Shown: positions 1 to 64,000 of the stretch, in pieces
Position numbering within the stretch: the stretch's first letter is position 1
How the letters are laid out: every line of letters starts with the position of its first letter
Assembly: GCA_963695545.1 (NCBI GenBank)
Contig: OY968796.1
Location: forward strand, 2,528,001-2,592,000
Source: Terriglobia bacterium
GTDB taxonomy: Bacteria > Acidobacteriota > Terriglobia > Acidiferrales > UBA7541
Direction of reading: 5' to 3'
Length of the DNA stretch: 64,000 nucleotides
The notes under the pieces: generated by a model
What the model saw: only the letters and a program-made list of their open reading frames with translations
What the model was told of the DNA's origin: nothing
Databases searched by the model: none
Program-made: the position numbers and the translations under genes

Positions 1-560
1 TCGGCACGCACATGATTCAGTGGTCGAATGAAATTTTCGGCGCCATGCCGGTTTCGGTCGCGGGTTCCGGAGGGATCGATTATTGGAAAGACGGCCGCGA
101 GCTTCCGGACAACGTGCAAGTGGCCTATCGCTATCCGGGCGGCCAGACGCTGAACTTCAGCGCAAGCTTGATGAATTCCTACCATGGCATGCACGCCGCG
201 ATGTGCGGCACCGGCGGCACCATCGTGCTCACGCAGGTCGGCGGCGCGCAATATTTGGAGCCAGAGCCGCCGGTGAGAGGCGAAGCGCCGCTGCCGCCCG
301 GCGTCGTTGCCGGCGCCAATTACAAACCCGAAATTCCCTACGCCGGCCCCGGCGAAAACTTTGCGGTGCCCGAGGGCCTGGAAGCCAACGTCGATTTCCT
401 GGCCGTCCGCTCGTTCATCGATTGTCTCCGCAACAACAAGCGCCCGGAAGTGGATGAGGCGGTTGGCTGGACGTCCGGCATCACCGTCGCCCTGGGCAAT
501 CAGGCCATCGACAAGAAAATGTTCGTGGAATTCGGCCCGCGGGCGCACTTGCCCGCGTAA
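1..560 (+). CDS. Gfo/Idh/MocA-family oxidoreductase, C-terminal part (5'-truncated by window edge)
   Basis: Frame is open from the window start (..GTHMIQWSNEIFG). V-S-V-x-G-S-G-G...D-x-x-x-V-x-Y-x-Y-P-G-G and F-I-D-C-L-R pattern is typical of the Gfo/Idh/MocA C-terminal domain. Confidence 0.65.
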   Translation, partial: GTHMIQWSNEIFGAMPVSVAGSGGIDYWKDGRELPDNVQVAYRYPGGQTLNFSASLMNSYHGMHAAMCGTGGTIVLTQVGGAQYLEPEPPVRGEAPLPPGVVAGANYKPEIPYAGPGENFAVPEGLEANVDFLAVRSFIDCLRNNKRPEVDEAVGWTSGITVALGNQAIDKKMFVEFGPRAHLPA

Positions 561-704
561 TCGGTTCGCGCGATCACGCTGCAGGTGCCCGCGGGGTCGT
601 AACCCGCAGTCAAATATCGTAGAATCCTCGCGCCGTCAGATTCTTCCGGTGGCGGCATCCGGGCGCTCGGCAGTTTTTGATCGAAGCCGTACGGGGAGTC
701 CAAA

Positions 705-2147
705 GTGGCAGTGCCGTCTTCACCTTCCTCTTCGTCGCAGGAAGAAGCTGGCGCGACCTCGTCGGTTTCGCGCGCCGCACCGGGCGGCATCGTCCGCCCG
801 CTCACGAGCCACTTCCGCTGGGTCATCTGCGTCCTGTTGCTCTTCGCCACCACGAAGAGCTATATGGACCGCAACGTCCTCTCCAGCTTAAAGCACACAC
901 TGCAGCCCATCCTCGGTTGGAACGACATTGATTACGGCCATATGGTCGCGGCCTTCCAGCTCCTTTACGCGTTCGGCATGCTCGCCGCCGGCCGCATGGT
1001 CGATCGTCTGGGGACGCGCAAGGCCTTCGCCATCTTCATGTTCTTTTGGAGTCTCGCCGCGATGTGTTACGGTGTCGCCCCCGCGATCGCCGTCTTTGTG
1101 GCGCCGGCTTTCACTTTTCTCCACGGTCTCTGGAGTTATTTCCCGGCGGCTCACGGCACCGTTGCCGGATTCATCGTTGTCGGCGCAGCGATGGGACTGG
1201 GCCAATCGGGATTGTTCCCCGCGAGCATCAAAGCCGTGGCGGAATGGTTTCCCAAGAAAGAGCGGGCGCTCGCCACGGGAATATTCAACGCCGGCACGAA
1301 TCTCGGCGCCGCTCTCACGCCGTTCATCGTTGCCATCATTACAATCCATTTCAAACTTCCATGGCCGTGGGCGTTTTTCATCGTCGGTGGCTCGGGATTC
1401 ATCTGGCTGATTTTTTGGCTCGCCACGTACCGCCTCCCGCAGGAGCACCCGAGGGTTTCCAAATCCGAGCTCGCCTACATCCTTTCCGATCCGCAGGACA
1501 CCGCGCCGAAAACGAAAGTTAGTTTGTCCATCCTTTTGCCGCACCGCCAGACGTGGGCCTTTATTGTGGGCAAGCTTTGCATTGATCCGATCTGGTGGTT
1601 TTGGCTTTTCTGGGCGCCCGACCTGTTCCAACGCCGTTTCGGCATGTCACTCGAGCAGATTGTGGCCCCGATCTTCATCATCTATCTCGTTTCGGATGTA
1701 GGCAGCGTTCTCGGCGGCGGACTCTCTTCGTACCTGATCGCGCGCGGAACTTCCGTAAATGTTGCGCGCAAGACGGTCATGCTGATCTGCTCGATTGCCG
1801 TCTTTCCCGTGATGTTTGCGGTGCGCAGCAATCACGTTTGGATCGCGGTGGCGCTCATCAGCGTCGCCGCCGCCGCGCACCAGGCTTTTTCCGCGAATCT
1901 TTTCACGCTGCCTTCGGACATGTTCCCCAACCGCGCCGTGGGTTCGGTGGTTGGCCTTGGAGGCGCCGCCGGCGGCATCGGCGGTTTCATCATCGCCAAC
2001 ACCGTGGGACACGTGCTCCAGCGCACGGGCACTTACGGAATCCCGTTATTCATCGCGGGCATTGCGTATTTAATTGCTCTCGCTTTCATTCAGATCCTCG
2101 CGCCTCGGATGAAGCCGGTTTCACTGGGCGGCGCGACTCAAGCATAA
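705..2147 (+). CDS. exuT: MFS hexuronate transporter (ExuT-like)
   Basis: About 12 TM segments; RWxI...Y-M-D-R-N-V-L-S and FPASIKAVAEWFPKKERALATGIFNAG signatures; adjacent to kdgK and eda. Confidence 0.85.
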   Translation: MAVPSSPSSSSQEEAGATSSVSRAAPGGIVRPLTSHFRWVICVLLLFATTKSYMDRNVLSSLKHTLQPILGWNDIDYGHMVAAFQLLYAFGMLAAGRMVDRLGTRKAFAIFMFFWSLAAMCYGVAPAIAVFVAPAFTFLHGLWSYFPAAHGTVAGFIVVGAAMGLGQSGLFPASIKAVAEWFPKKERALATGIFNAGTNLGAALTPFIVAIITIHFKLPWPWAFFIVGGSGFIWLIFWLATYRLPQEHPRVSKSELAYILSDPQDTAPKTKVSLSILLPHRQTWAFIVGKLCIDPIWWFWLFWAPDLFQRRFGMSLEQIVAPIFIIYLVSDVGSVLGGGLSSYLIARGTSVNVARKTVMLICSIAVFPVMFAVRSNHVWIAVALISVAAAAHQAFSANLFTLPSDMFPNRAVGSVVGLGGAAGGIGGFIIANTVGHVLQRTGTYGIPLFIAGIAYLIALAFIQILAPRMKPVSLGGATQA

Positions 2148-2229
2148 TGTTGAGTCGCGCGGCGCGATTCTCACTTTCGAGGGCCCATCCGCCAGCGAGC
2201 CGTTCGCAAAAAATCGCCAGGGAGATTTC

Positions 2230-3324
2230 ATGGCTTTAAAGATCAGACCGAAACAGGAAGTTCGCTGGGACATGATCGCGCTGGGCGAAATCATGCTGCG
2301 TTTCGATCCCGGCGACCAGCGCATCTGGACGACGCGCAAGTTCGACGTGTACGAAGGCGGCGGCGAATACAATGTTGCGCGCGGCCTCAAGCGCTGTTTC
2401 GGCCTTGATACAGCCGTGGTGACTGCGTTCGCTGACAATCCGGTCGGCCGGCTGCTGCAAGATTTGGTTTATCAGGGCGGCGTGGACCAATCCATGATTC
2501 GATGGGTGCCCTATGATGGCGTGGGGCGCACCGTGCGCAACGGCTTGAATTTCACCGAGCGCGGCTTCGGCGTGCGCGCGGCGCTCGGCGCTTCCGACCG
2601 CGGGCACACCGCGATTTCGCAGATGAAAGCCGGCGACGTCGATTGGGATCACGTGTTCGGCAAAATCGGCGCGCGCTGGTTCCACACCGGCGGAATTTTC
2701 TGCGCGCTTTCGGAATCGACCATCGAAGTCGCGCTGGAAGCCGTGCAAGCGGCGCGGCGTTACGGCACGATCGTCTCCTACGATTTAAATTATCGCGAAT
2801 CGCTGTGGGCATCGATCGGCGGAAAAAAACGCGCGCAGGAAGTGAACCGCCGCATCGCCCCGTTCATTGATGTCGCGCTCGGCAACGAAGAGGATTTTTC
2901 CGCCGCTCTCGGTTATGCCGTGCCCGGCGTCGACGAGAGTCTCACCGAACTCAACGTCGAAGGTTTCGAGAAAATGATCCAAAACGTGGTGAAGGATTTT
3001 CCGTTCCAGGTTGTCGCCACCACGCTGCGCCAGGCCAAAACCGCCTCGTTCAACGATTGGGGCGCGATCTGCTACCACGACGGAACGTTCTATCAGGCGC
3101 CGCGCCGCGATAATCTTCAGATTTTCGACCGCGTCGGCGGCGGCGATTCGTTTGCCGCCGGCCTCATCTACGGCTTTCTCACGGACAAGGGCGCGCAGTG
3201 GGCTGTCGAATGCGGCGCCGCGCATGGCGCGCTTGCGATGACCACGCCGGGCGATACGACCACAGCCACTTTGAAGGAAGTTCTGCAGGTGATGAAAGGC
3301 GGCGGCGCGCGCATCGCGCGTTGA
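2230..3324 (+). CDS. kdgK: 2-dehydro-3-deoxygluconokinase (PfkB family)
   Basis: GEIMLR, GGGEYNVA, SYDLNYR and DRVGGGDSF PfkB motifs; GGAG RBS. Confidence 0.9.
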   Translation: MALKIRPKQEVRWDMIALGEIMLRFDPGDQRIWTTRKFDVYEGGGEYNVARGLKRCFGLDTAVVTAFADNPVGRLLQDLVYQGGVDQSMIRWVPYDGVGRTVRNGLNFTERGFGVRAALGASDRGHTAISQMKAGDVDWDHVFGKIGARWFHTGGIFCALSESTIEVALEAVQAARRYGTIVSYDLNYRESLWASIGGKKRAQEVNRRIAPFIDVALGNEEDFSAALGYAVPGVDESLTELNVEGFEKMIQNVVKDFPFQVVATTLRQAKTASFNDWGAICYHDGTFYQAPRRDNLQIFDRVGGGDSFAAGLIYGFLTDKGAQWAVECGAAHGALAMTTPGDTTTATLKEVLQVMKGGGARIAR

Positions 3325-3398
3325 CCACGCGCCGGATTCGCGCAAAACGCGCCGAACGCGCTCAGCAGGCAACGACGAGACGGGAGCAAGCCATCTAA

Positions 3399-4061
3399 AT
3401 GAACAGGGAAGAAATCAAAAAGCGCATCATAGAAATTGGCGTCCTCCCCGTGGTACGAGCGTCTTCCTCGCATGAAGCGAAGCTCGCGGTCGAAGCAGTC
3501 TGCGAAGGCGGAATTTCCGTCGTCGAAATTACCATGACCGTCCCCGGCGCCGTCGAAATCATCCACGAACTCTCGAAGTCCCGCGGTTCCGACGTGCTGA
3601 TCGGCGCCGGCACCGTTCTCGATGCTGAGGCCGCGCGCCGCTGTCTCGACGCCGGCGCGCAATTCATCGTCAGTCCGGGCCTCGATCTTCCCACGCTTGA
3701 ACTCGTGCTCGCAGAGGGCAAAGTCATGATGCCCGGCGCGCTTTCGCCCACCGAGGTCATCACCGCCTGGAAAGCGGGTGCGGATTTCGTGAAGGTGTAT
3801 CCGTGCGGAAATGTCGGCGGCGCAAAGTACATCAAAGCGCTGAAAGGCCCCTTGCCGCAAATTCCGTTGGTTCCGACCGGCGGCGTGAATCTGGAAACCG
3901 CGGCGGACTTTATTCTGGCGGGTTCCGAAGCGCTCGGCGTTGGCGGCGAACTTGTGCAGCCGGCCGCGCTCAAGGCCGGCAAGCCCGAAGTGATCACCGA
4001 GGCCGCGCGAAAGTTCGTTGAAATTGTGCAGCAGGCGCGCGCCAGCCGCGAATCGCGATAA
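3399..4061 (+). CDS. eda: KDPG/KHG aldolase
   Basis: VEITMTVPGA, IGAGTVLD, GAQFIVSP, FVKVYP and PTGGVN motifs. Confidence 0.92.
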   Translation: MNREEIKKRIIEIGVLPVVRASSSHEAKLAVEAVCEGGISVVEITMTVPGAVEIIHELSKSRGSDVLIGAGTVLDAEAARRCLDAGAQFIVSPGLDLPTLELVLAEGKVMMPGALSPTEVITAWKAGADFVKVYPCGNVGGAKYIKALKGPLPQIPLVPTGGVNLETAADFILAGSEALGVGGELVQPAALKAGKPEVITEAARKFVEIVQQARASRESR

Positions 4062-4072
4062 GCTCGCGTCGC

Positions 4073-4849
4073 TTACTGGTTCACGCCGCTCGCGAGGAAA
4101 CCGCCGTCGATGGCCAGCGTTTGTCCGGTGATGAAGCTCGCGGAGTCCGATGCCAGGAACACCACGGCTCCGACGTTTTCGTCGAGTCGCCCGAAACGCT
4201 TCATCGGCGTGCGCATCAAGAGTTCCTTGCCGCGTCCCGTGCCGTCGAGGAGCGCCGCGTTCAGATCGGTTCGGAACACGCCGGGCGCGATGGCATTCAC
4301 GGTGACGCCGTACGGCGCCCATTCCACCGCGAGCGCCCGCGTCAGCCCGCCAACCGCCGCTTTGCTTGTGCCGTAGGCGGCGACTTCGAGGAACGCGGCA
4401 AACGCAGTAAGCGATGAAACGTTCACGATGCGCCCATATTTCCGTTCGATCATGTGCCGGCCGAAGACGCGGCAGGAACGCAGCGTCCCGGTCAGATTGG
4501 TGTCCAGGATGCGGTTCCATTCGTCCTCAGGGACGTCGAGCGTGGGCGCGCGTTTGATGATTCCCGCGCAATTCACCAGAATCTCCACGCTGCCGAACGC
4601 GCCCAGCACGGCGTCGCGCAGCGCTTCGATGCTCGCCGTGCTGCCGACGTCGGTCGAGATCGCAAGCGTGCGCCGGCCCAGCGCTTCCACCGCTTTCGCT
4701 GCAGCCGCTACTTCCGCCACGCGGCGTCCCGTCGGCACCACGTTGGCGCCGGCTTCGGCCAGACCTACCGTGAGCGCAAGTCCGATGCCGGAAGTTCCGC
4801 CCACCACCACCGCCGTCTTCCCTGTAAGATCGAGTTTTGGATGGCCCAT
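4073..4849 (-). CDS. SDR-family oxidoreductase (gluconate 5-dehydrogenase/KduD-like)
   Basis: GGTSGIG nucleotide-binding motif, YGTSK catalytic motif, VNAIAPG. Start reassigned to ATG 4849 behind an AAGGAG RBS; the longer ORF-track version overlaps manD. Confidence 0.85.
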   Translation of the reverse strand: MGHPKLDLTGKTAVVVGGTSGIGLALTVGLAEAGANVVPTGRRVAEVAAAAKAVEALGRRTLAISTDVGSTASIEALRDAVLGAFGSVEILVNCAGIIKRAPTLDVPEDEWNRILDTNLTGTLRSCRVFGRHMIERKYGRIVNVSSLTAFAAFLEVAAYGTSKAAVGGLTRALAVEWAPYGVTVNAIAPGVFRTDLNAALLDGTGRGKELLMRTPMKRFGRLDENVGAVVFLASDSASFITGQTLAIDGGFLASGVNQ

Positions 4850-4948
4850 CAATTCTCCTTTTGTCCGTCCGCCGTTGCGGACGCCCCTCACCGGGGTTCT
4901 GGCGCGCACGCGCGAATTTAAATCTGGGAGTAACAGGTCGAACTGAAA

Positions 4949-6157
4949 ATGAAAATTGTCGACGCGAAAGTGATCGTTTGCAGCCCCGGCCGAAACTTTG
5001 TCACGCTCAAGATTGTAACCCAGGATGGCGTCTACGGCTTGGGTGACGCCACGCTCAACGGCCGCGAGCTCGCCGTGGCCGCCTATCTCCAGGAATACGT
5101 CTGTCCTCTGCTGATCGGCCGCGATGCCCGGCGCATCGAGGACACTTGGCAATATCTTTACAAAGGCGCCTACTGGCGTCGCGGCCCCGTAACCATGGCC
5201 GCCATCGGCTCCGTGGATACCGCGCTCTGGGACATCAAGGCAAAAAGTTTGAACGTGCCGCTCTATCAGTTGCTCGGCGGCGCGTCGCGCGATTACGTCC
5301 TGGTCTACGGCCACGCGAACGGCGCCGACATCGAAAAGACCGTCGAAGCCGTGGCCGAATACATCAAGCTCGGATACAAGGCCATTCGCGCGCAATCCGG
5401 AATTCCAGGCGTGGCCAGCACCTACGGCGTGGGCAAAGGCAAAATGCAATATGAGCCCGCCGAAGAAGGCTTGCCCTCGGAAAGCAGTTGGGACACGGAC
5501 AAATATCTAAACTTCGCTCCGCAACTTTTCGCGCGCCTGCGCAAGGAATTTGGCGAAGACCTGCCCCTCTTGCACGACGCCCATCATCGCCTCACTCCCA
5601 TCGAGGCCGCGCGCCTCGGCAAGAGTCTCGAGCCCTATCATCTCTTCTGGCTCGAAGACGCCGTCCCCGCCGAATTGCAGGAGAGTTTTCGCTGGGTCCG
5701 CGCGCACACTACCACGCCGCTCGCCGTCGGCGAAATTTTTAACTCAATTTACGATTGCGAGCAGCTCATCAGGGAGCAATGGATCGATTACATCCGCATG
5801 GCCGTCGTGCACGGCGGCGGCATCACGCCGCTTCGCAAGGTCGCCAACCTCGCCGAAATTTATCACGTGCGCACCGGCTGCCACGGCGCCACGGACTTAA
5901 GTCCGGTGTGCCTAGGCGCCGCCCTGCATTTCGACCTCAGCGTTCATAATTTCGGCATTCAGGAATATATGCATCACTCCGAAGACACCAATCGAGTCTT
6001 CCCGCACGCCTACACGTTCTCCGAAGGCGTGATGCATCCCGGTGAAAAGCCCGGCTTGGGCGTGGACATCGACGAAACGCTGGCCGCGAAATTCCCCTAC
6101 CGCCGCGCCTATCTCCCCATCAACAGAAAACTCGACGGCACCATGCACAGTTGGTAG
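4949..6157 (+). CDS. manD: D-mannonate dehydratase (enolase superfamily, ManD/RspA)
   Basis: [60 protein letters not shown] and HGATDLSPV. Confidence 0.93.
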
Positions 6158-6170
6158 CGCCGAGCGCCAG

Positions 6171-6869
6171 CTACTTAGTGCCGTAATGGTTGGTCACAGA
6201 CCCGCGCACCTGTTTTTGCAAGGCTACGATGTCCGCGCGATGGGGTTCAAGCAACTTCAAATCCTCGTGCTGGACAGCTTCTTCGTCGGCCCACTCCTTT
6301 TCCTGTTCCGCGCTGGCGCCCTCGACGCCGCCGTCGGCGCTGCAGCCCCCGCAAGACGCGGGGCCGATCAAGCCCTCGATCACATCGCGGATGGCCTCGT
6401 AGTGTTTCTGCTCGCCACGCTGCACTGCAATTTGATCGTCGAGTTGCCGGAGCTCCACGCCGCGGCGCAGAAGGCCGGATTGTTCAGGAGTCAGCACGCC
6501 GGTTAGTTTGCCGTCGTTCACTTGCCGAATTAAGTTCAGCGCCGCGCGGTCCCGGCCCGTCTCGTGCGTGATCTGGTCGGCCGCGGCTTTCATGACGTCG
6601 AGGTAAAGATCGATGTCCGCCTCGGTCAGCGGCGTCGTCCTAAGTGCGTTCGCAGCCGCCTGGTCGTTTCCGGAACCCGGCGCCGCCGCGGCTTGTGCTG
6701 GTGTGTTGCCCGCGCCATTTGTCGCGGGTTCGGGCGAATGGCCGCAGCCGCCCGCTAGCGCTGCGCACAGCGCCAGCCCAAGCACCGTCGAAGTCCTGGC
6801 CATTGCCCGGGCCAGCCTGCGCATATCGGTCATTTCAAGCGCCTCCCTCACTTCAGGAGGCTTCCGCAT
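6171..6869 (-). CDS. Hypothetical lipoprotein
   Basis: Hydrophobic stretch ending LAGGC (lipobox-like), then a helical domain with CGGC. True start may be a downstream Met. Confidence 0.6.
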   Translation of the reverse strand: MRKPPEVREALEMTDMRRLARAMARTSTVLGLALCAALAGGCGHSPEPATNGAGNTPAQAAAAPGSGNDQAAANALRTTPLTEADIDLYLDVMKAAADQITHETGRDRAALNLIRQVNDGKLTGVLTPEQSGLLRRGVELRQLDDQIAVQRGEQKHYEAIRDVIEGLIGPASCGGCSADGGVEGASAEQEKEWADEEAVQHEDLKLLEPHRADIVALQKQVRGSVTNHYGTK

Positions 6870-7114
6870 CTCGGGATGCCTCCATGGTCGGCATCCTACA
6901 CCGCAGCGGACGGGCTTGACTACGCGTTTCTAGCCTGCCCGAGGCGTGGCGCGTCGCTTCACGGCAGGTGCCGTATCATACTGAAACTAGGAATGATGCT
7001 CCCGTCGGGCCTCGTACTATGCCTGCTATGCCCCCAGGCACACCAAAATCGTACCTCTGAGCCATTCGCCTGCCCTTCTCCCGCCGCTAATCTCGACAAT
7101 GAAAGAGGGGGCTT

Positions 7115-8050
7115 ATGGCAACATTCCTCGTACAACTTCCCACCACGCTCGCCGTGTCTGTCTGCGCGGCCGCAGCCATTACTTGCGTTTATCTCTTGCT
7201 CCGAAAGCGCACCGCTGCGTCGCGCGTTCGCATTCTTGTGACCTCGAGTGCATGCTTGCTCGCTCTCATGCTGGGCTTCGGCCTCCTGCACCGGCCCCCG
7301 CACGTCGCCGCGAGCCAGACCAACAGCACAGCGGCCAGCCGCGCTGGCCCCGCTTCTCGCACCGCAACGACGGGGAAGCTACTCTCCGTTTCCTCCGCCT
7401 CAAGGCCGGTGGACGCGCCGCGATCCGTGTACGGACACTCGATCGTGAAGGGTGGAATTCACAGCCTCGGCGAATTGCTCGAAGTGATCGCCACCGACCC
7501 GCTCGCCGCGCAGCACTACAAAGGTTTCGACATCACCCGCGCGCACTTCATCCGCCTTGACCACAACATCATGGCCTACGTCTCTTACCGCGTGGATGGA
7601 AAGGGAATCTACTGGACGAGCAAGCCCGAACTGATTATGGCCGGCGAAGAGGTCATCACCGACGGAACCAATTTCATTCGCGCCCGCTGTGGCAACATGA
7701 TTTCCTACGCTCCGCAGAGTCCGGCGGAAACTGATTCCCCGACCGATACCAATACCATCGTCGAAACCTTCACGCCTTTCGCCGATCCGCCGCTTGCCAC
7801 CATCGAAGGCGTTCCGCCAAGCGGCACTCCTGCCGCAGCTCCGCCGGCCGGTAATCCTCCTGCGAGTTGCTGCTCAGGACCAGGATTCTTTCCGCCGCCG
7901 ATTTTCACCACGCCGCCGACGCCCTACACGCCCATCGGTCCGGTCACGCCGCCCACCACCGATGTCGACGAGATCTCCGTGCGCGGCGCCTTTTTCTCGC
8001 TGTTGACCGCGCTCCTGGGGCTCTTGCTTATCCGCAAGCTTCTTCCGTAA
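7115..8050 (+). CDS. Membrane-anchored hypothetical protein with a PEP-CTERM-like C-terminal tail
   Basis: N-terminal TM helices; globular core (YVSYR..YWT..GE..ITDG..RARCGN); Pro-rich linker; VDEI, hydrophobic helix and RK tail. Confidence 0.7.
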   Translation: MATFLVQLPTTLAVSVCAAAAITCVYLLLRKRTAASRVRILVTSSACLLALMLGFGLLHRPPHVAASQTNSTAASRAGPASRTATTGKLLSVSSASRPVDAPRSVYGHSIVKGGIHSLGELLEVIATDPLAAQHYKGFDITRAHFIRLDHNIMAYVSYRVDGKGIYWTSKPELIMAGEEVITDGTNFIRARCGNMISYAPQSPAETDSPTDTNTIVETFTPFADPPLATIEGVPPSGTPAAAPPAGNPPASCCSGPGFFPPPIFTTPPTPYTPIGPVTPPTTDVDEISVRGAFFSLLTALLGLLLIRKLLP

Positions 8051-8078
8051 CGCGCACCTGGGCGCGCCGGCGCGCGGC

Positions 8079-9074
8079 TCACGCCCTCGCGTCGCCGTAG
8101 CCGTTGGGATGCGTGCGGTGCCACTCCCACGCGCTCGCGATGATGCTCTCGAGCGATGCGAACTTCGGAGTCCATCCGAGTTCGCGCTCGATTTTTTCCG
8201 AACTTGCCACCAGCACCGGCGGGTCGCCCGGCCGGCGCCCTTCGATCTCCGCTGGAATTGGATGCCCCGTCACGCGCCGCGCCGTTTCCACCACTTCCCG
8301 CACGCTGAATCCTTTTCCGTTTCCCAGGTTGTAAATCAACGGAGCGCGGTCTTCGAGCGCGCCGAGCGCCAGCACATGTGCCTGAGCCAGATCGGACACG
8401 TGAATGTAATCGCGGATGCACGTGCCGTCCGGCGTCGGGTAATCGTCGCCGAAAATCTTGATGCTCTTATGCTGGCCCAGCGCCACTTGCAGGGTGCGCG
8501 GAATCAAATGCGATTCCGGAGTGTGATCCTCTCCGCGATTGGGAGTTCCGCCGGCGACGTTGAAATACCGCAGCGTGGCATAGCGCAGGCCGCGAAGTTG
8601 ATGGAACCACGCCAGCATCTGTTCCACCATCAGCTTCGATTCTCCGTACGGATTCGTCGGCCGTTTCGGCGCCGTCTCCTCGATCGGCGAGCGCTCCGGA
8701 CTGCCAAACACCGCCGCAGTTGACGAAAACACCAGCTTCGTCACGCCGTGAGCGAACATGGCCTCGATCAAACGCAGTGTGTTGAACGTATTGTTATGGA
8801 AATAAATCTCGGGAATCTGCATCGATTCGCCGACTTCCGCGAGCGCCGCGAAGTGCATCACCGCGTCCACCTGCTCCGCGGAAAACGCGCGCTCGAGCGT
8901 TTGCCCGTCTCCCACGTTTCCTACCACCAACTCCGCGCGTTCCGGCACCGCGCCGCGGTGGCCGCGGCGCAGGTCGTCGATTACAACCACGCGATGGCCT
9001 AAATCGAGCAGCTGTGCCGCGACGGTGCTGCCGATATATCCGGCGCCTCCGGTCACCAGAATGCGCATTCCCAT
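8079..9074 (-). CDS. galE: UDP-glucose 4-epimerase
   Basis: GGAGYIGS, HFAA, FSSTAAV, YGESK, LRYFN and DGTCIRDYIHV. Confidence 0.95.
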   Translation of the reverse strand: MGMRILVTGGAGYIGSTVAAQLLDLGHRVVVIDDLRRGHRGAVPERAELVVGNVGDGQTLERAFSAEQVDAVMHFAALAEVGESMQIPEIYFHNNTFNTLRLIEAMFAHGVTKLVFSSTAAVFGSPERSPIEETAPKRPTNPYGESKLMVEQMLAWFHQLRGLRYATLRYFNVAGGTPNRGEDHTPESHLIPRTLQVALGQHKSIKIFGDDYPTPDGTCIRDYIHVSDLAQAHVLALGALEDRAPLIYNLGNGKGFSVREVVETARRVTGHPIPAEIEGRRPGDPPVLVASSEKIERELGWTPKFASLESIIASAWEWHRTHPNGYGDARA

Positions 9075-9205
9075 TGTGTTTTGCGATCCCCCGTCGTTGT
9101 GAAATGTGCTCCGAAATATGTCCGGCGATCTTGCGCGCGCACGCTTTTCAGGAGCAAACTTCTGTCCCGCCGATCATAGCATCCGGCGCGCGGCGATCAG
9201 AAGAT

Positions 9206-10630
9206 ATGACCCCCGAAGAGTTTCGCAAGCTCGGACACCAACTGATTGACTGGGTCGCGGACTACCGCGCGCGCCTCGCGTCGCTGCCCGTCGCGCCAAA
9301 CTCCAAGCCCGGCGAAATTCGCAAGAAGTTGCCTTCAGATCCCCCCGATGCGCCGGAATCTTTCGACGCGATTTTCCGCGATCTCGATCGCATCCTGATG
9401 CCCGGGCTCTTGCATTGGCAGCATCCCAGCTTCTTCGGTTATTTCCCGTCGAACGCGGATTTAGCCAGCGTGCTGGGCGATTACCTCAGCACCGGCTTGG
9501 GAGTTCTCGGTCTTTCCTGGCAATCGAGTCCCGCGCTGACGGAGCTTGAAGAGGTCACCACCGATTGGGTGCGCCGCATGGTCGGTTTGTCCGACGCCTG
9601 GAGCGGCGTGATTCAAGACACAGCTTCCACCAGCACGCTCGTCGCCTTGATTTCCGCGCGCGAGAGGTCCACGAACTACGGCCTTGCCGCCGGGGGATTG
9701 CAATCATCGCCACAGCGACTCACCGTTTATGTCGCCGCGCACAGCAACAGTTCGGTCGAAAAAGCCGCGCTGCTTGCTGGTTTCGGCCGAAACAACGTCC
9801 GCATGGTGCCGCACGATGCCGAATACGCCATGCGTCCCGACGCGCTTGAGGAAATGATCGCGCGCGATATTGCCGATGGCGCCCTGCCGTGCGCCGTCGT
9901 CGCCACCACCGGCACCACCGCCACCACCGCGTTCGATCCCATCGAAGCCATCGCCGTAGTCGCGCGCAGGAATAAAATCTGGCTGCACGTCGATGCCGCC
10001 ATGGCCGGAGCCTCCATGATCTTGCCGGAATGCCGCCCGCTCTGGCAGGGAATCGAGCAGGCCGATTCGCTGGTTGTGAACGCCCACAAATGGTTGGGTG
10101 CCGCGTTTGATTGCTCGCTTTACTACGTGCGCGACGCGCAGCATCTGATTCGGGTTTTCTCCACGAATCCCAGTTATCTGCAATCCGCCGCCGACGCGCA
10201 GGTGAAAAATTTCCGCGATTGGGGAATTCCGCTCGGACGCCGCTTTCGCGCGCTGAAACTTTGGTGTTTGATTCGCGAGCAAGGAGTGCGCGGCCTGCAA
10301 ACGCGATTGCGCCGCGATCTTGCGAACGCCCGTTGGCTCGCCGCTCAAATCGCCGCCGCGCCCGGATGGCGCGTGCTCGCGCCCGTTCGCTTGCAAACGC
10401 TTTGCGTGCGCCACGATTCTGCGAGCCCCGCGGCGCTTGTTGGCGAAGATCTCGATCGCCACACGCTCGATTGGGTGGGCCGCGTGAATCGTTCGGGCCG
10501 CGCTTACCTCACGCCCGCGGTGCTCGACGGCCGGTGGATGGTTCGTGTTTCGATCGGCGCGGAGATGTCCGAACTCGAAGATGTGCGCGCACTCTGGACG
10601 CTCATGCGCGAAGAAGCCGAGCGCGTCTAA
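9206..10630 (+). CDS. PLP-dependent aromatic-L-amino-acid decarboxylase (group II)
   Basis: MTPEEFRK start, HWQHPSFFGYFP, SSPALTELE, WLHVDAA, NAHKW (PLP lysine) and LGRRFRALKLW. Confidence 0.9.
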   Translation: MTPEEFRKLGHQLIDWVADYRARLASLPVAPNSKPGEIRKKLPSDPPDAPESFDAIFRDLDRILMPGLLHWQHPSFFGYFPSNADLASVLGDYLSTGLGVLGLSWQSSPALTELEEVTTDWVRRMVGLSDAWSGVIQDTASTSTLVALISARERSTNYGLAAGGLQSSPQRLTVYVAAHSNSSVEKAALLAGFGRNNVRMVPHDAEYAMRPDALEEMIARDIADGALPCAVVATTGTTATTAFDPIEAIAVVARRNKIWLHVDAAMAGASMILPECRPLWQGIEQADSLVVNAHKWLGAAFDCSLYYVRDAQHLIRVFSTNPSYLQSAADAQVKNFRDWGIPLGRRFRALKLWCLIREQGVRGLQTRLRRDLANARWLAAQIAAAPGWRVLAPVRLQTLCVRHDSASPAALVGEDLDRHTLDWVGRVNRSGRAYLTPAVLDGRWMVRVSIGAEMSELEDVRALWTLMREEAERV

Positions 10631-10654
10631 CTCGTGCGCTCCTGAATTAATTCC

Positions 10655-10948
10655 CTAACAGACCCAGCCGCCCGCTTCGATTTCCGTGGGGGTGTTCTCA
10701 CGTTTCGATTTCGCGTCTGTGGCGCCATCGCGCGGCCAGGTACCCAGCAAAATCACGGTTCCGATGGTCGCAGAAACGTGAACGTAGAAAACGCGTGTCG
10801 GCCCTTCGAGTTCATAAAAATCCGCGCGATGCGGATCCGGACGCGCCGGGGCATCCGATGCGAGCAATCGCTTCAGCTCGTCGACCACCTCGGCGGGATA
10901 ATTGCGTAAATTTTCGATATCGATATGCTGCTTTTGCTCTTCGCTCAT
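10655..10948 (-). CDS. Hypothetical protein (97 aa)
   Basis: ATG preceded by a GAGGGA RBS; globular composition; no conflicting gene. Confidence 0.65.
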   Translation of the reverse strand: MSEEQKQHIDIENLRNYPAEVVDELKRLLASDAPARPDPHRADFYELEGPTRVFYVHVSATIGTVILLGTWPRDGATDAKSKRENTPTEIEAGGWVC

Positions 10949-11370
10949 GTCCCTCAGTTCCTTCCCGTTTCCTTCATCCTAAAACACCTCAGGCTCTTGG
11001 CTCCTGTGGAGCCCGAATATTTGAGCCCGATCAGCCTGCTTATTTGGATATACGCAACTCGGCGTAGAATGTTTCAAGGCGATGTCTTATCGCCGCGCTA
11101 TCGGTCTTCGATCGGTGAGTGGTAACAGCTCGTCCCCGCGTTGGGACATCCGCACTCGGACGCAATATCGCCTTGTTTATTTTGATGGCGTTGAGGCCAT
11201 TCGAGTGCACCAAATTTGCTTCTAGTTTCCATCACAATATTAGATGTGCCAGCGCCATATCGGTTGCCGCGAACGCCGGCGGCCTAGCCGGTCCGCCAAC
11301 CCCACCTGTACCAGTTCTGTACGTCAGTCCAATGGTCTCCCGCGCGTCCGAAGCGTAACGTCGCAGTAGA

Positions 11371-11463
11371 CGACCGCGGCCGCATTCACCCGTAACCCAC
11401 GGGGTCCGGTCGTGTTCGCACTGGCCCTCGCAGCTGTGCGAACATGGCCGGGCCCCGCGGTCG
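11371..11463 (+). other. Long intergenic RNA hairpin (candidate structured RNA)
   Basis: 11397-11421 pairs with 11436-11460 over 25 bp, with three G-U wobbles and one mismatch on the + strand; 11371-11379 is also complementary to 11455-11463. Confidence 0.45.
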
Positions 11464-11641
11464 CGCATTTCACTCTTTCTGAATTGCTGCCTTCACCTTT
11501 ATTATCCGTTCGGTTTATACATCTATTGGTGCTACTGGCATGGGTACTTGCGCCCGTAGGTTCGCGGCTGCGATAGTAGGTGATCGGTCAGTCCCGAAAG
11601 AACCTATCCGATAAAGAACCCCGACGGAGCTTCGTTTGAAG

Positions 11642-11884
11642 ATGAAAAAGGTGAGAGTCAACGCAATCGCGATTTCCAAAACCAAAGCCGTAAAGAAAAA
11701 GGGACCACCCAGCTTCAGCACGGATCGGCGCCGCAAGCATCGCCACTGGCAAGTCACCGTCTTTTATCGTGACGGCGAACGTTTCGCGCGCATTTACACC
11801 GATCGCGGCCGGGCTACCCGCTTCGCCAGTCGTCAAAAAAGATCGCCCGTGGTGCGCTCCGCTCGCGTGCGCCAGGTTCACTAA
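11642..11884 (+). CDS. Small basic hypothetical protein
   Basis: Lys/Arg-rich N-terminus followed by a compact WQVTVFYRDGERFARIYTD...FASRQKRSPVV domain. Confidence 0.6.
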   Translation: MKKVRVNAIAISKTKAVKKKGPPSFSTDRRRKHRHWQVTVFYRDGERFARIYTDRGRATRFASRQKRSPVVRSARVRQVH

Positions 11885-11981
11885 CCGCGGTCCGCGCCAC
11901 ACGGAAGCGAATACATTCCAAATTTCGCGTGTCTCGTCCGCCGTTCTCGCCGTTTGGGCGCGCGACGCGCGTCCGGCGATC

Positions 11982-12010
11982 TTGTCCCCGCTGAACGCCC
12001 ATGCTATAAA
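11982..12010 (+). promoter_or_regulatory. Sigma70-type promoter of tRNA-Gly
   Basis: TTGTCC-N17-TATAAA with extended -10 TG, 13 nt upstream of the tRNA. Confidence 0.65.
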
Positions 12011-12023
12011 TTGGCTGGTCTGA

Positions 12024-12097
12024 GCGGCCGTAGTATAGGGGTAGTACGACAGCTTGCCAAGCTGTAGGCGGGGGTTCGAGTCCCCTCGGCCGCTCCA
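12024..12097 (+). tRNA. tRNA-Gly (GCC)
   Basis: Acceptor stem GCGGCCG/CGGCCGC, anticodon arm ACAGC-TTGCCAA-GCTGT, GGTTCGAGTCC T-loop, encoded CCA. Confidence 0.95.
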
Positions 12098-12136
12098 TTC
12101 ATCGAGTCCGGCACACCTGGCCCGTAACAAACGCCG

Positions 12137-12634
12137 ATGCTCGCATACCTCTGCGGTCCCATCGAGTTCTCCGCCGACGGCGGCAAGATGTGGCGCCGCA
12201 AGCTCGCCCCTTTTCTCAGCCAGGATCTCGGCCATCGCGTCTACGATCCCGCCGAGGATGAGAAGAAAAATCTCACCGACGAAGAGACCGCGCATTTTCG
12301 CGAATGGAAGACGTCCGACGTCGAGCGATTTCGCCGCGCCGTGCGCAAAATTATCCGTTTCGACCTCGATCTGATCGAAAACAAGGCCGACTATTTGATC
12401 TGCCATCTCGCCGCATCCGAAGTCGCGAGCGCCAGCGGCGGCACATCTGCGGAGCTGACGCTGGCGTACCGCCGCGGCATCCCCGTCTACATGGTCACCG
12501 ATTTGCCGCCCGACCAAATCAGCGGCTGGATGCTCGCCTGCGCCGACCAGGTTTTCGATTCAATCGACGCCCTTAAGAAATTTCTGCTCGAACGTTACGG
12601 CCGAGAGAAACAGGCGCCCCTCTGGACCGAATGA
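12137..12634 (+). CDS. Nucleoside 2-deoxyribosyltransferase-like protein
   Basis: N-terminal YLCGPI, D-L-D-L-I...A-D-Y-L-I and GT-x-x-E-L-x-x-A...GIPVY motifs of the NDT fold. Confidence 0.7.
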   Translation: MLAYLCGPIEFSADGGKMWRRKLAPFLSQDLGHRVYDPAEDEKKNLTDEETAHFREWKTSDVERFRRAVRKIIRFDLDLIENKADYLICHLAASEVASASGGTSAELTLAYRRGIPVYMVTDLPPDQISGWMLACADQVFDSIDALKKFLLERYGREKQAPLWTE

Positions 12635-13269
12635 GCGACACCCCGCCAACGGTCGAAATCGTCGTCGCCAGCACCCGCCGCCCGAAGCTCGATGCTGTGC
12701 GCGACGCGCTCGATGTCCTTTGGCCAAAGTTGTGCCCAGAAATGGCGCTGCCAGGCTCGCGTTTTGAAATCGTCGCGCGCGAAGTCCCCTCGGGTGTGCG
12801 TGAAACCCCACTGAGCCGCGCGGAATCCATGGCCGGCGCCCGCAATCGCGCCGAAGCGCTTGTGCAAATCGCGCGCCAAGAAAATCTGGCGTGGCGATAT
12901 TTTGTTGGCCTCGAAGGTGGCCTTGACGTCATCGAACAAAATAGTCGCCGCGTTGCGTTTCTCACTAGCTGGGCGTACGTCACCGATGGTTCAGGCCGCG
13001 GCGCATTCGGCCAATCCGGCGCAATCGCACTTCCTGATGCGCTCGCGCGCGAAGTTCTCGACAATGGTGCCTCCTTAAGCGCCGCAATCGATGCCTTCGC
13101 GGCGCGCAGCGGCGTGCGCGACGCCGAGGGCGCCTGGGGCGTGCTCACCGCCGGATTGATCACGCGCCGCGATTCGTTCCGCATCGGCGTCATCAACGCC
13201 TTCGCGCCGTTTTTCAACGCCGGCATGTACGCTTCCGGAGACGCTCGCGCGCAGCGTGGTTCCGCCTGA
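12631..13269 (+). CDS. yjjX: Inosine/xanthosine triphosphatase (YjjX/NTPase_I-T family)
   Basis: VASTxxPK, VPSGVxxTP, GARNRA, VGLEGG and GAWGVLTAG.I.R; ATGA overlap with the upstream gene. Confidence 0.85.
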   Translation: MSDTPPTVEIVVASTRRPKLDAVRDALDVLWPKLCPEMALPGSRFEIVAREVPSGVRETPLSRAESMAGARNRAEALVQIARQENLAWRYFVGLEGGLDVIEQNSRRVAFLTSWAYVTDGSGRGAFGQSGAIALPDALAREVLDNGASLSAAIDAFAARSGVRDAEGAWGVLTAGLITRRDSFRIGVINAFAPFFNAGMYASGDARAQRGSA

Positions 13270-13347
13270 GCGCTCGTTCGCATGTTCGTTGTGCCGAGCC
13301 TGTGTTAGGCTAGCGCCAGCGTCGAATGAAGTGCGTGGAGGGCTCGC

Positions 13348-13977
13348 TTGGACATCGTCACCGGCAACATGGGATGGATCGAAGTAATCGTCGGCCCGAT
13401 GTTTTCGGGCAAGAGCGAAGAATTGATCCGTCGCCTGAAGCGCGCGGAAATTGCGCGGCAGCGCGTACAAATTTTCAAGCCGCAGCTCGATACGCGTTAC
13501 TCCGCCACCGAAATCGTCTCCCACTCCGGCTTGGGCATTCGCTCGGAAATCGTGAAGGACGCCGCCGAAGTGCTCGCGCGCGTCGAAGCGCGCACCGAAG
13601 TGATCGGCATCGACGAAGCGCAATTCCTCGGCGATTCGCTCGTCAAAGTTTGCAATCAACTTGCCGACGCCGGCAAACGCGTGATCGTTTCCGGCCTGGA
13701 CACCGATTATCTCGGCCGCCCATTTGAACCCATGCCGCGCCTTTTGGCCGAAGCCGAAGAAATCACCAAGCTCCTCGCCATCTGCATGCGCTGCGGCAAT
13801 CCCGCAGCGCACACCCAGCGGCTGGTGGCCTCTGACGATTTGATCGTCGTCGGCGCCGGCGGAATGTACGAAGCCCGCTGCCGCCGATGCTTTGAGCCGC
13901 AACTCGCGCACGAAAAAGTCGAAGCCGAAAAAGCCGGCAAATCCGTCGCGAACGCTTCCGCCGCCGCGGCGCATTAA
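13348..13977 (+). CDS. tdk: Thymidine kinase
   Basis: [15 protein letters not shown]-loop, [14 protein letters not shown], Zn ligands CMRC...CRRC. Confidence 0.95.
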
Positions 13978-14010
13978 ACTCCCGGCTTCGTAATCAATCG
14001 CATCTTCCCG

Positions 14011-15114
14011 TCAGCCTCGAATCTCGCTCACGCGGCCGAATGCCGTCTCCGAAAGCGCGCGATGCTCCGCGCCGCCGATCACGCCCGCATCCGCCACCGC
14101 GCCAGCCATTGGATCGGCAGCCGCCCGTAGCCGCTCGATTCGTTCGTTGCTCTCTCGCCATTCGCCGGCGTCAAACCGACCCGCTTCGAGCGCGCGCAGC
14201 ACGGCGTCGATCGCGGGAGCGATGGCCGATTCATCGTGACACAACATCGCCAGGTCCGCGCCAGCGGCAAAAGTTTCGACGGCCGCTCGCCCCGCGCTCG
14301 AAGTTTTCGCAATCGCGCCCATGCCCAGATCGTCGGCAATGATCGCGCCCTGAAATCCCATCCGTTCGCGCAATAGCCCAGTGAGAATCCGCCGCGAAAG
14401 CGAAGCCGGCCGCGCCGCGTCCACCTGCGGCAACAAAATGTGCGCCGTCATGATCAGCGGCACCGATTCCGCGATCGCCGCGGCAAAGGGAACCAGTTCC
14501 GCCGTTTCCAGGCGCTCGAGCGTTCCCGAAAACATCGGCAAATCGAGATGTGGATCCGTCCGCGTGTCGCCGTGCCCCGGAAAATGTTTCGCGCAAGCCA
14601 GCACGTCGCCCTCGCGCAACCCGCGCGCGAAAGCCACGCCCATGCGCGCCACCAGCTCCGGCTCCGCGCCGAAACTGCGCTCTCGCGTGATCGGGCTTTC
14701 CGCTTGAACGTGCAAATCGAGCATCGGCGCGAAATCCAGATTGGCTCCAGCAGTCCGCAACTCTCGCCCGATCGCGCGCGCGATTTCCTCGACCAGCGCG
14801 GCATCGCCAATCCGCCCAAGCGCCGCGGCGCTCGGCCACACCGTGAAGGGCGCCGCGACCGCGAACCGGCCGCTCCCGCCCTCTTGATCGATCCCGATCA
14901 GCACGGGCCTCGCCGCGGCGCGACGAGTCTCAGCCGTGAGCGAGCGAAGTTCCTCGATGCCCCGATAATTGCGCGCGAAAATCGCCACGCCGCCAAGCCC
15001 GGCTTCAAGCAGCGATGCCAGTTCCGGCGTAACGCGCGTGCCTTCAAAGCCGAGCACGAATCGCGCGAGCACTTCCCCCGTCCACTCCGATTTGCGTTTT
15101 GGCATTGCGCTCAT
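14011..15114 (-). CDS. nagZ: Beta-N-acetylhexosaminidase (GH3, NagZ-like)
   Basis: IDQEGG, FAPMLD, RSFG, KHFPGHGDT..DPH, MTAHI and DDLGM. Confidence 0.88.
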   Translation of the reverse strand: MSAMPKRKSEWTGEVLARFVLGFEGTRVTPELASLLEAGLGGVAIFARNYRGIEELRSLTAETRRAAARPVLIGIDQEGGSGRFAVAAPFTVWPSAAALGRIGDAALVEEIARAIGRELRTAGANLDFAPMLDLHVQAESPITRERSFGAEPELVARMGVAFARGLREGDVLACAKHFPGHGDTRTDPHLDLPMFSGTLERLETAELVPFAAAIAESVPLIMTAHILLPQVDAARPASLSRRILTGLLRERMGFQGAIIADDLGMGAIAKTSSAGRAAVETFAAGADLAMLCHDESAIAPAIDAVLRALEAGRFDAGEWRESNERIERLRAAADPMAGAVADAGVIGGAEHRALSETAFGRVSEIRG

Positions 15115-15206
15115 CTGCTATCATCCGCTCCGCGGCCCGCAGTCGTTCGTCGCCGTGCAGCGCGACCCAGGCATGAGGCTACTTGCACGAAGGAGGCCGA
15201 GTCAAA

Positions 15207-16220
15207 GTGAGAATCGAATCGCGCGCTCCCACACGAGTCGATCTCGCCGGCGGCACGCTCGACATTTGGCCTCTCTATCTTTTTCACGAAGGCGCGCTCA
15301 CCGTAAATTGCGCCATCGCGCGCTACGCCTCCTGCGTGATCGAGACGCGCCCCGAAGGCCGCCGCGGCATCACGCTCGTCTCCACGGACACGCGCCGCAA
15401 AGAATCTTTCGCGTCGCTTGAAGCGCTCCGCCGCGCGCGCCCCTATCGACTGCCGCTTCTCGCGCACCTCGTGCGATTTTTCGGCCCCACTGTCGGCTTC
15501 ACGCTCACCACCAATTCCGAAGTGCCCGCCGGCGCCGGCCTCGGCGGATCAAGCGCCATGGCCGTGGCCATTTGCGCCGCGCTCGATCGCCTCGCCGGCG
15601 CCGGCCGCCGCCTCGAAGATTGGATCCATATCAGCCGCGACGCCGAAGCCATCGTCATCGGCGTGCCCACCGGCACTCAGGATCACTATCCCGCCGCGTT
15701 CGGCGGCGTCAGCTCCATCGTGCTCGCGCCCGGCGGCGAGCGCCGCGAAGCGCTCGGCTGCGACGTCGAAGCGCTCGAGCGCCGCCTGGTGCTCTGCTAC
15801 ACCGGCAAGCCGCGCCAGCACGGCATCAACAATTGGGAAGTATTCGCGCGCCACATCGATGGCGACAAACGCATCATCCGAAATCTCGAAAAAATCGCGG
15901 CTGTCGCCCGCGAAGTCCGCGCCGCGCTCGAACGCAACGATTGGGCGAATCTCGGCCGCCTCATCCGCGAAGAGTGGGATTTTCGCCGCCGCAATTTGCC
16001 CACCATCTCCACGCCCCTGATCGATCGCATTCTCGCCGCCGCGCGCCGCGAAGGCGCGCTCGCCGGAAAAGTTTGCGGCGCGGGCGGCGGCGGTTGCATG
16101 GTGCTGCTCATCGAGCCCGACGCGCGCACGCGCGTGGAAGCCGCCGTCGCAAAATCCGGCGCCCAACTCCTCCCGCTGCGCATCGACCGCCAAGGCGTGC
16201 AGTTGACGGCAACTTCATAG
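15207..16220 (+). CDS. GHMP-family sugar kinase (HddA-like)
   Basis: APTRVDLAGGTLD, PAGAGLGGSSA, GTQDHY and KVCGAGGGG; GTG start behind AAGGAGG. Confidence 0.85.
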   Translation: MRIESRAPTRVDLAGGTLDIWPLYLFHEGALTVNCAIARYASCVIETRPEGRRGITLVSTDTRRKESFASLEALRRARPYRLPLLAHLVRFFGPTVGFTLTTNSEVPAGAGLGGSSAMAVAICAALDRLAGAGRRLEDWIHISRDAEAIVIGVPTGTQDHYPAAFGGVSSIVLAPGGERREALGCDVEALERRLVLCYTGKPRQHGINNWEVFARHIDGDKRIIRNLEKIAAVAREVRAALERNDWANLGRLIREEWDFRRRNLPTISTPLIDRILAAARREGALAGKVCGAGGGGCMVLLIEPDARTRVEAAVAKSGAQLLPLRIDRQGVQLTATS

Positions 16221-16372
16221 TCGCGACAGTCGCTGTTCCCAAATCGCGCCCGCAGGACAGCCCACCCCGCCTGTCCCTCCTCGAAACACGCGGCCTTGAC
16301 CATCGCGAATTTTCCTTTCTTTTTTCTGGACGCGCCATCAAATCGGCGTATTATTCCAGCAGCAGGTGTGGC

Positions 16373-17215
16373 ATGGCTCGCCTTACCTGGATTGCCGCTT
16401 CCGCGATTTTCCTCATCGGGGGCAGTGTGTCCCCGCTGGCGACGCTCCGCGCTGGCCCAGTTCCTGGGCCCGGCAGCGGCCCCGAAGATCAAACCCCTCC
16501 GAAATCCGACACGTTGCAGGAAGATTCGCGTCTCGCCCTCATCCGCTACGTCGACGGCGAATTCGTCAAGGTCGTCTCGCCGATTCCCGCGGGCAAGAGC
16601 GGTTTCCACATTAAGGCCGGCGAGCCGCTCAACGAGCGCGCTCTCGAAATGGTTCTCCAGGGTCACGACGCCGCCGCTAACCCCGGCGATAAAGTTCAAA
16701 TCACGCGCCTGCTATTCCGCGAACGCCAGATCGCCGTCATGATTAATGGCGGCGGCAACAAGGGCAACAGTTGGCGCGATCACGTGCAGCTAAGCGTCGG
16801 GGGAATGGACCCGTCTCAGACCGGCAATGTCGACACCAGCGCGCCCTCCGTGCAGAACGCGCCCGGCGCCACCCTCTATCTCGATTTCGATAAGCCGCTC
16901 CCGGACATGACTCCTGACGACCTCAAAAAATATCTCTCGGTCATGCTCGATTTCGGCGGCCAGCGCTCCGCCGCCGTCCAGTGGATCGATACGCTTCCGC
17001 CGGCCGTAAAGCAGGCCATCGCCGATAAGCGCGCCGAATATGGCATGACGCGCGACGAAGTCATCGCCGCCATGGGCAAGCCCGAGCACAAAGTCCGCGA
17101 AACCCAGCCCGACGGCACCGAAATCGAAGATTGGATCTACGGCACGCCCCCCGGCAAAACCGTCTTCGTCAGCTTCGATGGCGATCTGGTCATCAAGGTC
17201 GAGTCCTTCCCCTGA
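16373..17215 (+). CDS. Exported hypothetical protein with C-terminal BamE/SmpA-like (GMT..EV...MGKP) domain
   Basis: Signal peptide from ATG 16373; C-terminal GMTRDEVIAAMGKP...EDWIYG...VSFDGDLV. Confidence 0.7.
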   Translation: MARLTWIAASAIFLIGGSVSPLATLRAGPVPGPGSGPEDQTPPKSDTLQEDSRLALIRYVDGEFVKVVSPIPAGKSGFHIKAGEPLNERALEMVLQGHDAAANPGDKVQITRLLFRERQIAVMINGGGNKGNSWRDHVQLSVGGMDPSQTGNVDTSAPSVQNAPGATLYLDFDKPLPDMTPDDLKKYLSVMLDFGGQRSAAVQWIDTLPPAVKQAIADKRAEYGMTRDEVIAAMGKPEHKVRETQPDGTEIEDWIYGTPPGKTVFVSFDGDLVIKVESFP

Positions 17216-17370
17216 TTGCTCCGCGTGCGTTTGCCGCCAGCACGTAGCGCTGTTTTTCTCGCCGCGAACGCAAAATGGAAATCCCGCCACAAGGTTTTCG
17301 GTAGTCTCCGCCCGTCCGCCCCGGTTTGTCGCGCCGCCACACTTCTTCCGGCGTATACTGCCACCCACGA

Positions 17371-17538
17371 ATGCCACTAACGAATGGCACGAAGCTCGGC
17401 CCCTACGAAATCGTTTCGCCACTCGGCGCGGGTGGCATGGGTGAAGTTGAGCTGCATTGCGGGCGTGAGCGAAGCAGGGTTTGCGGAGCGGGAGCCCGCA
17501 GGCGAAATCCTGAGCGAAGCGAAGGATCTGCATGTTGA
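17371..17538 (+). other. Leader ORF (55 aa): duplicated kinase N-terminus fused to a structured insert
   Basis: MPLTNGTKLGPYEIVSPLGAGGMGEV followed by ELHCGRERSRVCGAGARRRNPERSEGSAC*; its stop overlaps the start region of the kinase (ATGTTGA). Confidence 0.7.
17449..17531 (+). repeat. REP-like palindromic insert (GAGCGAAGC-type)
   Basis: TGCGGGC(17458-64)/GCCCGCA(17494-500) stem; ATCCT-GAGCGAAGCGA-AGGAT hairpin (17507-27); GAGCGAAGC occurs twice. Confidence 0.6.
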
Positions 17539-20228
17539 CGCCGGGCACGAAGCTCGGACCTTACGAGGTCGTTGCTGCGCTCGGCGCTGGCGGCATGGGC
17601 GAAGTCTATCGCGCGCGCGATCCGCGCCTCTCGCGCGAAGTCGCCATCAAAGTCCTCCCCGCGCATCTTTCCGCCGAACCGCATCTCCGCGAGCGCTTCG
17701 AGCGCGAAGCCCGCGCCATCTCCGCCCTCAATCATCCCCACATCTGCACGCTCTACGACATCGGCCGCGAAGGCGACACTGATTTCCTCGTGATGGAACT
17801 CGTCGAAGGCGAAACGCTCGCCGCGCGCATCGAAAAAGGCCCGCTTCCTTCCGACCAAGTCCTGCGCCTCGGCTCGGAAATCGCCGACGCCCTCGATAAA
17901 GCGCACCGCCTCGGCATCACGCATCGCGATCTCAAGCCCGGCAACATCATGCTCACGAAATCAGGAATCAAACTCCTCGATTTCGGCCTCGCAAAATTCT
18001 CCGCGCCCGCCGCCGCGGGCGCCGTCCCCGACGCCGCGACCATGCTCACCACCAGACTTCCCGCAGTCCCATCCAAACCGCTCACGCAAGAAGGCAGCAT
18101 CGTCGGCACCTACCAATACATGTCGCCCGAACAACTCGAAGGCGCCGAAGCCGACGCCCGCTCCGACATTTTTTCTTTCGGCGCCGTGCTCTACGAAATG
18201 GCCACCGGCAAACGAGCCTTCGACGGAAAAACCACCGCCAGCGTAATCGCCGCCGTGCTCGCCGCCGAACCCAAGCCCATCTCCGCGCTCCAGCCCATGA
18301 CGCCGCCCGCGCTCGAGCGCCTGGTGAAAATCTGCCTCGCGAAAGATCCCGACGAGCGCTTCCAAAGCGCCCACGATCTCAGCCTGCAACTCAAATGGAT
18401 TTCCGAAGCCGGCTCGCAAGCCGGTGTCGCCGCGCCCGTCGCCGCGCACCGCCGCAGCCGCGAAAAAATCGCCTGGGCGCTCGCCGCCGCGGGTCTGCTC
18501 CTCGCCGCCGTTCTGGCGCTCGTCTTCGCTCGCTCCTACCTGAACCAGCCCCAGCCGCGCGTCACGCGCTTTCTCATCTCCCCGCCTTCCGAGGTCGCGA
18601 GTTGGTTGACCACGACACTTTCGCCGGATGGTCGTCTCCTGGCGCTTGTGGGTGTCTCCAAGGATGGAACGCGAAGAATTTGGCTGCGGCCGCTCGATAG
18701 TGTCGCCGCACAACCCTTGCCCGGAACGGAAGGCGCGCTTTCCCCTTTTTGGTCGCCCGACGGCCTCTATCTCGGCTACTTCGACCTTGACGACGGCACT
18801 CTGAAAAAAGTGGCCGTCTCCGGCGGATCTCCCCAGACACTTTGTAATATCGCGCGAGCCAGTTTGGCAAGCTGGAGTGCCGACGGCGTGATTCTCTTCA
18901 CTCCCGCTTTCCTCAGCCCGATTTGGAAAGTCTCCGCCGCCGGCGGCGCGCCCAGCCAGGTGACCACTCTGGACCATTCACTCGGGGAAGTCTCACACGG
19001 CTACCCTTGGTTCCTGCCGGATGGCCGGCATTTCCTTTACATTTCATTTCGCTCCGCCACGGTCACCGAGTTGTGGCTTTGCGTCGGTTCGCTCGATTCA
19101 AAGGAAACGAATTGTCTGGAGCGCGTCGAGTCACCCGCCGCATACGCTACGCCGGGAGATCTCCTCTACTTGCGTGGAGGAACCCTGATGGCTCAGCCGT
19201 TCGACGCCCACGGACAGAAAATCACGGGCGACGCCGTACCCCTTGCCGACAGCGTGGAGCCTTACGTGCTCGGCAGCCCCGCGACCACTGTGCTGGCCTT
19301 TTCGGCTTCCGAAAACGGCATCCTGTCTTACATTGTCGGGGGACCGCCCGATCAGTTCGAGCTCCATTGGTTTGATCGAAGCGGGAAAAACCTCGGGACG
19401 CTTGGGCAGCCCGCCAGCTACTCCGGTCCGGCGCTCTCGCCTGACGGAACACGAGTCGCCGTGGCTATCATGGACCTGCAAGCCAAGGCCCGCGATCTTT
19501 GGGTCTTCGATTTGAAACGCGGCACAAACTCGCGCCTCACCTTCGATCCTGCCGATGAATTGGCCCCTATCTGGTCCCGTGACGCCAGCCAAATCCTGTT
19601 CTCGTCGGAGCTAAAGGGAGCTCGCGACATTTACGAAAAGGCGGCCAGCGGCCTCGGCGATTCCCAGCTCGTTTTCCAATCGAACGATCAGCGGAAAAGC
19701 GTGAATGACTGGTCGCCCGACGGTCGCTACGTCGTCTACGATCTTTCTACTCCGCCGACCAGCCTCTGGGTTTTGCCCCTTTTCGGCGATCGCAAACCTT
19801 TTCCCTTTATTCAGGGCGCTTACGACGCCAGAGAGGCGCGCTTCTCGCCCAACGGCCGCTTCATCGCCTACACCTCGAGCGAAACGGGAAACTATGAGGT
19901 ATACGTCCAGACGTTTCCGGACCGCAGCGGCAAATGGCAGGTCTCTACCGCCGGCGGCACCTACCCCGTCTGGCGGCGCGACGGCAAGGAACTTTATTTC
20001 GTTTCTAGCGGAGAGCTCATGGCCGTTGACGTCACGACCGACGGGCCACAGTTTGAAGCCGGCATCCCCAAACCTCTCTTCTCCGCCGACTTTCGTCCCG
20101 GCAATTGGAGTTCGGTTTACGCGCCCACCGCCGACGGCCAGCGCTTCCTCGCCCTCACCACCGTCGAGCAGCAATCCATTTCTCCCATCGCCGTCGTCAC
20201 CAATTGGCCCGCGTCTCTGAAGCCCTGA
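17532..20228 (+). CDS. Hanks-type Ser/Thr protein kinase with TM helix and TolB/PD40-like beta-propeller
   Basis: LGAGGMGEVY, VAIKVL, HRDLKPGN, DFGLAK and GTYQYMSPEQ; TM segment; repeated SPDG/WSxDG blades. Confidence 0.93.
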   Translation: MLTPGTKLGPYEVVAALGAGGMGEVYRARDPRLSREVAIKVLPAHLSAEPHLRERFEREARAISALNHPHICTLYDIGREGDTDFLVMELVEGETLAARIEKGPLPSDQVLRLGSEIADALDKAHRLGITHRDLKPGNIMLTKSGIKLLDFGLAKFSAPAAAGAVPDAATMLTTRLPAVPSKPLTQEGSIVGTYQYMSPEQLEGAEADARSDIFSFGAVLYEMATGKRAFDGKTTASVIAAVLAAEPKPISALQPMTPPALERLVKICLAKDPDERFQSAHDLSLQLKWISEAGSQAGVAAPVAAHRRSREKIAWALAAAGLLLAAVLALVFARSYLNQPQPRVTRFLISPPSEVASWLTTTLSPDGRLLALVGVSKDGTRRIWLRPLDSVAAQPLPGTEGALSPFWSPDGLYLGYFDLDDGTLKKVAVSGGSPQTLCNIARASLASWSADGVILFTPAFLSPIWKVSAAGGAPSQVTTLDHSLGEVSHGYPWFLPDGRHFLYISFRSATVTELWLCVGSLDSKETNCLERVESPAAYATPGDLLYLRGGTLMAQPFDAHGQKITGDAVPLADSVEPYVLGSPATTVLAFSASENGILSYIVGGPPDQFELHWFDRSGKNLGTLGQPASYSGPALSPDGTRVAVAIMDLQAKARDLWVFDLKRGTNSRLTFDPADELAPIWSRDASQILFSSELKGARDIYEKAASGLGDSQLVFQSNDQRKSVNDWSPDGRYVVYDLSTPPTSLWVLPLFGDRKPFPFIQGAYDAREARFSPNGRFIAYTSSETGNYEVYVQTFPDRSGKWQVSTAGGTYPVWRRDGKELYFVSSGELMAVDVTTDGPQFEAGIPKPLFSADFRPGNWSSVYAPTADGQRFLALTTVEQQSISPIAVVTNWPASLKP

Positions 20229-20332
20229 CCATTCGATCCCACGCGGTCCCTCCTCAGCGCGACGCGAAGAGGCGCCAAAATTGTGGCGAGCGCGGAATCC
20301 CCAGTAAGACCGCAAGCCGGCTTTTGCCTTTT

Positions 20333-20643
20333 GTAGCGGAGGCCTTCAGGCCTCCATCTTGCATTTCCATGGTTGCGATGTAGCGTTAATTCATGCAACG
20401 GAAGCCGCCTAGGCCCCCATCTCGCTGTCGTGTTCTTGCGCCACCTCCGCCGTACCCCTCAAACTCTCCGCCGTCTGACCCAAACGCCCTCGACCCCCCC
20501 CGCCACTCCGCGCCAAAATCGCGCCCCATTCCAAAACCGGCCCCGTAGGGGCGGCACATTTTAGCCCAGGGCGGAAGCCCTGGGTACGAATGCCCCCAAT
20601 ATTTCTCTTCAATTGTTTTCTGTAAGCCCCGTAGGGGCGACAC
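20333..20643 (+). repeat. Cluster of REP-like palindromes (GTAG type)
   Basis: GTAGC-GGAGGCC-TTCA-GGCCTCC (20333-55); GCCCCGTAGGGGC twice (20540-52, 20626-38); CCCAGGGC-GGAA-GCCCTGGG (20565-84). Confidence 0.7.
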
Positions 20644-20723
20644 AATCTGTTCGAATGCCACCCGCGAGCGTCCTCCAACTCTTTTCGAAAACCTCATTCG
20701 AACACTATACTCATAAAATAACA

Positions 20724-20762
20724 TTGACATGTATTGACTCGTATGCTATAAGATGGTATGAA
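20724..20762 (+). promoter_or_regulatory. Tandem sigma70-like promoters heading the 29-bp-array element
   Basis: TTGACA(20724)-N17-TATAAG and TTGACT(20734)-N17-TATGAA, each with extended -10 TG, in an AT-rich context. Confidence 0.65.
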
Positions 20763-20864
20763 AACGCAACAATTCCTCGAATCGCCCCTCTCTCTTCACG
20801 TCCCCGCACCATCTCGCGTCCCCACCCTCGCCAAACCCGCCACTCTTTTGCATCAAACCCCCTC

Positions 20865-21015
20865 TGCAACCCACTTGTTTTCAGTCTCTTGCAAAAGAGT
20901 GCGCAACTCACTCAAAACAATAAACATTAGATCCCTTTGTTTTCAGACTCATCCGCACTCTTTCCCTGCATCACATTTATTTTCATGCACTTACGCAAAA
21001 CATACCCGGGGTGTA
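20865..21015 (+). repeat. Array of four degenerate 29-bp quasi-palindromes plus TACCCGGGGTGTA end motif (copy 1)
   Basis: Units at 20865-893, 20902-930 (inverted), 20927-955 and 20967-995 share a central TTRTTTTSA core; end motif at 21003-15. Confidence 0.7.
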
Positions 21016-21084
21016 TATACCGCCCCGAATCACCTCATGAAAATCCTCCGCCAACCCGTATCCGCGCCTCGGCCGTATGCACTT

Positions 21085-21109
21085 GTAGGGGCTCGGCTTG
21101 CCCCCACCC
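21085..21109 (+). repeat. REP-like palindrome
   Basis: GTAGGGGC-TCGGCTT-GCCCC. Confidence 0.5.
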
Positions 21110-21168
21110 GCCCTTATTTAGTCGCTAGATTCACAACACGGACGAACACGCAACTCAGAGAAGGAGAC

Positions 21169-21945
21169 CTAAGAAAAAATGTGCAGCAGTCGGCGCAGCG
21201 TCGCCGAATCCAGGCGCGTCAACCCAACCGCCACCGCCATCACCAGCACCCCGACCAAAGTGAGAATCATCACCGACGGGCTAGGCGATCGCCGGTGCGC
21301 CTCAGGCAGCAAATCCGAAGTCGCCGTGTAGAGGAAGAATCCCGATGCCAGCGCCAGAAAAACCGCCAGCCATTTCGGCGATGGCAAAAACACCAGCGCC
21401 AAAATCGCGCCGCCGACCGGCGCGATCGCATCCAAACCGAGAAAAACGTAATCGACGATGCGCGCGTCTTCGCCGTGCGTCACCAGCATCATGGTGTTGA
21501 GCCCGTCGCTCATATCGTGCGCGATGATCGCCAGCGCCACCACCGCGCCCACCCGCCAGCTCACCAGCGTGGCCGCGCCGATCGCCGCGCCGTCCAGCGT
21601 GCTGTGCGCGATCAGTCCCACCGCGCTCATGCGCCCCATGTGACGATGCGCTTCGTTCGCGCAATCGCCTTCCGGGCACGCGTGCAAAATCAAAATGCGC
21701 TCCAAAACATAAAACCCCATAAAGCCGATCACCAGCACCACGAACATCTCTCGCGCGCTCCAGCCCTGCGATTGCGCCGCGTCCACCGATTCCGGCAGCA
21801 GATCGAAAAACGTCGCGCCCAGCAGCATCCCCGCGCCCACGCCCAGCAGCAAATGCGCGCGTTTCTGCCCGTACACCGCAACCAAGCCGCCGAGCAGGGT
21901 GGACACCATCGCGCACGCGCTCAAAAGCAGCGCGGCAGATTCCAC
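21169..21945 (-). CDS. ZIP-family (ZupT-like) metal transporter
   Basis: Multiple TMs; His/Cys loop HACPEGDCANEAHRH; HSTLDG, AHDMSDG and SDLLPEAH. Start uncertain (GTG 21945 or ATG 21996). Confidence 0.85.
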   Translation of the reverse strand: MESAALLLSACAMVSTLLGGLVAVYGQKRAHLLLGVGAGMLLGATFFDLLPESVDAAQSQGWSAREMFVVLVIGFMGFYVLERILILHACPEGDCANEAHRHMGRMSAVGLIAHSTLDGAAIGAATLVSWRVGAVVALAIIAHDMSDGLNTMMLVTHGEDARIVDYVFLGLDAIAPVGGAILALVFLPSPKWLAVFLALASGFFLYTATSDLLPEAHRRSPSPSVMILTLVGVLVMAVAVGLTRLDSATLRRLLHIFS

Positions 21946-22085
21946 CCGCGTTGTGCGCGCGCCTACGACTTCGCCGAGTACGCTCCATGCCATCATGCGG
22001 GGGAGAGGATACCACCCTTGCAATTTAAGAAGTGCGACCGCAGCGCCGAATTTTGCGCCTGCGGAGACTATGTTAGGGTTAAGCC

Positions 22086-22940
22086 ATGACGCTACTTCAC
22101 GTAATCATTCTCGCCGTGATTCAAGGCTTGACGGAATTGCTGCCCGTCTCGAGCTCGGCGCACGTCGTTGTCGCCGAAAAATTGATGGGCATGGACGCGT
22201 CCTCGCCCGAGATGACGCTGCTTCTGATCATGCTGCACACCGGCACCATGTTTGCCGTGATCGTTTATTTCTGGAAGCAGTGGCGCGAAGCCTATTTCGC
22301 CAGCGTCGAAGCCTTCGTGCAGTCCGCCTGGCTCGTCATCCTGGCCACCGCGATTACCGGCGTGATCGGCGAGGGCCTGGTAAAGATCATCGAACACTTC
22401 ACGCATGCCGATGTCGAGCAACTCTTCGATCATCTTGAATTGATCGCGCCGGCGCTCGCCGTCGTCGGAATACTGATCTTGCTTGCCGGCAGCGTCGAAA
22501 AGCGTTTGCCCTCCGCAAATTCAAAGGACGCAGTCGGTTTGAATTCTGGCCAGGCCGCGCTGATCGGCGCGGTGCAGGGATTGTCGCTGCCGTTCCGCGG
22601 TCTTTCGCGTTCCGGCGCCACGATTTCAACCGGCATGCTCGCCGGCGTCGCGAAAAAGCGCGCGGAAACATTCAGTTTCGCTCTCGCCGTGCTTGTGACG
22701 CCGCCCGTAATCGCGCGCGAAGCCTGGCGATACATCAGGGCCGAGCACCCCGGCGTGAGTCTGAGTTTCGGAGCGGCGACGGTGCCGATCCTCACCGGAA
22801 CGCTCTGCGCATTTCTCGCTGGTCTCGTCGCGCTCAAATGGTTAAGCGGATGGCTCGAGGGTGGCCGCTGGTATTTATTCGGAATTTATTGCTTGGTCGC
22901 AGCCGCCGCCGTCATGGCCTTGCACCACGCGGGCTATTAG
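22086..22940 (+). CDS. uppP: Undecaprenyl-diphosphate phosphatase (BacA/UppP)
   Basis: IQGLTELLPVSSSAH, LHTGT and GLSRSGATI. Confidence 0.9.
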   Translation: MTLLHVIILAVIQGLTELLPVSSSAHVVVAEKLMGMDASSPEMTLLLIMLHTGTMFAVIVYFWKQWREAYFASVEAFVQSAWLVILATAITGVIGEGLVKIIEHFTHADVEQLFDHLELIAPALAVVGILILLAGSVEKRLPSANSKDAVGLNSGQAALIGAVQGLSLPFRGLSRSGATISTGMLAGVAKKRAETFSFALAVLVTPPVIAREAWRYIRAEHPGVSLSFGAATVPILTGTLCAFLAGLVALKWLSGWLEGGRWYLFGIYCLVAAAAVMALHHAGY

Positions 22941-23908
22941 AAGCCGTAGAGCTTCGCGGGATTGTCGACGAGGATCGTTTTGCGCAGCGCGGCGTCCGGC
23001 GCCCACGTCGCGAACAAATTGAAAAGCCGCCCGTCATCGATCGCGAACAACGGCGCAAGATCGGTGGCCGCGCGGCCCGCCTTGGGAGATGAATCCGGAT
23101 GCGGCCAATCGGTGCCCCACAAAATGCGCTCCGCATTCGCGGCGATCAGCGCCTTCGCCAGCGGCGTGACATCCGTATAATCCGGCGCCTGCGTCGAGCT
23201 GCGATACGCGCCAGAAATTTTCACGTAGGCGTTACCGGCGCGTACCAAACTCAACAGCGTGTCGAATCCCGGCTGCGCCGTCCCCAGCGCGGCCTGCGCC
23301 CCGCCGAAATGATCGAACACCACCGGCACCGGCGACGCCATCACTTGATCCTTCAGCGATTCAATCGCCGAAAGCCGCGTGTAAATTTGCACGTGCAAGT
23401 TGTGCGCCTTGGCGCGCGCAACCATTGCCAAAAAATGTTGGCGCGCCGCCTCGGGATCGGGCGACCCGCCGGCCTCGAAGTTGATTCGCAGTCCGCGAAT
23501 GCCGCCGCGCCACATGGCGTCGAGGTCCCCGTCCGGAATTTGCTCGTCAATCACGGCCACGCCGCGCGCGCTCGCTCCGATTTGTTTCACGGCGTCGAGC
23601 GTCACCGAATTGTCCGTGCCGTAGACGCTGGGCTGCACGATCACCACGCGATCCAAATGCAGCGCCCGATGCATCGCAAGCAGTTCGGCCACCGACGCGG
23701 GCTCCGGCGTGTAGGTGCGCGAAGCCGCAAAAGGGAAGCGCGCCGGCTCGAAAATATGCACGTGGCAATCGCACGCTTCAGCGGGCACGTCGAAATTCAC
23801 CGGCGTGGTTGGCTGCGATGCTGTGGCCAGCGCGAACTCCACAGGTCGAACAAGTGCGGCCGCGCCGGCGATTGCCGCGCCTTTCAGAATGTCGCGTCGG
23901 GAAATCAT
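22937..23908 (-). CDS. Tat-exported amidohydrolase-2 family protein (LigI/lactonase-like)
   Basis: SRRDILK twin-arginine signal; DCHVHIF, VQPSVYGTDN, FDHFG, YVKISG and WGTDWPH. Confidence 0.85.
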   Translation of the reverse strand: MISRRDILKGAAIAGAAALVRPVEFALATASQPTTPVNFDVPAEACDCHVHIFEPARFPFAASRTYTPEPASVAELLAMHRALHLDRVVIVQPSVYGTDNSVTLDAVKQIGASARGVAVIDEQIPDGDLDAMWRGGIRGLRINFEAGGSPDPEAARQHFLAMVARAKAHNLHVQIYTRLSAIESLKDQVMASPVPVVFDHFGGAQAALGTAQPGFDTLLSLVRAGNAYVKISGAYRSSTQAPDYTDVTPLAKALIAANAERILWGTDWPHPDSSPKAGRAATDLAPLFAIDDGRLFNLFATWAPDAALRKTILVDNPAKLYGF

Positions 23909-23961
23909 GCGATACCTCGTAGCGGAATTTTACGGCACGCGGAATCCGCCGCGGTCAGCGG

Positions 23962-24093
23962 TCAAGATGTCGGCGGTTTGTACTCGGGAGGTTTTTGCGC
24001 GATGCGCGAAGTGGTTGGATTCGCGGCGATAACTTTCGGTTTCTCTTTCTTCGGCTTCTTTTTTTCGCGGTTCCGTGCGTCTTTGTTTCCCAT
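23962..24093 (-). CDS. Small Lys-rich protein (43 aa), below the ORF-track cutoff
   Basis: Hand translation: MGNKDARNREKKKPKKEKPKVIAANPTTSRIAQKPPEYKPPTS*. It fills the gap between two co-oriented genes. Confidence 0.55.
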   Translation of the reverse strand: MGNKDARNREKKKPKKEKPKVIAANPTTSRIAQKPPEYKPPTS

Positions 24094-24126
24094 GCGCATA
24101 GCTTGCCACAGGTCGTGTGAATCTGG

Positions 24127-25071
24127 CTAGGGCTTATCGGTCGGCGCAGGCGGCGGTGAGGGCGCGGTGATGGCGGCATCGGCGCGGTACACGCGAACGT
24201 AGTCGACTAGCATATCCGCCGGCGTCGGCGTCGAGTTGTCCGGCCCCGGCGCAGGCCAATCGCCGCCCACGGCCAGATTGAGGATCAGAAAGAATGGCTG
24301 ATTGAACACCCACTGTTTGTCCGCCGGAATATCGGCGGACGTCAGCGTGAAGAAAATTTGCGCGGGATCGTCGCGATACAACTGCAATTTATTTTCGGAC
24401 CAGATCACGCCGTAGATGTGGTAGTTGCCGTCGTCGATCCGCCCGCCGCCCGGGAAAGTGAACTTCGCGTTCTTGGCGCCGCAGCATCCGTCGTAGCCGG
24501 GCCCGTGTTCGGTGCCCGAAGTTGTGGTCGGCGTAAATTGCGGCACCCATTCCATGATGTCCACTTCGCCGCACGCCGGCCACGCCGTGCCGCTAAGCAG
24601 ATCGGAGCCGAGCATCCAGAACGCTGGCCACAATCCGTCGCCCGGTGTGAGTTTGATCCGCGCTTCAATGCGCCCGTACTGCGGCATTTCCGTGTGGCTC
24701 GTGATCATGCGGCCCGAAGTCCACGTGCCGTCCGCCGTGCGCATCGCGCGAATCACCAGGTTGCCGCCGCCGTCCTCGAAAATGTTCGGCGCGGCGGCGC
24801 TGCACGGCGCGACGTCGTCCGAAGGCGCGCAGTAAACCTCCAATTCGTCGTTGTAGTTCTTGCCTTTGTCCTTGAACGTCCAGATGTCGGAACTGGGAGC
24901 GGAACCCGCAGGCCCGTTGAATTCGTCGCTCCAAACCAGCGACCATTTCGTTTGCGCACCGGCCGGCCGCACCGCGACGAAGAACATGAACGTTATCGCC
25001 GCCACGCGGTGCAGCGGCGAGAGACGAAGGTTCCATGCTCCGCGGGAGATGCGTTGATTCGCGATGCGCAT
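24127..25071 (-). CDS. Glycoside hydrolase family 16 (beta-1,3-glucanase-like), exported
   Basis: WSDEFNG, YGRIEARIKL, GLWPAFWMLG, catalytic GEVDIME and ILNLAVGG. Confidence 0.9.
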   Translation of the reverse strand: MRIANQRISRGAWNLRLSPLHRVAAITFMFFVAVRPAGAQTKWSLVWSDEFNGPAGSAPSSDIWTFKDKGKNYNDELEVYCAPSDDVAPCSAAAPNIFEDGGGNLVIRAMRTADGTWTSGRMITSHTEMPQYGRIEARIKLTPGDGLWPAFWMLGSDLLSGTAWPACGEVDIMEWVPQFTPTTTSGTEHGPGYDGCCGAKNAKFTFPGGGRIDDGNYHIYGVIWSENKLQLYRDDPAQIFFTLTSADIPADKQWVFNQPFFLILNLAVGGDWPAPGPDNSTPTPADMLVDYVRVYRADAAITAPSPPPAPTDKP

Positions 25072-25260
25072 CGAGGGGAGGATACCACCTCGGGACGCGG
25101 ACACAAGCGCGGCGAAATTCGGGCGCTGCCGATTTTTTCTGGCCTTTGACTTTTTTCGCCGCACACCCTAGCATTGAATGTTTCATATAGTGCCGCGCCG
25201 CCGATGTGTCTTCAAGCGTCGCAATATTCCACAAGGGCCACGATGGCCCGGAGGTAAGGA

Positions 25261-26265
25261 ATGCCCATTAAGGTTGGTATCAACGGATTCGGGCGAATCG
25301 GGCGCAACATCATGCGCGCGTCGCTAAGCGACCCGTCAATCGAGATTGTGGCCGTGAACGACATCACGGACCCGAAAACGCTGGCGTATCTTCTGAAGTA
25401 CGATTCGACGCTCGGCAATTTGACGCACAACGTCACGCACGGCGCCGATTCGATCGCCGTCGACGGTAAAGCGTTCAAGGTTTTCAAGGTGCGCGATCCC
25501 GGCGAGATCGACTGGCCGTCGGTGGGCGCGGAAATCGTGGTGGAATCGACCGGCTTGTTCACCAAGGGTGAAGAAGCGAAGAAGCATCTGCGCGGCCCGG
25601 TGAAAAAAGTAATTATTTCCGCGCCCGCGACCGGCGAGGACCAGACGCTGGTGCTCGGCGTCAACGACAACGTCTACGATCCCGCGAAGCACAACGTGAT
25701 CTCGAACGCCTCGTGTACCACGAATTGCCTCGCGCCCGTGGCCAAAGTGCTCATCGAAAATTTCGGCATCGTGCACGGCCAGATGACCACCATCCATTCC
25801 TACACCAACGATCAAAAGCTGCTCGATCTGCCGCACAAGGATCTGCGCCGCTCGCGAGCCGCGGCGCTTTCGATGATCCCGACGACCACCGGCGCGGCCA
25901 AAGCGCTCAGCTTGGTGATTCCGTCGCTCAAAGGGAAACTCGATGGCTACTCCATGCGCGTGCCGACGCCGAACGTGAGCGTCGTCGACCTGACGGTCAC
26001 CACCGAGAAGCCGACCATGGTTGAAGCGGTCAACGCGGCCATGAAGCGCGCCGCCGATGGCCCGATGGCGGGCATTCTCGCGTACACCGACGAGGAATTG
26101 GTCTCCATCGATTTCCGCGGCAATTCCAATTCGGCCATCGTCGATGCGGGTTACACCCGCGTGGTCGGGCAAACTTGCGTCAAAGTGCTCGCGTGGTACG
26201 ACAACGAATGGGGCTATTCGTGCCGCGTGCGCGACTTGATCAAATTCGTCGCGGCGAAGCTGTAG
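25261..26265 (+). CDS. gap: Glyceraldehyde-3-phosphate dehydrogenase, type I
   Basis: GINGFGRIGR, NASCTTNCLAP and WYDNEWGY. Confidence 0.98.
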   Translation: MPIKVGINGFGRIGRNIMRASLSDPSIEIVAVNDITDPKTLAYLLKYDSTLGNLTHNVTHGADSIAVDGKAFKVFKVRDPGEIDWPSVGAEIVVESTGLFTKGEEAKKHLRGPVKKVIISAPATGEDQTLVLGVNDNVYDPAKHNVISNASCTTNCLAPVAKVLIENFGIVHGQMTTIHSYTNDQKLLDLPHKDLRRSRAAALSMIPTTTGAAKALSLVIPSLKGKLDGYSMRVPTPNVSVVDLTVTTEKPTMVEAVNAAMKRAADGPMAGILAYTDEELVSIDFRGNSNSAIVDAGYTRVVGQTCVKVLAWYDNEWGYSCRVRDLIKFVAAKL

Positions 26266-26342
26266 CGCATCGCGAAAAATCCGGCCGGCGCGCGAGTTCA
26301 ACGCAATCCGCGCGCCGCGCTGACGCTCATATCTAAATCAAA

Positions 26343-27539
26343 ATGACCAAGCTCTCGATTCGTGATCTCGATATGTCCGGCAAGCGCGTGTTCATGCGCG
26401 TGGATTTCAACGTGCCGCTCGACGGCGCCCGGGTCACGGACGACACGCGCATCCGCGAGACGCTGCCGACGCTCGAACTCGCCGCCTCGCGCGGCGCGCG
26501 TATCGTGCTCGCGTCGCATCTGGGCCGGCCCAAAGGCAAACCCGATCCGAAATATAGTTTGCGGCCCGTGGCGGATCGCCTGGCGGATTTGATCGGGCGG
26601 CGCGTGGATTTCGCCGCCGATTGCGTGGGCGACGACGCGGAATCGAAAAGCAGGGCGCTCGCGCCCGGCGGCGTGCTGCTTCTTGAAAATGTGCGCTACC
26701 ACGCCGAAGAAGAAGCCAACGACGAAAATTTCTCGCGTCGCCTCGCGGCACTTTGCGATGGCTTGTTCGTATGCGACGCCTTCGGCTCGGCGCATCGCGC
26801 GCACGCATCGGTGGTGGGCATCACGCGCTTCGTTCAAAAATCCGCCGCGGGCCTCTTGATGGAGCGCGAGCTCGCGTATCTCGGCAAAGCGATTTCAAAT
26901 CCCGAGCGGCCGTTCGTGGCCGTGCTCGGTGGCGCGAAAGTTTCCGACAAAATCGAAGTGGTCGAGAACCTGATGAAGATCGCCGATGCCATGCTGATCG
27001 GCGGCGGAATGACCTATACGTTTCTGAAGGCGCAGGGATTGCCGGTCGGCGCGTCGCTGGTGGAGGCCGACAAGGTTGAATTGGCGCAACGGTTGATTGC
27101 CGAAGCGCGCGCACGCGGTTTTCGCTTGGTGCTGCCGGTGGATCACGTCGTGGCCGCAGCTTTCAAACCCGACGCCGAAAAGAAAACAGTGTCCATCGCG
27201 CAGACTCCCGACGGCTGGATGGGATTGGACATCGGCCCGGAGAGCGTCGCGCGCTTCACTGACGAAATCGCCTCGGCGAAAACGATCGTGTGGAATGGCC
27301 CGATGGGCGTGTTCGAGTGGCCGGCATTCGCGCAGGGCACGCTCGATGTGGCGCGCGCCGTCGCAAAGGCTACCGCCGCCGGAGCGACCTCGATCGTGGG
27401 TGGTGGCGACTCCGTAGCTGCCGTTCATCAGTCCGGCGTGGCTGATCAGATCTCGCACATTTCGACTGGCGGCGGCGCATCGCTCGAATTTTTGGCCGGC
27501 GCGAAACTGCCGGGCGTCGAAGCCCTGACGGATCGCTGA
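26343..27539 (+). CDS. pgk: Phosphoglycerate kinase
   Basis: [31 protein letters not shown] and [11 protein letters not shown]. Confidence 0.98.
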
Positions 27540-27564
27540 CGGAACGAATCGCTCGAGGAGGCGC

Positions 27565-28317
27565 ATGGCGCGAAAACCGGTGATTGCGGGGAATTGGAAG
27601 ATGTACAAGACACAGGCGGACGCCCGCGCATTTTTTGCGGCGTTTGCGCCGCTGGTCGAAGGCGCGCAGCATTGCGAGATCGTGATCGCGCCGCCCTTCA
27701 CCGCGCTCGCGGCGTCGGTGGACGCTGTGCGCGGCACGCAGATCCAGATCGCGGCGCAAAATATGTATTGGCAAAGCGAAGGCGCGTTCACCGGCGAAAT
27801 CTCGGCGCCGATGCTGGTTGAAACCGGTTGCACCACGGTGCTCGTCGCGCATTCCGAGCGCCGGCAATTCTTCGGCGAGACCGACGAGAGCGCCAACAAA
27901 AAAGTGAAAGCCGCGCTGAATGCAGGCCTGACGCCGATTCTGTGCGTCGGCGAATCGCTGAAAGAGCGCGAAGCCAACGAGACCGAGAGCGTGCTCGAAC
28001 GCCACTTCCGCGGTGGCCTCGCCTCGTTGACCACCGAGCAGTTCTCGCGTATTCTTTTAGCTTACGAGCCTGTGTGGGCCATCGGTACCGGCCGCACGGC
28101 AACGCCCGAGCAGGCCTCCGACGCGCATCGTTTCCTCCGGCAACTGGCCGCAAGCGTCTTTTCACCGAGCGAGGCCGCGGGAGTGCGGATTCTGTACGGT
28201 GGCAGCGTCAAGCCCGACAACATCCGCGGCTTGATGGCGCACCCGGATATCGATGGCGCGCTTGTGGGCGGCGCGAGTTTGGACGCGAAATCGTTCGCGG
28301 CAATTGTGAATTTTTAG
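27565..28317 (+). CDS. tpiA: Triosephosphate isomerase
   Basis: AGNWKM, HSERR, AYEPVWAIGTG and YGGSVKP. Confidence 0.98.
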   Translation: MARKPVIAGNWKMYKTQADARAFFAAFAPLVEGAQHCEIVIAPPFTALAASVDAVRGTQIQIAAQNMYWQSEGAFTGEISAPMLVETGCTTVLVAHSERRQFFGETDESANKKVKAALNAGLTPILCVGESLKEREANETESVLERHFRGGLASLTTEQFSRILLAYEPVWAIGTGRTATPEQASDAHRFLRQLAASVFSPSEAAGVRILYGGSVKPDNIRGLMAHPDIDGALVGGASLDAKSFAAIVNF

Positions 28318-28344
28318 TTCGGGAAATTCCAGGGAGCGCGGGGA

Positions 28345-28809
28345 ATGCCGAGGGAACTAAAGTGGGCGATTTCATTCGTGGTCGGCGCAGGACTGCTCGC
28401 GCTCGGGTGGCGTATGTACGCCTTTTTGGTGACATTACACATCGTAGTTTGCCTCACGCTCATGCTGGTGGTTTTGTTGCAAAGCGGCGAAGCGGCTGAT
28501 TTGGCGGGGGCCTTCGGCGGAGCCGGCAGTCAAACCGCATTCGGCCCGCGCGGCGCCGCGACGTTCCTCACCAAAGCCACCACCTGGTGCGCCGTGATGT
28601 TCCTTTTCACTTCGATGGCCTTGACCATGCACGTCAGCACGCGCGGCGGCGCCGGCGCGGCTCACTCGATCCTGCAAGAATTCTCGAAGCCATCGTCGTC
28701 GAAGACAGTGCCCCCAATCAATGTGCCGCTGACGCTGCCGATGACCCCGACGCCGACGCCCGCGCCGCCGCAGCCCGCGTCTTCGACTCCGCCACCTCCG
28801 TCCAAGTAA
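28345..28809 (+). CDS. secG: Preprotein translocase subunit SecG
   Basis: VLLQSG...LAGAFGG.GSQTAFG.RGA..FLTKAT; conserved position after tpiA. Alternative start at 28414. Confidence 0.92.
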   Translation: MPRELKWAISFVVGAGLLALGWRMYAFLVTLHIVVCLTLMLVVLLQSGEAADLAGAFGGAGSQTAFGPRGAATFLTKATTWCAVMFLFTSMALTMHVSTRGGAGAAHSILQEFSKPSSSKTVPPINVPLTLPMTPTPTPAPPQPASSTPPPPSK

Positions 28810-28846
28810 AACTGAAGTAGTGCTTAGCAGCGCCCGCGCGCGGCGC

Positions 28847-28875
28847 TTGCCGCCGCTTGAGCGCCCGGCTACAAT
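28847..28875 (+). promoter_or_regulatory. Sigma70-type promoter of tRNA-Leu
   Basis: TTGCCG-N17-TACAAT, 19 nt upstream of the tRNA. Confidence 0.6.
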
Positions 28876-28894
28876 CCTTGCCTTCACCCTCTGT

Positions 28895-28979
28895 GCGGAA
28901 GTGGCGGAACTGGCAGACGCACCATCTTGAGGGGGTGGCGCCGTAAGGCGTGGGGGTTCGAATCCCCCCTTCCGCACCA
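28895..28979 (+). tRNA. tRNA-Leu (GAG)
   Basis: GCGGAAG/CTTCCGC acceptor, CCATC-TTGAGGG-GGTGG anticodon arm, long variable arm, GGTTCGAATCC, CCA end; secG-leu synteny. Confidence 0.96.
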
Positions 28980-29285
28980 CAATTTTTTGCCGCCGAGGCT
29001 CGCAGTATTGCCCGCGGTTTTCCGCGCGATATCATTCCCCCGTTTATTATTCCTTCCTCCAGCTTCGCACGCATGTTGTTCCGCGCTCGGGCCGGTTTGG
29101 ATTTCGCCCGAGCGCTCCCCCGCCGAGCGCCTAAAATTCCTGCGGTTCAATTCACCAAGAATGCTCCTTGAAATTCGTGCGCGGATGGATATTATTACGG
29201 TCTTTATGGGGCGCGCATCGTTGGCGCGCTTTGCCGGTCGCCGGATTCGAGAGGTCGGGGAAGCCGTGTGACGGAGCGGAGGACC

Positions 29286-30131
29286 ATGGAGTCGAGAACG
29301 AAGCGCAGAGAAAGTCAAAAAGGCTCGACCTTACCCGCCGCGATGTTGGCGCTGCTGATCGTGGTGATGACGGTCATCACGGTTTATATCTTCGTCAAAA
29401 AAATCTGGTGGTTCCCGCCGAGCATTACCGATGAGGGCGCGCTCTTCGACGCGCAATTCCTTCGCACGCTGTGGATCACGGGCGTGATTTTCGTCGCCGC
29501 GCAGTTGGGCCTCGCGTACGCGCTTTTCCGCTTTCGTGATCGCGGGCAGCGCGTCCGATATTTCGAGGGCAACAACGTAATGGAAGTGCTTTGGACTGTC
29601 GCGACGCTGGTCCTCTTCGTCGGTTTGGGAATTTACGCCGAAAAGGCCTGGGCTGAAGTGCACTTCATGGGTGCCGAACCCGGCGCGCTGCCGATCGAAG
29701 TCACCGGCCAGCAATTCGCGTGGAATTTCCGTTACACGGGTCCGGACGGAGTGTTCGGCCGGACGCGCCCCGACCTGGTGAGCGCATCGACGGGGAACGC
29801 CGTCGGCGTTGATCCCACGGATCCTGCCGGAAAAGACGACATCATTTCCCCCGGCACGATCGCCGTGCCCGCGGGGCGCGAAGTGGACCTGATCATCAAG
29901 TCGCTCGACGTCACGCACAGTTTTTTCGTTCGTGAGCTGCGCCTGAAACAGGACGCGGTGCCCGGAATGACCATTCACCTGCACTTCACGGCCAACACGC
30001 CCGGCACCTACGAAGTGGCCTGCGCCGAATTGTGCGGCCTGGGGCATTACAAAATGCGCGCGACCATGATCGTGATGAACGAAGCCGATTTCGAGAAGTG
30101 GTTGCAAGAGCAGGAAGCCGCGAACCAGTAG
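29286..30131 (+). CDS. coxB: Cytochrome c oxidase subunit II
   Basis: Two TMs, GQQFAW, DVTHSF and CuA motif CAELCGLGHYKM; GGAGG RBS. Confidence 0.93.
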   Translation: MESRTKRRESQKGSTLPAAMLALLIVVMTVITVYIFVKKIWWFPPSITDEGALFDAQFLRTLWITGVIFVAAQLGLAYALFRFRDRGQRVRYFEGNNVMEVLWTVATLVLFVGLGIYAEKAWAEVHFMGAEPGALPIEVTGQQFAWNFRYTGPDGVFGRTRPDLVSASTGNAVGVDPTDPAGKDDIISPGTIAVPAGREVDLIIKSLDVTHSFFVRELRLKQDAVPGMTIHLHFTANTPGTYEVACAELCGLGHYKMRATMIVMNEADFEKWLQEQEAANQ

Positions 30132-30199
30132 TGTCCCGGGTGCGTCCCGGCGGGTGCGGGCCGTAATTGAAGCCCGCGCAGAACAAGGGGAGGGAGTTG

Positions 30200-31969
30200 A
30201 TGGCCACACACGCAGGCGTTGGCGCGCATCCGCACACCGCGCCGACCGGCTTTCTGTGGAAATACGTTTTCAGCCTGGATCACAAGGTCATCGGCATCCA
30301 GTATTACTTCCTCGCGCTGTTTTCCGTGTTTGTTGGAATGGCGCTCTCGGTGTTAATGCGATTCCACCTCGTGTGGCCGGCGAAAGCGCTGCCGTTCATG
30401 GCCGGCGCGGTGATGAAGCCGGAGCAGTACCTCGCGCTCGTGACCATGCACGGCACGATCATGGTTTTCATGGTGCTGACCACAGCGCCGCAGTCGGGTT
30501 TCGGCAATTATTTCCTGCCCATCGAAATTGGCGCCGAAGACATGGCGTTTCCCGTGCTCAACATGCTTTCGTTCTGGACCACGTTCGTCTCGCTGCTGGT
30601 GATTCTCGCTGCGTTCTTCGTGGAAGGCGGCGCGCCGATCGGCGGTTGGACGTCGTATCCGCCGCTGAGCGCCGTCGGCGACATGGCGGGTCCCGGGCAA
30701 GGCGCCGGGCAAACGCTGTGGGTGATTGGCCTCGGAATTTTTTGTCTGGCTTCACTGATCGGCGCGCTCAATTTCATCACCACCACGGTGGACCTGCGCT
30801 GCAAGGGAATGTCGCTGATGCGCATGCCGCTGACAGTGTGGGCGTGGCTGGTCACTGCGATCCTCGGCCTGCTCGCGTTCGGCGTGCTGCTCGCCGCGTG
30901 CGTGCTGCTGCTGCTCGATCGTGTCGCGGGGACGAGTTTCTTCATCCCCGGCGGCCTAGTGTTCACGGATCAGGTGCTCACGTCTCACGAGGGCGGCTCG
31001 CCGCTGCTCTGGCAACACCTGTTCTGGTTCTTCGGACATCCGGAAGTTTACATCGCGATTCTTCCGGGCATGGGCGTGACGTCGCACGTGCTCTCCAATT
31101 TTTCGCGCAAACCTGTTTTCGGATATCGCGCGATGGTCGGCGCGTTGTGCGCCATCGGTTTCCTGGGCTTCTGCGTTTGGGGCCACCACATGTTCGTCAG
31201 CGGAATGAGCCCGTATTCGGCCTTTGCGTTTTCGCTGCTGACGATGACCATCGGCGTGCCGTCGGCGATCAAGACGTTCAACTGGTTGGGAACTTTGTGG
31301 GGCGGCAAGATCGAATTCACGTGCGCGATGTTGTTCGCGCTCGGATTCGTTTCGCTGTTCGTCACCGGCGGCCTCTCGGGATTGTTCCTGGCGCAGCCGA
31401 CGCTGGATCTTTTCTTCCACGACACTTTCTTCGTCGTCGCGCACTTCCACTTTGTCATGGGCGTGGCCGCGATCTTCGGAATTTTCGCGGGGACATATTT
31501 CTGGTATCCGAAAATGTTCGGCCGAATGCTGAGTGAGGGCATCGGCAAACTGCATTTCTGGCTGACCTTCGTCGGCGTGTACTGCATTTTCATGCCCATG
31601 CACTTTTTGGGAATGGTTGGCCGTCCGCGCCGCTACGCGGACCTCTCAGGCGTGAATTTCCTGGCCCCGTTGCACCCCGTGGAATATTTCATCTCCATCG
31701 CGGCGTTTATCACGGTCAGCGCGCAATTTATTTTCCTGTTCAATTTCTTCTACTCGCTGAAGTGGGGCAAGAAGGCGGAAATGAATCCGTGGCGCGCGAC
31801 CACGCTGGAGTGGACCATTCCTTCGCCGCCGCCGTTCGACAATTTCGCGGGGCGCCACGTGCAGGTCTATCGCGGGCCGTATGAATTCAGCGTGCCGGGC
31901 GCGCCTCAGGATTTCATTCCGCAGGATGAACCGCCGGTGGAAGCCACCGGAGCGCAGGGCAAAGGATAG
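30200..31969 (+). CDS. coxA: Cytochrome c oxidase subunit I (A1 type)
   Basis: DHKVIG, MHGTIMVF, FFGHPEVY, WGHHMF and VVAHFH. Confidence 0.96.
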   Translation: MATHAGVGAHPHTAPTGFLWKYVFSLDHKVIGIQYYFLALFSVFVGMALSVLMRFHLVWPAKALPFMAGAVMKPEQYLALVTMHGTIMVFMVLTTAPQSGFGNYFLPIEIGAEDMAFPVLNMLSFWTTFVSLLVILAAFFVEGGAPIGGWTSYPPLSAVGDMAGPGQGAGQTLWVIGLGIFCLASLIGALNFITTTVDLRCKGMSLMRMPLTVWAWLVTAILGLLAFGVLLAACVLLLLDRVAGTSFFIPGGLVFTDQVLTSHEGGSPLLWQHLFWFFGHPEVYIAILPGMGVTSHVLSNFSRKPVFGYRAMVGALCAIGFLGFCVWGHHMFVSGMSPYSAFAFSLLTMTIGVPSAIKTFNWLGTLWGGKIEFTCAMLFALGFVSLFVTGGLSGLFLAQPTLDLFFHDTFFVVAHFHFVMGVAAIFGIFAGTYFWYPKMFGRMLSEGIGKLHFWLTFVGVYCIFMPMHFLGMVGRPRRYADLSGVNFLAPLHPVEYFISIAAFITVSAQFIFLFNFFYSLKWGKKAEMNPWRATTLEWTIPSPPPFDNFAGRHVQVYRGPYEFSVPGAPQDFIPQDEPPVEATGAQGKG

Positions 31970-31971
31970 AC

Positions 31972-32658
31972 GTGAAAACCGCGGCTACCGAAGAACTCGA
32001 ACTGATCGAAACCGGAAACGGCGGAGGCGCCGCTCTTCCGCCTCTCGATGGCGGCGGCGACGACGGCCGCTCCGGGCCGAGCCCGGAAGTTTCGCGGCGC
32101 GCGTTTTCCACGGTCGTGCAGCTGACGATGGCGGCGATCGTGATGTTTTTCATGTCGCTTACCAGCGCCTACATCGTGCGCAAAGGCCTCGGTACCGATT
32201 GGCAGGCCACGCCGATTCCGCCGGTGCTGTGGCTGAACACGCTGGTGCTGCTGGCAAGCAGCGCCACGATCGAGCTGGCGCGTCGCAAAAATTCCGGAAT
32301 AGCGGCCACAAACCCGCGGGCCGCTGAGTTGAGGGAAGAGAGATTTTCGACTTGGTGGACGATCACCATTGCGCTGGGCCTGTTGTTCCTCGCCGGCCAG
32401 CTTTTCGCGTGGCGGCAATTGGCCGCGGCGGGATTGTTTCTGCGCACCAATCCTAGCAGCAGCTTTTTCTACGTGCTGACGGCGGCGCACGGAGCGCATC
32501 TGATCGGCGGAATCTTCGCGCTTTTCTATGTCGCGTTTCGCAATTGGAAGCGCTCGCGCATCACGCAGGAAACGGCTGCGGATTTGGCGGCGCTGTACTG
32601 GCATTTCATGGACGGGCTGTGGCTGTTCTTGCTCGCACTCCTGACACTGGGACGGTGA
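31972..32658 (+). CDS. Cytochrome c oxidase subunit III (first copy)
   Basis: NTLVLLASS, FFYVLTAAHGAH and YWHFMD. Confidence 0.85.
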   Translation: MKTAATEELELIETGNGGGAALPPLDGGGDDGRSGPSPEVSRRAFSTVVQLTMAAIVMFFMSLTSAYIVRKGLGTDWQATPIPPVLWLNTLVLLASSATIELARRKNSGIAATNPRAAELREERFSTWWTITIALGLLFLAGQLFAWRQLAAAGLFLRTNPSSSFFYVLTAAHGAHLIGGIFALFYVAFRNWKRSRITQETAADLAALYWHFMDGLWLFLLALLTLGR

Positions 32659-32661
32659 TCC

Positions 32662-33294
32662 GTGCACCAAGTGAACGCTGAAGAGCCAAGTTCATCGATC
32701 TGGTCGGGTGGAGCGCGGCCATTCGGTGTGGGCTCGAAAAAGCTCGGGATGTGGATGTTCATCGTTTCGGATTCGCTCACCTTCGGCGCGCTGCTTTTGG
32801 CGTATAGCTACGAGCGCCTCTCGAATCCGGATTGGCCGCGCCCGTTTGAAATGTATCCGGGCATCGCGAAATCCACGGGGATGACGGTGATTCTGTTGCT
32901 GAGCAGCTTGACGATGGTATTCGGCGTGGCGGCGGCCAATCGCAACAATCGCAAAGCGGCCGTCAAGTGGCTCGTGGCCACGATGATTCTAGGAGCCTCG
33001 TTCGTCGCGATCCACATGACGGAATGGTTCACGCTGTTCCGCGAGGGCGTCACGCCGTGGTCGAATCCGTGGGGCGCGCCGCTATTTGGCGCGACGTTTT
33101 TCGGAATCACCGGGCTGCACATGCTGCACGTCACGATCGGCGTGATTTATCTGGGCGTGATCGCGGGTGCGTTCGGCACGAACCATCTCAGTTCTGAAGA
33201 CGTCGAAGTGAGCGGACTGTACTGGCACTTCGTCGATTTGGTTTGGATGTTCGTTTTCCCGATGCTCTACCTGATGTCCGTCGCGGTGAAGTAG
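32662..33294 (+). CDS. Cytochrome c oxidase subunit III (second copy)
   Basis: GMWMFIVSD, FFGITGLHMLHV and GLYWHFVDLVW. Confidence 0.9.
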   Translation: MHQVNAEEPSSSIWSGGARPFGVGSKKLGMWMFIVSDSLTFGALLLAYSYERLSNPDWPRPFEMYPGIAKSTGMTVILLLSSLTMVFGVAAANRNNRKAAVKWLVATMILGASFVAIHMTEWFTLFREGVTPWSNPWGAPLFGATFFGITGLHMLHVTIGVIYLGVIAGAFGTNHLSSEDVEVSGLYWHFVDLVWMFVFPMLYLMSVAVK

Positions 33295-33317
33295 CACGCT
33301 AAGCCAAAGGAGCGCGC

Positions 33318-33650
33318 ATGTCGCATGACGCTGGCACCGAGATGCACCAGGCGGGAACCACTGGGCAATTTCTGGTGGTGTGGTTCGCGCTGGTAGCCAT
33401 CACCGCGGGCGAAGTGTTTCTCGCGTATCTTGAATACATGCGCACGCATCCCGCGATCATGCTCACGCTGCTGGTTGGCCTCTCGATCATCAAGGCGGCG
33501 CTGATCATGTCTTACTTCATGCACCTGCGCTTCGAGCGGTTGAGCCTGGTGCTGTGGCTGGTGCCGGCGATGGTTTTTTGCCTGTGCATGATCATTATTT
33601 TCTTCATGCCCGATGCAAATCGCATGTTGCAGATGCGCTTGATGCATTAG
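33318..33650 (+). CDS. Cytochrome c oxidase subunit IV family protein
   Basis: Three TMs and KAALIMSYFMHLRFE motif. Confidence 0.88.
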   Translation: MSHDAGTEMHQAGTTGQFLVVWFALVAITAGEVFLAYLEYMRTHPAIMLTLLVGLSIIKAALIMSYFMHLRFERLSLVLWLVPAMVFCLCMIIIFFMPDANRMLQMRLMH

Positions 33651-33686
33651 GAAAATGGACGGAAGCGCGTTTCGCTGAGGGGCGTT

Positions 33687-33932
33687 GTGAAACTCGGAAC
33701 CTGGAATCGTAAATTGTGGTTCGCGCCGCTGGCCTTGGCCGGAGCGCTGGGATTTGCGCCCGGCGCCGCGGCGCAAAGTTGCGCGCTGTGCTACACCACG
33801 GCTTCCGCGGCGGGCGCGGCCGGCATTCACGCGCTGCACGTGGGAATTCTCGCGCTGCTGTTTCCAGCGCTCGCGCTGTTTCTCTGGATTTTCACTCTGG
33901 TGTTTCGCAGCGCGGGCGCAGCCGACCTCTGA
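33687..33932 (+). CDS. Small membrane protein with CxxC at the end of the cox operon
   Basis: Signal peptide, AQSCALCY and C-terminal TM; GAGGGG RBS. Confidence 0.65.
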   Translation: MKLGTWNRKLWFAPLALAGALGFAPGAAAQSCALCYTTASAAGAAGIHALHVGILALLFPALALFLWIFTLVFRSAGAADL

Positions 33933-34027
33933 TTCGCTTCTTCGCTTTTCCCTGTAACGCTTTTTTCGCCAAACCTTTTCGCAGAGGGCTCAAACCGTTT
34001 GAGCCAATAGCTCGTCAAAACGCCGGC

Positions 34028-35176
34028 TCACGCGTGCGCCGCTTCATTTACTGCTCGGGCCACGCGCGCGATTTGCTCTTCCGTGAGTGCCGGATAAATC
34101 GGCAGCGACAATACTTCCTCGGCCGCGCGTTCCGAGCGCGGCAGCGCGCCGCGCTCCAACTTCGCATCGGCAAATAGTGGTTGCAGGTGCAGCGGCACAG
34201 GATAGTAGACCACGCTTGCGATGCCGCGATCCGCGAGATGTTGCTTGACGCGATCGCGCCGCGCGGCGCCGCCTTCCACGCGGATCGTATACACCGAATA
34301 AACGTGTTCGGATCCGGTGCGGCTCTGCGGCGTGCGAATCCCCGGCGCGTCGGAGAGTTCGTCGTCGTATGCGCTGGCCACGGCTTGGCGCGCGGCAGTC
34401 CATCGCGCAAAGTGGCGCAGCTTCACGCGCAGCACCGCAGCTTGGATTTCGTCGAGGCGGCTGTTCCAACCGCGCTCGGCGCTGACGTAACGCACGGTCT
34501 CGCCGTGATTGCGCAGTCGGCGTAATCGCTCGGCCGCCGCGGGGTTGGCGGTCAGTATCATTCCCGCATCGCCGTAAGCGCCCAAATTCTTCGAGGGATA
34601 AAAGCTGAGGCATCCGAACGCGCCTATCGAACCCGTCGTCCGGCCGCGATAACGCGCGCCGAGCGATTGAGCGTTGTCCTCGATCACGCTGATCCAGCGG
34701 CGAACGCCGACCGCGAGAATCGGATCCATGTCCGCGGAAAGACCGAACAGGTGCACGGCGACAATGGCCCGCGTGCGTGGCGTCAGGCACTGTTCCACGC
34801 GCATGGGATCGATGGTGAACGATATTGGGTCGATGTCGACGAAGATCGGCCGCGCGCCTAGAGCGGTGACCGCGCTCGCTGTGGCGACGAATGTAAACGC
34901 GGGGATCATCACGTCGTCGCCAGGCCCGACGCCCGCGGCGTGAAGCGCGATCGTAAGTGCGTCCGTGCCGGACGCCACGCCGACCGCAAACGGCGATCCG
35001 CAGAGCTGCGCAATTTCTTTTTCGAGCGCCTCGCCCTCCGGTCCCAGAATCCATTTCTGCGAGGCGAAAGCGCGATCGAATGCGGCGCGAATATCGGCGC
35101 CGATGGCGGCCCATTCAGCGCGCAGATCGAGCAGAGGAATCGGAGCGTCTGCCGAGGGAGGGGCTGGCGAGCTCAT
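34028..35176 (-). CDS. DegT/DnrJ/EryC1/StrS-family PLP aminotransferase
   Basis: SGTDAL, VHLFG, EDNAQ, SFYPSKNLG.YGD.G and NSRLDEIQAA. Confidence 0.92.
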   Translation of the reverse strand: MSSPAPPSADAPIPLLDLRAEWAAIGADIRAAFDRAFASQKWILGPEGEALEKEIAQLCGSPFAVGVASGTDALTIALHAAGVGPGDDVMIPAFTFVATASAVTALGARPIFVDIDPISFTIDPMRVEQCLTPRTRAIVAVHLFGLSADMDPILAVGVRRWISVIEDNAQSLGARYRGRTTGSIGAFGCLSFYPSKNLGAYGDAGMILTANPAAAERLRRLRNHGETVRYVSAERGWNSRLDEIQAAVLRVKLRHFARWTAARQAVASAYDDELSDAPGIRTPQSRTGSEHVYSVYTIRVEGGAARRDRVKQHLADRGIASVVYYPVPLHLQPLFADAKLERGALPRSERAAEEVLSLPIYPALTEEQIARVARAVNEAAHA

Positions 35177-35203
35177 GTTCCGTCTAGCCTTTCGTCGTCC
35201 TGC

Positions 35204-35662
35204 TCAGTCGGCGCCGCGGCCGCCCGCGATCGGACCGGATGCTGGACCGGATACGCGCGTGGAAGGCGGCGCACAACTCTGCGGACCACAGCGCGGCGGC
35301 GCGCCGGGCAAACTGTAGCGATTGCGCGCGATCCAGCGATAAATGCCCGGTCCCATCCATCGAAACGGCGGCGCTCCGAGTATCCATCCGAGCCACGCGA
35401 GCCGCGGCATCGCCCGCAGCAAAACAACCCACGCGGAAAATCCGGCCACCCAAGCGCCGTCAGGTGTGCGCACGTGCATCTCGTTCTCTAATTGCTCGAT
35501 AGAAAAAGGCGCGCGCGCGGCGATGGCGGGATCGTTGTAATCAACGAACGAGATGCGGTGGCGTGTGTCATACGGTTCGACGCGCGCACGAATCCACTGG
35601 CAAAACGCGCATGAACCGTCGTTAAAAACCTCGAAGTGCCCGGAGTGTCCGTTCGTGTCCAT
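35204..35662 (-). CDS. DCC1-like thiol-disulfide oxidoreductase (DUF393)
   Basis: DGSCAFC (DxxCxxC) and YRWIARNRY. Confidence 0.85.
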   Translation of the reverse strand: MDTNGHSGHFEVFNDGSCAFCQWIRARVEPYDTRHRISFVDYNDPAIAARAPFSIEQLENEMHVRTPDGAWVAGFSAWVVLLRAMPRLAWLGWILGAPPFRWMGPGIYRWIARNRYSLPGAPPRCGPQSCAPPSTRVSGPASGPIAGGRGAD

Positions 35663-35804
35663 CGCGAGTAGCGCGGCGATCTGGGCGAATTGCTTGGCCC
35701 TCGATACATTATAGCTCGTATGTCACGCGCGCGCGTGAAGCGGACGAATCGGTTTTGTTGCAGCGGCAAGACTTGCGGGTTTGGTAATCGAGATCGGGAT
35801 GCGA

Positions 35805-36062
35805 TCAGTGCGGGCGCCCCGGCGGGTCGGCCGGTTCGGGGATGTGCGGATGCGCCGGAGGCGCGGCGGTGCTCGCGGAGGTTTTCGAGGGCGCCGGTTG
35901 AGGAATACCCACGCCAGAATTCATTTCCAGGTGCTCTTTAGCGCAACGTGGGCAATACGATTTGCCCGTATCTTCGTCGCGCAGGCTCGCGAGTTCGTAA
36001 CAGCCGTGAATACAATCGCAATAGCCGGTTGTCGAAGCCGTTTTGATGGGCACGAGTGCCAT
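35805..36062 (-). CDS. Small Cys-rich (putative Zn-binding) protein
   Basis: GGAGGA RBS; CDCIHGC...YCPRCAKEH followed by a Pro-rich tail. Confidence 0.65.
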   Translation of the reverse strand: MALVPIKTASTTGYCDCIHGCYELASLRDEDTGKSYCPRCAKEHLEMNSGVGIPQPAPSKTSASTAAPPAHPHIPEPADPPGRPH

Positions 36063-36143
36063 CGGCGGAAAATCCTCCGTTCGGGATAGTAACCGCGCGA
36101 ATCGCGTTTCGCAAGACGTCCGGTCGGCGTCGCGCGCGCCGCG

Positions 36144-37223
36144 TCAGATGGCCTTGACGTGGGAAAGGCGGTAGGGCGTGCCGATGTTTTCGCGCAGCTC
36201 GAGCCAGAGTGAATCCGGCAGCGAAAGAAAAACATCGACCACTCGCGGATCGAATTGCGTGCCGGAGCAGCGATTGATTTCAGCGCGCGCGTACTGAATC
36301 GACAAGGCCTTGCGGTAAGGCCGGTCCGAAATCATGGCATCGAGCGCGTCGGCCACCGCGAAAATCCGCGCCCCGAGGGGGATTTCCTCGCCCTTCAGTC
36401 CTCTCGGATAGCCGGTTCCGTCAAAATATTCCTGGTGCGCGAGCACGATTTGCGCCGCCTCGCGCAAGAACGGGATGCGCGTGACCATGTTGTACCCGAT
36501 CTCGCAGTGCGTGCGCATCACTTGCTTTTCCTCTTCGTTCAGAGGGCCGGGCTTGCGCAGCACGCTGTCGGGGATGGCCATTTTGCCGATGTCGTGCAGG
36601 AACGCGGCGCGCGCGATCACCGGCAAATTCTGCGGCGGAACTTTCATGGTTTTCGCGATGGCGATGGTGAAGGCTGTCACGCGCTTGCAATGGCCTTCGG
36701 TCTCCGCATCTTTTAAGTCCAGCGCGCCGCCCAGCGCCTCGAGCGTGTCGTCGTAAGATTGTTCGAGTTGCTGGAGCGTGCCCTTGAGCTGCCCCGTGCG
36801 CTCCTCGACCAGGCGCTCGAGGTCGCTCTGATATTTCCGGTTTTCGAGCACCAGGCGGCGGTGATCCAGTGCGCGCCGCACGCTCAAGAAAAGTTGGTCT
36901 TTTTCAAATGGCTTCAGGATGTAGTCGTAGGCCCCGCGGCGAATGGCTTCGAGCGCGGTCGCGATGTCGTGCATCGCGGTGACGATAATTACGGGGACGT
37001 CCGGGTCGTGCTGATGCACCCATTCGAGCAGCCGGATGCCGTCCATCTCCGGCATCACCATGTCGCTCAGCACGAGGTCGGGAGTGTTGTGCTCGAGATG
37101 TGCCTTCGCCAACCGCCCATTCCCGGCGGTCGCGCAGTCGAAGCCCTGCGCTTCGAGCATGGTCGAGACGACCTCGCGGATCGCCTCCTCGTCGTCGACC
37201 ACCAGGATATTGCCCTTGTGCAC
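36144..37223 (-). CDS. Response regulator with HD-GYP c-di-GMP phosphodiesterase domain (RpfG-like)
   Basis: REC domain (VVDDE, SDMVMPEMDG, KPF); LHDIGK; HQEYFDGTGYP; DRPYR. Confidence 0.93.
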   Translation of the reverse strand: MHKGNILVVDDEEAIREVVSTMLEAQGFDCATAGNGRLAKAHLEHNTPDLVLSDMVMPEMDGIRLLEWVHQHDPDVPVIIVTAMHDIATALEAIRRGAYDYILKPFEKDQLFLSVRRALDHRRLVLENRKYQSDLERLVEERTGQLKGTLQQLEQSYDDTLEALGGALDLKDAETEGHCKRVTAFTIAIAKTMKVPPQNLPVIARAAFLHDIGKMAIPDSVLRKPGPLNEEEKQVMRTHCEIGYNMVTRIPFLREAAQIVLAHQEYFDGTGYPRGLKGEEIPLGARIFAVADALDAMISDRPYRKALSIQYARAEINRCSGTQFDPRVVDVFLSLPDSLWLELRENIGTPYRLSHVKAI

Positions 37224-37374
37224 GCGCCACCCTCGGTCCAGCCATTATAGGGCAGACGAATTCGTCGCCGGGCAGGTCCACAACCGATGTTGCTCGTGTT
37301 GACACCTACGACAGGAAGAAATCCGAACGCGGCGTGCGTGAGGCGATGAGGCTTGCTCGCGTGCCCTAGGCACC

Positions 37375-37932
37375 CTAATTTGCGCCGGCTTGTGTGGGAC
37401 CCGGCTCCACGAGGCTGGTCATCGACGCTTCCAAGCGAGTCGCCAAGCTGCCCACCAGGCGCGTCAGGCGCTCAAAGGCCGGAACCGGCACCTCGCCGAG
37501 CGCCAGACGCATCGAAACGGCGGCGTACACCATCCGGAAGCGAATGCCCAGCCTCAAGCGCTCCGCTTCCTGGCGCGCATCCACTTTCGGAGAAAGCGCC
37601 GCGACCATCCGGCCAAATTTCTCGAGGCGCAGATAGTCCTCGCGCAGACCTTGCAGATAGCGCCGCGCCACCTTGCGCCGCTCCGTGCGCAGCGCGGCCC
37701 GCATTCTGTGCGGGATGCGTCGTCCAAGCTCGGCCAGGTCCGATCCGGAGAGCGCCTGGCGCACGAGGGGAAAATATTTCGCGTGGCGAGGCGTCAGATC
37801 TTCTTGGGAGAGATTCGGCAGTTCGGCGCGCGTCGCGCCGCCATGTCGCCCCAAGCGACGCGGCCAGACGAGCACGGCCACCAGCGCCAGCAAGGCAATC
37901 CCCGAGGCGACGAAAAGAAACGCTTCGCTCAT
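37375..37932 (-). CDS. Single-TM hypothetical protein with basic helical cytoplasmic domain
   Basis: N-terminal TM; Arg-rich helices; ATGA overlap with the upstream 7-TM gene. Confidence 0.75.
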   Translation of the reverse strand: MSEAFLFVASGIALLALVAVLVWPRRLGRHGGATRAELPNLSQEDLTPRHAKYFPLVRQALSGSDLAELGRRIPHRMRAALRTERRKVARRYLQGLREDYLRLEKFGRMVAALSPKVDARQEAERLRLGIRFRMVYAAVSMRLALGEVPVPAFERLTRLVGSLATRLEASMTSLVEPGPTQAGAN

Positions 37933-38750
37933 GACTTTAGCAACTCCAGCAGGCGCGCATTGAAGGTCCGCAACCTAAAGTTGACCGCCGGAGAAAGCTC
38001 CCGATACGCCGAAGCGGGCAGCAAGACGGCAGCGAGGCCAACGGCGGGAATGGGTTTTCTCAAAGCTACGGCCCACAGAAGCAGAACGCCGCCCAGAGCG
38101 AGGCCTGGAGCAGAATTCCACCAGGTTTGCGCGTGATCCAGCCAGGCACGGTAACCGAGCCAGCCCGGAAGATGCGTTTCGGCGGCTTGAAACATCATGG
38201 CGGTGGTTATCACGCGGGCAACGGAATAAACGCACAGCCCGATCGCGATGCTGCGCTCGAGCGAATCCATCTCAAGCGTGTAATAGCGGCCGATCAGCAA
38301 CAGGGAGATCAGCACGCCCGTGGCCATGAGCTCCAAGTCTCGCTCGAGTGCCAGTACGAAAGTGTCCAGCCGATACGGCCGGGCGGCCGATTCGTACGCC
38401 GCATGGAACAGAAAGAGGAACGACACCGCCAGCAGGATTCGCCAGGCCAGCGCCCAGATGCCGGGATAGGCGCGCAGAAGACGGAAGCACAATTCACCGA
38501 TGGCCAGTCCCCACGCGGCCAAAAGAATCGCGCGCGCGATCCACGCGGCGTCGTACGCGGTCCACGAACCAAAACCGAATACGTGATATATGACCCACAA
38601 AGAACCAGTCGCTGCCACCATCAGGCTCAGATACGCCGTGAAAAACGGGAGCCTGCGGCGCAGACCGTTCCGGTAGGCCAGAGCGCACACCAAGACTTCA
38701 AGCGCGGATGTAACGACCCAGATCGCGTAGTTCAGATGGTTTAGATGCAT
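37929..38750 (-). CDS. 7-TM hypothetical membrane protein (candidate receptor)
   Basis: Seven hydrophobic segments and an amphipathic C-terminal helix. Start reassigned to MHLNHLNY (38750). Confidence 0.75.
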   Translation of the reverse strand: MHLNHLNYAIWVVTSALEVLVCALAYRNGLRRRLPFFTAYLSLMVAATGSLWVIYHVFGFGSWTAYDAAWIARAILLAAWGLAIGELCFRLLRAYPGIWALAWRILLAVSFLFLFHAAYESAARPYRLDTFVLALERDLELMATGVLISLLLIGRYYTLEMDSLERSIAIGLCVYSVARVITTAMMFQAAETHLPGWLGYRAWLDHAQTWWNSAPGLALGGVLLLWAVALRKPIPAVGLAAVLLPASAYRELSPAVNFRLRTFNARLLELLKS

Positions 38751-38950
38751 CGCGGCCGGGGTCCATGGTAGCACATATGACTGTGGAGTACTTATCGGAT
38801 TTGGTTGCGGCCCGCCGGCCTCCGGCCGCGTCGCACCGGAGGGGCCCAGCGTCGCAAGACTGATGGCACTGTTCGTACTGTGCCGCTTGCTACGTGAGCC
38901 CCGGCGCGAATGCGTCATCCACCTGCTTATCCCCTGCTGGCACGGCCTCT

Positions 38951-39100
38951 TCAGGCGACGGGCGGCGGCGGGACAGGGGGTGTCGGGTCTTCGGCGGACA
39001 GAATCTGATTAGTCGAAGAGTGATTGATGTGCGAGGCAACAGGGAGTACGATGATCGTCGTCAAGGCCACGGCGAGCAACAACGTTGCAATCGTTTTCAT
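38951..39100 (-). CDS. Small secreted Pro-rich peptide precursor (49 aa), absent from ORF track
   Basis: Hand translation: MKTIATLLLAVALTTIIVLPVASHINHSSTNQILSAEDPTPPVPPPPVA*. AGGAGG RBS upstream; Sec-type signal peptide. Confidence 0.8.
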   Translation of the reverse strand: MKTIATLLLAVALTTIIVLPVASHINHSSTNQILSAEDPTPPVPPPPVA

Positions 39101-39159
39101 GGGTTTGAACCCTCCTGGGCGCGCACTGTCGCACCGCGCTTCGGAATCGGCTCAGAACC

Positions 39160-39639
39160 ATGGAAAAAGTTCAGAAAACGGAACGCACGGAATATATGGA
39201 AACGCTCGAACGATTTCGGGGCAGCCGGCGCGTGGTGGAGGATTTCACGCGCCGCTCTCTTTCCGCCATTCCGAGCGGCTACGGACGATTGATCTACGTC
39301 AGTTCATTGCGCGAGAGCGACGATCGCTACCGGCACGACGGCTTGGCCTCCCTATATCCCGATAGCGCCGTGCAGCCCGCCTTGGAGCACTGCCACGAGG
39401 AATTGTTCTCGCAGATTCTGGAGACGCCGCTTTCGCAGCAGGAATGGGATTTGCGGATGTCTTTGGCGGCTCTCGAAGGTGGACTCGAAACGAATCTTGC
39501 CCTTTGGCGCAAGCGAGAGCGGTACGAGGAACTCGAACCGCGCGAATTGCCGGACTACCTATACGATTTGTTCGCGTCGAATTTGAGGCTGCTTTTGGAG
39601 CTGATCGAAGCCGACCTTAACGTTCGACAAGCCGCATAA
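39160..39639 (+). CDS. Hypothetical alpha-helical cytoplasmic protein
   Basis: Divergent from the peptide gene; GRLIYVSSLR...YRHDGL...ALEHCHEELF...EWDL. Start could be 39196. Confidence 0.7.
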   Translation: MEKVQKTERTEYMETLERFRGSRRVVEDFTRRSLSAIPSGYGRLIYVSSLRESDDRYRHDGLASLYPDSAVQPALEHCHEELFSQILETPLSQQEWDLRMSLAALEGGLETNLALWRKRERYEELEPRELPDYLYDLFASNLRLLLELIEADLNVRQAA

Positions 39640-40357
39640 CCACTCCTACGACTTGGCCCACGATCTCGGCTTCCTGGGGCATGCGCCGCACTTCCGGTTT
39701 GCAGGGCGAAAGCGGGTGCGGCTGCAGGCTCAGCGACCAGCCGTCACGCAAACACCAACTGCACCGGTAACCGTCCCGAACGTCAATAAAATAGAGCGGG
39801 CGCTCGTATTCGTTGGTCCATCCGGAATCTCGCACTTGCCGCAGCGCTGGATCGACCAGTACCAGGCTGCCGGGCCGCAGCAGCGGGTCCATCATGCGGT
39901 CTTCCAGGCCGATATAGCCGTAGCGATACCGCTGCGGCCCGTTGAAGAGCACGCCCTCGAGCTCTCCCCATCTTTCCACCATGCGCGAGAGTTGTTCCGT
40001 GCGCCGCGGATCGAAGCCGGGATCGAATCGCATCGGGAGTTGCATCGAACTCGGCGGCGCCGCCAGATGTGTCGAGGGCGCCGCTAGCTGAGTGCTGTCG
40101 GCAAAATGCTTGTCGAAGGGCACATCGTACCAGCGGCAGATTTCACGTGGATCGAGGTGGTAGATCGCGGCCAGAGCGTAGAGTTTGTAAAGGCTGGGTG
40201 TGACCTCGCGGTTTTCGATGTCGGCCAGACGGCTGAGATGGACGATAAATTCCGGACGCCCATGCTGCGATGCGAGATCGTAGCTAGCCCGCTCCACGTC
40301 GCGGTATGTCAAACCCAATTGCTCACGTGCCTTTCGCAGGCACGAGCCAGCGTGCAT
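39617..40357 (-). CDS. XRE-family HTH regulator with C-terminal S24/LexA-like beta domain
   Basis: LRKAREQLGLTYRDV...SRLADIEN..VTPS HTH; EDRMMDPLLRPGSLVLVD...EIVGQVVGV. Promoter TTCATA-N17-TACAAT upstream. Confidence 0.82.
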   Translation of the reverse strand: MHAGSCLRKAREQLGLTYRDVERASYDLASQHGRPEFIVHLSRLADIENREVTPSLYKLYALAAIYHLDPREICRWYDVPFDKHFADSTQLAAPSTHLAAPPSSMQLPMRFDPGFDPRRTEQLSRMVERWGELEGVLFNGPQRYRYGYIGLEDRMMDPLLRPGSLVLVDPALRQVRDSGWTNEYERPLYFIDVRDGYRCSWCLRDGWSLSLQPHPLSPCKPEVRRMPQEAEIVGQVVGVVMRLVER

Positions 40358-40525
40358 AGCTTTCCTCGGTATGGCGATCCGAAGGCTTCACAATTGTAGC
40401 AGGTAACCATTCCGTTATGAATCCAGAACAAGCGGATCGACGCCCGGTCCCCTCCGGGCCGTTCCGGACTGGTTGCCCGTTTGCCCAGAACTGACGATTG
40501 GAATATAATGGTATTCGTGAAGAGA

Positions 40526-41305
40526 ATGCTCCGATTCGGATCAGCATTTCTGGCTCTATTGCTTGGCCAGATCGCGATGACGTCTGCGCGGGCCCAAGCG
40601 CCCCCGGACATCCACAAAATGGCCACGCAGTTGGCCGGCGACCGGGAAGCCACCCAGATCGGCCAGTCCGCCACCGCGAATGACCAGGTGCTCGAAGAGA
40701 CGGCGCTCGAGGCGCTGGATGTGATTGCGCTGAAGGCGCTCAACGTCCGGGGCACGCCGGACGTTGAAGCGTTGAACAAAACGCTTGGGTCGCTGGTGTC
40801 CGCCGACACCGCGACGGGCGAAGATTATGAGGTCACCGAGTTGGCCGGCGTAAGCCCTACTTACGCTTTGGTCGCCAACTTCGGGCTTGCAGGACCCTCC
40901 GCCGTGCGTCTCTATGCGGGATCTCTAGGGCATTTCGCCCTGGTCGGCAAGATCGATTGCTACGATCCGCCGAAATTCTACGACGAATACCTGGCGGTGG
41001 TGCCGATCGTAGCTCCCGAAGCCGTCTTCATGACCGTCGCCGGACGAACCGACGATTTGCAAACCGGCCTTTTCACCGTGTGGTATTTCGACGGCCAGGA
41101 TCTGCATCAAGTGTGGAATTCCGACATGCTGCCGCAGAGCACCTACGAAACCGACGCCTCGGGCGTGCACTTAACCTTCTGCGCCAAACCGGATAACGAC
41201 CATCCCGAGCAGTGCTCGCGCATGGTCCGCGACACCTTCTCCTGGGAGGACGCCGCCTGGAAGCCGCGCGAAACGAAGATCCTCGGAAAGACAAAACCCG
41301 ATTAG
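40526..41305 (+). CDS. Exported hypothetical protein
   Basis: Signal peptide ending ARA-Q; upstream promoter TTGCCC-N17-TATAAT (40481-40509). Start approximate. Confidence 0.7.
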   Translation: MLRFGSAFLALLLGQIAMTSARAQAPPDIHKMATQLAGDREATQIGQSATANDQVLEETALEALDVIALKALNVRGTPDVEALNKTLGSLVSADTATGEDYEVTELAGVSPTYALVANFGLAGPSAVRLYAGSLGHFALVGKIDCYDPPKFYDEYLAVVPIVAPEAVFMTVAGRTDDLQTGLFTVWYFDGQDLHQVWNSDMLPQSTYETDASGVHLTFCAKPDNDHPEQCSRMVRDTFSWEDAAWKPRETKILGKTKPD

Positions 41306-41383
41306 TATCGTCTCCACGGCGCGCGCGGCTCGATCGCTGCGGCGTTTGCCACTCCAATCCGCCGGGAAATTCATGGTCGCTCG

Positions 41384-42910
41384 ATGAGCACGTCTCGATT
41401 CCGCCGGGTGATCCCGAGCATGATGCGGCGGATCCGTGGCTTGGCGATTCTTTGCGTCGCGATGTTGCTGGTCGCTACCGCGTGGGCGCAGCAGACTCCG
41501 TCTTCGGCTCCTTCTTCTGCGCCGTCATCCGCGCCTACGGTCGCGCCTTCGGCGTCCGCTCCTGCTCCTGACGCGTCTTCCGCCGCGACTCCCAACGGTA
41601 ACGCCGATTTCTTCGCGGCAGCGGATGACGTTCTGGCCGAAATGAGCAAGCTGCTCTCCATGCCGATCCTCCATCCGGTGAAAAAAAGCTTGCGCTCGCG
41701 CGACGAGATTCGCGCTTATCTGCTCGCGCAAGAGAAAAAAGAGAAAGACTCCGCGAAAGACTACGCCGATCAGCGCACGCTGGAAATGTTCGGCCTGCTG
41801 CCCAAGGATTTTCCGCTCGAACAAACTCTCAACGACATTTTGACCGAGCAGATCGCCGGCCTCTACGATCCCGACAGTCAGGAATTTTTTATTTCCGATT
41901 GGACCGAACCCGCCGAACAGCGAATGATCATGGCGCACGAACTGACGCACGCGCTGCAGGATCAGCATTATCACATTGACGCGTGGCGCGACGCCGCCAA
42001 GCCCAACGACGACGCCGAACTCGCGCGCGATTCCGTACTCGAGGGCGCCGCAGTGGCGGCCATGATCGATTACATGTTGCGCGACGAAGGAAAAGGGGTG
42101 CGCGATTTACCCGCGGTCGATCCTTCGCTCATCCTCGGCGACACCGCCAGCAGCCCGCTATTTTCCAAGGCGCCCATGGTGATTCGCGACGAGCTGTTGT
42201 TTCCGTACCTCGCGGGAATGACGTTCACGCAAGCGATCCTGAAAGCCACGAATGGCTGGCCCGATTTCGGCCGCGTGTTTGCGAATCCGCCTCAATCCAC
42301 GCAGCAGATCATGCATCCCGATCTTTATTTGCATGGCGTGACGCGCGCGCCGGTTACGCTGCCGGATTTTTCGACTTTGCTGCCCGCCGAGTGGAAGCAG
42401 TTGGACGCAAACCTGATGGGCGAATTCGGCTTGCAGGAAGTTTTGAAACAATTCCTGACCGAATCGCAGGCTCTGAGCATGGCGCCGGCGTGGGCCGGAG
42501 ATCGTTACGCAATTCTTGAGAATCAGCAAACCAAACAGGATTTGCTGATTTTCCGGCTGCGCCTGACCAGCGAGGCAGACGCCGGGCGGTTTTTCGATCT
42601 CTATAGCGACGTGCTGGAATCGAAAGATAAAACGCGCACGAATTTGCTTCGCCGCCCGAATTTCTTCTCGTTCGATACGCCCGCGGGCGGCGTCTTCCTG
42701 CGCTGCGTGGGTGACGAGTGCCTGGCCGCCGAAGGCACCAAACGGGACATTTTCGATCGCATCACGCACGCGATGGGCTGGCCCGCCACGACCGCGCCGA
42801 GCGAACGTGCGTGGCCTACCGATTCCGCGCCGGCCAACATCACGATGCTTTCTCCATCCGCGCTTCCCAATGCATCGAAAAGCTTCGCCGCAACTGCTTC
42901 GCCTCCCTAG
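41384..42910 (+). CDS. Exported zincin-type metallopeptidase-like protein
   Basis: Signal peptide, Ser/Ala/Pro linker, IAGLYDP, AHELTHALQDQH (HExxH), EGAA, FPY and PPQSTQQIMHP. Confidence 0.78.
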   Translation: MSTSRFRRVIPSMMRRIRGLAILCVAMLLVATAWAQQTPSSAPSSAPSSAPTVAPSASAPAPDASSAATPNGNADFFAAADDVLAEMSKLLSMPILHPVKKSLRSRDEIRAYLLAQEKKEKDSAKDYADQRTLEMFGLLPKDFPLEQTLNDILTEQIAGLYDPDSQEFFISDWTEPAEQRMIMAHELTHALQDQHYHIDAWRDAAKPNDDAELARDSVLEGAAVAAMIDYMLRDEGKGVRDLPAVDPSLILGDTASSPLFSKAPMVIRDELLFPYLAGMTFTQAILKATNGWPDFGRVFANPPQSTQQIMHPDLYLHGVTRAPVTLPDFSTLLPAEWKQLDANLMGEFGLQEVLKQFLTESQALSMAPAWAGDRYAILENQQTKQDLLIFRLRLTSEADAGRFFDLYSDVLESKDKTRTNLLRRPNFFSFDTPAGGVFLRCVGDECLAAEGTKRDIFDRITHAMGWPATTAPSERAWPTDSAPANITMLSPSALPNASKSFAATASPP

Positions 42911-42941
42911 CGTCCGACTGTCACGTTGCCGCCGCGCGGCC

Positions 42942-44270
42942 TCACGCATCAAGTTCGAGGCGCGCTCCTTTTCGCGCCAATCTTTGCTGCCGATGCCCGA
43001 GGCGTGATTCAAGGCGGCGCGCGCGTGCCGGCTCGAGCCTGGTTGCGGCGCGCAATTGGCGCAGCGCAGTTTCGGTCCATTCGGCCGCGCGTTCCGGTTG
43101 ACGCGCGCGGTGCTCGAAATGAATCGCCAGTTGTTCGCAGGCTTCGATCGCGGATTCGGCGGCGCTCGCGCCGCGCGCGACGGCCAATTGCTCCCAAATC
43201 GCGGCTGCACGGGTGTAATCGCGCTGGCGCTTGGCCATGTGCGCGAGTTCGCGCTGCGCCATGCGCTCTACGCCCGCGGGCAATCCCGTGTCGATGGCCA
43301 TTTCACACGCGGGTTGCGCACGCGCGTCGCGGCGGCGGCCGAGCAAGCGCGACATGCCGTAAAGATCGAGCGCGCGCTCGGGCGAACGATCTCGCGGCGA
43401 TTCGGGATCGCCACCGAGCAGCGCGCAGATTCTGCCGGAGAGCGCGGCGAGGGCGCGCAAATCCATTTCGTTGTGCCGAAAAACCGTCGCGAGAGGAGCC
43501 GACCCCGCACCGCTCAAATGATCGAAATAAAGCTGGGGAATCAGCGCGGAATCGAGATCGTCGCGGCGCGTCCAAGCAAGTGGACCGGCTTCGGAAAGCA
43601 CGTGGCGCTCGAGGTCGGTGAGGCGCACCGACGGCAAGCGCATGCGCCAAAGTTGGCGCGCGGGATGCAGTAGATCGAGATGCGCCGCGGGAACGGGCGC
43701 GCGGATCGAGCGCGTCATGCGGTAACGCGTTTCAAGAAGCGGCCAATCGAAACTTTTGCCGTTGAAAGTTACGAGCACGGGGCGCTCGGCCATGCGCGCG
43801 GAAAGTTCAAGCAGCACGGAATGTTCTTCGGTGTGATCGCGCATGAAGAATTGCTCGACCTCGAGGCCTCCGGCGTCCCACCACGCGATGCCGACGAGAA
43901 ACGCGTAGGTGCCCGTGCCGCCGGCGAGGCCCGTTGTTTCGGTGTCGAGAAAAAGCCACTGCGCCGGATCTTCGGCCGCACGCGCGCGATCATCCGAGCC
44001 GAGCCCAGCCGGCAGCAAGAGTGACAACGCGCGCGCCGCAGGCGAACATTGCTCGGGGCTCGCGTGCCATCGCCGGACGGTCAGATGTTCGCCGTGGCGA
44101 TTGCTCGCGACTTTGGCGCCAAGCAACTCGGCGAGAGCGGCCCATTCGGCCGTTATATCGCGACGGGAATGAGGGCGCTCGCGTTCATCCTCGAGCGCGC
44201 TTCCGCGCGTGCGGCGCGCGGGCCGCAGCGCGGCCAACTGCGCCAATCTCTCGTTGAACGAATCGCTCAA
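42942..44270 (-). CDS. YprB/MrfB-like RNase H-fold (DEDD) exonuclease with TPR tail
   Basis: FLDTETTGL, VTFNGKSFD, HLDLLH and HNEMD; C-terminal TPR-like helices; 4-nt overlap with the helicase gene. Confidence 0.85.
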   Translation of the reverse strand: MSDSFNERLAQLAALRPARRTRGSALEDERERPHSRRDITAEWAALAELLGAKVASNRHGEHLTVRRWHASPEQCSPAARALSLLLPAGLGSDDRARAAEDPAQWLFLDTETTGLAGGTGTYAFLVGIAWWDAGGLEVEQFFMRDHTEEHSVLLELSARMAERPVLVTFNGKSFDWPLLETRYRMTRSIRAPVPAAHLDLLHPARQLWRMRLPSVRLTDLERHVLSEAGPLAWTRRDDLDSALIPQLYFDHLSGAGSAPLATVFRHNEMDLRALAALSGRICALLGGDPESPRDRSPERALDLYGMSRLLGRRRDARAQPACEMAIDTGLPAGVERMAQRELAHMAKRQRDYTRAAAIWEQLAVARGASAAESAIEACEQLAIHFEHRARQPERAAEWTETALRQLRAATRLEPARARRLESRLGHRQQRLARKGARLELDA

Positions 44271-46756
44271 GCGTGCGACCTCGCAACAGCGTCGCTTGCT
44301 GCGGCGCCGAGGCGGCTCAGAATCGCCAGCGCGGCTTCTTTGGCTTTTTCGCCGCGCTCACCGGCGGGGCCGACGCAGGATGGGCAGCCGGCTTCGCACT
44401 CGCAGCTTTCGATCAGCGCGCGGGTTCGCGCTAGCAGTAAATCGCAGGCGCGAAACAACGGCTCGGAGAAGCCGATGCCGCCGGGATAGGCGTCGTAGAG
44501 AAATAGATTGGGCTCGAAAAATTCCGTGTCTGCCATCGCGCTGGGCGCGAGATCGCTTAACACATCGGCCGCAGCCGCTGATGCGCGTGTGGCGAACTCG
44601 TCCGACACGTCTTCGTCCGCACCAGGCTCTCGATCGTGGCCGGGCGGCGGAGACTTTTCACCGATGGCCGTGCCGAGATCGCGCCGATCGCACATCAGCA
44701 ACAGCGTGGCGACCGATTCGAGCGCATAGAGCAGGCCGAGCATTCCGCTTTGCCGCTCGCGGATGGGGAAGGGAAGCGAATCCACCAGCGCGCGCTCGAG
44801 CGTGAGCCAGAACGCGGTGGTGTGCATTTCGTTTTCGGGCAATTCGAGTTTTCCTGCGCCGACATTTTCGTTGGTGAAGAATTTGATTTTCTTGAAGCCC
44901 ACCACTTGCGAGCGTACTTGCACATCGCCGTGGGAACGCGTGGCGTCAAGGTCGGCGCCGGAACTGGGATCGGTCATGCGCGCTTCGGCGGCCGATTCGA
45001 GCACGCGCACTTGCGTATAGCGAATCGCATCGGTGTAGTAATCGGCGTCCACGCGGCGGACGTAGGCTTTGCGCTCGTCGAAATCGAGGCGATCGACGTG
45101 ATACTGCTGGCCTTGATGCAGATAGATGGCTTTGGGATGAACGGTGGCGAGCGCGCTCGGAAAATCCACTTCGCCGATCACTTCGGTTTCGCCGGTGGTA
45201 TCCACGATCACAAAATTGTCCGAGCTGACGGAACGCAGGCTGACGGTGTCGGCTGGATACGCGTCGCTTGACCAATGCCAGTGCTCGCCGGAGCGATGAA
45301 GGAAGCCGGCCTGCTCGAGCCGATCGCAGAGAGCGGCGAGATCGACGCCGCCGAAATGTTCGTCAGGCGAGAGCGGCAACTCAAACGCCGCGCATTTCAA
45401 ATGATTCACCAATATTTCCAAATTGTCGGGTTGAACGTAAGCGTGCTCCGGCGGACGGCCGAAGAAATAATCAGGATGCTTCACGATGAATTGGTCGAGC
45501 GGCGCCGACGAGGCGACGAGTACGGCGCACGAACTTCCTTTCCGCCGGCCCGCGCGCCCGGCGCGCTGCCAGGTGGAGGCGATGGTGCCGGCGTAGCCCG
45601 CCATCACCGCGGCGTCAAGCGAGCCGACGTCAATGCCCAACTCGAGCGCGCTGGTAGAGACCACGCCGCGAATGCGGCCATCGCGCAGGCCGCGTTCGAT
45701 CTCGCGCCGTTCGCCGGGCAAATAGCCGCCGCGGTAACCGCGAATCGGTTCGGCCTGGGCCACGCCAGCGGGATTGGCGTGCTTCAAATACGTGAGCAAA
45801 ATTTCCGTGTGCAGGCGGCTATTCGCGAAGACGATGGTCTGCAAGCCGCGCTTCAGAAATTCCTGGGCCACGCGCGAAGATTCGTTGATGTAACTGCGGC
45901 GAATTCCGAGATGGCGATTGATCACCGGCGGATTGTAGAACACGAAAGTTTTTGCGGCGGCCGGCGCGCCATTTTCTTCGATGCCCTCAAACGGCGATTC
46001 CGTGAGGCGCGCGGCCAAATCCACCGGATTCGCGATGGTGGCCGACGAGGCGATGAATTGCAGTTCCGAGCCGTAGAAGCGCGCGATGCGCTTCAGGCGG
46101 CGCAGCACGTTAGCCAAATGACTGCCGAAAACGCCGCGGTAGGTGTGCAGTTCGTCGAGCACAACGTAGCGCAAATTCTCAAACAGGCGCGTCCACTTGG
46201 TGTGGTGCGGCAGGATGCCGGTATGCAGCATGTCGGGATTCGAGAGCACGATGTGGCCGCGCTCGCGAATCGCGCGGCGCGCGTCGGAGGGCGTGTCGCC
46301 ATCGTAGGTGAAAACGCCGAAGCGGTCTTCAAGACGCGCGGCGAGATCGTGCAGCTCGGCGAGTTGATCTTGCGCGAGGGCTTTGGTGGGAAAAAGATAG
46401 AGCGCGCGCGTGTCTGGATTCTCGAGGACCGCATTGAGCACCGGCAAGTTGTAGCAGATGGTTTTGCCGGAGGCTGTGGGCGTGACGACGACGACATTTT
46501 TTCCGTTGTGCACGGCCTCGGCGGCCGCGGCCTGATGCGAATAAAGCTGGGCGATGCCTTTCGCGGCATACGCGGCGACCAATTCCTTGCGCACCCATTG
46601 CGGCATGGGCGCGAATCGCGCCTCGCGCGCAGGGATTTGGCGCACGGCGGTGAGGACTTCGCCGGAGCGATCGCGCTCGGCCAGCGACGCGACAATTTCT
46701 TCTACGGTCGCCAGCGAATCCGTTTTTGCGGCGCGCACGGCGAGCGAATTACGCAC
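44267..46756 (-). CDS. DEAH-box helicase with DUF1998 Zn domain (YprA/MrfA/SftH family)
   Basis: TPTASGKT, FPTKALAQDQ, DELH, SATIAN, ELGIDVG, QRAGRAGR, YDAYPGGIG and CECEAGCPSC; GTG start behind AGGAGG. Confidence 0.92.
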   Translation of the reverse strand: MRNSLAVRAAKTDSLATVEEIVASLAERDRSGEVLTAVRQIPAREARFAPMPQWVRKELVAAYAAKGIAQLYSHQAAAAEAVHNGKNVVVVTPTASGKTICYNLPVLNAVLENPDTRALYLFPTKALAQDQLAELHDLAARLEDRFGVFTYDGDTPSDARRAIRERGHIVLSNPDMLHTGILPHHTKWTRLFENLRYVVLDELHTYRGVFGSHLANVLRRLKRIARFYGSELQFIASSATIANPVDLAARLTESPFEGIEENGAPAAAKTFVFYNPPVINRHLGIRRSYINESSRVAQEFLKRGLQTIVFANSRLHTEILLTYLKHANPAGVAQAEPIRGYRGGYLPGERREIERGLRDGRIRGVVSTSALELGIDVGSLDAAVMAGYAGTIASTWQRAGRAGRRKGSSCAVLVASSAPLDQFIVKHPDYFFGRPPEHAYVQPDNLEILVNHLKCAAFELPLSPDEHFGGVDLAALCDRLEQAGFLHRSGEHWHWSSDAYPADTVSLRSVSSDNFVIVDTTGETEVIGEVDFPSALATVHPKAIYLHQGQQYHVDRLDFDERKAYVRRVDADYYTDAIRYTQVRVLESAAEARMTDPSSGADLDATRSHGDVQVRSQVVGFKKIKFFTNENVGAGKLELPENEMHTTAFWLTLERALVDSLPFPIRERQSGMLGLLYALESVATLLLMCDRRDLGTAIGEKSPPPGHDREPGADEDVSDEFATRASAAAADVLSDLAPSAMADTEFFEPNLFLYDAYPGGIGFSEPLFRACDLLLARTRALIESCECEAGCPSCVGPAGERGEKAKEAALAILSRLGAAASDAVARSHA

Positions 46757-46774
46757 AAAGCCTCCTGAGAAATG

Positions 46775-46822
46775 CTTCGCCCTTTGTTCGCCAACGGTAC
46801 CACGATGAAAACGCGCGAGCAA
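46775..46822 (-). promoter_or_regulatory. Helicase promoter with putative LexA (SOS) box
   Basis: TTGCTC-N17-TACCGT (46822-46794, extended -10), immediately followed by GAAC-N7-GAAG (46789-46775). Confidence 0.6.
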
Positions 46823-46858
46823 GTGCCATGGAATGCTGAGCTGTTGGGGGGGAGGGGG

Positions 46859-46958
46859 TACACCCCCGGTACTCAGTTTGTAATTCGATGTGGGCAAAGG
46901 ACTTACAGGAAAAGTGTGCACGAGCAGTTCGGAATCGAGTGAAAATAAATGGATTGCG
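46859..46958 (-). repeat. Two 29-bp quasi-palindromes plus TACCGGGGGTGTA end motif (copy 2)
   Basis: Units at 46930-958 and 46879-907 align with the copy-1 units; end motif lies 7 nt after the last unit, as in copy 1. Confidence 0.65.
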
Positions 46959-47068
46959 CAGAAAAAGGGAGCGGGGTGGTCTGAGAACAGACCAGCGCCA
47001 TTCGACGGGCAGTCCCGGGAAAAGCCGTGATGAGAACAATTCGAATTCTTTTTTGGAGTACACGAAGG

Positions 47069-47120
47069 AGGGTAGCATATTTATATATTACTGTCAATTA
47101 CTATTTGAGTATTCGAATGA
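47069..47120 (-). promoter_or_regulatory. Sigma70-like promoter heading array copy 2
   Basis: TTGACA(47097-92)-N17-TACCCT with TATGC before the -10; upstream TCATTCGAA and TACTCA boxes shared with copy 1. Confidence 0.6.
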
Positions 47121-47324
47121 ATATCCACAGGGCAGCTGCTAACTGGCTGAGGAGGAGGGGGATACGCGGGCGCGACGTGCATTCGGTTACGGAATTAGCC
47201 CGCGCGCCAAAGTCGTTGTTTCCGAGGCGGGAGATGCGTAGGATGCCCGTACGAGATTCGCAGATCGCAATTCCCGGTCCTATGAAATTGCCGGTATCCG
47301 CAGTTTGATCGATGGAGGAAGACC

Positions 47325-48614
47325 GTGACAACGTGGCTTAAACGCGTAACGTTCGCGATCTCATTATTGGTGGCGGCGACGCCCGCATTCGCGAGTCTTG
47401 CAGACATCGACACATCAAAGCTCCCGCAAACAGCGGCAGTCAAGCAAGCCTACAGTGACGCGCTGGCGATTGAGCCGATGGTGGAGCAGTGGAGCTCCAA
47501 TTGGAGCTACCCGACGCCGAAGCAAGACGTAGTGTCGCACCTGAACGCGGATCTGAGCGCGCTCGAAACCGCCGCCCAATCGGCGCCCGACAACGAGGAA
47601 ATTTTGCTGCTGACGGGGACCGTGGCGCACTACGCGTACAACGTGGACGTGGCGTCCGCCTCGCAGGTGGCGATCGACTCTTTCGAGAAAGCCGAGAAGC
47701 TCGCTCCCAACGACTATCGGCCCGGATGGTTTCTCGGGACTCATCAATGCCAATCCGCAGACGTCGTGGGTGGGATGAACGTGTTCCTGGATGTCGAACA
47801 GAAATTTCCGCAGAAGAGTCTGCCGGTGGATTTTTGGGATGACTATGTGTTTTGCACGGGCGTCTCGAACATGCCCGCGCATGCGCTGCGCGCGGCCGCA
47901 TACCTGAAAAGCGTGAACGCGCCGGATTCGCCGACGGTCGATACCGTGGTCACAGCGGCTCAGTCACGCATCCAGCCGCTCGATCTTTCCTCGACGATAC
48001 CGGCCGCAAATATTTGGCAGAGCGACCCTGCGGGTACGAATGCGGTGCTCACAAATTTCGCGTTCGGTTTTGCTTTTACGATTCCCGGAACCTGGCAGAT
48101 GAAACTTTCAGACGTGGCGCAAGGGACGACCATCGCGCAAATCGGAACCGGTCCGTATCAGGCGACCACCAGCCAGCTTTACCCGACGATCCTGATTGTT
48201 TCGCGGCAGGCGAAGAGCGGAGAAGCGCTCAGCGATTTTGCAAATCAATTCTTGCACGCGAGCCCCTTCAAATCGGTCAGCGCCGCAAATTGCCCGTTCA
48301 AAGGCTGCTTGGTTTTTGAAGCCGTGTCGCCGGGGACATACGGCGCAAATGGAGACGGAGACGCTTTTGCGGAGGTCTTCGAGGGCGATGCGCCGGAATT
48401 CACGGGGCTGCTTCTGGAAAGACCGGAAGGTCCGCCGACATCGACCGCGGGTGGCAGTCAGCCGACATTCTATCGGCCTCCCACGCGGTTAGCTCGTGCA
48501 AGCGGAACGCTCTATTACCTCGTGATGCTTGACACCGCGGGTTCGATACTCCCTCAAGCGCAAGCGGATTACGCGGCGTTTCTAAAAAGTTTGCAGGTGG
48601 AAGGAGCAAACTAG
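47325..48614 (+). CDS. Exported hypothetical protein with TPR-like N-terminal helices
   Basis: GGAGG RBS, signal peptide (AFA-S), TPR-like AIDSFEKAEKLAPND. Confidence 0.72.
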   Translation: MTTWLKRVTFAISLLVAATPAFASLADIDTSKLPQTAAVKQAYSDALAIEPMVEQWSSNWSYPTPKQDVVSHLNADLSALETAAQSAPDNEEILLLTGTVAHYAYNVDVASASQVAIDSFEKAEKLAPNDYRPGWFLGTHQCQSADVVGGMNVFLDVEQKFPQKSLPVDFWDDYVFCTGVSNMPAHALRAAAYLKSVNAPDSPTVDTVVTAAQSRIQPLDLSSTIPAANIWQSDPAGTNAVLTNFAFGFAFTIPGTWQMKLSDVAQGTTIAQIGTGPYQATTSQLYPTILIVSRQAKSGEALSDFANQFLHASPFKSVSAANCPFKGCLVFEAVSPGTYGANGDGDAFAEVFEGDAPEFTGLLLERPEGPPTSTAGGSQPTFYRPPTRLARASGTLYYLVMLDTAGSILPQAQADYAAFLKSLQVEGAN

Positions 48615-48662
48615 AGGCGCTGCCGCGATCCGAGCCTATCGGCGCCTTCGGGCCGCGGAAAA

Positions 48663-49334
48663 TTAAACATGCGATTCGGCGGTTTCGAGTTTTTCGGGTT
48701 GCGCGACGGCGCGGCCGGGAGCGCGCTTGCTGCGATTGATGATCCACACGACGAGACGATAGGCGAGCAGCAGGCCGACCAGCGTGCCGTAGAAAATCGG
48801 CTTGCGCTCGTCGGACTTCACAAGCCAGGCGTAGTGAATCACGCCGAGAATTGCGATCACGTAGATCAACCGATGCAGCTTTTGCCAGCGCTTGCCGCCG
48901 AGGCGCCTGATCCAGCCGGCAGTGGACGTGACGGCGAGCGGAATCATCAGCACGAAGGCGGAAAATCCGACGGTGATGAAGCGGCGCTTCAAAACGTCGG
49001 CCCACATTTCCGACCAGTTGAAATAATGGTCAAGCACAACCCAGGTGGAAAAATGCAGGAAGACGTAGAAGAACGCGTAGAGGCCGACCATGCGCCGGAA
49101 GCGAATCAGGTTCGGCAGATGCAGAATCTTGCGCAGCGGCGTGATGGCCAGTGTGATGATCACGAAGCGGATGGTCCAATCGCCGGTGCGATGGGTGATG
49201 AACGCGACTGGATCAGCCTGGGCCGTGGGATCGTGCGTGACGTTCCAGACGATAAAGCCGACGGGCGCGAGACACAGCAGAAAGACGAAGACCTTGGTCC
49301 ATTTGCTGGTGAGAATGGAATTCAAGAAGCTCAC
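48663..49334 (-). CDS. msrQ: Protein-methionine-sulfoxide reductase heme-binding subunit
   Basis: TGDW, LAITPLR, RRMVGLYAFFY..LH and WQKLHRLIY...HY. Confidence 0.92.
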   Translation of the reverse strand: MSFLNSILTSKWTKVFVFLLCLAPVGFIVWNVTHDPTAQADPVAFITHRTGDWTIRFVIITLAITPLRKILHLPNLIRFRRMVGLYAFFYVFLHFSTWVVLDHYFNWSEMWADVLKRRFITVGFSAFVLMIPLAVTSTAGWIRRLGGKRWQKLHRLIYVIAILGVIHYAWLVKSDERKPIFYGTLVGLLLAYRLVVWIINRSKRAPGRAVAQPEKLETAESHV

Positions 49335-49352
49335 GCCGGAGAACTCCTTCGC

Positions 49353-50327
49353 TTAGAAATTCGCTCGTAGGTCCATGCCGTTATACATGCTGGCCACCTG
49401 ATCGCCGTAGCCATTGAACATCTGCGTGGGAATTCGCGGAGCGAAAAAGCTGCCGCCCAAGCGGCGTTCGGTTTTCTGGCTCCATCGCGGATGATCCACG
49501 TTGGGATTCACATTGGAATAGAAGCCGTACTCGTGCGCGTTCTCGAGATTCCAGCTGGTGGGCGGCTGGTCCTTGACGAACGAAATTTTCACCACCGACT
49601 TGGCGCTCTTGAAACCGTATTTCCACGGCAACACGATGCGCACGGGCGCGCCATCCTGATTGGGCAGAGTTTCGCCGTACATTCCGAAGGTGAGAAGCGC
49701 GAGCGGATTCATGGCCTCGTCGAGGCGCAGGCCTTCGAGATACGGCAGTTGAATTCCGGCATACGGGCCGCGCGGCATTTGTTTCTGATCGTAATAGCTT
49801 TGGAACGCCACCCACTTTGCTTTGGGCGTCGGCTGGACCAGCTTGGCAATGTTGTTCAGCGGATAGCCGATCCAGGGCACGACGATCGACCAGCCTTCGA
49901 CGCAGCGGTGGCGATAAATGCGCTCTTCGAGCGGCGCGGCTTTCATCAGATCGTCGAGCGTGAACGTACGCGGCTTGGCGACTTCGCCATCGACGCGGAC
50001 GCTCCAGCCCGAGGTGTTGAAATTCTGGGCGTTGTTCGAGGGATCGCTTTTGTCCGTGCCAAATTCGTAGAAGTTGTTGTAGGTGGTGACGATTTTTTCC
50101 GGTGTCTGCGCTTCCGTGGTGCTGTAGGGCCACTTGGTGAAGCCGCTGATCGGCTTGGTGCTGGCGGCCTCGACGCTCGCTGGCGCCGCGAGAGCTTCGA
50201 TGCCTTTCCACGTGGCGGCCGCGCCGGTGGCGGCGAGCATTCCGGCCAGGAATTTTCGCCGCGCCATGTAGACGTTCTTGGGTGTCACATCGGCATGAGT
50301 CAATTCCTGCTCGGGCTTAGTCGGCAT
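49353..50327 (-). CDS. msrP: Protein-methionine-sulfoxide reductase catalytic molybdopterin subunit
   Basis: Tat RRKFL, YNNFYEFGTDK, HRCVEGWS, PWKYGFKS and NVNPNVDHPRWSQ. Confidence 0.95.
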   Translation of the reverse strand: MPTKPEQELTHADVTPKNVYMARRKFLAGMLAATGAAATWKGIEALAAPASVEAASTKPISGFTKWPYSTTEAQTPEKIVTTYNNFYEFGTDKSDPSNNAQNFNTSGWSVRVDGEVAKPRTFTLDDLMKAAPLEERIYRHRCVEGWSIVVPWIGYPLNNIAKLVQPTPKAKWVAFQSYYDQKQMPRGPYAGIQLPYLEGLRLDEAMNPLALLTFGMYGETLPNQDGAPVRIVLPWKYGFKSAKSVVKISFVKDQPPTSWNLENAHEYGFYSNVNPNVDHPRWSQKTERRLGGSFFAPRIPTQMFNGYGDQVASMYNGMDLRANF

Positions 50328-50439
50328 GTGGGTTCCCCCAGGCGCGGGTGTCCGCTCGGATAGGCTGCGAACCGCTCCACTCGATGATACGCGGACTCGC
50401 GCGAATCGGATGAGCAAAATCTAACTGACGCGGGCGGTT

Positions 50440-52755
50440 TCAGTAATGGAAGCGGTAGCGGAACTCGACGTAGATTTGCCGAGGATCGTTGAAATGGAAG
50501 CCGCCGAAGGTGAGGCTGTTGTCGAGCAACACGCGGCGATTGGAGACGTTGAGCCCGGTGATCGAGATCGTATATTTTTCTCGAAACTGCTTGCCGAGCG
50601 AAAGATCGACCGAGGTGTGCGCCGGCAGATAGTCGCCGGGATACTGCGCGCCCGGCGTGCCGTTTGTGAATCCCGAGCCGTAATACACATTCGTCGAAGC
50701 GAACGTGTGCCAGGGCAAGGTGGCGTCGAAGCCCACGTTCAGCGTGTCTCGCTGGTCGTGATCGACGGGCTGATAGATGTCCGGCACGAGCACGGGGCAA
50801 TCCGAGGCCGGCGGATTGCCGCAGATCAAGCCTCCGGTGATCGGACCACGTGCCTGCGCGATTTGATTTGCGTAGGCCATGTGGAACTGGCCGCGATTCC
50901 AGAGGCGCGGGGAGCGCAGCGTGAATTCCCAAGTCTGAATTAGCGCAGCCTGCCAGGTGATCGGCCAGAATAGATTCGATTCTCCAATGTTGTTGTGATC
51001 GAGCCAATTCGACGCGTTGGTTTGAAACGTGTCCGCGTCGAGACTCCAGCGGCGAAAGGGAATGGTGACGCCGAATTGGTGCTCTTGGTCGCGCTCGCCA
51101 TGAAGAGGGGCAAACGCGGCGTTCTGGCCGACCGCGACGGAGATCAGTTGACCCGTGGCTGTCGAGAGCGGCGGGGCCTGATAGAAATCTCCGTAGAAAG
51201 CGTGAAAGACCCAATTGATGCGCGGGATTCGGAAGGCCACGCCGACGCGGGGATCGGTGGCGCTCTCCTCGACCGCCGCCTGAGATCCCAGCGCGGGCGA
51301 ATTAAAGTTCGATTGACGCAGGCCGCCGATGATGGTCAGCCACGAAGTCGGTTTGAATTTGTCGGTGATGAACTCTTCCCAGAGGCCGCCGGTCAAATCG
51401 GCCAACGAGTACGGAGGAGTGGGATTGGGAGTGCCGTCGGTGAAAACGTTGCTGTAATAGTTGTTTTGGTTCTGCCCGAATCCGTACATGCCGACCTCGA
51501 GGTCGTTTTTCGCGACGTGCGCGTTCACGGCGGCCTGCAGGCCCGCGTAATTGGCTTTCTGATTCACGTTGGTGACGACCGGAAAATCGTTCGGCGATCC
51601 GAGGTAGTCGGCCTTGTTGTAGTGATAGAAGGGCGAAACCGTGAGCACCAGATTCGGATTGAATGTGTGCACCCAGGTGGCGGCCAGGTAAGCGTCGGTC
51701 TCGCGCTCGTCATCGCGAAGCTGGTTCGTGTCGTACACCAAATTTTCGTAGTCGTTCGGGTCGGGATCGTAAGGAATCTGGTAAAAATCCTGCCGCGCGG
51801 AAGCCACCAGGCGAAGTTGATTTTTGGGATCGGCATTGAAGATCAGCGATACGAACGCTCCGCCGCCGTTTTCGGCGTCGTGAAACACCTGGCCGATGGG
51901 CGTTTGCAGCCCGTAATTGCTGCGATTTCCGTTGACGCTCGCGTAATAAGCGAAGCGCTCGGTGTGGCTTCCGAAATTGAGTTGATCGTTGGTTTGATAC
52001 CAGTTCCCGAAAGTGGTGACGAGTTCGCCCTCGGAGTTGCTCTCGAATCCGTTGCGCGGCACGATGTTGAGAATTCCGTAGGTGCGATCGCCCTCGTCGG
52101 CGTCGTAGCTGCCGCGCTGGATTTCGAGATAGTCGATGTCCTTCGGGTCGATCACTGGGCCCAAATTCGAGGCGATGTTCGTGTTGGGGATGGGCACGCC
52201 GTCGATCAGCCAATCGACTTGGTGGCCGCCGCGCATGTGCAGCATGTCGTGCGTCACATAGGAGGCCGGCGCGTAATCCGTGATCATTTCGAGTCCGTTG
52301 GAGCGATCGGCGCCGGGAGTTTCGGCGATGTCTTCACGATCCACCAGCGTCGTGGGCGTGACGGTCTGCACGCTGGCCGTCGCGGCCTCGCCGGTGACGG
52401 TGGCCGTCTGATTGACCGAGGCGATGTTCAAAGGAAAATGGAGAATCGGCGATGAGGCCGAGGCGACCGTGAGCGTCTCGGTGGCAGTTTCAAAGCCGGA
52501 TTGGCTGGCGGTCACTTTGTAGTCGCCGAGCGGTACGGGATTGAACGTGAACTCGCCGTTCTGATCGGTCGTGGTCGTGAGCGCGTAGCTCGACGTCGCG
52601 GATTGCAGGACCACTTTCGCGCCGGAGATCGGCCGGTGCTGCGGATCGTGCACGATGCCGCGCACGGCTCCGAAAATATCCGCGCGCGAAATCACGGCAC
52701 CGGTCGACACCAACACCACGAGCAGCAACGCGAAAATGAAACATCGCCTGAACAT
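50440..52755 (-). CDS. TonB-dependent outer-membrane receptor with carboxypeptidase-regulatory-like N domain
   Basis: Signal peptide; G.V.D....I.GA.V domain; plug IDGVPI...EIQRGSYDA with HDMLHM; C-terminal aromatic beta strand YVEFRYRFHY. Confidence 0.88.
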   Translation of the reverse strand: MFRRCFIFALLLVVLVSTGAVISRADIFGAVRGIVHDPQHRPISGAKVVLQSATSSYALTTTTDQNGEFTFNPVPLGDYKVTASQSGFETATETLTVASASSPILHFPLNIASVNQTATVTGEAATASVQTVTPTTLVDREDIAETPGADRSNGLEMITDYAPASYVTHDMLHMRGGHQVDWLIDGVPIPNTNIASNLGPVIDPKDIDYLEIQRGSYDADEGDRTYGILNIVPRNGFESNSEGELVTTFGNWYQTNDQLNFGSHTERFAYYASVNGNRSNYGLQTPIGQVFHDAENGGGAFVSLIFNADPKNQLRLVASARQDFYQIPYDPDPNDYENLVYDTNQLRDDERETDAYLAATWVHTFNPNLVLTVSPFYHYNKADYLGSPNDFPVVTNVNQKANYAGLQAAVNAHVAKNDLEVGMYGFGQNQNNYYSNVFTDGTPNPTPPYSLADLTGGLWEEFITDKFKPTSWLTIIGGLRQSNFNSPALGSQAAVEESATDPRVGVAFRIPRINWVFHAFYGDFYQAPPLSTATGQLISVAVGQNAAFAPLHGERDQEHQFGVTIPFRRWSLDADTFQTNASNWLDHNNIGESNLFWPITWQAALIQTWEFTLRSPRLWNRGQFHMAYANQIAQARGPITGGLICGNPPASDCPVLVPDIYQPVDHDQRDTLNVGFDATLPWHTFASTNVYYGSGFTNGTPGAQYPGDYLPAHTSVDLSLGKQFREKYTISITGLNVSNRRVLLDNSLTFGGFHFNDPRQIYVEFRYRFHY

Positions 52756-52863
52756 CTCGTACCTCACCGATGGAAAAGTGCGACTGCACGCCTCCGGCCC
52801 CGCGGATAAACGGGCCGTGGCCATGTCGCGGAAACGTGCGAGCCGGCTAGGCTTGGAACGCGC

Positions 52864-53244
52864 TTAGGTGAGGAAGGGTCTGGGAGGCGGAGGCGTAACT
52901 TCGCGGGCGGCGCAGAGAAGGGAAGCGTCGCGTGGGGAAACTTCGAATGCGCGTATCGCGGGAGCCGAAATACCGCCGGGAGCGGACAGCACAAAAGGAG
53001 TGCCGCTGAGCGCGTGCGTGGTCTGCGGATGGCAACAATCCATGTTGCACGGACCGGCTTGATCGCGAGGGTGCGACGAGCACAGCGGCCGGCGGGACGA
53101 TTTTGCGGGGCGATGCATCGGGCAAAGATTCGATTGGCAGCACGCACAAGTCGCCGGCATGGCCAGCAGAGCGCCGGTCAGTGCCGGAATCGCGCCCATC
53201 ATGAGAGCGAAGAGCGCGAGAATCGCAATCGCTTTTTGTCGCAA
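52864..53244 (-). CDS. Cys-rich exported small protein with polyproline tail (DUF2946/CruR/CutF-like)
   Basis: Signal anchor, CACC, CPMH, C-x3-CC and C-terminal TPPPPRP; directly upstream of the TonB receptor. Confidence 0.65.
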   Translation of the reverse strand: MRQKAIAILALFALMMGAIPALTGALLAMPATCACCQSNLCPMHRPAKSSRRPLCSSHPRDQAGPCNMDCCHPQTTHALSGTPFVLSAPGGISAPAIRAFEVSPRDASLLCAAREVTPPPPRPFLT

Positions 53245-53379
53245 CTGGCTTTTTACTCCGTGCTTTCAGAATAGCATATCCGGGCGGGAAGTTTCAATTT
53301 CAATCAAATCTGATTCGGACGCGTCGCGACGAATCGGCGGTGCGCGTCGCGGAATCGCGATAGCGGCGCGAAACGCGCG

Positions 53380-53727
53380 TCATTTCGTGTGCAGATACGC
53401 GATCAGCGCGTCGAGATCTTCATCTTTCAACACGGGCCCGAATGGCGGCATCACGCCGCGGCCGTTGACGATCGTCGCGCGCACTTGCGCGTCGGTGGCC
53501 GGCGCGCCGCTCGGAAGATTCTGCTTGCTGAACAGGCCGTCCAACTTCGGCGGTTGCGTCGGCAGCGGGACGCTGCTCAATTCGTGGCACGGCGCGCAGT
53601 TCGTTTCGTAGAGCGCCTTGCCGCGGGCGATCTCGGCGGCGTTTGAGTTCGCGTGCGAGCACGCTGTGGTGCCCAGCGCGGACAACATAGCCGCGATTAA
53701 GATGACGAGGCCAAATCCTCGGGCCAC
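53380..53727 (-). CDS. Monoheme cytochrome c (lipoprotein-like)
   Basis: CAPCH heme motif and G.GVMPPF distal Met; GTG start 1 nt after the upstream stop. Confidence 0.88.
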   Translation of the reverse strand: MARGFGLVILIAAMLSALGTTACSHANSNAAEIARGKALYETNCAPCHELSSVPLPTQPPKLDGLFSKQNLPSGAPATDAQVRATIVNGRGVMPPFGPVLKDEDLDALIAYLHTK

Positions 53728-53728
53728 T

Positions 53729-54109
53729 CTATTGGCCCTTAAGATTCTTGTGGCCCGTGACCTGGATGTTCTCAAGATGTACGTCGCTACCGTCGACGAT
53801 TATATTGGCGCGGATGATGTCGCCAACATTCAGCGCCTTCAAGGCCTGTTCGTCCGGAACGTTGTAGGGCATGGACATCGCGTCCATGTATCCGGGCACG
53901 GCGTCGCCATCGACGACGACTTGGTGATTCGGCACGTCGATGGATTGCACGGTGCCGGTGAGCACGTAACGCTTGATGTCCGAGTGGTTGGTAGTTGGAT
54001 TGGAGAGCGATGGTTGTGCGGCGCGCGCGGCGCGCATCGATTGTCCGCCTGCGATAACGAGCAGCGCTGCGAAGCCCGCTAATGCCATTCCCAATTTGTT
54101 GCGTTGCAC
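53729..54109 (-). CDS. CusF-like periplasmic copper-binding protein
   Basis: Signal peptide; OB-fold G.V.S.D....VVV..VPGYMDAMSMPY...L.VGD.I. Confidence 0.78.
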   Translation of the reverse strand: MQRNKLGMALAGFAALLVIAGGQSMRAARAAQPSLSNPTTNHSDIKRYVLTGTVQSIDVPNHQVVVDGDAVPGYMDAMSMPYNVPDEQALKALNVGDIIRANIIVDGSDVHLENIQVTGHKNLKGQ

Positions 54110-54134
54110 GGTGGGTTTCCTCCTGATCTTTTAT

Positions 54135-55052
54135 TTATTTACTTTGCGCGGCGGTCTGCTGGATGGCCGAAAGCATATCGGGCGTGGTCCAGTCGTTGTC
54201 GGTCCAAGTGCGCGCCACGGTTCCGTCCGGACCGATCAGGATCGTGTCCATGCTGTGCACGATCTGATTGTCCTGTTCGTAGTATACGAGATCGAACGCG
54301 CTGGCGAGCTGCTTCAAATTGTCCGGTGAGGAAACAGCAAACTCCCAATGTGCGAAGCCCGAAGGATCTCCGCCCATGTACGCCAGTCCATATTTCCGCA
54401 GCACGGCGGGCGTGTCGTAACTGGGATCGAGGCTGATGCTCAGAAGTTGCGTGCGCGCGGAATCGGTGGGCGATTGCGCCAATTGCTTTTCGAGCGCCGC
54501 GAATTGCCCGCTGACGCGCGGGCAATAATCCGGGTTCGGGCAGCGCGTGTAAATGAACGTCAACAGCACGGCCTTTCCTTTGAACTCGGAGAGACGAATC
54601 GTTTTTCCGTCTTGATTCACCAGCGGAACGTCGGGCACGGCGGCGCCGGCCGCCAGGGGAGTCACGGTCTCGCCCGGCAACGGTTTTCCACGGCCGCTCT
54701 GATCGGTGATCAGAATATGTTCGAGCCAATAATCGCTGCTCGATTCAACCACCACGTCGGCCACGATTTTGTCACCTGGCTGAACTTCATCGAGCCCGTG
54801 CGGGTCGTGCACGGAATACGGCATGGTCATCGCCGCCATGAATCCGGGAATGTCGTCGTGAGCCACGGTGATCTGCTGCGCGTTGACGTCTTTCGAGATG
54901 ATCGTGCCGCTCATATGGAAGTGCTTGGGCGCTGGCGGACATCCGGCGGTGATCAATGCGAGACAAAGCAGCGCAACCGCGCCGAGTGTTTTTTCCGCGC
55001 GGCCGATCGCGGCGGCGCGGCTTTGATACGTTTGAAAACCTCTCACCAGCAT
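54135..55052 (-). CDS. SCO-family copper chaperone with N-terminal CusF-like domain (lipoprotein)
   Basis: ITAGC lipobox; HDDIPGFMAAMTMPY; FIYTRCPNPDYCP and IVHSM. Confidence 0.88.
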   Translation of the reverse strand: MLVRGFQTYQSRAAAIGRAEKTLGAVALLCLALITAGCPPAPKHFHMSGTIISKDVNAQQITVAHDDIPGFMAAMTMPYSVHDPHGLDEVQPGDKIVADVVVESSSDYWLEHILITDQSGRGKPLPGETVTPLAAGAAVPDVPLVNQDGKTIRLSEFKGKAVLLTFIYTRCPNPDYCPRVSGQFAALEKQLAQSPTDSARTQLLSISLDPSYDTPAVLRKYGLAYMGGDPSGFAHWEFAVSSPDNLKQLASAFDLVYYEQDNQIVHSMDTILIGPDGTVARTWTDNDWTTPDMLSAIQQTAAQSK

Positions 55053-55188
55053 CTCTTGCTCCAAGTTCTCCCGTGCTCCCTCAACCATTTTGCTGGTGCG
55101 CGTCGCGAAGCGCAACCCCGCTCAGCGCGCGCGCGTCGCCGCGTCACGCGCCTTGACAGCTTCGCCGCCGCACCGTTATACAAGATGC

Positions 55189-55611
55189 ATGGCGCAAACA
55201 TTTTTGATTTTCGATTTCGGCACGGATGAAGAAGCGGCGCAGAAGGCGCGTCACCGCGTTGAAGGCTGGAAACAGGGATTCAGACTCGACCGCAAAATGT
55301 TGCTGAGATTTGAGCGGGACGCGCCGGATCCCTCGGCGGAAGGCAGAAGCGGCGGCAAGGCGGAATCAAAATCCAAAAAGGCCGCCGAAGCGTCCGAGCC
55401 GGAAAACGGCCGAGTCCGCTTACTGGTGCGCTTGGATTTTTCGGATCACGAGAAGCTATCTCATCAGCGGTGGATCGATCGTATTCCCGGTGAAGACCCG
55501 TTTGCCGCGGCGAAGTCCGAAACCGTCGCCCATGACCACAAAGACTTCGAGGCCACCGCCAAACGCTTCGAGGCGCTCGAAGCCCAGCCCGGTCCGCCGC
55601 GCTCGCGCTAA
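55189..55611 (+). CDS. Hypothetical protein, probably leaderless
   Basis: TTGACA (55153) and TATACA (55177) promoter elements place the expected transcription start at the ATG. Confidence 0.7.
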   Translation: MAQTFLIFDFGTDEEAAQKARHRVEGWKQGFRLDRKMLLRFERDAPDPSAEGRSGGKAESKSKKAAEASEPENGRVRLLVRLDFSDHEKLSHQRWIDRIPGEDPFAAAKSETVAHDHKDFEATAKRFEALEAQPGPPRSR

Positions 55612-55614
55612 AAG

Positions 55615-55725
55615 CTACTTACGCGGCGGTTCGTTCACGGCGCGAAGAATGTAGCTGAACGCCGCAGCCCCCACCACGGCCGTGGCTACCCAGATCGCCG
55701 CAACCCTCAGTAAGATCGCAGTCAC
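55615..55725 (-). CDS. Putative small single-TM protein (36 aa)
   Basis: Hand translation: (M)TAILLRVAAIWVATAVVGAAAFSYILRAVNEPPRK*. GTG start behind AGGGGG. Confidence 0.4.
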   Translation of the reverse strand: MTAILLRVAAIWVATAVVGAAAFSYILRAVNEPPRK

Positions 55726-56061
55726 CGTGCGCCCCCTGAAATTGCCACTTACTACAGAGATCCTGGTATTGGTTAGGGCAACCACCTAGCCACTTACGAT
55801 ATTTCGGTGATGGATTCTAAGCCGCTTATTATCTATGGCTTGGAAGTCAGTTGGGACTGGACCGTCCGGGCAAGGCTAGTCCTAGTCCGCGTAAAGGATA
55901 CACCGTACTGAACTTGTTTACATTTTCCCAGCGGACCGGCGTTCCGGTGCAGTTTCCATGCCTGTCCTTCTATTGGCCCTTTGTACAGCATTCGCGAGCG
56001 TCGCCGGTCTGTAACGTTGCCTTGAGTCTCTCTCTCAGATGGCACTTCCAGGAGGCCGGGC

Positions 56062-58104
56062 ATGCGTTCGTCGGCGAAATGGTGTGGGGCGGTTTTGGCG
56101 TTGGCGTTAGCGACGGCAGGTACGGCCGTCGCGGAAGACTGGCGCCCAGTTGGACCGCAAGGCGGAGACGTCGGCTCTCTGGCGGCCGTGCCGGGCGGCA
56201 TGCAGGTGCTATTCATCGGTACCTCGGACGGGCACGTGTTTCGCTCCGACGACGGCGGCGAGCATTGGATTATGGACGGCCGCGTGTCTTCCGGGCACGA
56301 CGACGTGGTGACCACGATTCTCGTCGATCCTCGCGCGCATCAGACGCTGCTCGCGAGCAGTTGGTCGCTCAGCGGCACTGGCGGCGGCGTGTGGCGCAGC
56401 CGCGATGGAGGCCGCAATTGGGAGTCGGCCGGCCTTGAGGGTCACGCTGTGCGCGCTTTGGCCGCCGCTGCGTCGAATCCCGATCTACTTGTCGCTGGCG
56501 CCGTGGACGGCGTGTTTCGTTCGCGCGACGCGGGCCGCACTTGGGAGCGAATTTCCCCCGAGGGCCGCGACGATCTTGTGAATTTCGATTCCATCGCCAT
56601 TGATCCGCACGATCCCGACACTATTTACGCCGGCACATTTCACTTGCCCTGGAAGACGACTGATGGCGGCCACACCTGGATTCCGATTCACACCGGCATG
56701 GTGGAAGATTCCGACGTGATGAGTCTGAGCGTCGATCCTCGCGATTCCCAGCACGTTTTCGCCAGCGCCTGCTCGGGCATTTATTCGAGCCACAACGGCG
56801 GATTGAATTGGGTGAAGTTCAAAGGCATCCCGAACACTTCCCGGCGCACAGTCCATCTGGTGCAAGATCCGCAGAATCCGCTCACGATTTACGCGGCGAC
56901 GACTTTGGGTTTGTGGAAAACCACCGACGACGGCGCCTCGTGGCACATGATCACGCCCGTTACCTGGAGCATTCTTTCGATCCTGATCGATCCGGCGCAC
57001 TCGGATCGCCTGGTGCTGGGGACGGAGCATTTGGGCGTTGAACTCAGCGCGGACGGCGGCCAAACGTATCGCGCCGCAAACGATGGCTTCACCTACCGGC
57101 GCATCGCGGATCTCGCTACCGACCCCGCGCATCCCGGTTGGGCGCTCGTGGTGCAGACGAATGCCGTTGAACCCGTGCTCGAAACGCGCGACTCAGGGCA
57201 CACCTGGACTCCGCTCGCCGTCGGTTTGAAAAACGGCCCACCGCGCCGCGTGTTTTCTTCGCCGGATGGCTGGTTAGCCGCGCCCGCGCCGGGCGGCTTG
57301 CTCAAATATAACGAGGCGCAAAGCGAATGGACCGTCGCAAACGAAGTGATCGAAAAGCCCGCGGCGACGGCGCGTTCCACCGCGAGAGGCGCGGGCACTT
57401 CGAGCCGCGCGGCGGGCAAGGCTGCCGCGTCGGCGAAGCCTGCTCCGGCGGTGCGCACGATCGTCCCGCTGCGCGCGGTGGTGAACGACGTCGCGTTTTC
57501 AGCCGACGCCTGGTACGCAGCCACCGAATCCGGCCTCTACGTTTCGCGCGACCGCGGAGCAACCTGGAGGTCGATTCCGCTTCCATTCCACGCGACGGAT
57601 CCCGCGCGCGCCGTACGCGTTCGCGGCGGACTTCTGTGGGTCATCACGCCGCATTCGCTTGAAATTTCCTCGGATGCCGGCAAGACCTGGGAAACGCGCG
57701 CACTTCCCGTCGAAGGCCGCACGGGTTCGCGTCTTGAAATGATCGCCGGCGGCGGCGCCATTCTCGGGAACGATCGCGGCCTGTTCGTTACGCGCGACGC
57801 CGGATTCACCTGGCAACAGGCGCCGCTTCCGCAGCTCGTAATCGAAGATCTCGTCGTGACGCCGAGGGCTGTGATCGTCACCACGCCCGCCGGCCTCTAT
57901 GTCTCAAGCGACTCCGGCCGCATATGGAGCCGCCTGGAAACGCCCGCTTCGGAATCGGAGTCGCCGGTCATCCGGCCTGTAGGCAGTGGCGAAGAGCTGC
58001 TGGCCGCTTCTCCCACGGAAGGTTTGTATGTGACGGAAGTCGCGTCGGTCGATGCGCCCGTTTCCGCCAGCCGCGATTCGGACGACTCCTCGACGCAAAA
58101 GTAA
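56062..58104 (+). CDS. Exported BNR/Asp-box (VPS10/YCF48-like) beta-propeller protein
   Basis: Signal peptide; many S/T-x-D-G-G-x-T-W Asp-box repeats; AGGAGG RBS. Confidence 0.85.
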   Translation: MRSSAKWCGAVLALALATAGTAVAEDWRPVGPQGGDVGSLAAVPGGMQVLFIGTSDGHVFRSDDGGEHWIMDGRVSSGHDDVVTTILVDPRAHQTLLASSWSLSGTGGGVWRSRDGGRNWESAGLEGHAVRALAAAASNPDLLVAGAVDGVFRSRDAGRTWERISPEGRDDLVNFDSIAIDPHDPDTIYAGTFHLPWKTTDGGHTWIPIHTGMVEDSDVMSLSVDPRDSQHVFASACSGIYSSHNGGLNWVKFKGIPNTSRRTVHLVQDPQNPLTIYAATTLGLWKTTDDGASWHMITPVTWSILSILIDPAHSDRLVLGTEHLGVELSADGGQTYRAANDGFTYRRIADLATDPAHPGWALVVQTNAVEPVLETRDSGHTWTPLAVGLKNGPPRRVFSSPDGWLAAPAPGGLLKYNEAQSEWTVANEVIEKPAATARSTARGAGTSSRAAGKAAASAKPAPAVRTIVPLRAVVNDVAFSADAWYAATESGLYVSRDRGATWRSIPLPFHATDPARAVRVRGGLLWVITPHSLEISSDAGKTWETRALPVEGRTGSRLEMIAGGGAILGNDRGLFVTRDAGFTWQQAPLPQLVIEDLVVTPRAVIVTTPAGLYVSSDSGRIWSRLETPASESESPVIRPVGSGEELLAASPTEGLYVTEVASVDAPVSASRDSDDSSTQK

Positions 58105-58140
58105 AGAAGGCGCGCCCGCCCCGCAGTTTTCCGGTTCGAT

Positions 58141-60477
58141 CTACAACTGGAAGTGGATTGTCACGGTGATGTGGGCTGTCGTCGGCTTGCCGTCAAGCAT
58201 TGCGGGGAAATACTTGCGCTGTCGAAGCGCATCAAGCGCCGCTTGGCGCAGCATTGCCGGTCCGGAAAGCACCGTCATACTCGCCACTCGCCCGCTCTCA
58301 TCGATCAAGACGTCCACGCTAACGTCCCCTTGCACCTTCTCCGCGCGAGCAGAGTATGGATAAATCGGCTCCGGCGCGGAACGCAAGCGCGGCTGCTGCG
58401 CGCCTGATGAAGTCCGCATCGGCGGAGGCGCTGCCGGGCCGCTCGGCTGCGATTCGGCGAGAAATTCATTGGTCGAAGCTGCGGTACTCGGTCCACCAGC
58501 CGCAATCGCGGGCGCCGCTTGATTCGTGGAGCGCGCCGCGGCCCTGGGCGCCGCGATCCTGGTCTCTGCAACTTCGGGTTCCGGCGCGAAATCCGGCGTT
58601 GGCTGGGGTGGCGCAGCAGATCCAGTTTTGTTTCCAGTCGAGCTCGCAGGCGATGCCGCCGAAGGACTCGCAATCGAGCGCGCATTCACGGCCGGCGGAT
58701 TGCCGACTTTTGTGTTCGGCGCATTTTTCGGCGTCGCCGCAATCCCGGTTGAGGTCGCGGCGAGTGGTCCCGTGCCCGAAGTCGTCGCCGCGTAGGTGGG
58801 CAGCGGCGCGCCAGAAAGCGGCGCGTTCGACGCAGGCGTCGCACTAGAGACAGTGGCGCCGATCGGTGTGGGCGCGGTAAAAATGGACTGGCTCGAAGCA
58901 GCGCCATTCGCGTCGAGTTTGGGATTTTTCTGCCAATGATAGACTGCGGCGCCGGCCGCCATCGCCCCAAACAGCGCAGCGGCCACGGCGATGCCCGCGG
59001 CATTTGCCCGTTTTGGTTCGGCTTCCTTTTTCCACGTGAAAGCTTGATCCGCGTTCGGCGCCGTTTCGCTCCGCGCTTTCGCCGCCGGACGAATGGGCGC
59101 CGCCTTGAATTTTTCGCGCGCGGCGGTCGTTGCCTTGGGCCGCGCGGGCATGGGCACAGGCGCTGCCGCGATAGGCTCCCACTTAGCGACCGCCGGCACG
59201 GCGGCGGGTGGAGCAGCGGGCGATGCCGAGCTCACTGGTGCGGGCTTCGCATCCTCGGGCTCCACAGTTGCAGGTTCTGCAACTGCGATTGCAATCTCTG
59301 CGGCGTCATGCTGCGCGGAGCGCATTGCTTCAACCGGCGAAGCCTCGGCCAAGGACATAGCCTCGGCGTGCGCTTCTACAGGCGGCGCGGTCCCAATTTC
59401 GCTGGCACCGGTCTGCGCGGAGCGCATTGCTTCGACCGTCTGCGGGGAGCGCATTGCTTCGACCGTCTCCGCGGAGTGCGCAACCTCGCCGGCCGCGACC
59501 CCAGCCGGAACCTCCATCAATTTTGAGAAAACATGACGCGCTCCCGTTCCAGGCGCGCTCTTGGCCGTCTGCGAACCGGGGTTTGCCGCTCGCGCCGCGG
59601 GAACGGGTGATGTCGGCCTTGTGACGGCCGGGCTTTTCGGAATCGCGGCCGCTTCCCGGTGCGCCAATTCCGCGCTCGTGGATTCGCCGCCGCCGGCCGC
59701 CGCCAACGCGTCTCCCCAGAACCCTGGCGCCGGCGCCAGGAATTCGAGTTCGACATAATATTTTTCGCCGCCGTTGGTTTTCACGCCGACCACGCGGCAG
59801 GCCGCTTCTACGCTCGATGCGAGATGCCTCAAAATGAGTATCTGCCCCGGCACCACGGTCTCGGCCAGGCGCACGACGGCGCCGCGCGCGAAGATGATCG
59901 CAGTGGTTGTCTGCTCGATGAACGCCTCGGAAGTTCGCGTTCCCCCCGATTCCGATTCCGAAACGTGAGACGCTCCGTGAACCGCCACGCCGAATTCGGC
60001 CTGCACCAAAACCGGAGCCGCAGCCGAGACATCTCCAGCAGTCGCCTTCGCCACGGCGCAAAGCTTTATGGACACGACCATGCGCACATGCGCGCCCGTG
60101 CTCGTCGCCAGAACCACGCGATCCAGCTCGATGACCTCATCGAGATTCAATTCGAGTTCGTCTTGTAACGGCGGCACCATGATGGCGATCGTCGCGTGCC
60201 CATGCTTCACCGCGTAGATGCCCACCTGCGCGTCGTCGTCGTTCAAATCGCCGGCGATTTCAAGGTCCGTTGGAAACGTCGCAAACTCGGCGGAATTCGC
60301 GGTGGGCCGCACGGCGACATGCACGGTGATCTCAAAATTGCGGCCGCCCGAGCACTCCATCGCGCCGCGGCTCCAATAGCCGTAGCCTTTTTCGTTGCGG
60401 CCCCAATCCGCGGCCACATCGGCGCTCGCCTTAAGGCAGAGCGGTTCCTCGCGCGCGATGGAAATAACCAGAGGCAT
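58141..60477 (-). CDS. TonB_C-domain membrane protein with cytoplasmic PilZ-like domain
   Basis: C-terminal P.YP..A....VQG.V.V...IDESG.V...SGP..L..AA.DA TonB_C; central TM; F.E.T.T..IF..GAV..L...CRVV...VELEF..PAPGFWG PilZ-like barrel. Start uncertain. Confidence 0.75.
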   Translation of the reverse strand: MPLVISIAREEPLCLKASADVAADWGRNEKGYGYWSRGAMECSGGRNFEITVHVAVRPTANSAEFATFPTDLEIAGDLNDDDAQVGIYAVKHGHATIAIMVPPLQDELELNLDEVIELDRVVLATSTGAHVRMVVSIKLCAVAKATAGDVSAAAPVLVQAEFGVAVHGASHVSESESGGTRTSEAFIEQTTTAIIFARGAVVRLAETVVPGQILILRHLASSVEAACRVVGVKTNGGEKYYVELEFLAPAPGFWGDALAAAGGGESTSAELAHREAAAIPKSPAVTRPTSPVPAARAANPGSQTAKSAPGTGARHVFSKLMEVPAGVAAGEVAHSAETVEAMRSPQTVEAMRSAQTGASEIGTAPPVEAHAEAMSLAEASPVEAMRSAQHDAAEIAIAVAEPATVEPEDAKPAPVSSASPAAPPAAVPAVAKWEPIAAAPVPMPARPKATTAAREKFKAAPIRPAAKARSETAPNADQAFTWKKEAEPKRANAAGIAVAAALFGAMAAGAAVYHWQKNPKLDANGAASSQSIFTAPTPIGATVSSATPASNAPLSGAPLPTYAATTSGTGPLAATSTGIAATPKNAPNTKVGNPPAVNARSIASPSAASPASSTGNKTGSAAPPQPTPDFAPEPEVAETRIAAPRAAARSTNQAAPAIAAGGPSTAASTNEFLAESQPSGPAAPPPMRTSSGAQQPRLRSAPEPIYPYSARAEKVQGDVSVDVLIDESGRVASMTVLSGPAMLRQAALDALRQRKYFPAMLDGKPTTAHITVTIHFQL
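59311..59476 (-). repeat. Coding 27-bp tandem repeat (TVEAMRS[PA]Q)
   Basis: Two adjacent copies at 59411-59464, a partial copy at 59465-76, and a dispersed copy at 59311-35. Confidence 0.8.
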
Positions 60478-60922
60478 TAGAGCGTGCTCCCTGCCAATCT
60501 TTGGGACTGCTCTCCCGCGTGATGCGCGCCACATTTCGCCGGGCGTAATCGGCGGTTCGGAGAAAACACCAGCCCATCCGGCCGTCTATCGATCCGGATT
60601 CTTCTCGATCCAGGTTGTCGTTTTGACTTCCGGTCGAATGATAAGGTACCCCCAGTAGGGGTAGCATGCAACGTTTCAGACGATTTGGGGTGGCTTTTTC
60701 GGTAGCGCCAGTAAAGGCGCCGAATTGCGGGTCCCAAGGTCCTTAGTATGCGGCCTTTCGCGGGACCGATTGGACCGATTCGCCTTGCCCAGCGCGGATA
60801 CGCGCGCGTATTCTGGTTGCCATCAGTGTCCCGCACCGCCTGTACTCCTTGGCAGCCCGGTTCGGCTATAATGGCGAGCGCCCAAAAGCGCCTTTTTCAA
60901 GTTCTTGGGGAGGTTTTTCGGC

Positions 60923-63079
60923 ATGGCCGTCCAGACGCGAGCTAAAGCCGCCGCCACCGATGCGACCCGCTACCGCGGTTTGAGCCGCGAGGATTTGATC
61001 CGCATCTATCGCACGATGTATCTCTCGCGCCGGCTCGACGACCGCGAAATCCAGCTCAAGCGCCAGAACCGAACTTACTTTCAGATCAGCGGCGCGGGCC
61101 ACGAGGCCGTCGGCGCCGCCGCGGGCTTGGCGCTGCGGCCCAGCCACGATTGGGTTCTGCCGTATTATCGCGATCGCGCGCTCTGCCTGATGCTCGGCAT
61201 CACGCCGTACGACATGCTGCTGCAAGCCGTCGGCGCGAAAGCCGATCCGAGTTCCGGCGGGCGGCAAATGCCCTCGCATTGGGGCAGCCAGAAATTGAAC
61301 ATCGTGCCGCGCTCTTCTGCCGTCGGCACACAGTATGTGCAAGCCGTGGGCATGGCGGAAGCGTCGCTCTATTTCAGCCACTTTCCGCACGCGCTCGAAC
61401 TTGCGCACGGCGCGCCGCTCGGCGAAGGCGTACGCCACCATGACGACGAAATTGTTCTGGTCACCGGCGGCGAAGGCAGCACGAGCGAAGGCGAATTTTT
61501 CGAAGCGTTGAACGTTGCGTGCCTCAAGCGCCTCCCGGTGCTTTTCCTGATTGAAGACAACGGCTACGCAATTTCTCAGCCCGTCGAGCGCCAGACGGCC
61601 GGCGGCAGCATTTCCAAGCTGGTGCAGAATTTCCCCGGCTTGCTCGTCGAAGAATGCGATGGCACCGATCCTCTTGCGAGTTACGAAGTGCTGGCGCGCG
61701 CGGTCGCGCACGGCCGTGAACGCAAAGGCCCGACGCTGGTCCACGCGCATGTCACCAGGCCGTATACCCATTCGCTTTCCGATGACGACAAGCTCTACAA
61801 GACTTCCGAGGAGCGCGAATCGGAAGCGCATCGCGATCCGATTCCCAAGTTCGGCTTATTCCTCGTGCGCGAAGGGATCCTCGACGAAAAGGGCATGGAG
61901 GAGATGGAAGCCGCGGTTGATGCCGAGGTCCGCGACGCGGTTGATCGCGCGCTTGTCGCCGAGCCGCCATCCACCGATTCGATTCTCACGTTTCAATATT
62001 CTCCCGATGTGGATCCGACTTCAGACCGCTTCGCGGCCGAGCCGAATCTCTCAGGCGATCCGCTCACGATGGTGGAGATGATCTCGGCCACGCTCAGCGA
62101 CGAAATGGCGCGCGACGATCGCATTGTTGTCCTTGGCGAAGATGTCGCCGACGGCGGTCGCGAAGAAAATGTCGGCAAGATCAAAGGCAAAGGCGGCGTG
62201 TTCAAGGCTACCGCCGGATTGCAGCGGCGCTTCGGCGGCGAGCGCGTGTTCAGCACTACCCTGGCCGAAGCCAATATTGTCGGCCGGTCGTTGGGTATGG
62301 CCGTGCGCGGCATGAAACCCGTGGCCGAAATTCAATTTTTCGATTACATCTGGCCTGCCATGATGCAGTTCCGCGACGAGCTCTGCGTGTTTCGCTGGCG
62401 CTCGGCGGGCGCGTTCAAGGCGCCCGCGATTATTCGCGCGCCCATCGGCGGATATCTTTCTGGCGGCGCGATCTATCACAGCCAATCCGGCGAAGTGATG
62501 TTCACGCACCTGCCGGGGCTGCGCGTGGTCATGCCTGCCACCGCGCTCGATTTGTGCGGCCTGCTGCGCACGGCGCTGCGCGCGGACGATCCCGTTCTTT
62601 TCCTCGAGCACAAACATTTGTATCGGCAGCCGTACAATCGCTCGCCGTATCCCGGCCCTGATTTCACGATCCCCTTCGGCAAGGCGCGCGTCCTGCGCGA
62701 AGGTTCTGACGTCACCGTTGTGACTTACGGCGCCCTCGTGCATCGTGCGAATCAGGCCGCGGCGCAGCTTGCGCGCGAAGGCATCTCGGTTGAATTGCTC
62801 GATCTGCGCTCGCTCTCGCCGTACGATTGGGACGCGATCGCCACGAGCGTACGCAAGACCGGCCGCGTGCTCGTCGCGCACGAAGATACAATTAGCTGGG
62901 GCTACGGCGCGGAAATCGCCGCGCGCATCGCCGATGAACTGTTCGACGATCTGGACGCTCCCGTGCGCCGCGTCGGCGCGATGGATACCTTCTGCGGCTA
63001 TCACCCCGATCTCGAAAACAAAATCCTGCCCCAGACCGAAGACTTGGCCCGAGCTCTGCGCGATTTAACGGCGTATTGA
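60923..63079 (+). CDS. 2-oxoacid (2-oxoisovalerate-type) dehydrogenase E1, fused alpha/beta subunits
   Basis: [23 protein letters not shown]...DNGYAIS TPP motif, HSLSDD; beta part [16 protein letters not shown] and FLEHK. Confidence 0.92.
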
Positions 63080-63208
63080 TCCGCGCGCCCCGCCAAACCC
63101 GCCCCAAGTCTGGCGATGGCCAGGTTCCGATAATCCGACTGATCAGGAGTTAGGCGCATTCGCGCCAGCGACCGGCATGATAGCCAACTGAAGCTACCCA
63201 TCCATGAT

Positions 63209-64000
63209 TCAGTTCGCGGCGAGAGTGTTCAAGTTGCAGGTTGCGCTGACCGGATTAAAGGAAAAATTTCCGCCGGCGTCCTCACCGCTCAGCAGGCGCC
63301 CGTTCAGCGTAATCGTGCCCGAGCCGCTGAGGCTTCCATTTGGCCGCACCACCAAAGTGAACGGCTTGTCATTCGCGACGGCGATCGAGACCTGCCCCCC
63401 GGACTCCCGCAGCGAGTACGTCTTCAAAACGTGCGCTTGGCCGCAATCGAGCACGACGCTTTGGTATTGGAATTCGACGCGCAGCCCGCCCGCGGCCGAA
63501 TACACGCCGGACATTTCTACACCCGGCGGAGGCGTTGCGCCGGATGTGTCCGCGCCAAACAGGGCGGCCTGCGTCGCGCTGGGCTTCGCGGCAGGTGGCG
63601 CAGTCTGCGGCGCGAACGTGCCAAACGAGCAACTCACCGTCGCGGGTGCATAAATCGGGACCTGTTTCGTCGTCGTACTGCCGGGGACTGCCCTGCCATT
63701 GTGGTATTCGGTTGTGGTGACGGTTCGATGGCCGGTGATCACTTGGCCGGTGACCGTCTCGCTGCCGGGGCCGACGACTTGCCCGCCGGAATTCAGAGTC
63801 AGCGGCAGCGGTTCGGGACTGTTGGCGATTTGCACGAGGTAACCATTGCCGCTGGCCGCCATCGTGTATGTGATTGGCAGCTCTGCGAGGTTTCCGCAGC
63901 CCGACAGGCCAACCACGCTTTGCCCCGGCGGCGCTGGCCCGATATTGAAATTCAGAACCATGCCGTTCGCGGCTTTGTATTGCCCAACCATCACTGGACC
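63209..64000 (-). CDS. Hypothetical beta-rich exported protein (5'-truncated by window edge)
   Basis: Frame open to the window end; two internally similar beta-rich modules, each with paired Cys. Confidence 0.55.
   Translation of the reverse strand, partial: GPVMVGQYKAANGMVLNFNIGPAPPGQSVVGLSGCGNLAELPITYTMAASGNGYLVQIANSPEPLPLTLNSGGQVVGPGSETVTGQVITGHRTVTTTEYHNGRAVPGSTTTKQVPIYAPATVSCSFGTFAPQTAPPAAKPSATQAALFGADTSGATPPPGVEMSGVYSAAGGLRVEFQYQSVVLDCGQAHVLKTYSLRESGGQVSIAVANDKPFTLVVRPNGSLSGSGTITLNGRLLSGEDAGGNFSFNPVSATCNLNTLAAN

Follow-up and report, generated by a model that had tools for sequence, protein, structure and literature searches.

A two-hairpin element of soil Acidobacteriota doubles the start of a kinase gene and recurs in kinase and tRNA genes

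The doubled kinase start

The window, a stretch of 64,000 nucleotides from a Terriglobia bacterium (contig OY968796.1), contains an intact Ser/Thr kinase gene whose start is present twice. Re-examination of the sequence bears out the original prediction that two N-terminal copies flank a hairpin insert, now placed at 17447-17528. The features of the locus, in coordinates of the window, are as follows.

17354..17359, + strand: native -10-like hexamer TATACT, 11 nt before the first ATG, suggesting a near-leaderless start
17371..17446, + strand: displaced native kinase 5' end (copy 1); its final tetranucleotide is the target GAAG (17443-17446)
17371..17538, + strand: leader open reading frame of 55 aa through the element; its stop overlaps kinase codons 2-3 (-7 overlap)
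17447..17528, + strand: element of 82 bases, two adjacent hairpins without an ORF of its own; the genome holds one copy
17447..17507, + strand: hairpin 1, a bulged stem beginning exactly at the insertion junction, with a variable loop that takes nested inserts; covariation
17507..17527, + strand: hairpin 2, whose 3' arm contains the Shine-Dalgarno (SD)-like AAGGA (17522-17526)
17532..17604, + strand: replacement kinase 5' end (copy 2), with an element-linked start codon, foreign first codons and GAAG at its end
17532..20228, + strand: Ser/Thr kinase of 898 aa, intact, with Pkinase and PD40 domains, the latter as beta-propeller repeats

The two MGEV motifs, at 17437 and 17595, are 158 nt apart, as originally stated. 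The structured insert had been given as 83 nt; it is real, its true start lying 2 nt earlier, at the TT of 17447, and the words GAGCTGCAT and GATCTGCAT, proposed as its boundaries, are not conserved in other copies. From GTK to GEV, the counts of 7 synonymous and 3 non-synonymous codon differences between the copies were reproduced; given the earlier element start, the seventh synonymous change (Val GTT/GTC) is created by the junction itself. The leader opens at ATG 17371 and ends at TGA 17536-17538, within the ATGTTGA of the second start (17532), thus overlapping the kinase start as had been claimed. The ATCCT/AGGAT stem likewise contains the AAGGA, of which 17523-17526 are predicted to be at least 96% paired; the fold has z = -2.99.

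The reading of TATACT as a -10 box stands in part. The hexamer and its 11-nt spacing to the ATG are kept in a paralog (C1:3873895) and in an insert-free ortholog (L301); because a sigma-70 scan gave no full promoter, and no -35 match, the support for it consists in this conservation. The ortholog, 87% identical in the kinase body, has the same promoter and a single N-terminus of the copy-1 type. The element is absent from orthologs and from all 11 other kinases of this genome that have the same Gly-loop motif. Contigs from 4/4 sequencing runs (one study, possibly the source of the assembly) extend from position 17000 to 17712 or beyond, with no more than one mismatch, which excludes misassembly, and hold no joint of a 158-nt excision. 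Short joints found in these contigs have sides of <30 nt with foreign letters between them and trace to other kinases.

Distribution and targets of the element

In a genome scan, the element occupied the same kinase Gly-loop (GEV) junction in 41 of 44 loci from 33 assemblies, the very recurrence by which the original prediction was to be checked. These counts exclude three chance loci (L044, L046, L047) and duplicate or overlapping loci, and 4 of 45 GEV junctions were set aside as their second copy was not measurable. Together with the insert-free ortholog, the recurrence supports the proposal of a mobile element that brings a replacement N-terminus. The element was present in 23 of 401 genomes of the class, with none for a reversed-pattern control, and in 5 of 301 genomes of a phylum sample, all within the window's class. 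Unlike this class-restricted result, three loci of the genome scan bear Thermoanaerobaculaceae titles. Metagenomes gave at least 122 stretches with the element; a kinase-specific exact pattern, too narrow for the purpose, had no match there. There was one weak partial match among 50,697 phage records, none in the plasmid records searched, and two matching stretches in viral contigs. The element family is one of soil Acidobacteriota.

Targets were assigned for 217 of 243 copies, the other 26 having failed to parse with the anatomy pattern: 88 in tRNA or tmRNA genes and 47 at kinase starts, the remaining 82 lying at other places, among them the 5' ends of other conserved genes. The tRNA and tmRNA sites are the T-loop (antisense), the anticodon arm and the D-loop (sense), and kinases are entered at four different codons (GEV, GPYE|V, GTK|L, GGM|G). 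The element is therefore not kinase-specific, and specific targeting of the Gly-loop codons, as first suggested, is not upheld. Tandem arrays occur at three loci (L022, L024, L213). At two others (L036, L060) different element variants stand side by side in tandem, which implies repeated insertion. An identical element and second copy occur at two places at L035; since the kinase bodies also match over ~800 nt, the pair is not taken as proof of movement. As to the replication strand, the skew is weak, and on some contigs the strands are mixed.

Junctions, duplications and fold

A typical locus comprises, in this order, the displaced end of the gene, the element, a linker, the replacement end and the remainder of the gene. 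Behind the hairpins, a variable linker is followed by a second copy of the sequence preceding the junction, sometimes repeatedly in tandem, by which the interrupted gene is reconstituted downstream, its original end remaining displaced. On its 5' side the element is joined sharply behind a tetranucleotide of the type (G/C)A(A/G)(G/C), whose second base is A in 224 of 228 copies. Altogether 28 different tetranucleotides were found among the 228 copies, GAAC (67), GAAG (36), GAGG (26), TAAG (19) and CAAG (18) among them; the T-loop GAAC accounts for 69 of the 88 tRNA copies. The base after the junction is not conserved (T 66, C 50, A 10, G 6), and the position of the 3' junction and the length of the duplication vary. 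Exact duplications of at least 10 nt were present in 103/228 copies vs 1/219 in a shifted control, with lengths of 10-71 nt. A duplication was recognisable in only 157 of 243 copies, and in 135 of these 157 the displaced and replacement ends have the tetranucleotide in common. In intergenic or repeat DNA, some duplications that start immediately at hairpin 2 (L373, L114) indicate that the recipient can be the source of the copies; duplications of 10-15 nt also occur in non-conserved DNA. Among 41 kinases, only 15 have a second copy that matches the gene's own first copy best, and some second copies are foreign. In both copies of the kinase N-terminus, divergence is biased to third positions (379 vs 161 and 106).

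The core of the element spans ~47-120 nt, and the tRNA units span 96-176 nt. In the stems, 96.5% of cells are paired, a count inflated by search patterns that constrain part of the stems; 6 pairs are changed on both sides, with a covariation score above that of 500/500 shuffles. The closing pair of hairpin 1, which the pattern leaves unconstrained, is paired in 192 of 205 copies (TA 156, AT 20, GC 10, CG 3). The occurrence of both orientations relative to transcription argues for action at the DNA level.

Leader frame and translational coupling

In kinases, the spacing between the copies is 2 mod 3 in 40 of 41 cases. Of 47 kinase-linked copies, 44 have the leader stop at +4 of the second start, and two more have a TGATG overlap. 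One frame is kept by 12 of 13 kinase length architectures, compensating changes included, whereas the 41 tRNA architectures split 14/14/13, the tRNA copies showing no frame bias; the frame is open in 42/43 copies in kinases vs 35/83 in tRNA genes. The p-values obtained with the kinase copies (8e-11 and 1.7e-5) overstate the effect, because the kinase copies are related. Two hspR-like copies arrive at a GTGA overlap via another frame of the element. In clpB-, dnaJ- and proS-like copies and one at a dehydrogenase gene, the leader stops 23-71 nt before the new start, showing that coupling is not universal. Kinase bodies are truncated despite the kept frame at L045, L050, L054 and L055. The kept kinase frame probably lets ribosomes reach the new start. 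The coupled leader of the original prediction is thus retained as to frame and stop, with the qualification that, judged from these sequence patterns, it looks like rescue of the host gene rather than a dedicated regulatory device.

Interpretation

We consider it probable that the element is a non-autonomous mobile DNA element with one precise and one homology-guided end, whose insertion leaves the target restored and in kinases has expression rescued by coupling. To move, a folded single DNA strand would start at the foot of hairpin 1 and take along some downstream flank. The 3' part of the flank would pair with the same gene or a homolog of it, or through a few bases of microhomology, and then be extended or recombined; a single-strand nuclease or transferase acting in trans, for which a small Ssn-type GIY-YIG or an HUH enzyme is a candidate, would attach the 5' end to the target strand. 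Insertions would persist wherever the gene is restored by the copy they carry. Ribosomes that initiated at the native start would read the leader, open hairpin 2, halt at the -7 overlap and permit initiation at the new start, a relay suggested by the almost leaderless start of the kinases and by the burial of the element's SD sequence in hairpin 2.

A more far-reaching proposal is that of a protein-less single-stranded element for gene-end replacement without described counterpart, one end being set enzymatically at a loose tetranucleotide and the other guided by the captured flank. We regard it as conceivable and put it forward tentatively; our literature search, thin in subscription journals and confined to articles without their supplements, returned no description of the element. 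If the proposal holds, the flank would be both a re-programmable homing guide and a repair patch, and the element could colonise tRNA genes and gene families, carrying foreign gene starts between paralogs and species.

Our study bears on the open question of how REP-like and MIRU-like short hairpin repeats can spread while lacking an enzyme of their own. With hundreds of copies, a junction defined to the base, a consensus for the target, duplications that can be measured and tRNA vs protein targets as an internal control, the family makes the mechanism testable with oligonucleotides and a 97-aa candidate nuclease. Through a replacement end and a kept translation relay, the element appears to enter conserved, probably essential genes without killing them, and through it kinase paralogs exchange N-terminal codons. 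In annotation, such loci resemble frameshifted pseudogenes or partial tRNAs, yet are probably intact.

Alternative explanations and known elements

A non-autonomous rolling-circle element (IS91-like or other HUH) would be nicked at the foot of hairpin 1, end at the next similar tetranucleotide, and insert at such tetranucleotides as a single-stranded circle of element and flank. We judge this unlikely. One-ended transposition captures flanks, and the tetranucleotide common to displaced and replacement ends in 135/157 copies fits. The IS91 target tetranucleotide should, however, precede oriIS; on the strand reading CTTG or GTTC, the tetranucleotide comes after the element. These two words, the IS91 targets in the accessible text of PMC13181058, complement CAAG and GAAC, which rank among the most frequent junctions here, beside non-matching words such as GAAG, GAGG and TAAG. 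That text describes for the IS91 family a tetranucleotide target, a single-stranded intermediate, flank capture and no target duplication (PMC13181058). The element shares the first of these and, as proposed, the next two; unlike IS91 as there described, it lacks a transposase and terIS and shows long target duplications (103/228 exact, at least 10 nt), which, being recipient-identical up to 71 nt, would require an extra step. Y2_Tnp was found in 1 of 5 high-copy genomes and is absent from this genome, by a profile built from 2 sequences.

Remnants or satellites of tyrosine-integrase islands would insert as a small circle, hairpins plus gene fragment serving as attP, with a helper integrase and a separate lineage for each target. 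The Islander definition, as available to us in PMC4383910, has the target split, the gene restored by a carried fragment and the end marked by a displaced fragment. The element matches this layout, in T-loop and anticodon sites, in 5' and 3' fragments and in tandem arrays (L022, L024, L213), and GAAC at the T-loop recurs in 69/88 tRNA copies. It differs from the islands of that source in its size (~100-200 nt vs kilobases) and its varying duplication length and 3' junction; one element sequence enters dozens of tRNA and protein targets that are unrelated to each other apart from a loose tetranucleotide. Instead of one att core there are 28 junction tetranucleotides with no base common across the junction, and 10-15-nt duplications occur in non-conserved DNA. 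No integrase gene lies between target and fragment, the tRNA units of 96-176 nt being too short to encode one, and ORF clustering of the element loci revealed neither a recurrent integrase-like cluster nor a large form. An integrase origin is accordingly given little chance.

That these kinases have domesticated the insert for regulation or recoding, be it as an attenuator, a frameshift, a bypass or a self-splicing insert, is improbable in our assessment. The conserved leader frame and stop position, the predicted sequestration of the SD sequence in hairpin 2 and the third-position bias in both copies would suit it. The same sequence is, however, antisense in the T-loop of tRNA genes and missing from orthologs and 11/11 other kinases of the genome with this Gly-loop motif; stops within the window's element close the kinase frame; no terminator was found, and an Rfam search gave no significant family (best E 0.44); both the codon of insertion and the length of the element differ widely. 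The ribosome bypass, splicing and attenuation raised in the original prediction thus found no support. Coupling itself has a precedent in the MIRUs of mycobacteria, short mobile repeats that couple an internal frame to the start of the host gene, such that insertion does little harm; the accessible text also reports that coupling falls once the overlap exceeds -4 (PMC12548453). The kinase copies resemble MIRUs in this respect, several other genes do not. MIRUs as described there enter the host gene at its start codon, with a spacing of -4, and have their own ORF, whereas the element inserts inside coding regions and tRNA genes, these being major targets, with a -7 overlap in the window; its leader opens with the displaced native N-terminus, and a replacement N-terminus is carried. 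An assembly chimera or one-off decayed duplication, to which the single copy in this genome might point, is refuted for practical purposes by the spanning contigs of 4/4 runs and by recurrence of the junction in 33 assemblies.

Two further classes do not accommodate our probably mobile element. Integron attC sites cross over at G|TTRRRY and have an inverse core. The element starts with TTRRRY; the base before is C in 88 of 228 copies, and no inverse core is seen in the alignments. MITEs make a short target duplication of fixed length. Their terminal inverted repeats are 15-30 bp according to the accessible text of PMC3733652; the ends of the element are not mutual inverted repeats, and its duplications are 10-71 nt.

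Search for a mobilising enzyme

Clustering of the 2794 ORFs of the element loci revealed no recurrent mobility ORF, and local profile searches of 209 loci found GIY-YIG in 1, Y1 in 2 and Y2 in 0. Searches for Y2, Y1 and GIY-YIG in 5 high-copy genomes brought up no linked enzyme, nor did a Pfam search of the ORFs that follow copies without a duplication (33 of 39, the 6 left out being mostly kinase bodies). No excised or circular form was seen. An NCBIfam search with the local GIY-YIG had no match. One small GIY-YIG gene lies at about 2099385-2099675 of G000:C1. Small GIY-YIG genes and the TGTC hairpin are present whether or not a genome has the element (hairpin in 18/22 positive vs 17/22 hand-matched negative genomes).

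Hairpin 2 on its own resembles CGTC/TGTC-tagged REPs and Ssn/SRM pairs, as far as PMC3733652 and PMC11893778 were accessible: it forms a TGTC-tagged repeat followed by C, and small single-domain GIY-YIG genes adjoin. According to the accessible text of PMC11893778, SsnA cleaves single-stranded DNA on the 5' side of such hairpins and is confined to one strand. The element departs from these systems in that hairpin 1 replaces the tag, and the accessible parts of both sources describe no duplication or gene-end replacement. The published degenerate SRM pattern, in the form available, matched 0 of 205 hairpin 2 copies and none of the hairpins beside local GIY-YIG genes. An Ssn-type GIY-YIG nuclease acting on hairpin 2 might be redirected to the junction by hairpin 1, which would give such nucleases a role in mobility. 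Hairpin 2 alone adjoins small single-domain GIY-YIG genes at L285, L291, L321 and G286:C18, and at L300 the whole element, in one diverged case, lies beside a small GIY-YIG gene.

The kinase locus

The insert at the kinase start belongs to a family of small mobile elements that is real and widespread and whose insertion signature is unusual in being one-sided. Its setting in the window is as follows.

17354: TATACT, -10-like hexamer
17371-17538: leader of 55 codons, running from the native ATG through the element and ending inside the second kinase start
17447-17528: element, two hairpins without an ORF
17447-17507: hairpin 1
17507-17527: hairpin 2
17532-20228: kinase of 898 aa, intact, with PD40 repeats

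Inspection of the locus recovered the TATACT and the leader of the original prediction, together with the two MGEV copies 158 nt apart, their seven synonymous versus three amino-acid codon differences, the AAGGA within a hairpin stem, and the leader stop, which lies within ATGTTGA and overlaps kinase codons 2-3. The misassembly it had wished excluded finds no support in the sequencing runs, as contigs from four of four runs bridge the two copies and show no more than one mismatch (all from a single study, possibly the source of the assembly). Within this genome a paralog, and in a same-genus genome the closest ortholog (L301, insert-free, kinase body 87% identical), likewise carry the hexamer 11 nt ahead of the ATG and only one N-terminus, of first-copy type; hence the first copy, displaced to the front of the element, is native. 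The first codons of the second, replacement copy are foreign. A sigma-70 scan upstream of the native start found no -35, and we infer that this start is almost leaderless. For window 17215-17370, comparison with four same-genus genomes shows the upstream gene without this kinase behind it, so the kinase itself was relocated in the window's lineage.

Distribution and insertion signature

The window's genome holds one copy of the element. A DNA search of 41 relatives found the element in further genomes at this GEV junction and, surprisingly, also in tRNA genes. Genome-wide scanning with a kinase-junction pattern returned 44 loci, 41 with the element (in 33 assemblies titled Acidobacteriota) and three chance matches. 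A target-independent pattern was positive in 23 of 401 genomes of the class (reversed-pattern control, 0) and in five of 301 from a phylum sample, all five within the window's class; metagenomes contained the element in at least 122 stretches. One genome had 65 matches to the 5' half compared to 10 in the control. A second subfamily in one genome (G297; L358-L377 and others) has a swapped outer stem (GGC/GCC), a TCGAG start and up to four tandem units.

On its 5' side the element truly begins with the TT at 17447, where hairpin 1 has its foot. The preceding tetranucleotide differs by target, but its second base is A in 224 of 228 copies. Both hairpins show covariation, to be read with the constraint that the search patterns place on some stem positions. 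No fixed boundary marks the 3' side, where linkers range from none to about 100 nt. Exact duplications measure 10-71 nt, and those of at least 10 nt occur in 103/228 copies versus 1/219 in the control; some start right at hairpin 2 in DNA that is not conserved, and can only have been copied from the recipient. In 15 of 41 kinases the second copy resembles its own first copy most closely; in others it is clearly foreign. Single genes can carry different element variants in tandem. At five loci (L003, L007, L033, L059, L377) the loops of the element or the displaced tRNA fragment contain further short palindromes, with the frame kept in kinase copies.

Targets

Among 243 distinct copies, 157 have a recognisable duplication, usually ordered as displaced end, element, linker, replacement end and remaining gene. 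The 217 that could be parsed lie in tRNA/tmRNA genes (88), at kinase starts (47) or elsewhere (82). Copies in the T-loop or anticodon arm of tRNAs are antisense and duplicate the tRNA 3' end; those in the D-loop are sense and duplicate the 5' end. Kinases are entered at GEV, or between GPYE and V, GTK and L, or GGM and G. The other copies duplicate either the 5' ends of further genes or short intergenic stretches. From their N-termini we take these genes to be clpB, dnaJ, hspR, proS and 3-hydroxybutyryl-CoA dehydrogenase; Pfam confirmed the MerR family only.

Copies at six loci (L091, L093, L178, L189, L338, L374) lie at or just upstream of presumed ribosomal protein genes, with S12 and S4 assigned by Pfam. 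At L102, L114 and L329 (G422) the element occupies the same site of another repeat adjoining Y1 transposase genes; the L114 site falls where a disrupted Y1 gene has its 3' end. In the window's genome, the normal tmRNA that ARAGORN calls at G000:C1:4086954-4087736 overlaps a form in two pieces, probably a duplicated tmRNA end; the program also calls a tRNA at 2260191 whose anticodon is unclear. Five tRNA 3' fragments apart from their genes and without the element (G000:C1:1310093, 1875975, 3018664, 3131531, 3537286) are likely ends of ordinary islands.

Probable translation through the element

The two 5'-end copies of a kinase are spaced 122-194 nt apart, at 2 mod 3 in 40 of 41, whereas tRNA units distribute over the frames as 28/19/27. 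Twelve of 13 kinase length architectures keep the frame, some through compensating loop and tail changes, compared to 14/14/13 by frame for tRNA architectures (n=41), and the element frame is open in 42/43 kinase versus 35/83 tRNA sequences. At the level of sequence, the contrast suggests that selection has kept the element translatable, with p-values overstated by relatedness among copies. In 44 of 47 kinase copies the leader stop lies 4 nt inside the second start, and two have a TGATG overlap. In the single exception, L002, the kinase frame closes after about 128 codons, and truncated kinase frames also occur in four copies with the leader frame kept. Two hspR-like copies use another frame of the element to arrive at a GTGA overlap; in clpB-like copies the leader stops early, and at least one (L237) has its own SD in the linker. 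At L084:1550 and L359 the insertions appear in frame throughout and lack a stop; the outcome would be a long N-terminal extension and not a coupled leader.

The review PMC12548453 gives, as one accepted model of coupling, the unfolding of structure that covers the downstream SD, names MIRUs (mycobacterial short mobile repeats) as precedent, and describes coupling as weaker when the overlap lengthens. Ribosome bypass, frameshifting and splicing are unsupported, because the kinase frame is closed in the window's element, tRNA copies are antisense and Rfam gave no match to the element.

Relation to known systems and proposed mechanism

The element would relay ribosomes as a MIRU does and, like tRNA-targeting islands (PMC4383910), restores its target. 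Its junction tetranucleotides include, beside other sequences, the complements of two IS91 targets, but IS91 makes no target duplication (PMC13181058); IS91 transposase occurs in one of five high-copy genomes. As an identity, tRNA-targeting island, MIRU, IS91, MITE and SRM (Ssn-related motif) each fail on defining tests. The literature searched contained no published description of the element.

A mobile element that rescues its host gene is, in our judgement, the probable overall explanation. The mobile form would be a single strand starting at hairpin 1 and carrying captured flank, its 5' end joined enzymatically to the target and its 3' end anchored through homology or microhomology, as suggested by the asymmetry between sharp 5' junction and variable 3' side. 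The rescue mechanism is open to testing.

No enzyme gene was found beside the element at its loci. In these genomes hairpin 2 is often present as a TGTC-tagged repeat, and it lies beside small GIY-YIG genes, one of them in the window's genome. This resembles the architecture of Ssn (small single-domain GIY-YIG nucleases) and SRM, in which the nuclease cleaves single-stranded DNA on the 5' side of the SRM hairpin (PMC11893778); the published SRM pattern, however, matches none of 205 element copies. Also against the resemblance, the hairpin and the GIY-YIG nuclease are each equally common in genomes without the element. At L321 (G000:C1:2099217-2099750) the gene in the window's genome encodes a single-domain protein of 97 aa and has hairpin-2-like direct repeats on either side. 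L300 (G422:C6:102030-102620) carries a GIY-YIG gene between two diverged sequences that resemble the element's 5' half and lie 571 nt apart; the 5' part of this gene is also duplicated upstream, and the locus is possibly a captured or autonomous unit.

Follow-up and report, generated by a model that had tools for sequence, protein, structure and literature searches.

Peptide signaling is known mainly from Gram-positive bacteria, and it uses kinases or TPR regulators. Agr and ComCDE pair an exported peptide precursor with a polytopic sensor in the membrane and with a transcription factor. The RRNPP(A) systems have TPR regulators, and their small Sec-type precursors lie next to an XRE-type HTH regulator. 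In fungi, the alpha-factor/Ste2 system combines a multi-copy secreted precursor with a stand-alone N-out/C-in GPCR that has a cytoplasmic C-terminal helix. Passages of PMC6193735 describe the LytTR Regulatory Systems (LRS) HdrRM and BrsRM as a kinase-free membrane protein with an autoregulated factor, and passages of PMC13581589 describe bacterial 7TM sensor domains of GPCR-like fold that are fused to histidine kinases or diguanylate cyclases.

Here, we describe a five-gene module from a Terriglobia genome, found in a 64,000-nt stretch of DNA that was analyzed as a whole (the window). It encodes a peptide precursor, a seven-TM protein (7TM), a single-TM partner (1TM), a helical protein (HEL), and an XRE regulator. 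The module is real, widespread, and undescribed. No description of it was found in the literature searched, mostly open-access main texts without supplementary family lists; such lists, e.g., those of PMC13581589, could hold the 7TM.

Organization of the Module

A sequence-only reading of the window had reported five ORFs, all of which are present (Table 1). As it had claimed, the 49-aa ORF looks like a signal-peptide-bearing, Pro-rich precursor (basic N-terminus, hydrophobic core, and Pro-rich end), the 7TM gene runs into the 1TM gene through an ATGA overlap, and the HEL gene converges on the XRE-HTH gene, their 3' ends overlapping by 23 nt. The divergent orientation of HEL and the peptide gene also stands, but the 59-nt gap between them (start at 39160) probably does not. 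The start of HEL is more likely at 39196, which gives a 147-aa protein and a distance of 95 nt to the peptide start, because a Met lies 12 residues before a [VI][IVL]xD motif in 35/50 HEL homologs, as Met13 does here, and because the 12 extra codons from 39160 run across a predicted operator. The earlier reading did not mention operators, nor that the XRE protein may end in a degenerate S24-like domain.

Peptide, 7TM, 1TM, and HEL matched no Pfam, NCBIfam, or PHROG family. No known fold was found for HEL, in which Y57, H59, H79, and P127 are invariant. The 7TM and 1TM genes are translationally coupled, overlapping by 4 nt in 61/82 loci and by 1 nt in 9/82.

Table 1. Features of the module and its surroundings, with positions in the window.
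Feature	Position	Strand	Remarks
REC-HD-GYP regulator	36144..37223	-	Pfam; neighbor, not core part
1TM, 185 aa, N-terminal TM, basic helical cytoplasmic domain	37375..37932	-	Coupled to 7TM
7TM, 273 aa, N-out/C-in, predicted GPCR-like fold	37929..38750	-	AF2 model, fold matches, conservation
Extended -10 (TGnTAnnAT type) of 7TM-1TM pair, short leader	38765..38773	-	By eye
Peptide precursor, 49 aa	38951..39100	-	Signal peptide, spacer, Pro-rich core (residues 37-49) after LxA boundary
Weak -10 remnant of peptide promoter	39125..39130	-	A at +39, T at +43 past operator
Predicted XRE operator between peptide and HEL genes	39168..39185		Genome's best PWM site
HEL, cytoplasmic, all-alpha, about 147 aa	39196..39639	+	Longest ORF from 39160
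XRE-HTH regulator, 246 aa	39617..40357	-	Pfam HTH_3, E 1.6e-5
XRE promoter -10, TACAAT	40398-40393	-	With operator over -35
Predicted XRE operator, TGTTC-N8-GAACA type	40413..40430		Overlaps XRE promoter -35

Distribution and Gene Linkage

A profile of 23 homologs retrieved 950 clusters of 7TM at 50% identity. With a broader profile, 7TM was found in 294/401 genomes of the class, a tally that includes seven unpublished genomes. It occurs in 74/74 genomes of family f1, 72/75 of f3, 69/72 of f102, and 58/70 of f4, and is scarcer in f100 (7/31) and f101 (0/35). HEL was found in 130/301 genomes, two unpublished ones included. Outside the class, XRE was seen in one family only (4/8) within the phylum sample, where the module is present too (L229, L230, L233). 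Close homologs come from Candidatus Acidiferrales, and the named relatives are metagenome assemblies of Acidiferrales, Bryobacterales, and Terriglobales. The module is near-core and seldom viral.

Two gene orders recur among 7TM-anchored loci: layout A, found in the window, and layout B, in which the order is peptide-7TM-1TM-HEL and XRE is convergent. Several genomes carry both, and several copies per genome occur with different operators. HEL is convergent on XRE in every locus examined. Four-gene forms lack HEL (L061, L094, L108, and L109); the 1TM of the last three was missed by the initial 1TM profile. The sequence-only reading had staked itself on XRE/helical synteny at homologous loci, and this was found: in XRE-anchored loci (the best 80 of 591 matches, a set that therefore favors layout A), HEL occurs in 80/80, 1TM in 70/80, 7TM in 69/80, and the peptide in 62/80. 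Misses in these best 80 of 591 include eight contig ends and three loci that keep 1TM without 7TM and peptide.

In family f102, the module is broken up into an XRE+HEL pair and a 7TM+1TM pair that are not linked (L244-L255; L075, L079, L086, L089, L093, L099, L111), and no peptide was found at either half. Solo XRE-family copies without the module also occur (L227, L228, L232, L235-L238), of which two lie on viral contigs and one is close to an ORF resembling a recombinase. The genome of the window holds a second copy, L119 (G000:C1, about 1084250-1085840), with a four-core precursor, a distant 7TM (E 2e-8), and a coupled small membrane ORF. Neither XRE nor HEL nor an operator was found near it. 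Many other peptide-7TM pairs likewise have no nearby XRE, so either XRE acts in trans or there must be further outputs.

Peptide Precursor and 7TM Protein

An ORF with a signal peptide and Pro residues lies within 500 nt upstream of 7TM in 84/107 7TM-anchored loci, compared to 6/107 on the opposite strand, and is therefore not due to chance. The presence of upstream peptides at homologous 7TM loci had been set beforehand as a refutation test, and this count is positive. The filter comprised a basic start, a hydrophobic 10-mer, at least two Pro after residue 20, and an end within 500 nt. The 107 exclude ten loci that were duplicates or unpublished and four that lay at contig ends; they retain one duplicate pair and two matches later discarded as unconvincing, and the misses include real peptides further upstream.

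In the window, the peptide gene is preceded by a strong AGGAGG ribosome site. Precursors are often multi-core, with the core repeated 2-6 times in 38/82, and a [DE][GPS]..PxxP core fits 57 of 82. The window's core, which follows LSA, agrees with the core alignment, and A↓DG is found at 78/98 core starts listed. Export of the precursor is predicted, and cleavage would take place at LxA↓D(G). Cores are hypervariable, and neutral or acidic. Bryobacterales- and Terriglobales-type precursors (L180-L226) have Cys-containing cores of PxCxPC type, which suggests disulfide-looped variants.

The AF2 model of 7TM has seven long helices and a C-terminal helix, with N-out/C-in topology and GPCR-type helix order, and the protein ends after a 40-residue tail. 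Its fold is predicted to be GPCR-like, resembling animal hormone receptors. The Ste2 structure 7ad3 stands in row 10 of the fold matches (E 0.15), and no transporter or membrane enzyme family is among the 50 matches listed. Conservation is biased toward the cytoplasmic half and the C-terminal helix, and the outer half is variable. Membership of 7TM in a known transporter or enzyme family, the other refutation test of the sequence-only reading, was not seen by profile search (no Pfam or NCBIfam match); the stated lack of a kinase domain was also confirmed (Pfam/NCBIfam kinase matches in 0/64 members). No Pfam family is common to more than 1/64 members. Across the 64 aligned sequences, one acidic residue (E86) is conserved and no catalytic motif is recognizable. 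A microbial rhodopsin, which would need a retinal-binding Lys in TM7, was rejected, since Lys occurs in at most 3/64 members at any position of this helix.

A longer, fused form of 7TM was not found among 8000 candidates of 546-2000 aa, which is weak evidence. One 464-aa record (P0105) joins TM1-6 of 7TM to a HAMP-histidine kinase at an abrupt junction, and looks like a chimera/mis-assembly or a rare fusion. Tandem 7TM duplications (two or three copies) follow one peptide gene in L042, L090, L101, L102, L159, L162, and L167. The extended -10 before 7TM, which would provide the 7TM-1TM pair with a promoter of its own, was absent from the promoter scan; such elements were recognized by eye, uncounted, in many upstream regions.

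XRE Regulator and Its Predicted Operators

HTH matches are the only ones in the XRE regulator (47 members). TPR matches were found in 0/47, in line with the earlier claim that no TPR regulator is present. Its C-terminal domain compares to S24 by hhalign with E 0.0037 and a probability of 9%, pointing weakly to a degenerate S24/LexA-like domain. A self-cleaving LexA/CI repressor was rejected because the catalytic Ser-Lys pair is missing: the Ser position holds T in 33/47 members, M in 11/47, S in 2/47, and Y in 1/47, and the Lys is unaligned. C199, C202, and H214 are near-invariant (45/47, 47/47, and 46/47), and this CxWC plus His (residues 199-214) could be a metal site where S24 proteases have the catalytic Lys.

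An 18-bp palindrome, TGTTC-N8-GAACA, is located 80-105 nt before the peptide start in 39/42 layout-A loci (3.2 in shuffled sequence), and layout B has TGCTT-N8-AAGCA in 21/22 loci (1.4 shuffled). Palindromes are also found at XRE promoters, in 11/17 and 11/23 of layouts A and B, respectively, and in 65/79 of the XRE-anchored set (best 80 of 591 matches), compared to 5.1 shuffled. The recognition helix co-varies with the palindrome, xSRL..IE going with TGTTC and SNAWL.Q.E with TGCTT. Of all the evidence that these sites are read by XRE, this switch of operator with recognition helix is the strongest.

A matrix trained on relatives ranked the site between the peptide and HEL genes first, and that at the XRE promoter second, in the genome of the window, with no excess elsewhere. 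In this genome, XRE seems to regulate nothing outside the module, which makes HEL or the peptide itself the probable output. Conservation past the peptide operator is limited to a T tract and an A...T pair (A +39 in 25/32, T +43 in 23/32). The weak -10 would put the operator center near -58, an activator position, and activation is thus suggested. As the operator precedes the peptide gene, feedback on this gene is predicted.

Proposed Circuit

We favor, with moderate confidence, a kinase-free circuit in which a receptor of predicted GPCR fold senses the peptide and XRE provides feedback. The precursor, once exported, would be cleaved into proline-rich cores, which would probably bind 7TM in its outer pocket. 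The signal may pass from 7TM through the coupled 1TM to XRE, which 1TM would hold at the membrane and then release. XRE would bind the predicted palindromic operators at the peptide gene and its own gene, activating the weak peptide promoter in a positive feedback, and HEL may be a cytoplasmic modulator or output of XRE. The kinase-free peptide-sensing system proposed by the sequence-only reading withstood both of its refutation tests as far as upstream peptides, synteny, and Pfam/NCBIfam families go. 7TM, with its predicted GPCR-like fold and its variable outer half, adds weight to it, as does the predicted operator feedback. A check of peptide/receptor co-variation, also suggested by that reading, was positive: the core co-varies with the 7TM outer half (30 loci). 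The XRE-1TM partial correlation is 0.32, and three loci keep 1TM with XRE/HEL only.

Co-variation also bears on whether the 7TM-1TM pair could be a peptide importer, the core then binding the dead S24-like domain of XRE in the cytoplasm, as in RRNPP systems. In SLC51A/SLC51B, the partner is a single-TM protein. The S24 fold includes an SH3-like barrel, and the cores are PxxP-rich. A core-XRE signal was obtained in 17 loci (partial r 0.205, p 0.019), and among known transporters, SLC51A/SLC51B in passages of PMC13581589 has the arrangement of a GPCR-like 7TM plus an obligate partner. However, at 30 loci the core-XRE signal falls to p 0.12 whereas that of the 7TM outer half holds, conservation is much higher in XRE C-terminal domains (57%) than in the 7TM outer half (25%), and the S24 likeness is weak. 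We regard the importer as quite unlikely; the co-variation appears to favor the 7TM outer half over intracellular peptide binding.

A peptide kept in the periplasm, informing its producer cell about the state of export, proteases, or the outer membrane, would suit a two-membrane host, a module near-core in several families (f1 74/74, f3 72/75), and a regulon confined to the module, and its logic would resemble the membrane-held autoregulated factor of LRS in passages of PMC6193735. Such self-sensing is nevertheless unlikely, as identity signaling is a better fit for multi-core amplification and for cores that are hypervariable and co-vary with the outer half of the receptor, and several insulated copies with different operators per genome argue against it.

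Neighboring Genes

Pfam confirms the HD-GYP response regulator that the sequence-only reading placed after the 1TM gene. The suggestion that the module may feed it, and hence c-di-GMP turnover, was not borne out. The gene adjoins on the same strand in part of the Acidiferrales-type loci, but it follows the module in only 11/80 XRE-anchored loci (best 80 of 591), all Acidiferrales-type, and has its own TATAAT (37249-37244); the genome matrix scan found no operator there. In 10 loci it is accompanied by an 85-aa zinc-ribbon neighbor, as expected from plain synteny. We judge this connection highly improbable.

On the other side, an HExxH protein with a signal peptide (Hvo_1808 family; 41384-42910, plus strand; NCBIfam E 8e-30, under cut-off) adjoins XRE in 31/80 XRE-anchored loci (best 80 of 591), all Acidiferrales-type, and is a candidate processing peptidase or plain synteny. 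Another, SprT-like HExxH protein (PF10263; L179:6277-7047 and L006:2929-3432, both minus strand) follows 1TM in 18/80 (best 80 of 591), Bryobacterales-type.

Peptidases flanking the module in two lineages might also be expected of a Pro-rich antagonist or natural-product precursor, with 7TM-1TM for immunity or maturation and XRE regulating production. RiPP-type precursors are typically multi-core, as here, and Cys-containing cores occur in some lineages. This is very unlikely in our view, given that the module has no modifying enzyme or transporter family, that 7TM has E86 as its one conserved acidic residue and no recognizable catalytic motif, that cores are neutral or acidic, and that the module is near-core and rarely viral.

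Significance

Tentatively, and at somewhat less than even chances, we propose a pheromone-like system with a stand-alone GPCR-fold receptor, a multi-core precursor resembling that of alpha-factor, a phosphorylation-free relay via 1TM and the new-fold HEL to an XRE activator, and several insulated channels per genome. If true, it would be a new class of bacterial cell-to-cell signaling and a living bacterial model for peptide-GPCR recognition. As a near-core module of a highly abundant soil lineage, with four proteins of no known family, it would add a further class of signal transduction and provide the first clear peptide ligand for a stand-alone bacterial GPCR-fold protein, which bears on the origins of 7TM receptors. 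A kinase-free peptide circuit of this kind would be undescribed in bacteria, and the module is found in many soil Acidobacteria. It is also directly testable: the cores are short, linear, and synthesizable, the operator is defined, and natural variants offer cognate and non-cognate pairs.

Comparison with Known Systems

The module would work like peptide quorum sensing, yet it belongs to none of Agr/ComCDE, RRNPP, LRS, rhodopsins, or LexA/CI. As in Agr/ComCDE, a peptide gene with predicted export is linked to a sensor (84/107 loci vs. 6/107 in the control), and a transcription factor is predicted to exert positive feedback on it. Membership was rejected because the module has no histidine kinase, receiver, LytTR domain, or AgrB/ABC processing transporter; the lack of AgrB noted earlier holds for all module proteins by Pfam/NCBIfam. 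It also differs in its linear multi-core Pro-rich precursor with a Sec-type signal, its two-membrane host, and two extra proteins of no known family.

With HdrRM/BrsRM, the module would share a membrane protein that lacks a kinase, and an autoregulated factor whose sites lie just upstream of the -35, as passages of PMC6193735 describe. It was rejected as an LRS because it has an XRE-HTH and an 18-bp inverted repeat, not LytTR and direct repeats, and it has a dedicated peptide, 7TM, 1TM, and the cytoplasmic HEL in addition. The likeness to RRNPP(A) lies in a small Sec-type precursor, sometimes multi-copy, beside an XRE-type HTH regulator. RRNPP(A) was rejected on the absence of TPR in the 47 XRE members and on a C-terminal domain that aligns weakly to S24, and the module differs by a membrane 7TM linked to, and co-varying with, the peptide.

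The bacterial 7TM sensors in passages of PMC13581589 have a GPCR-like sensing fold too, but the 7TM of the module stands alone. No heterotrimeric G protein or arrestin is among the module genes. To our knowledge, none is known in bacteria. In its multi-copy precursor and its stand-alone N-out/C-in 7TM, predicted to be GPCR-like and with a cytoplasmic C-terminal helix, the module resembles fungal alpha-factor/Ste2.
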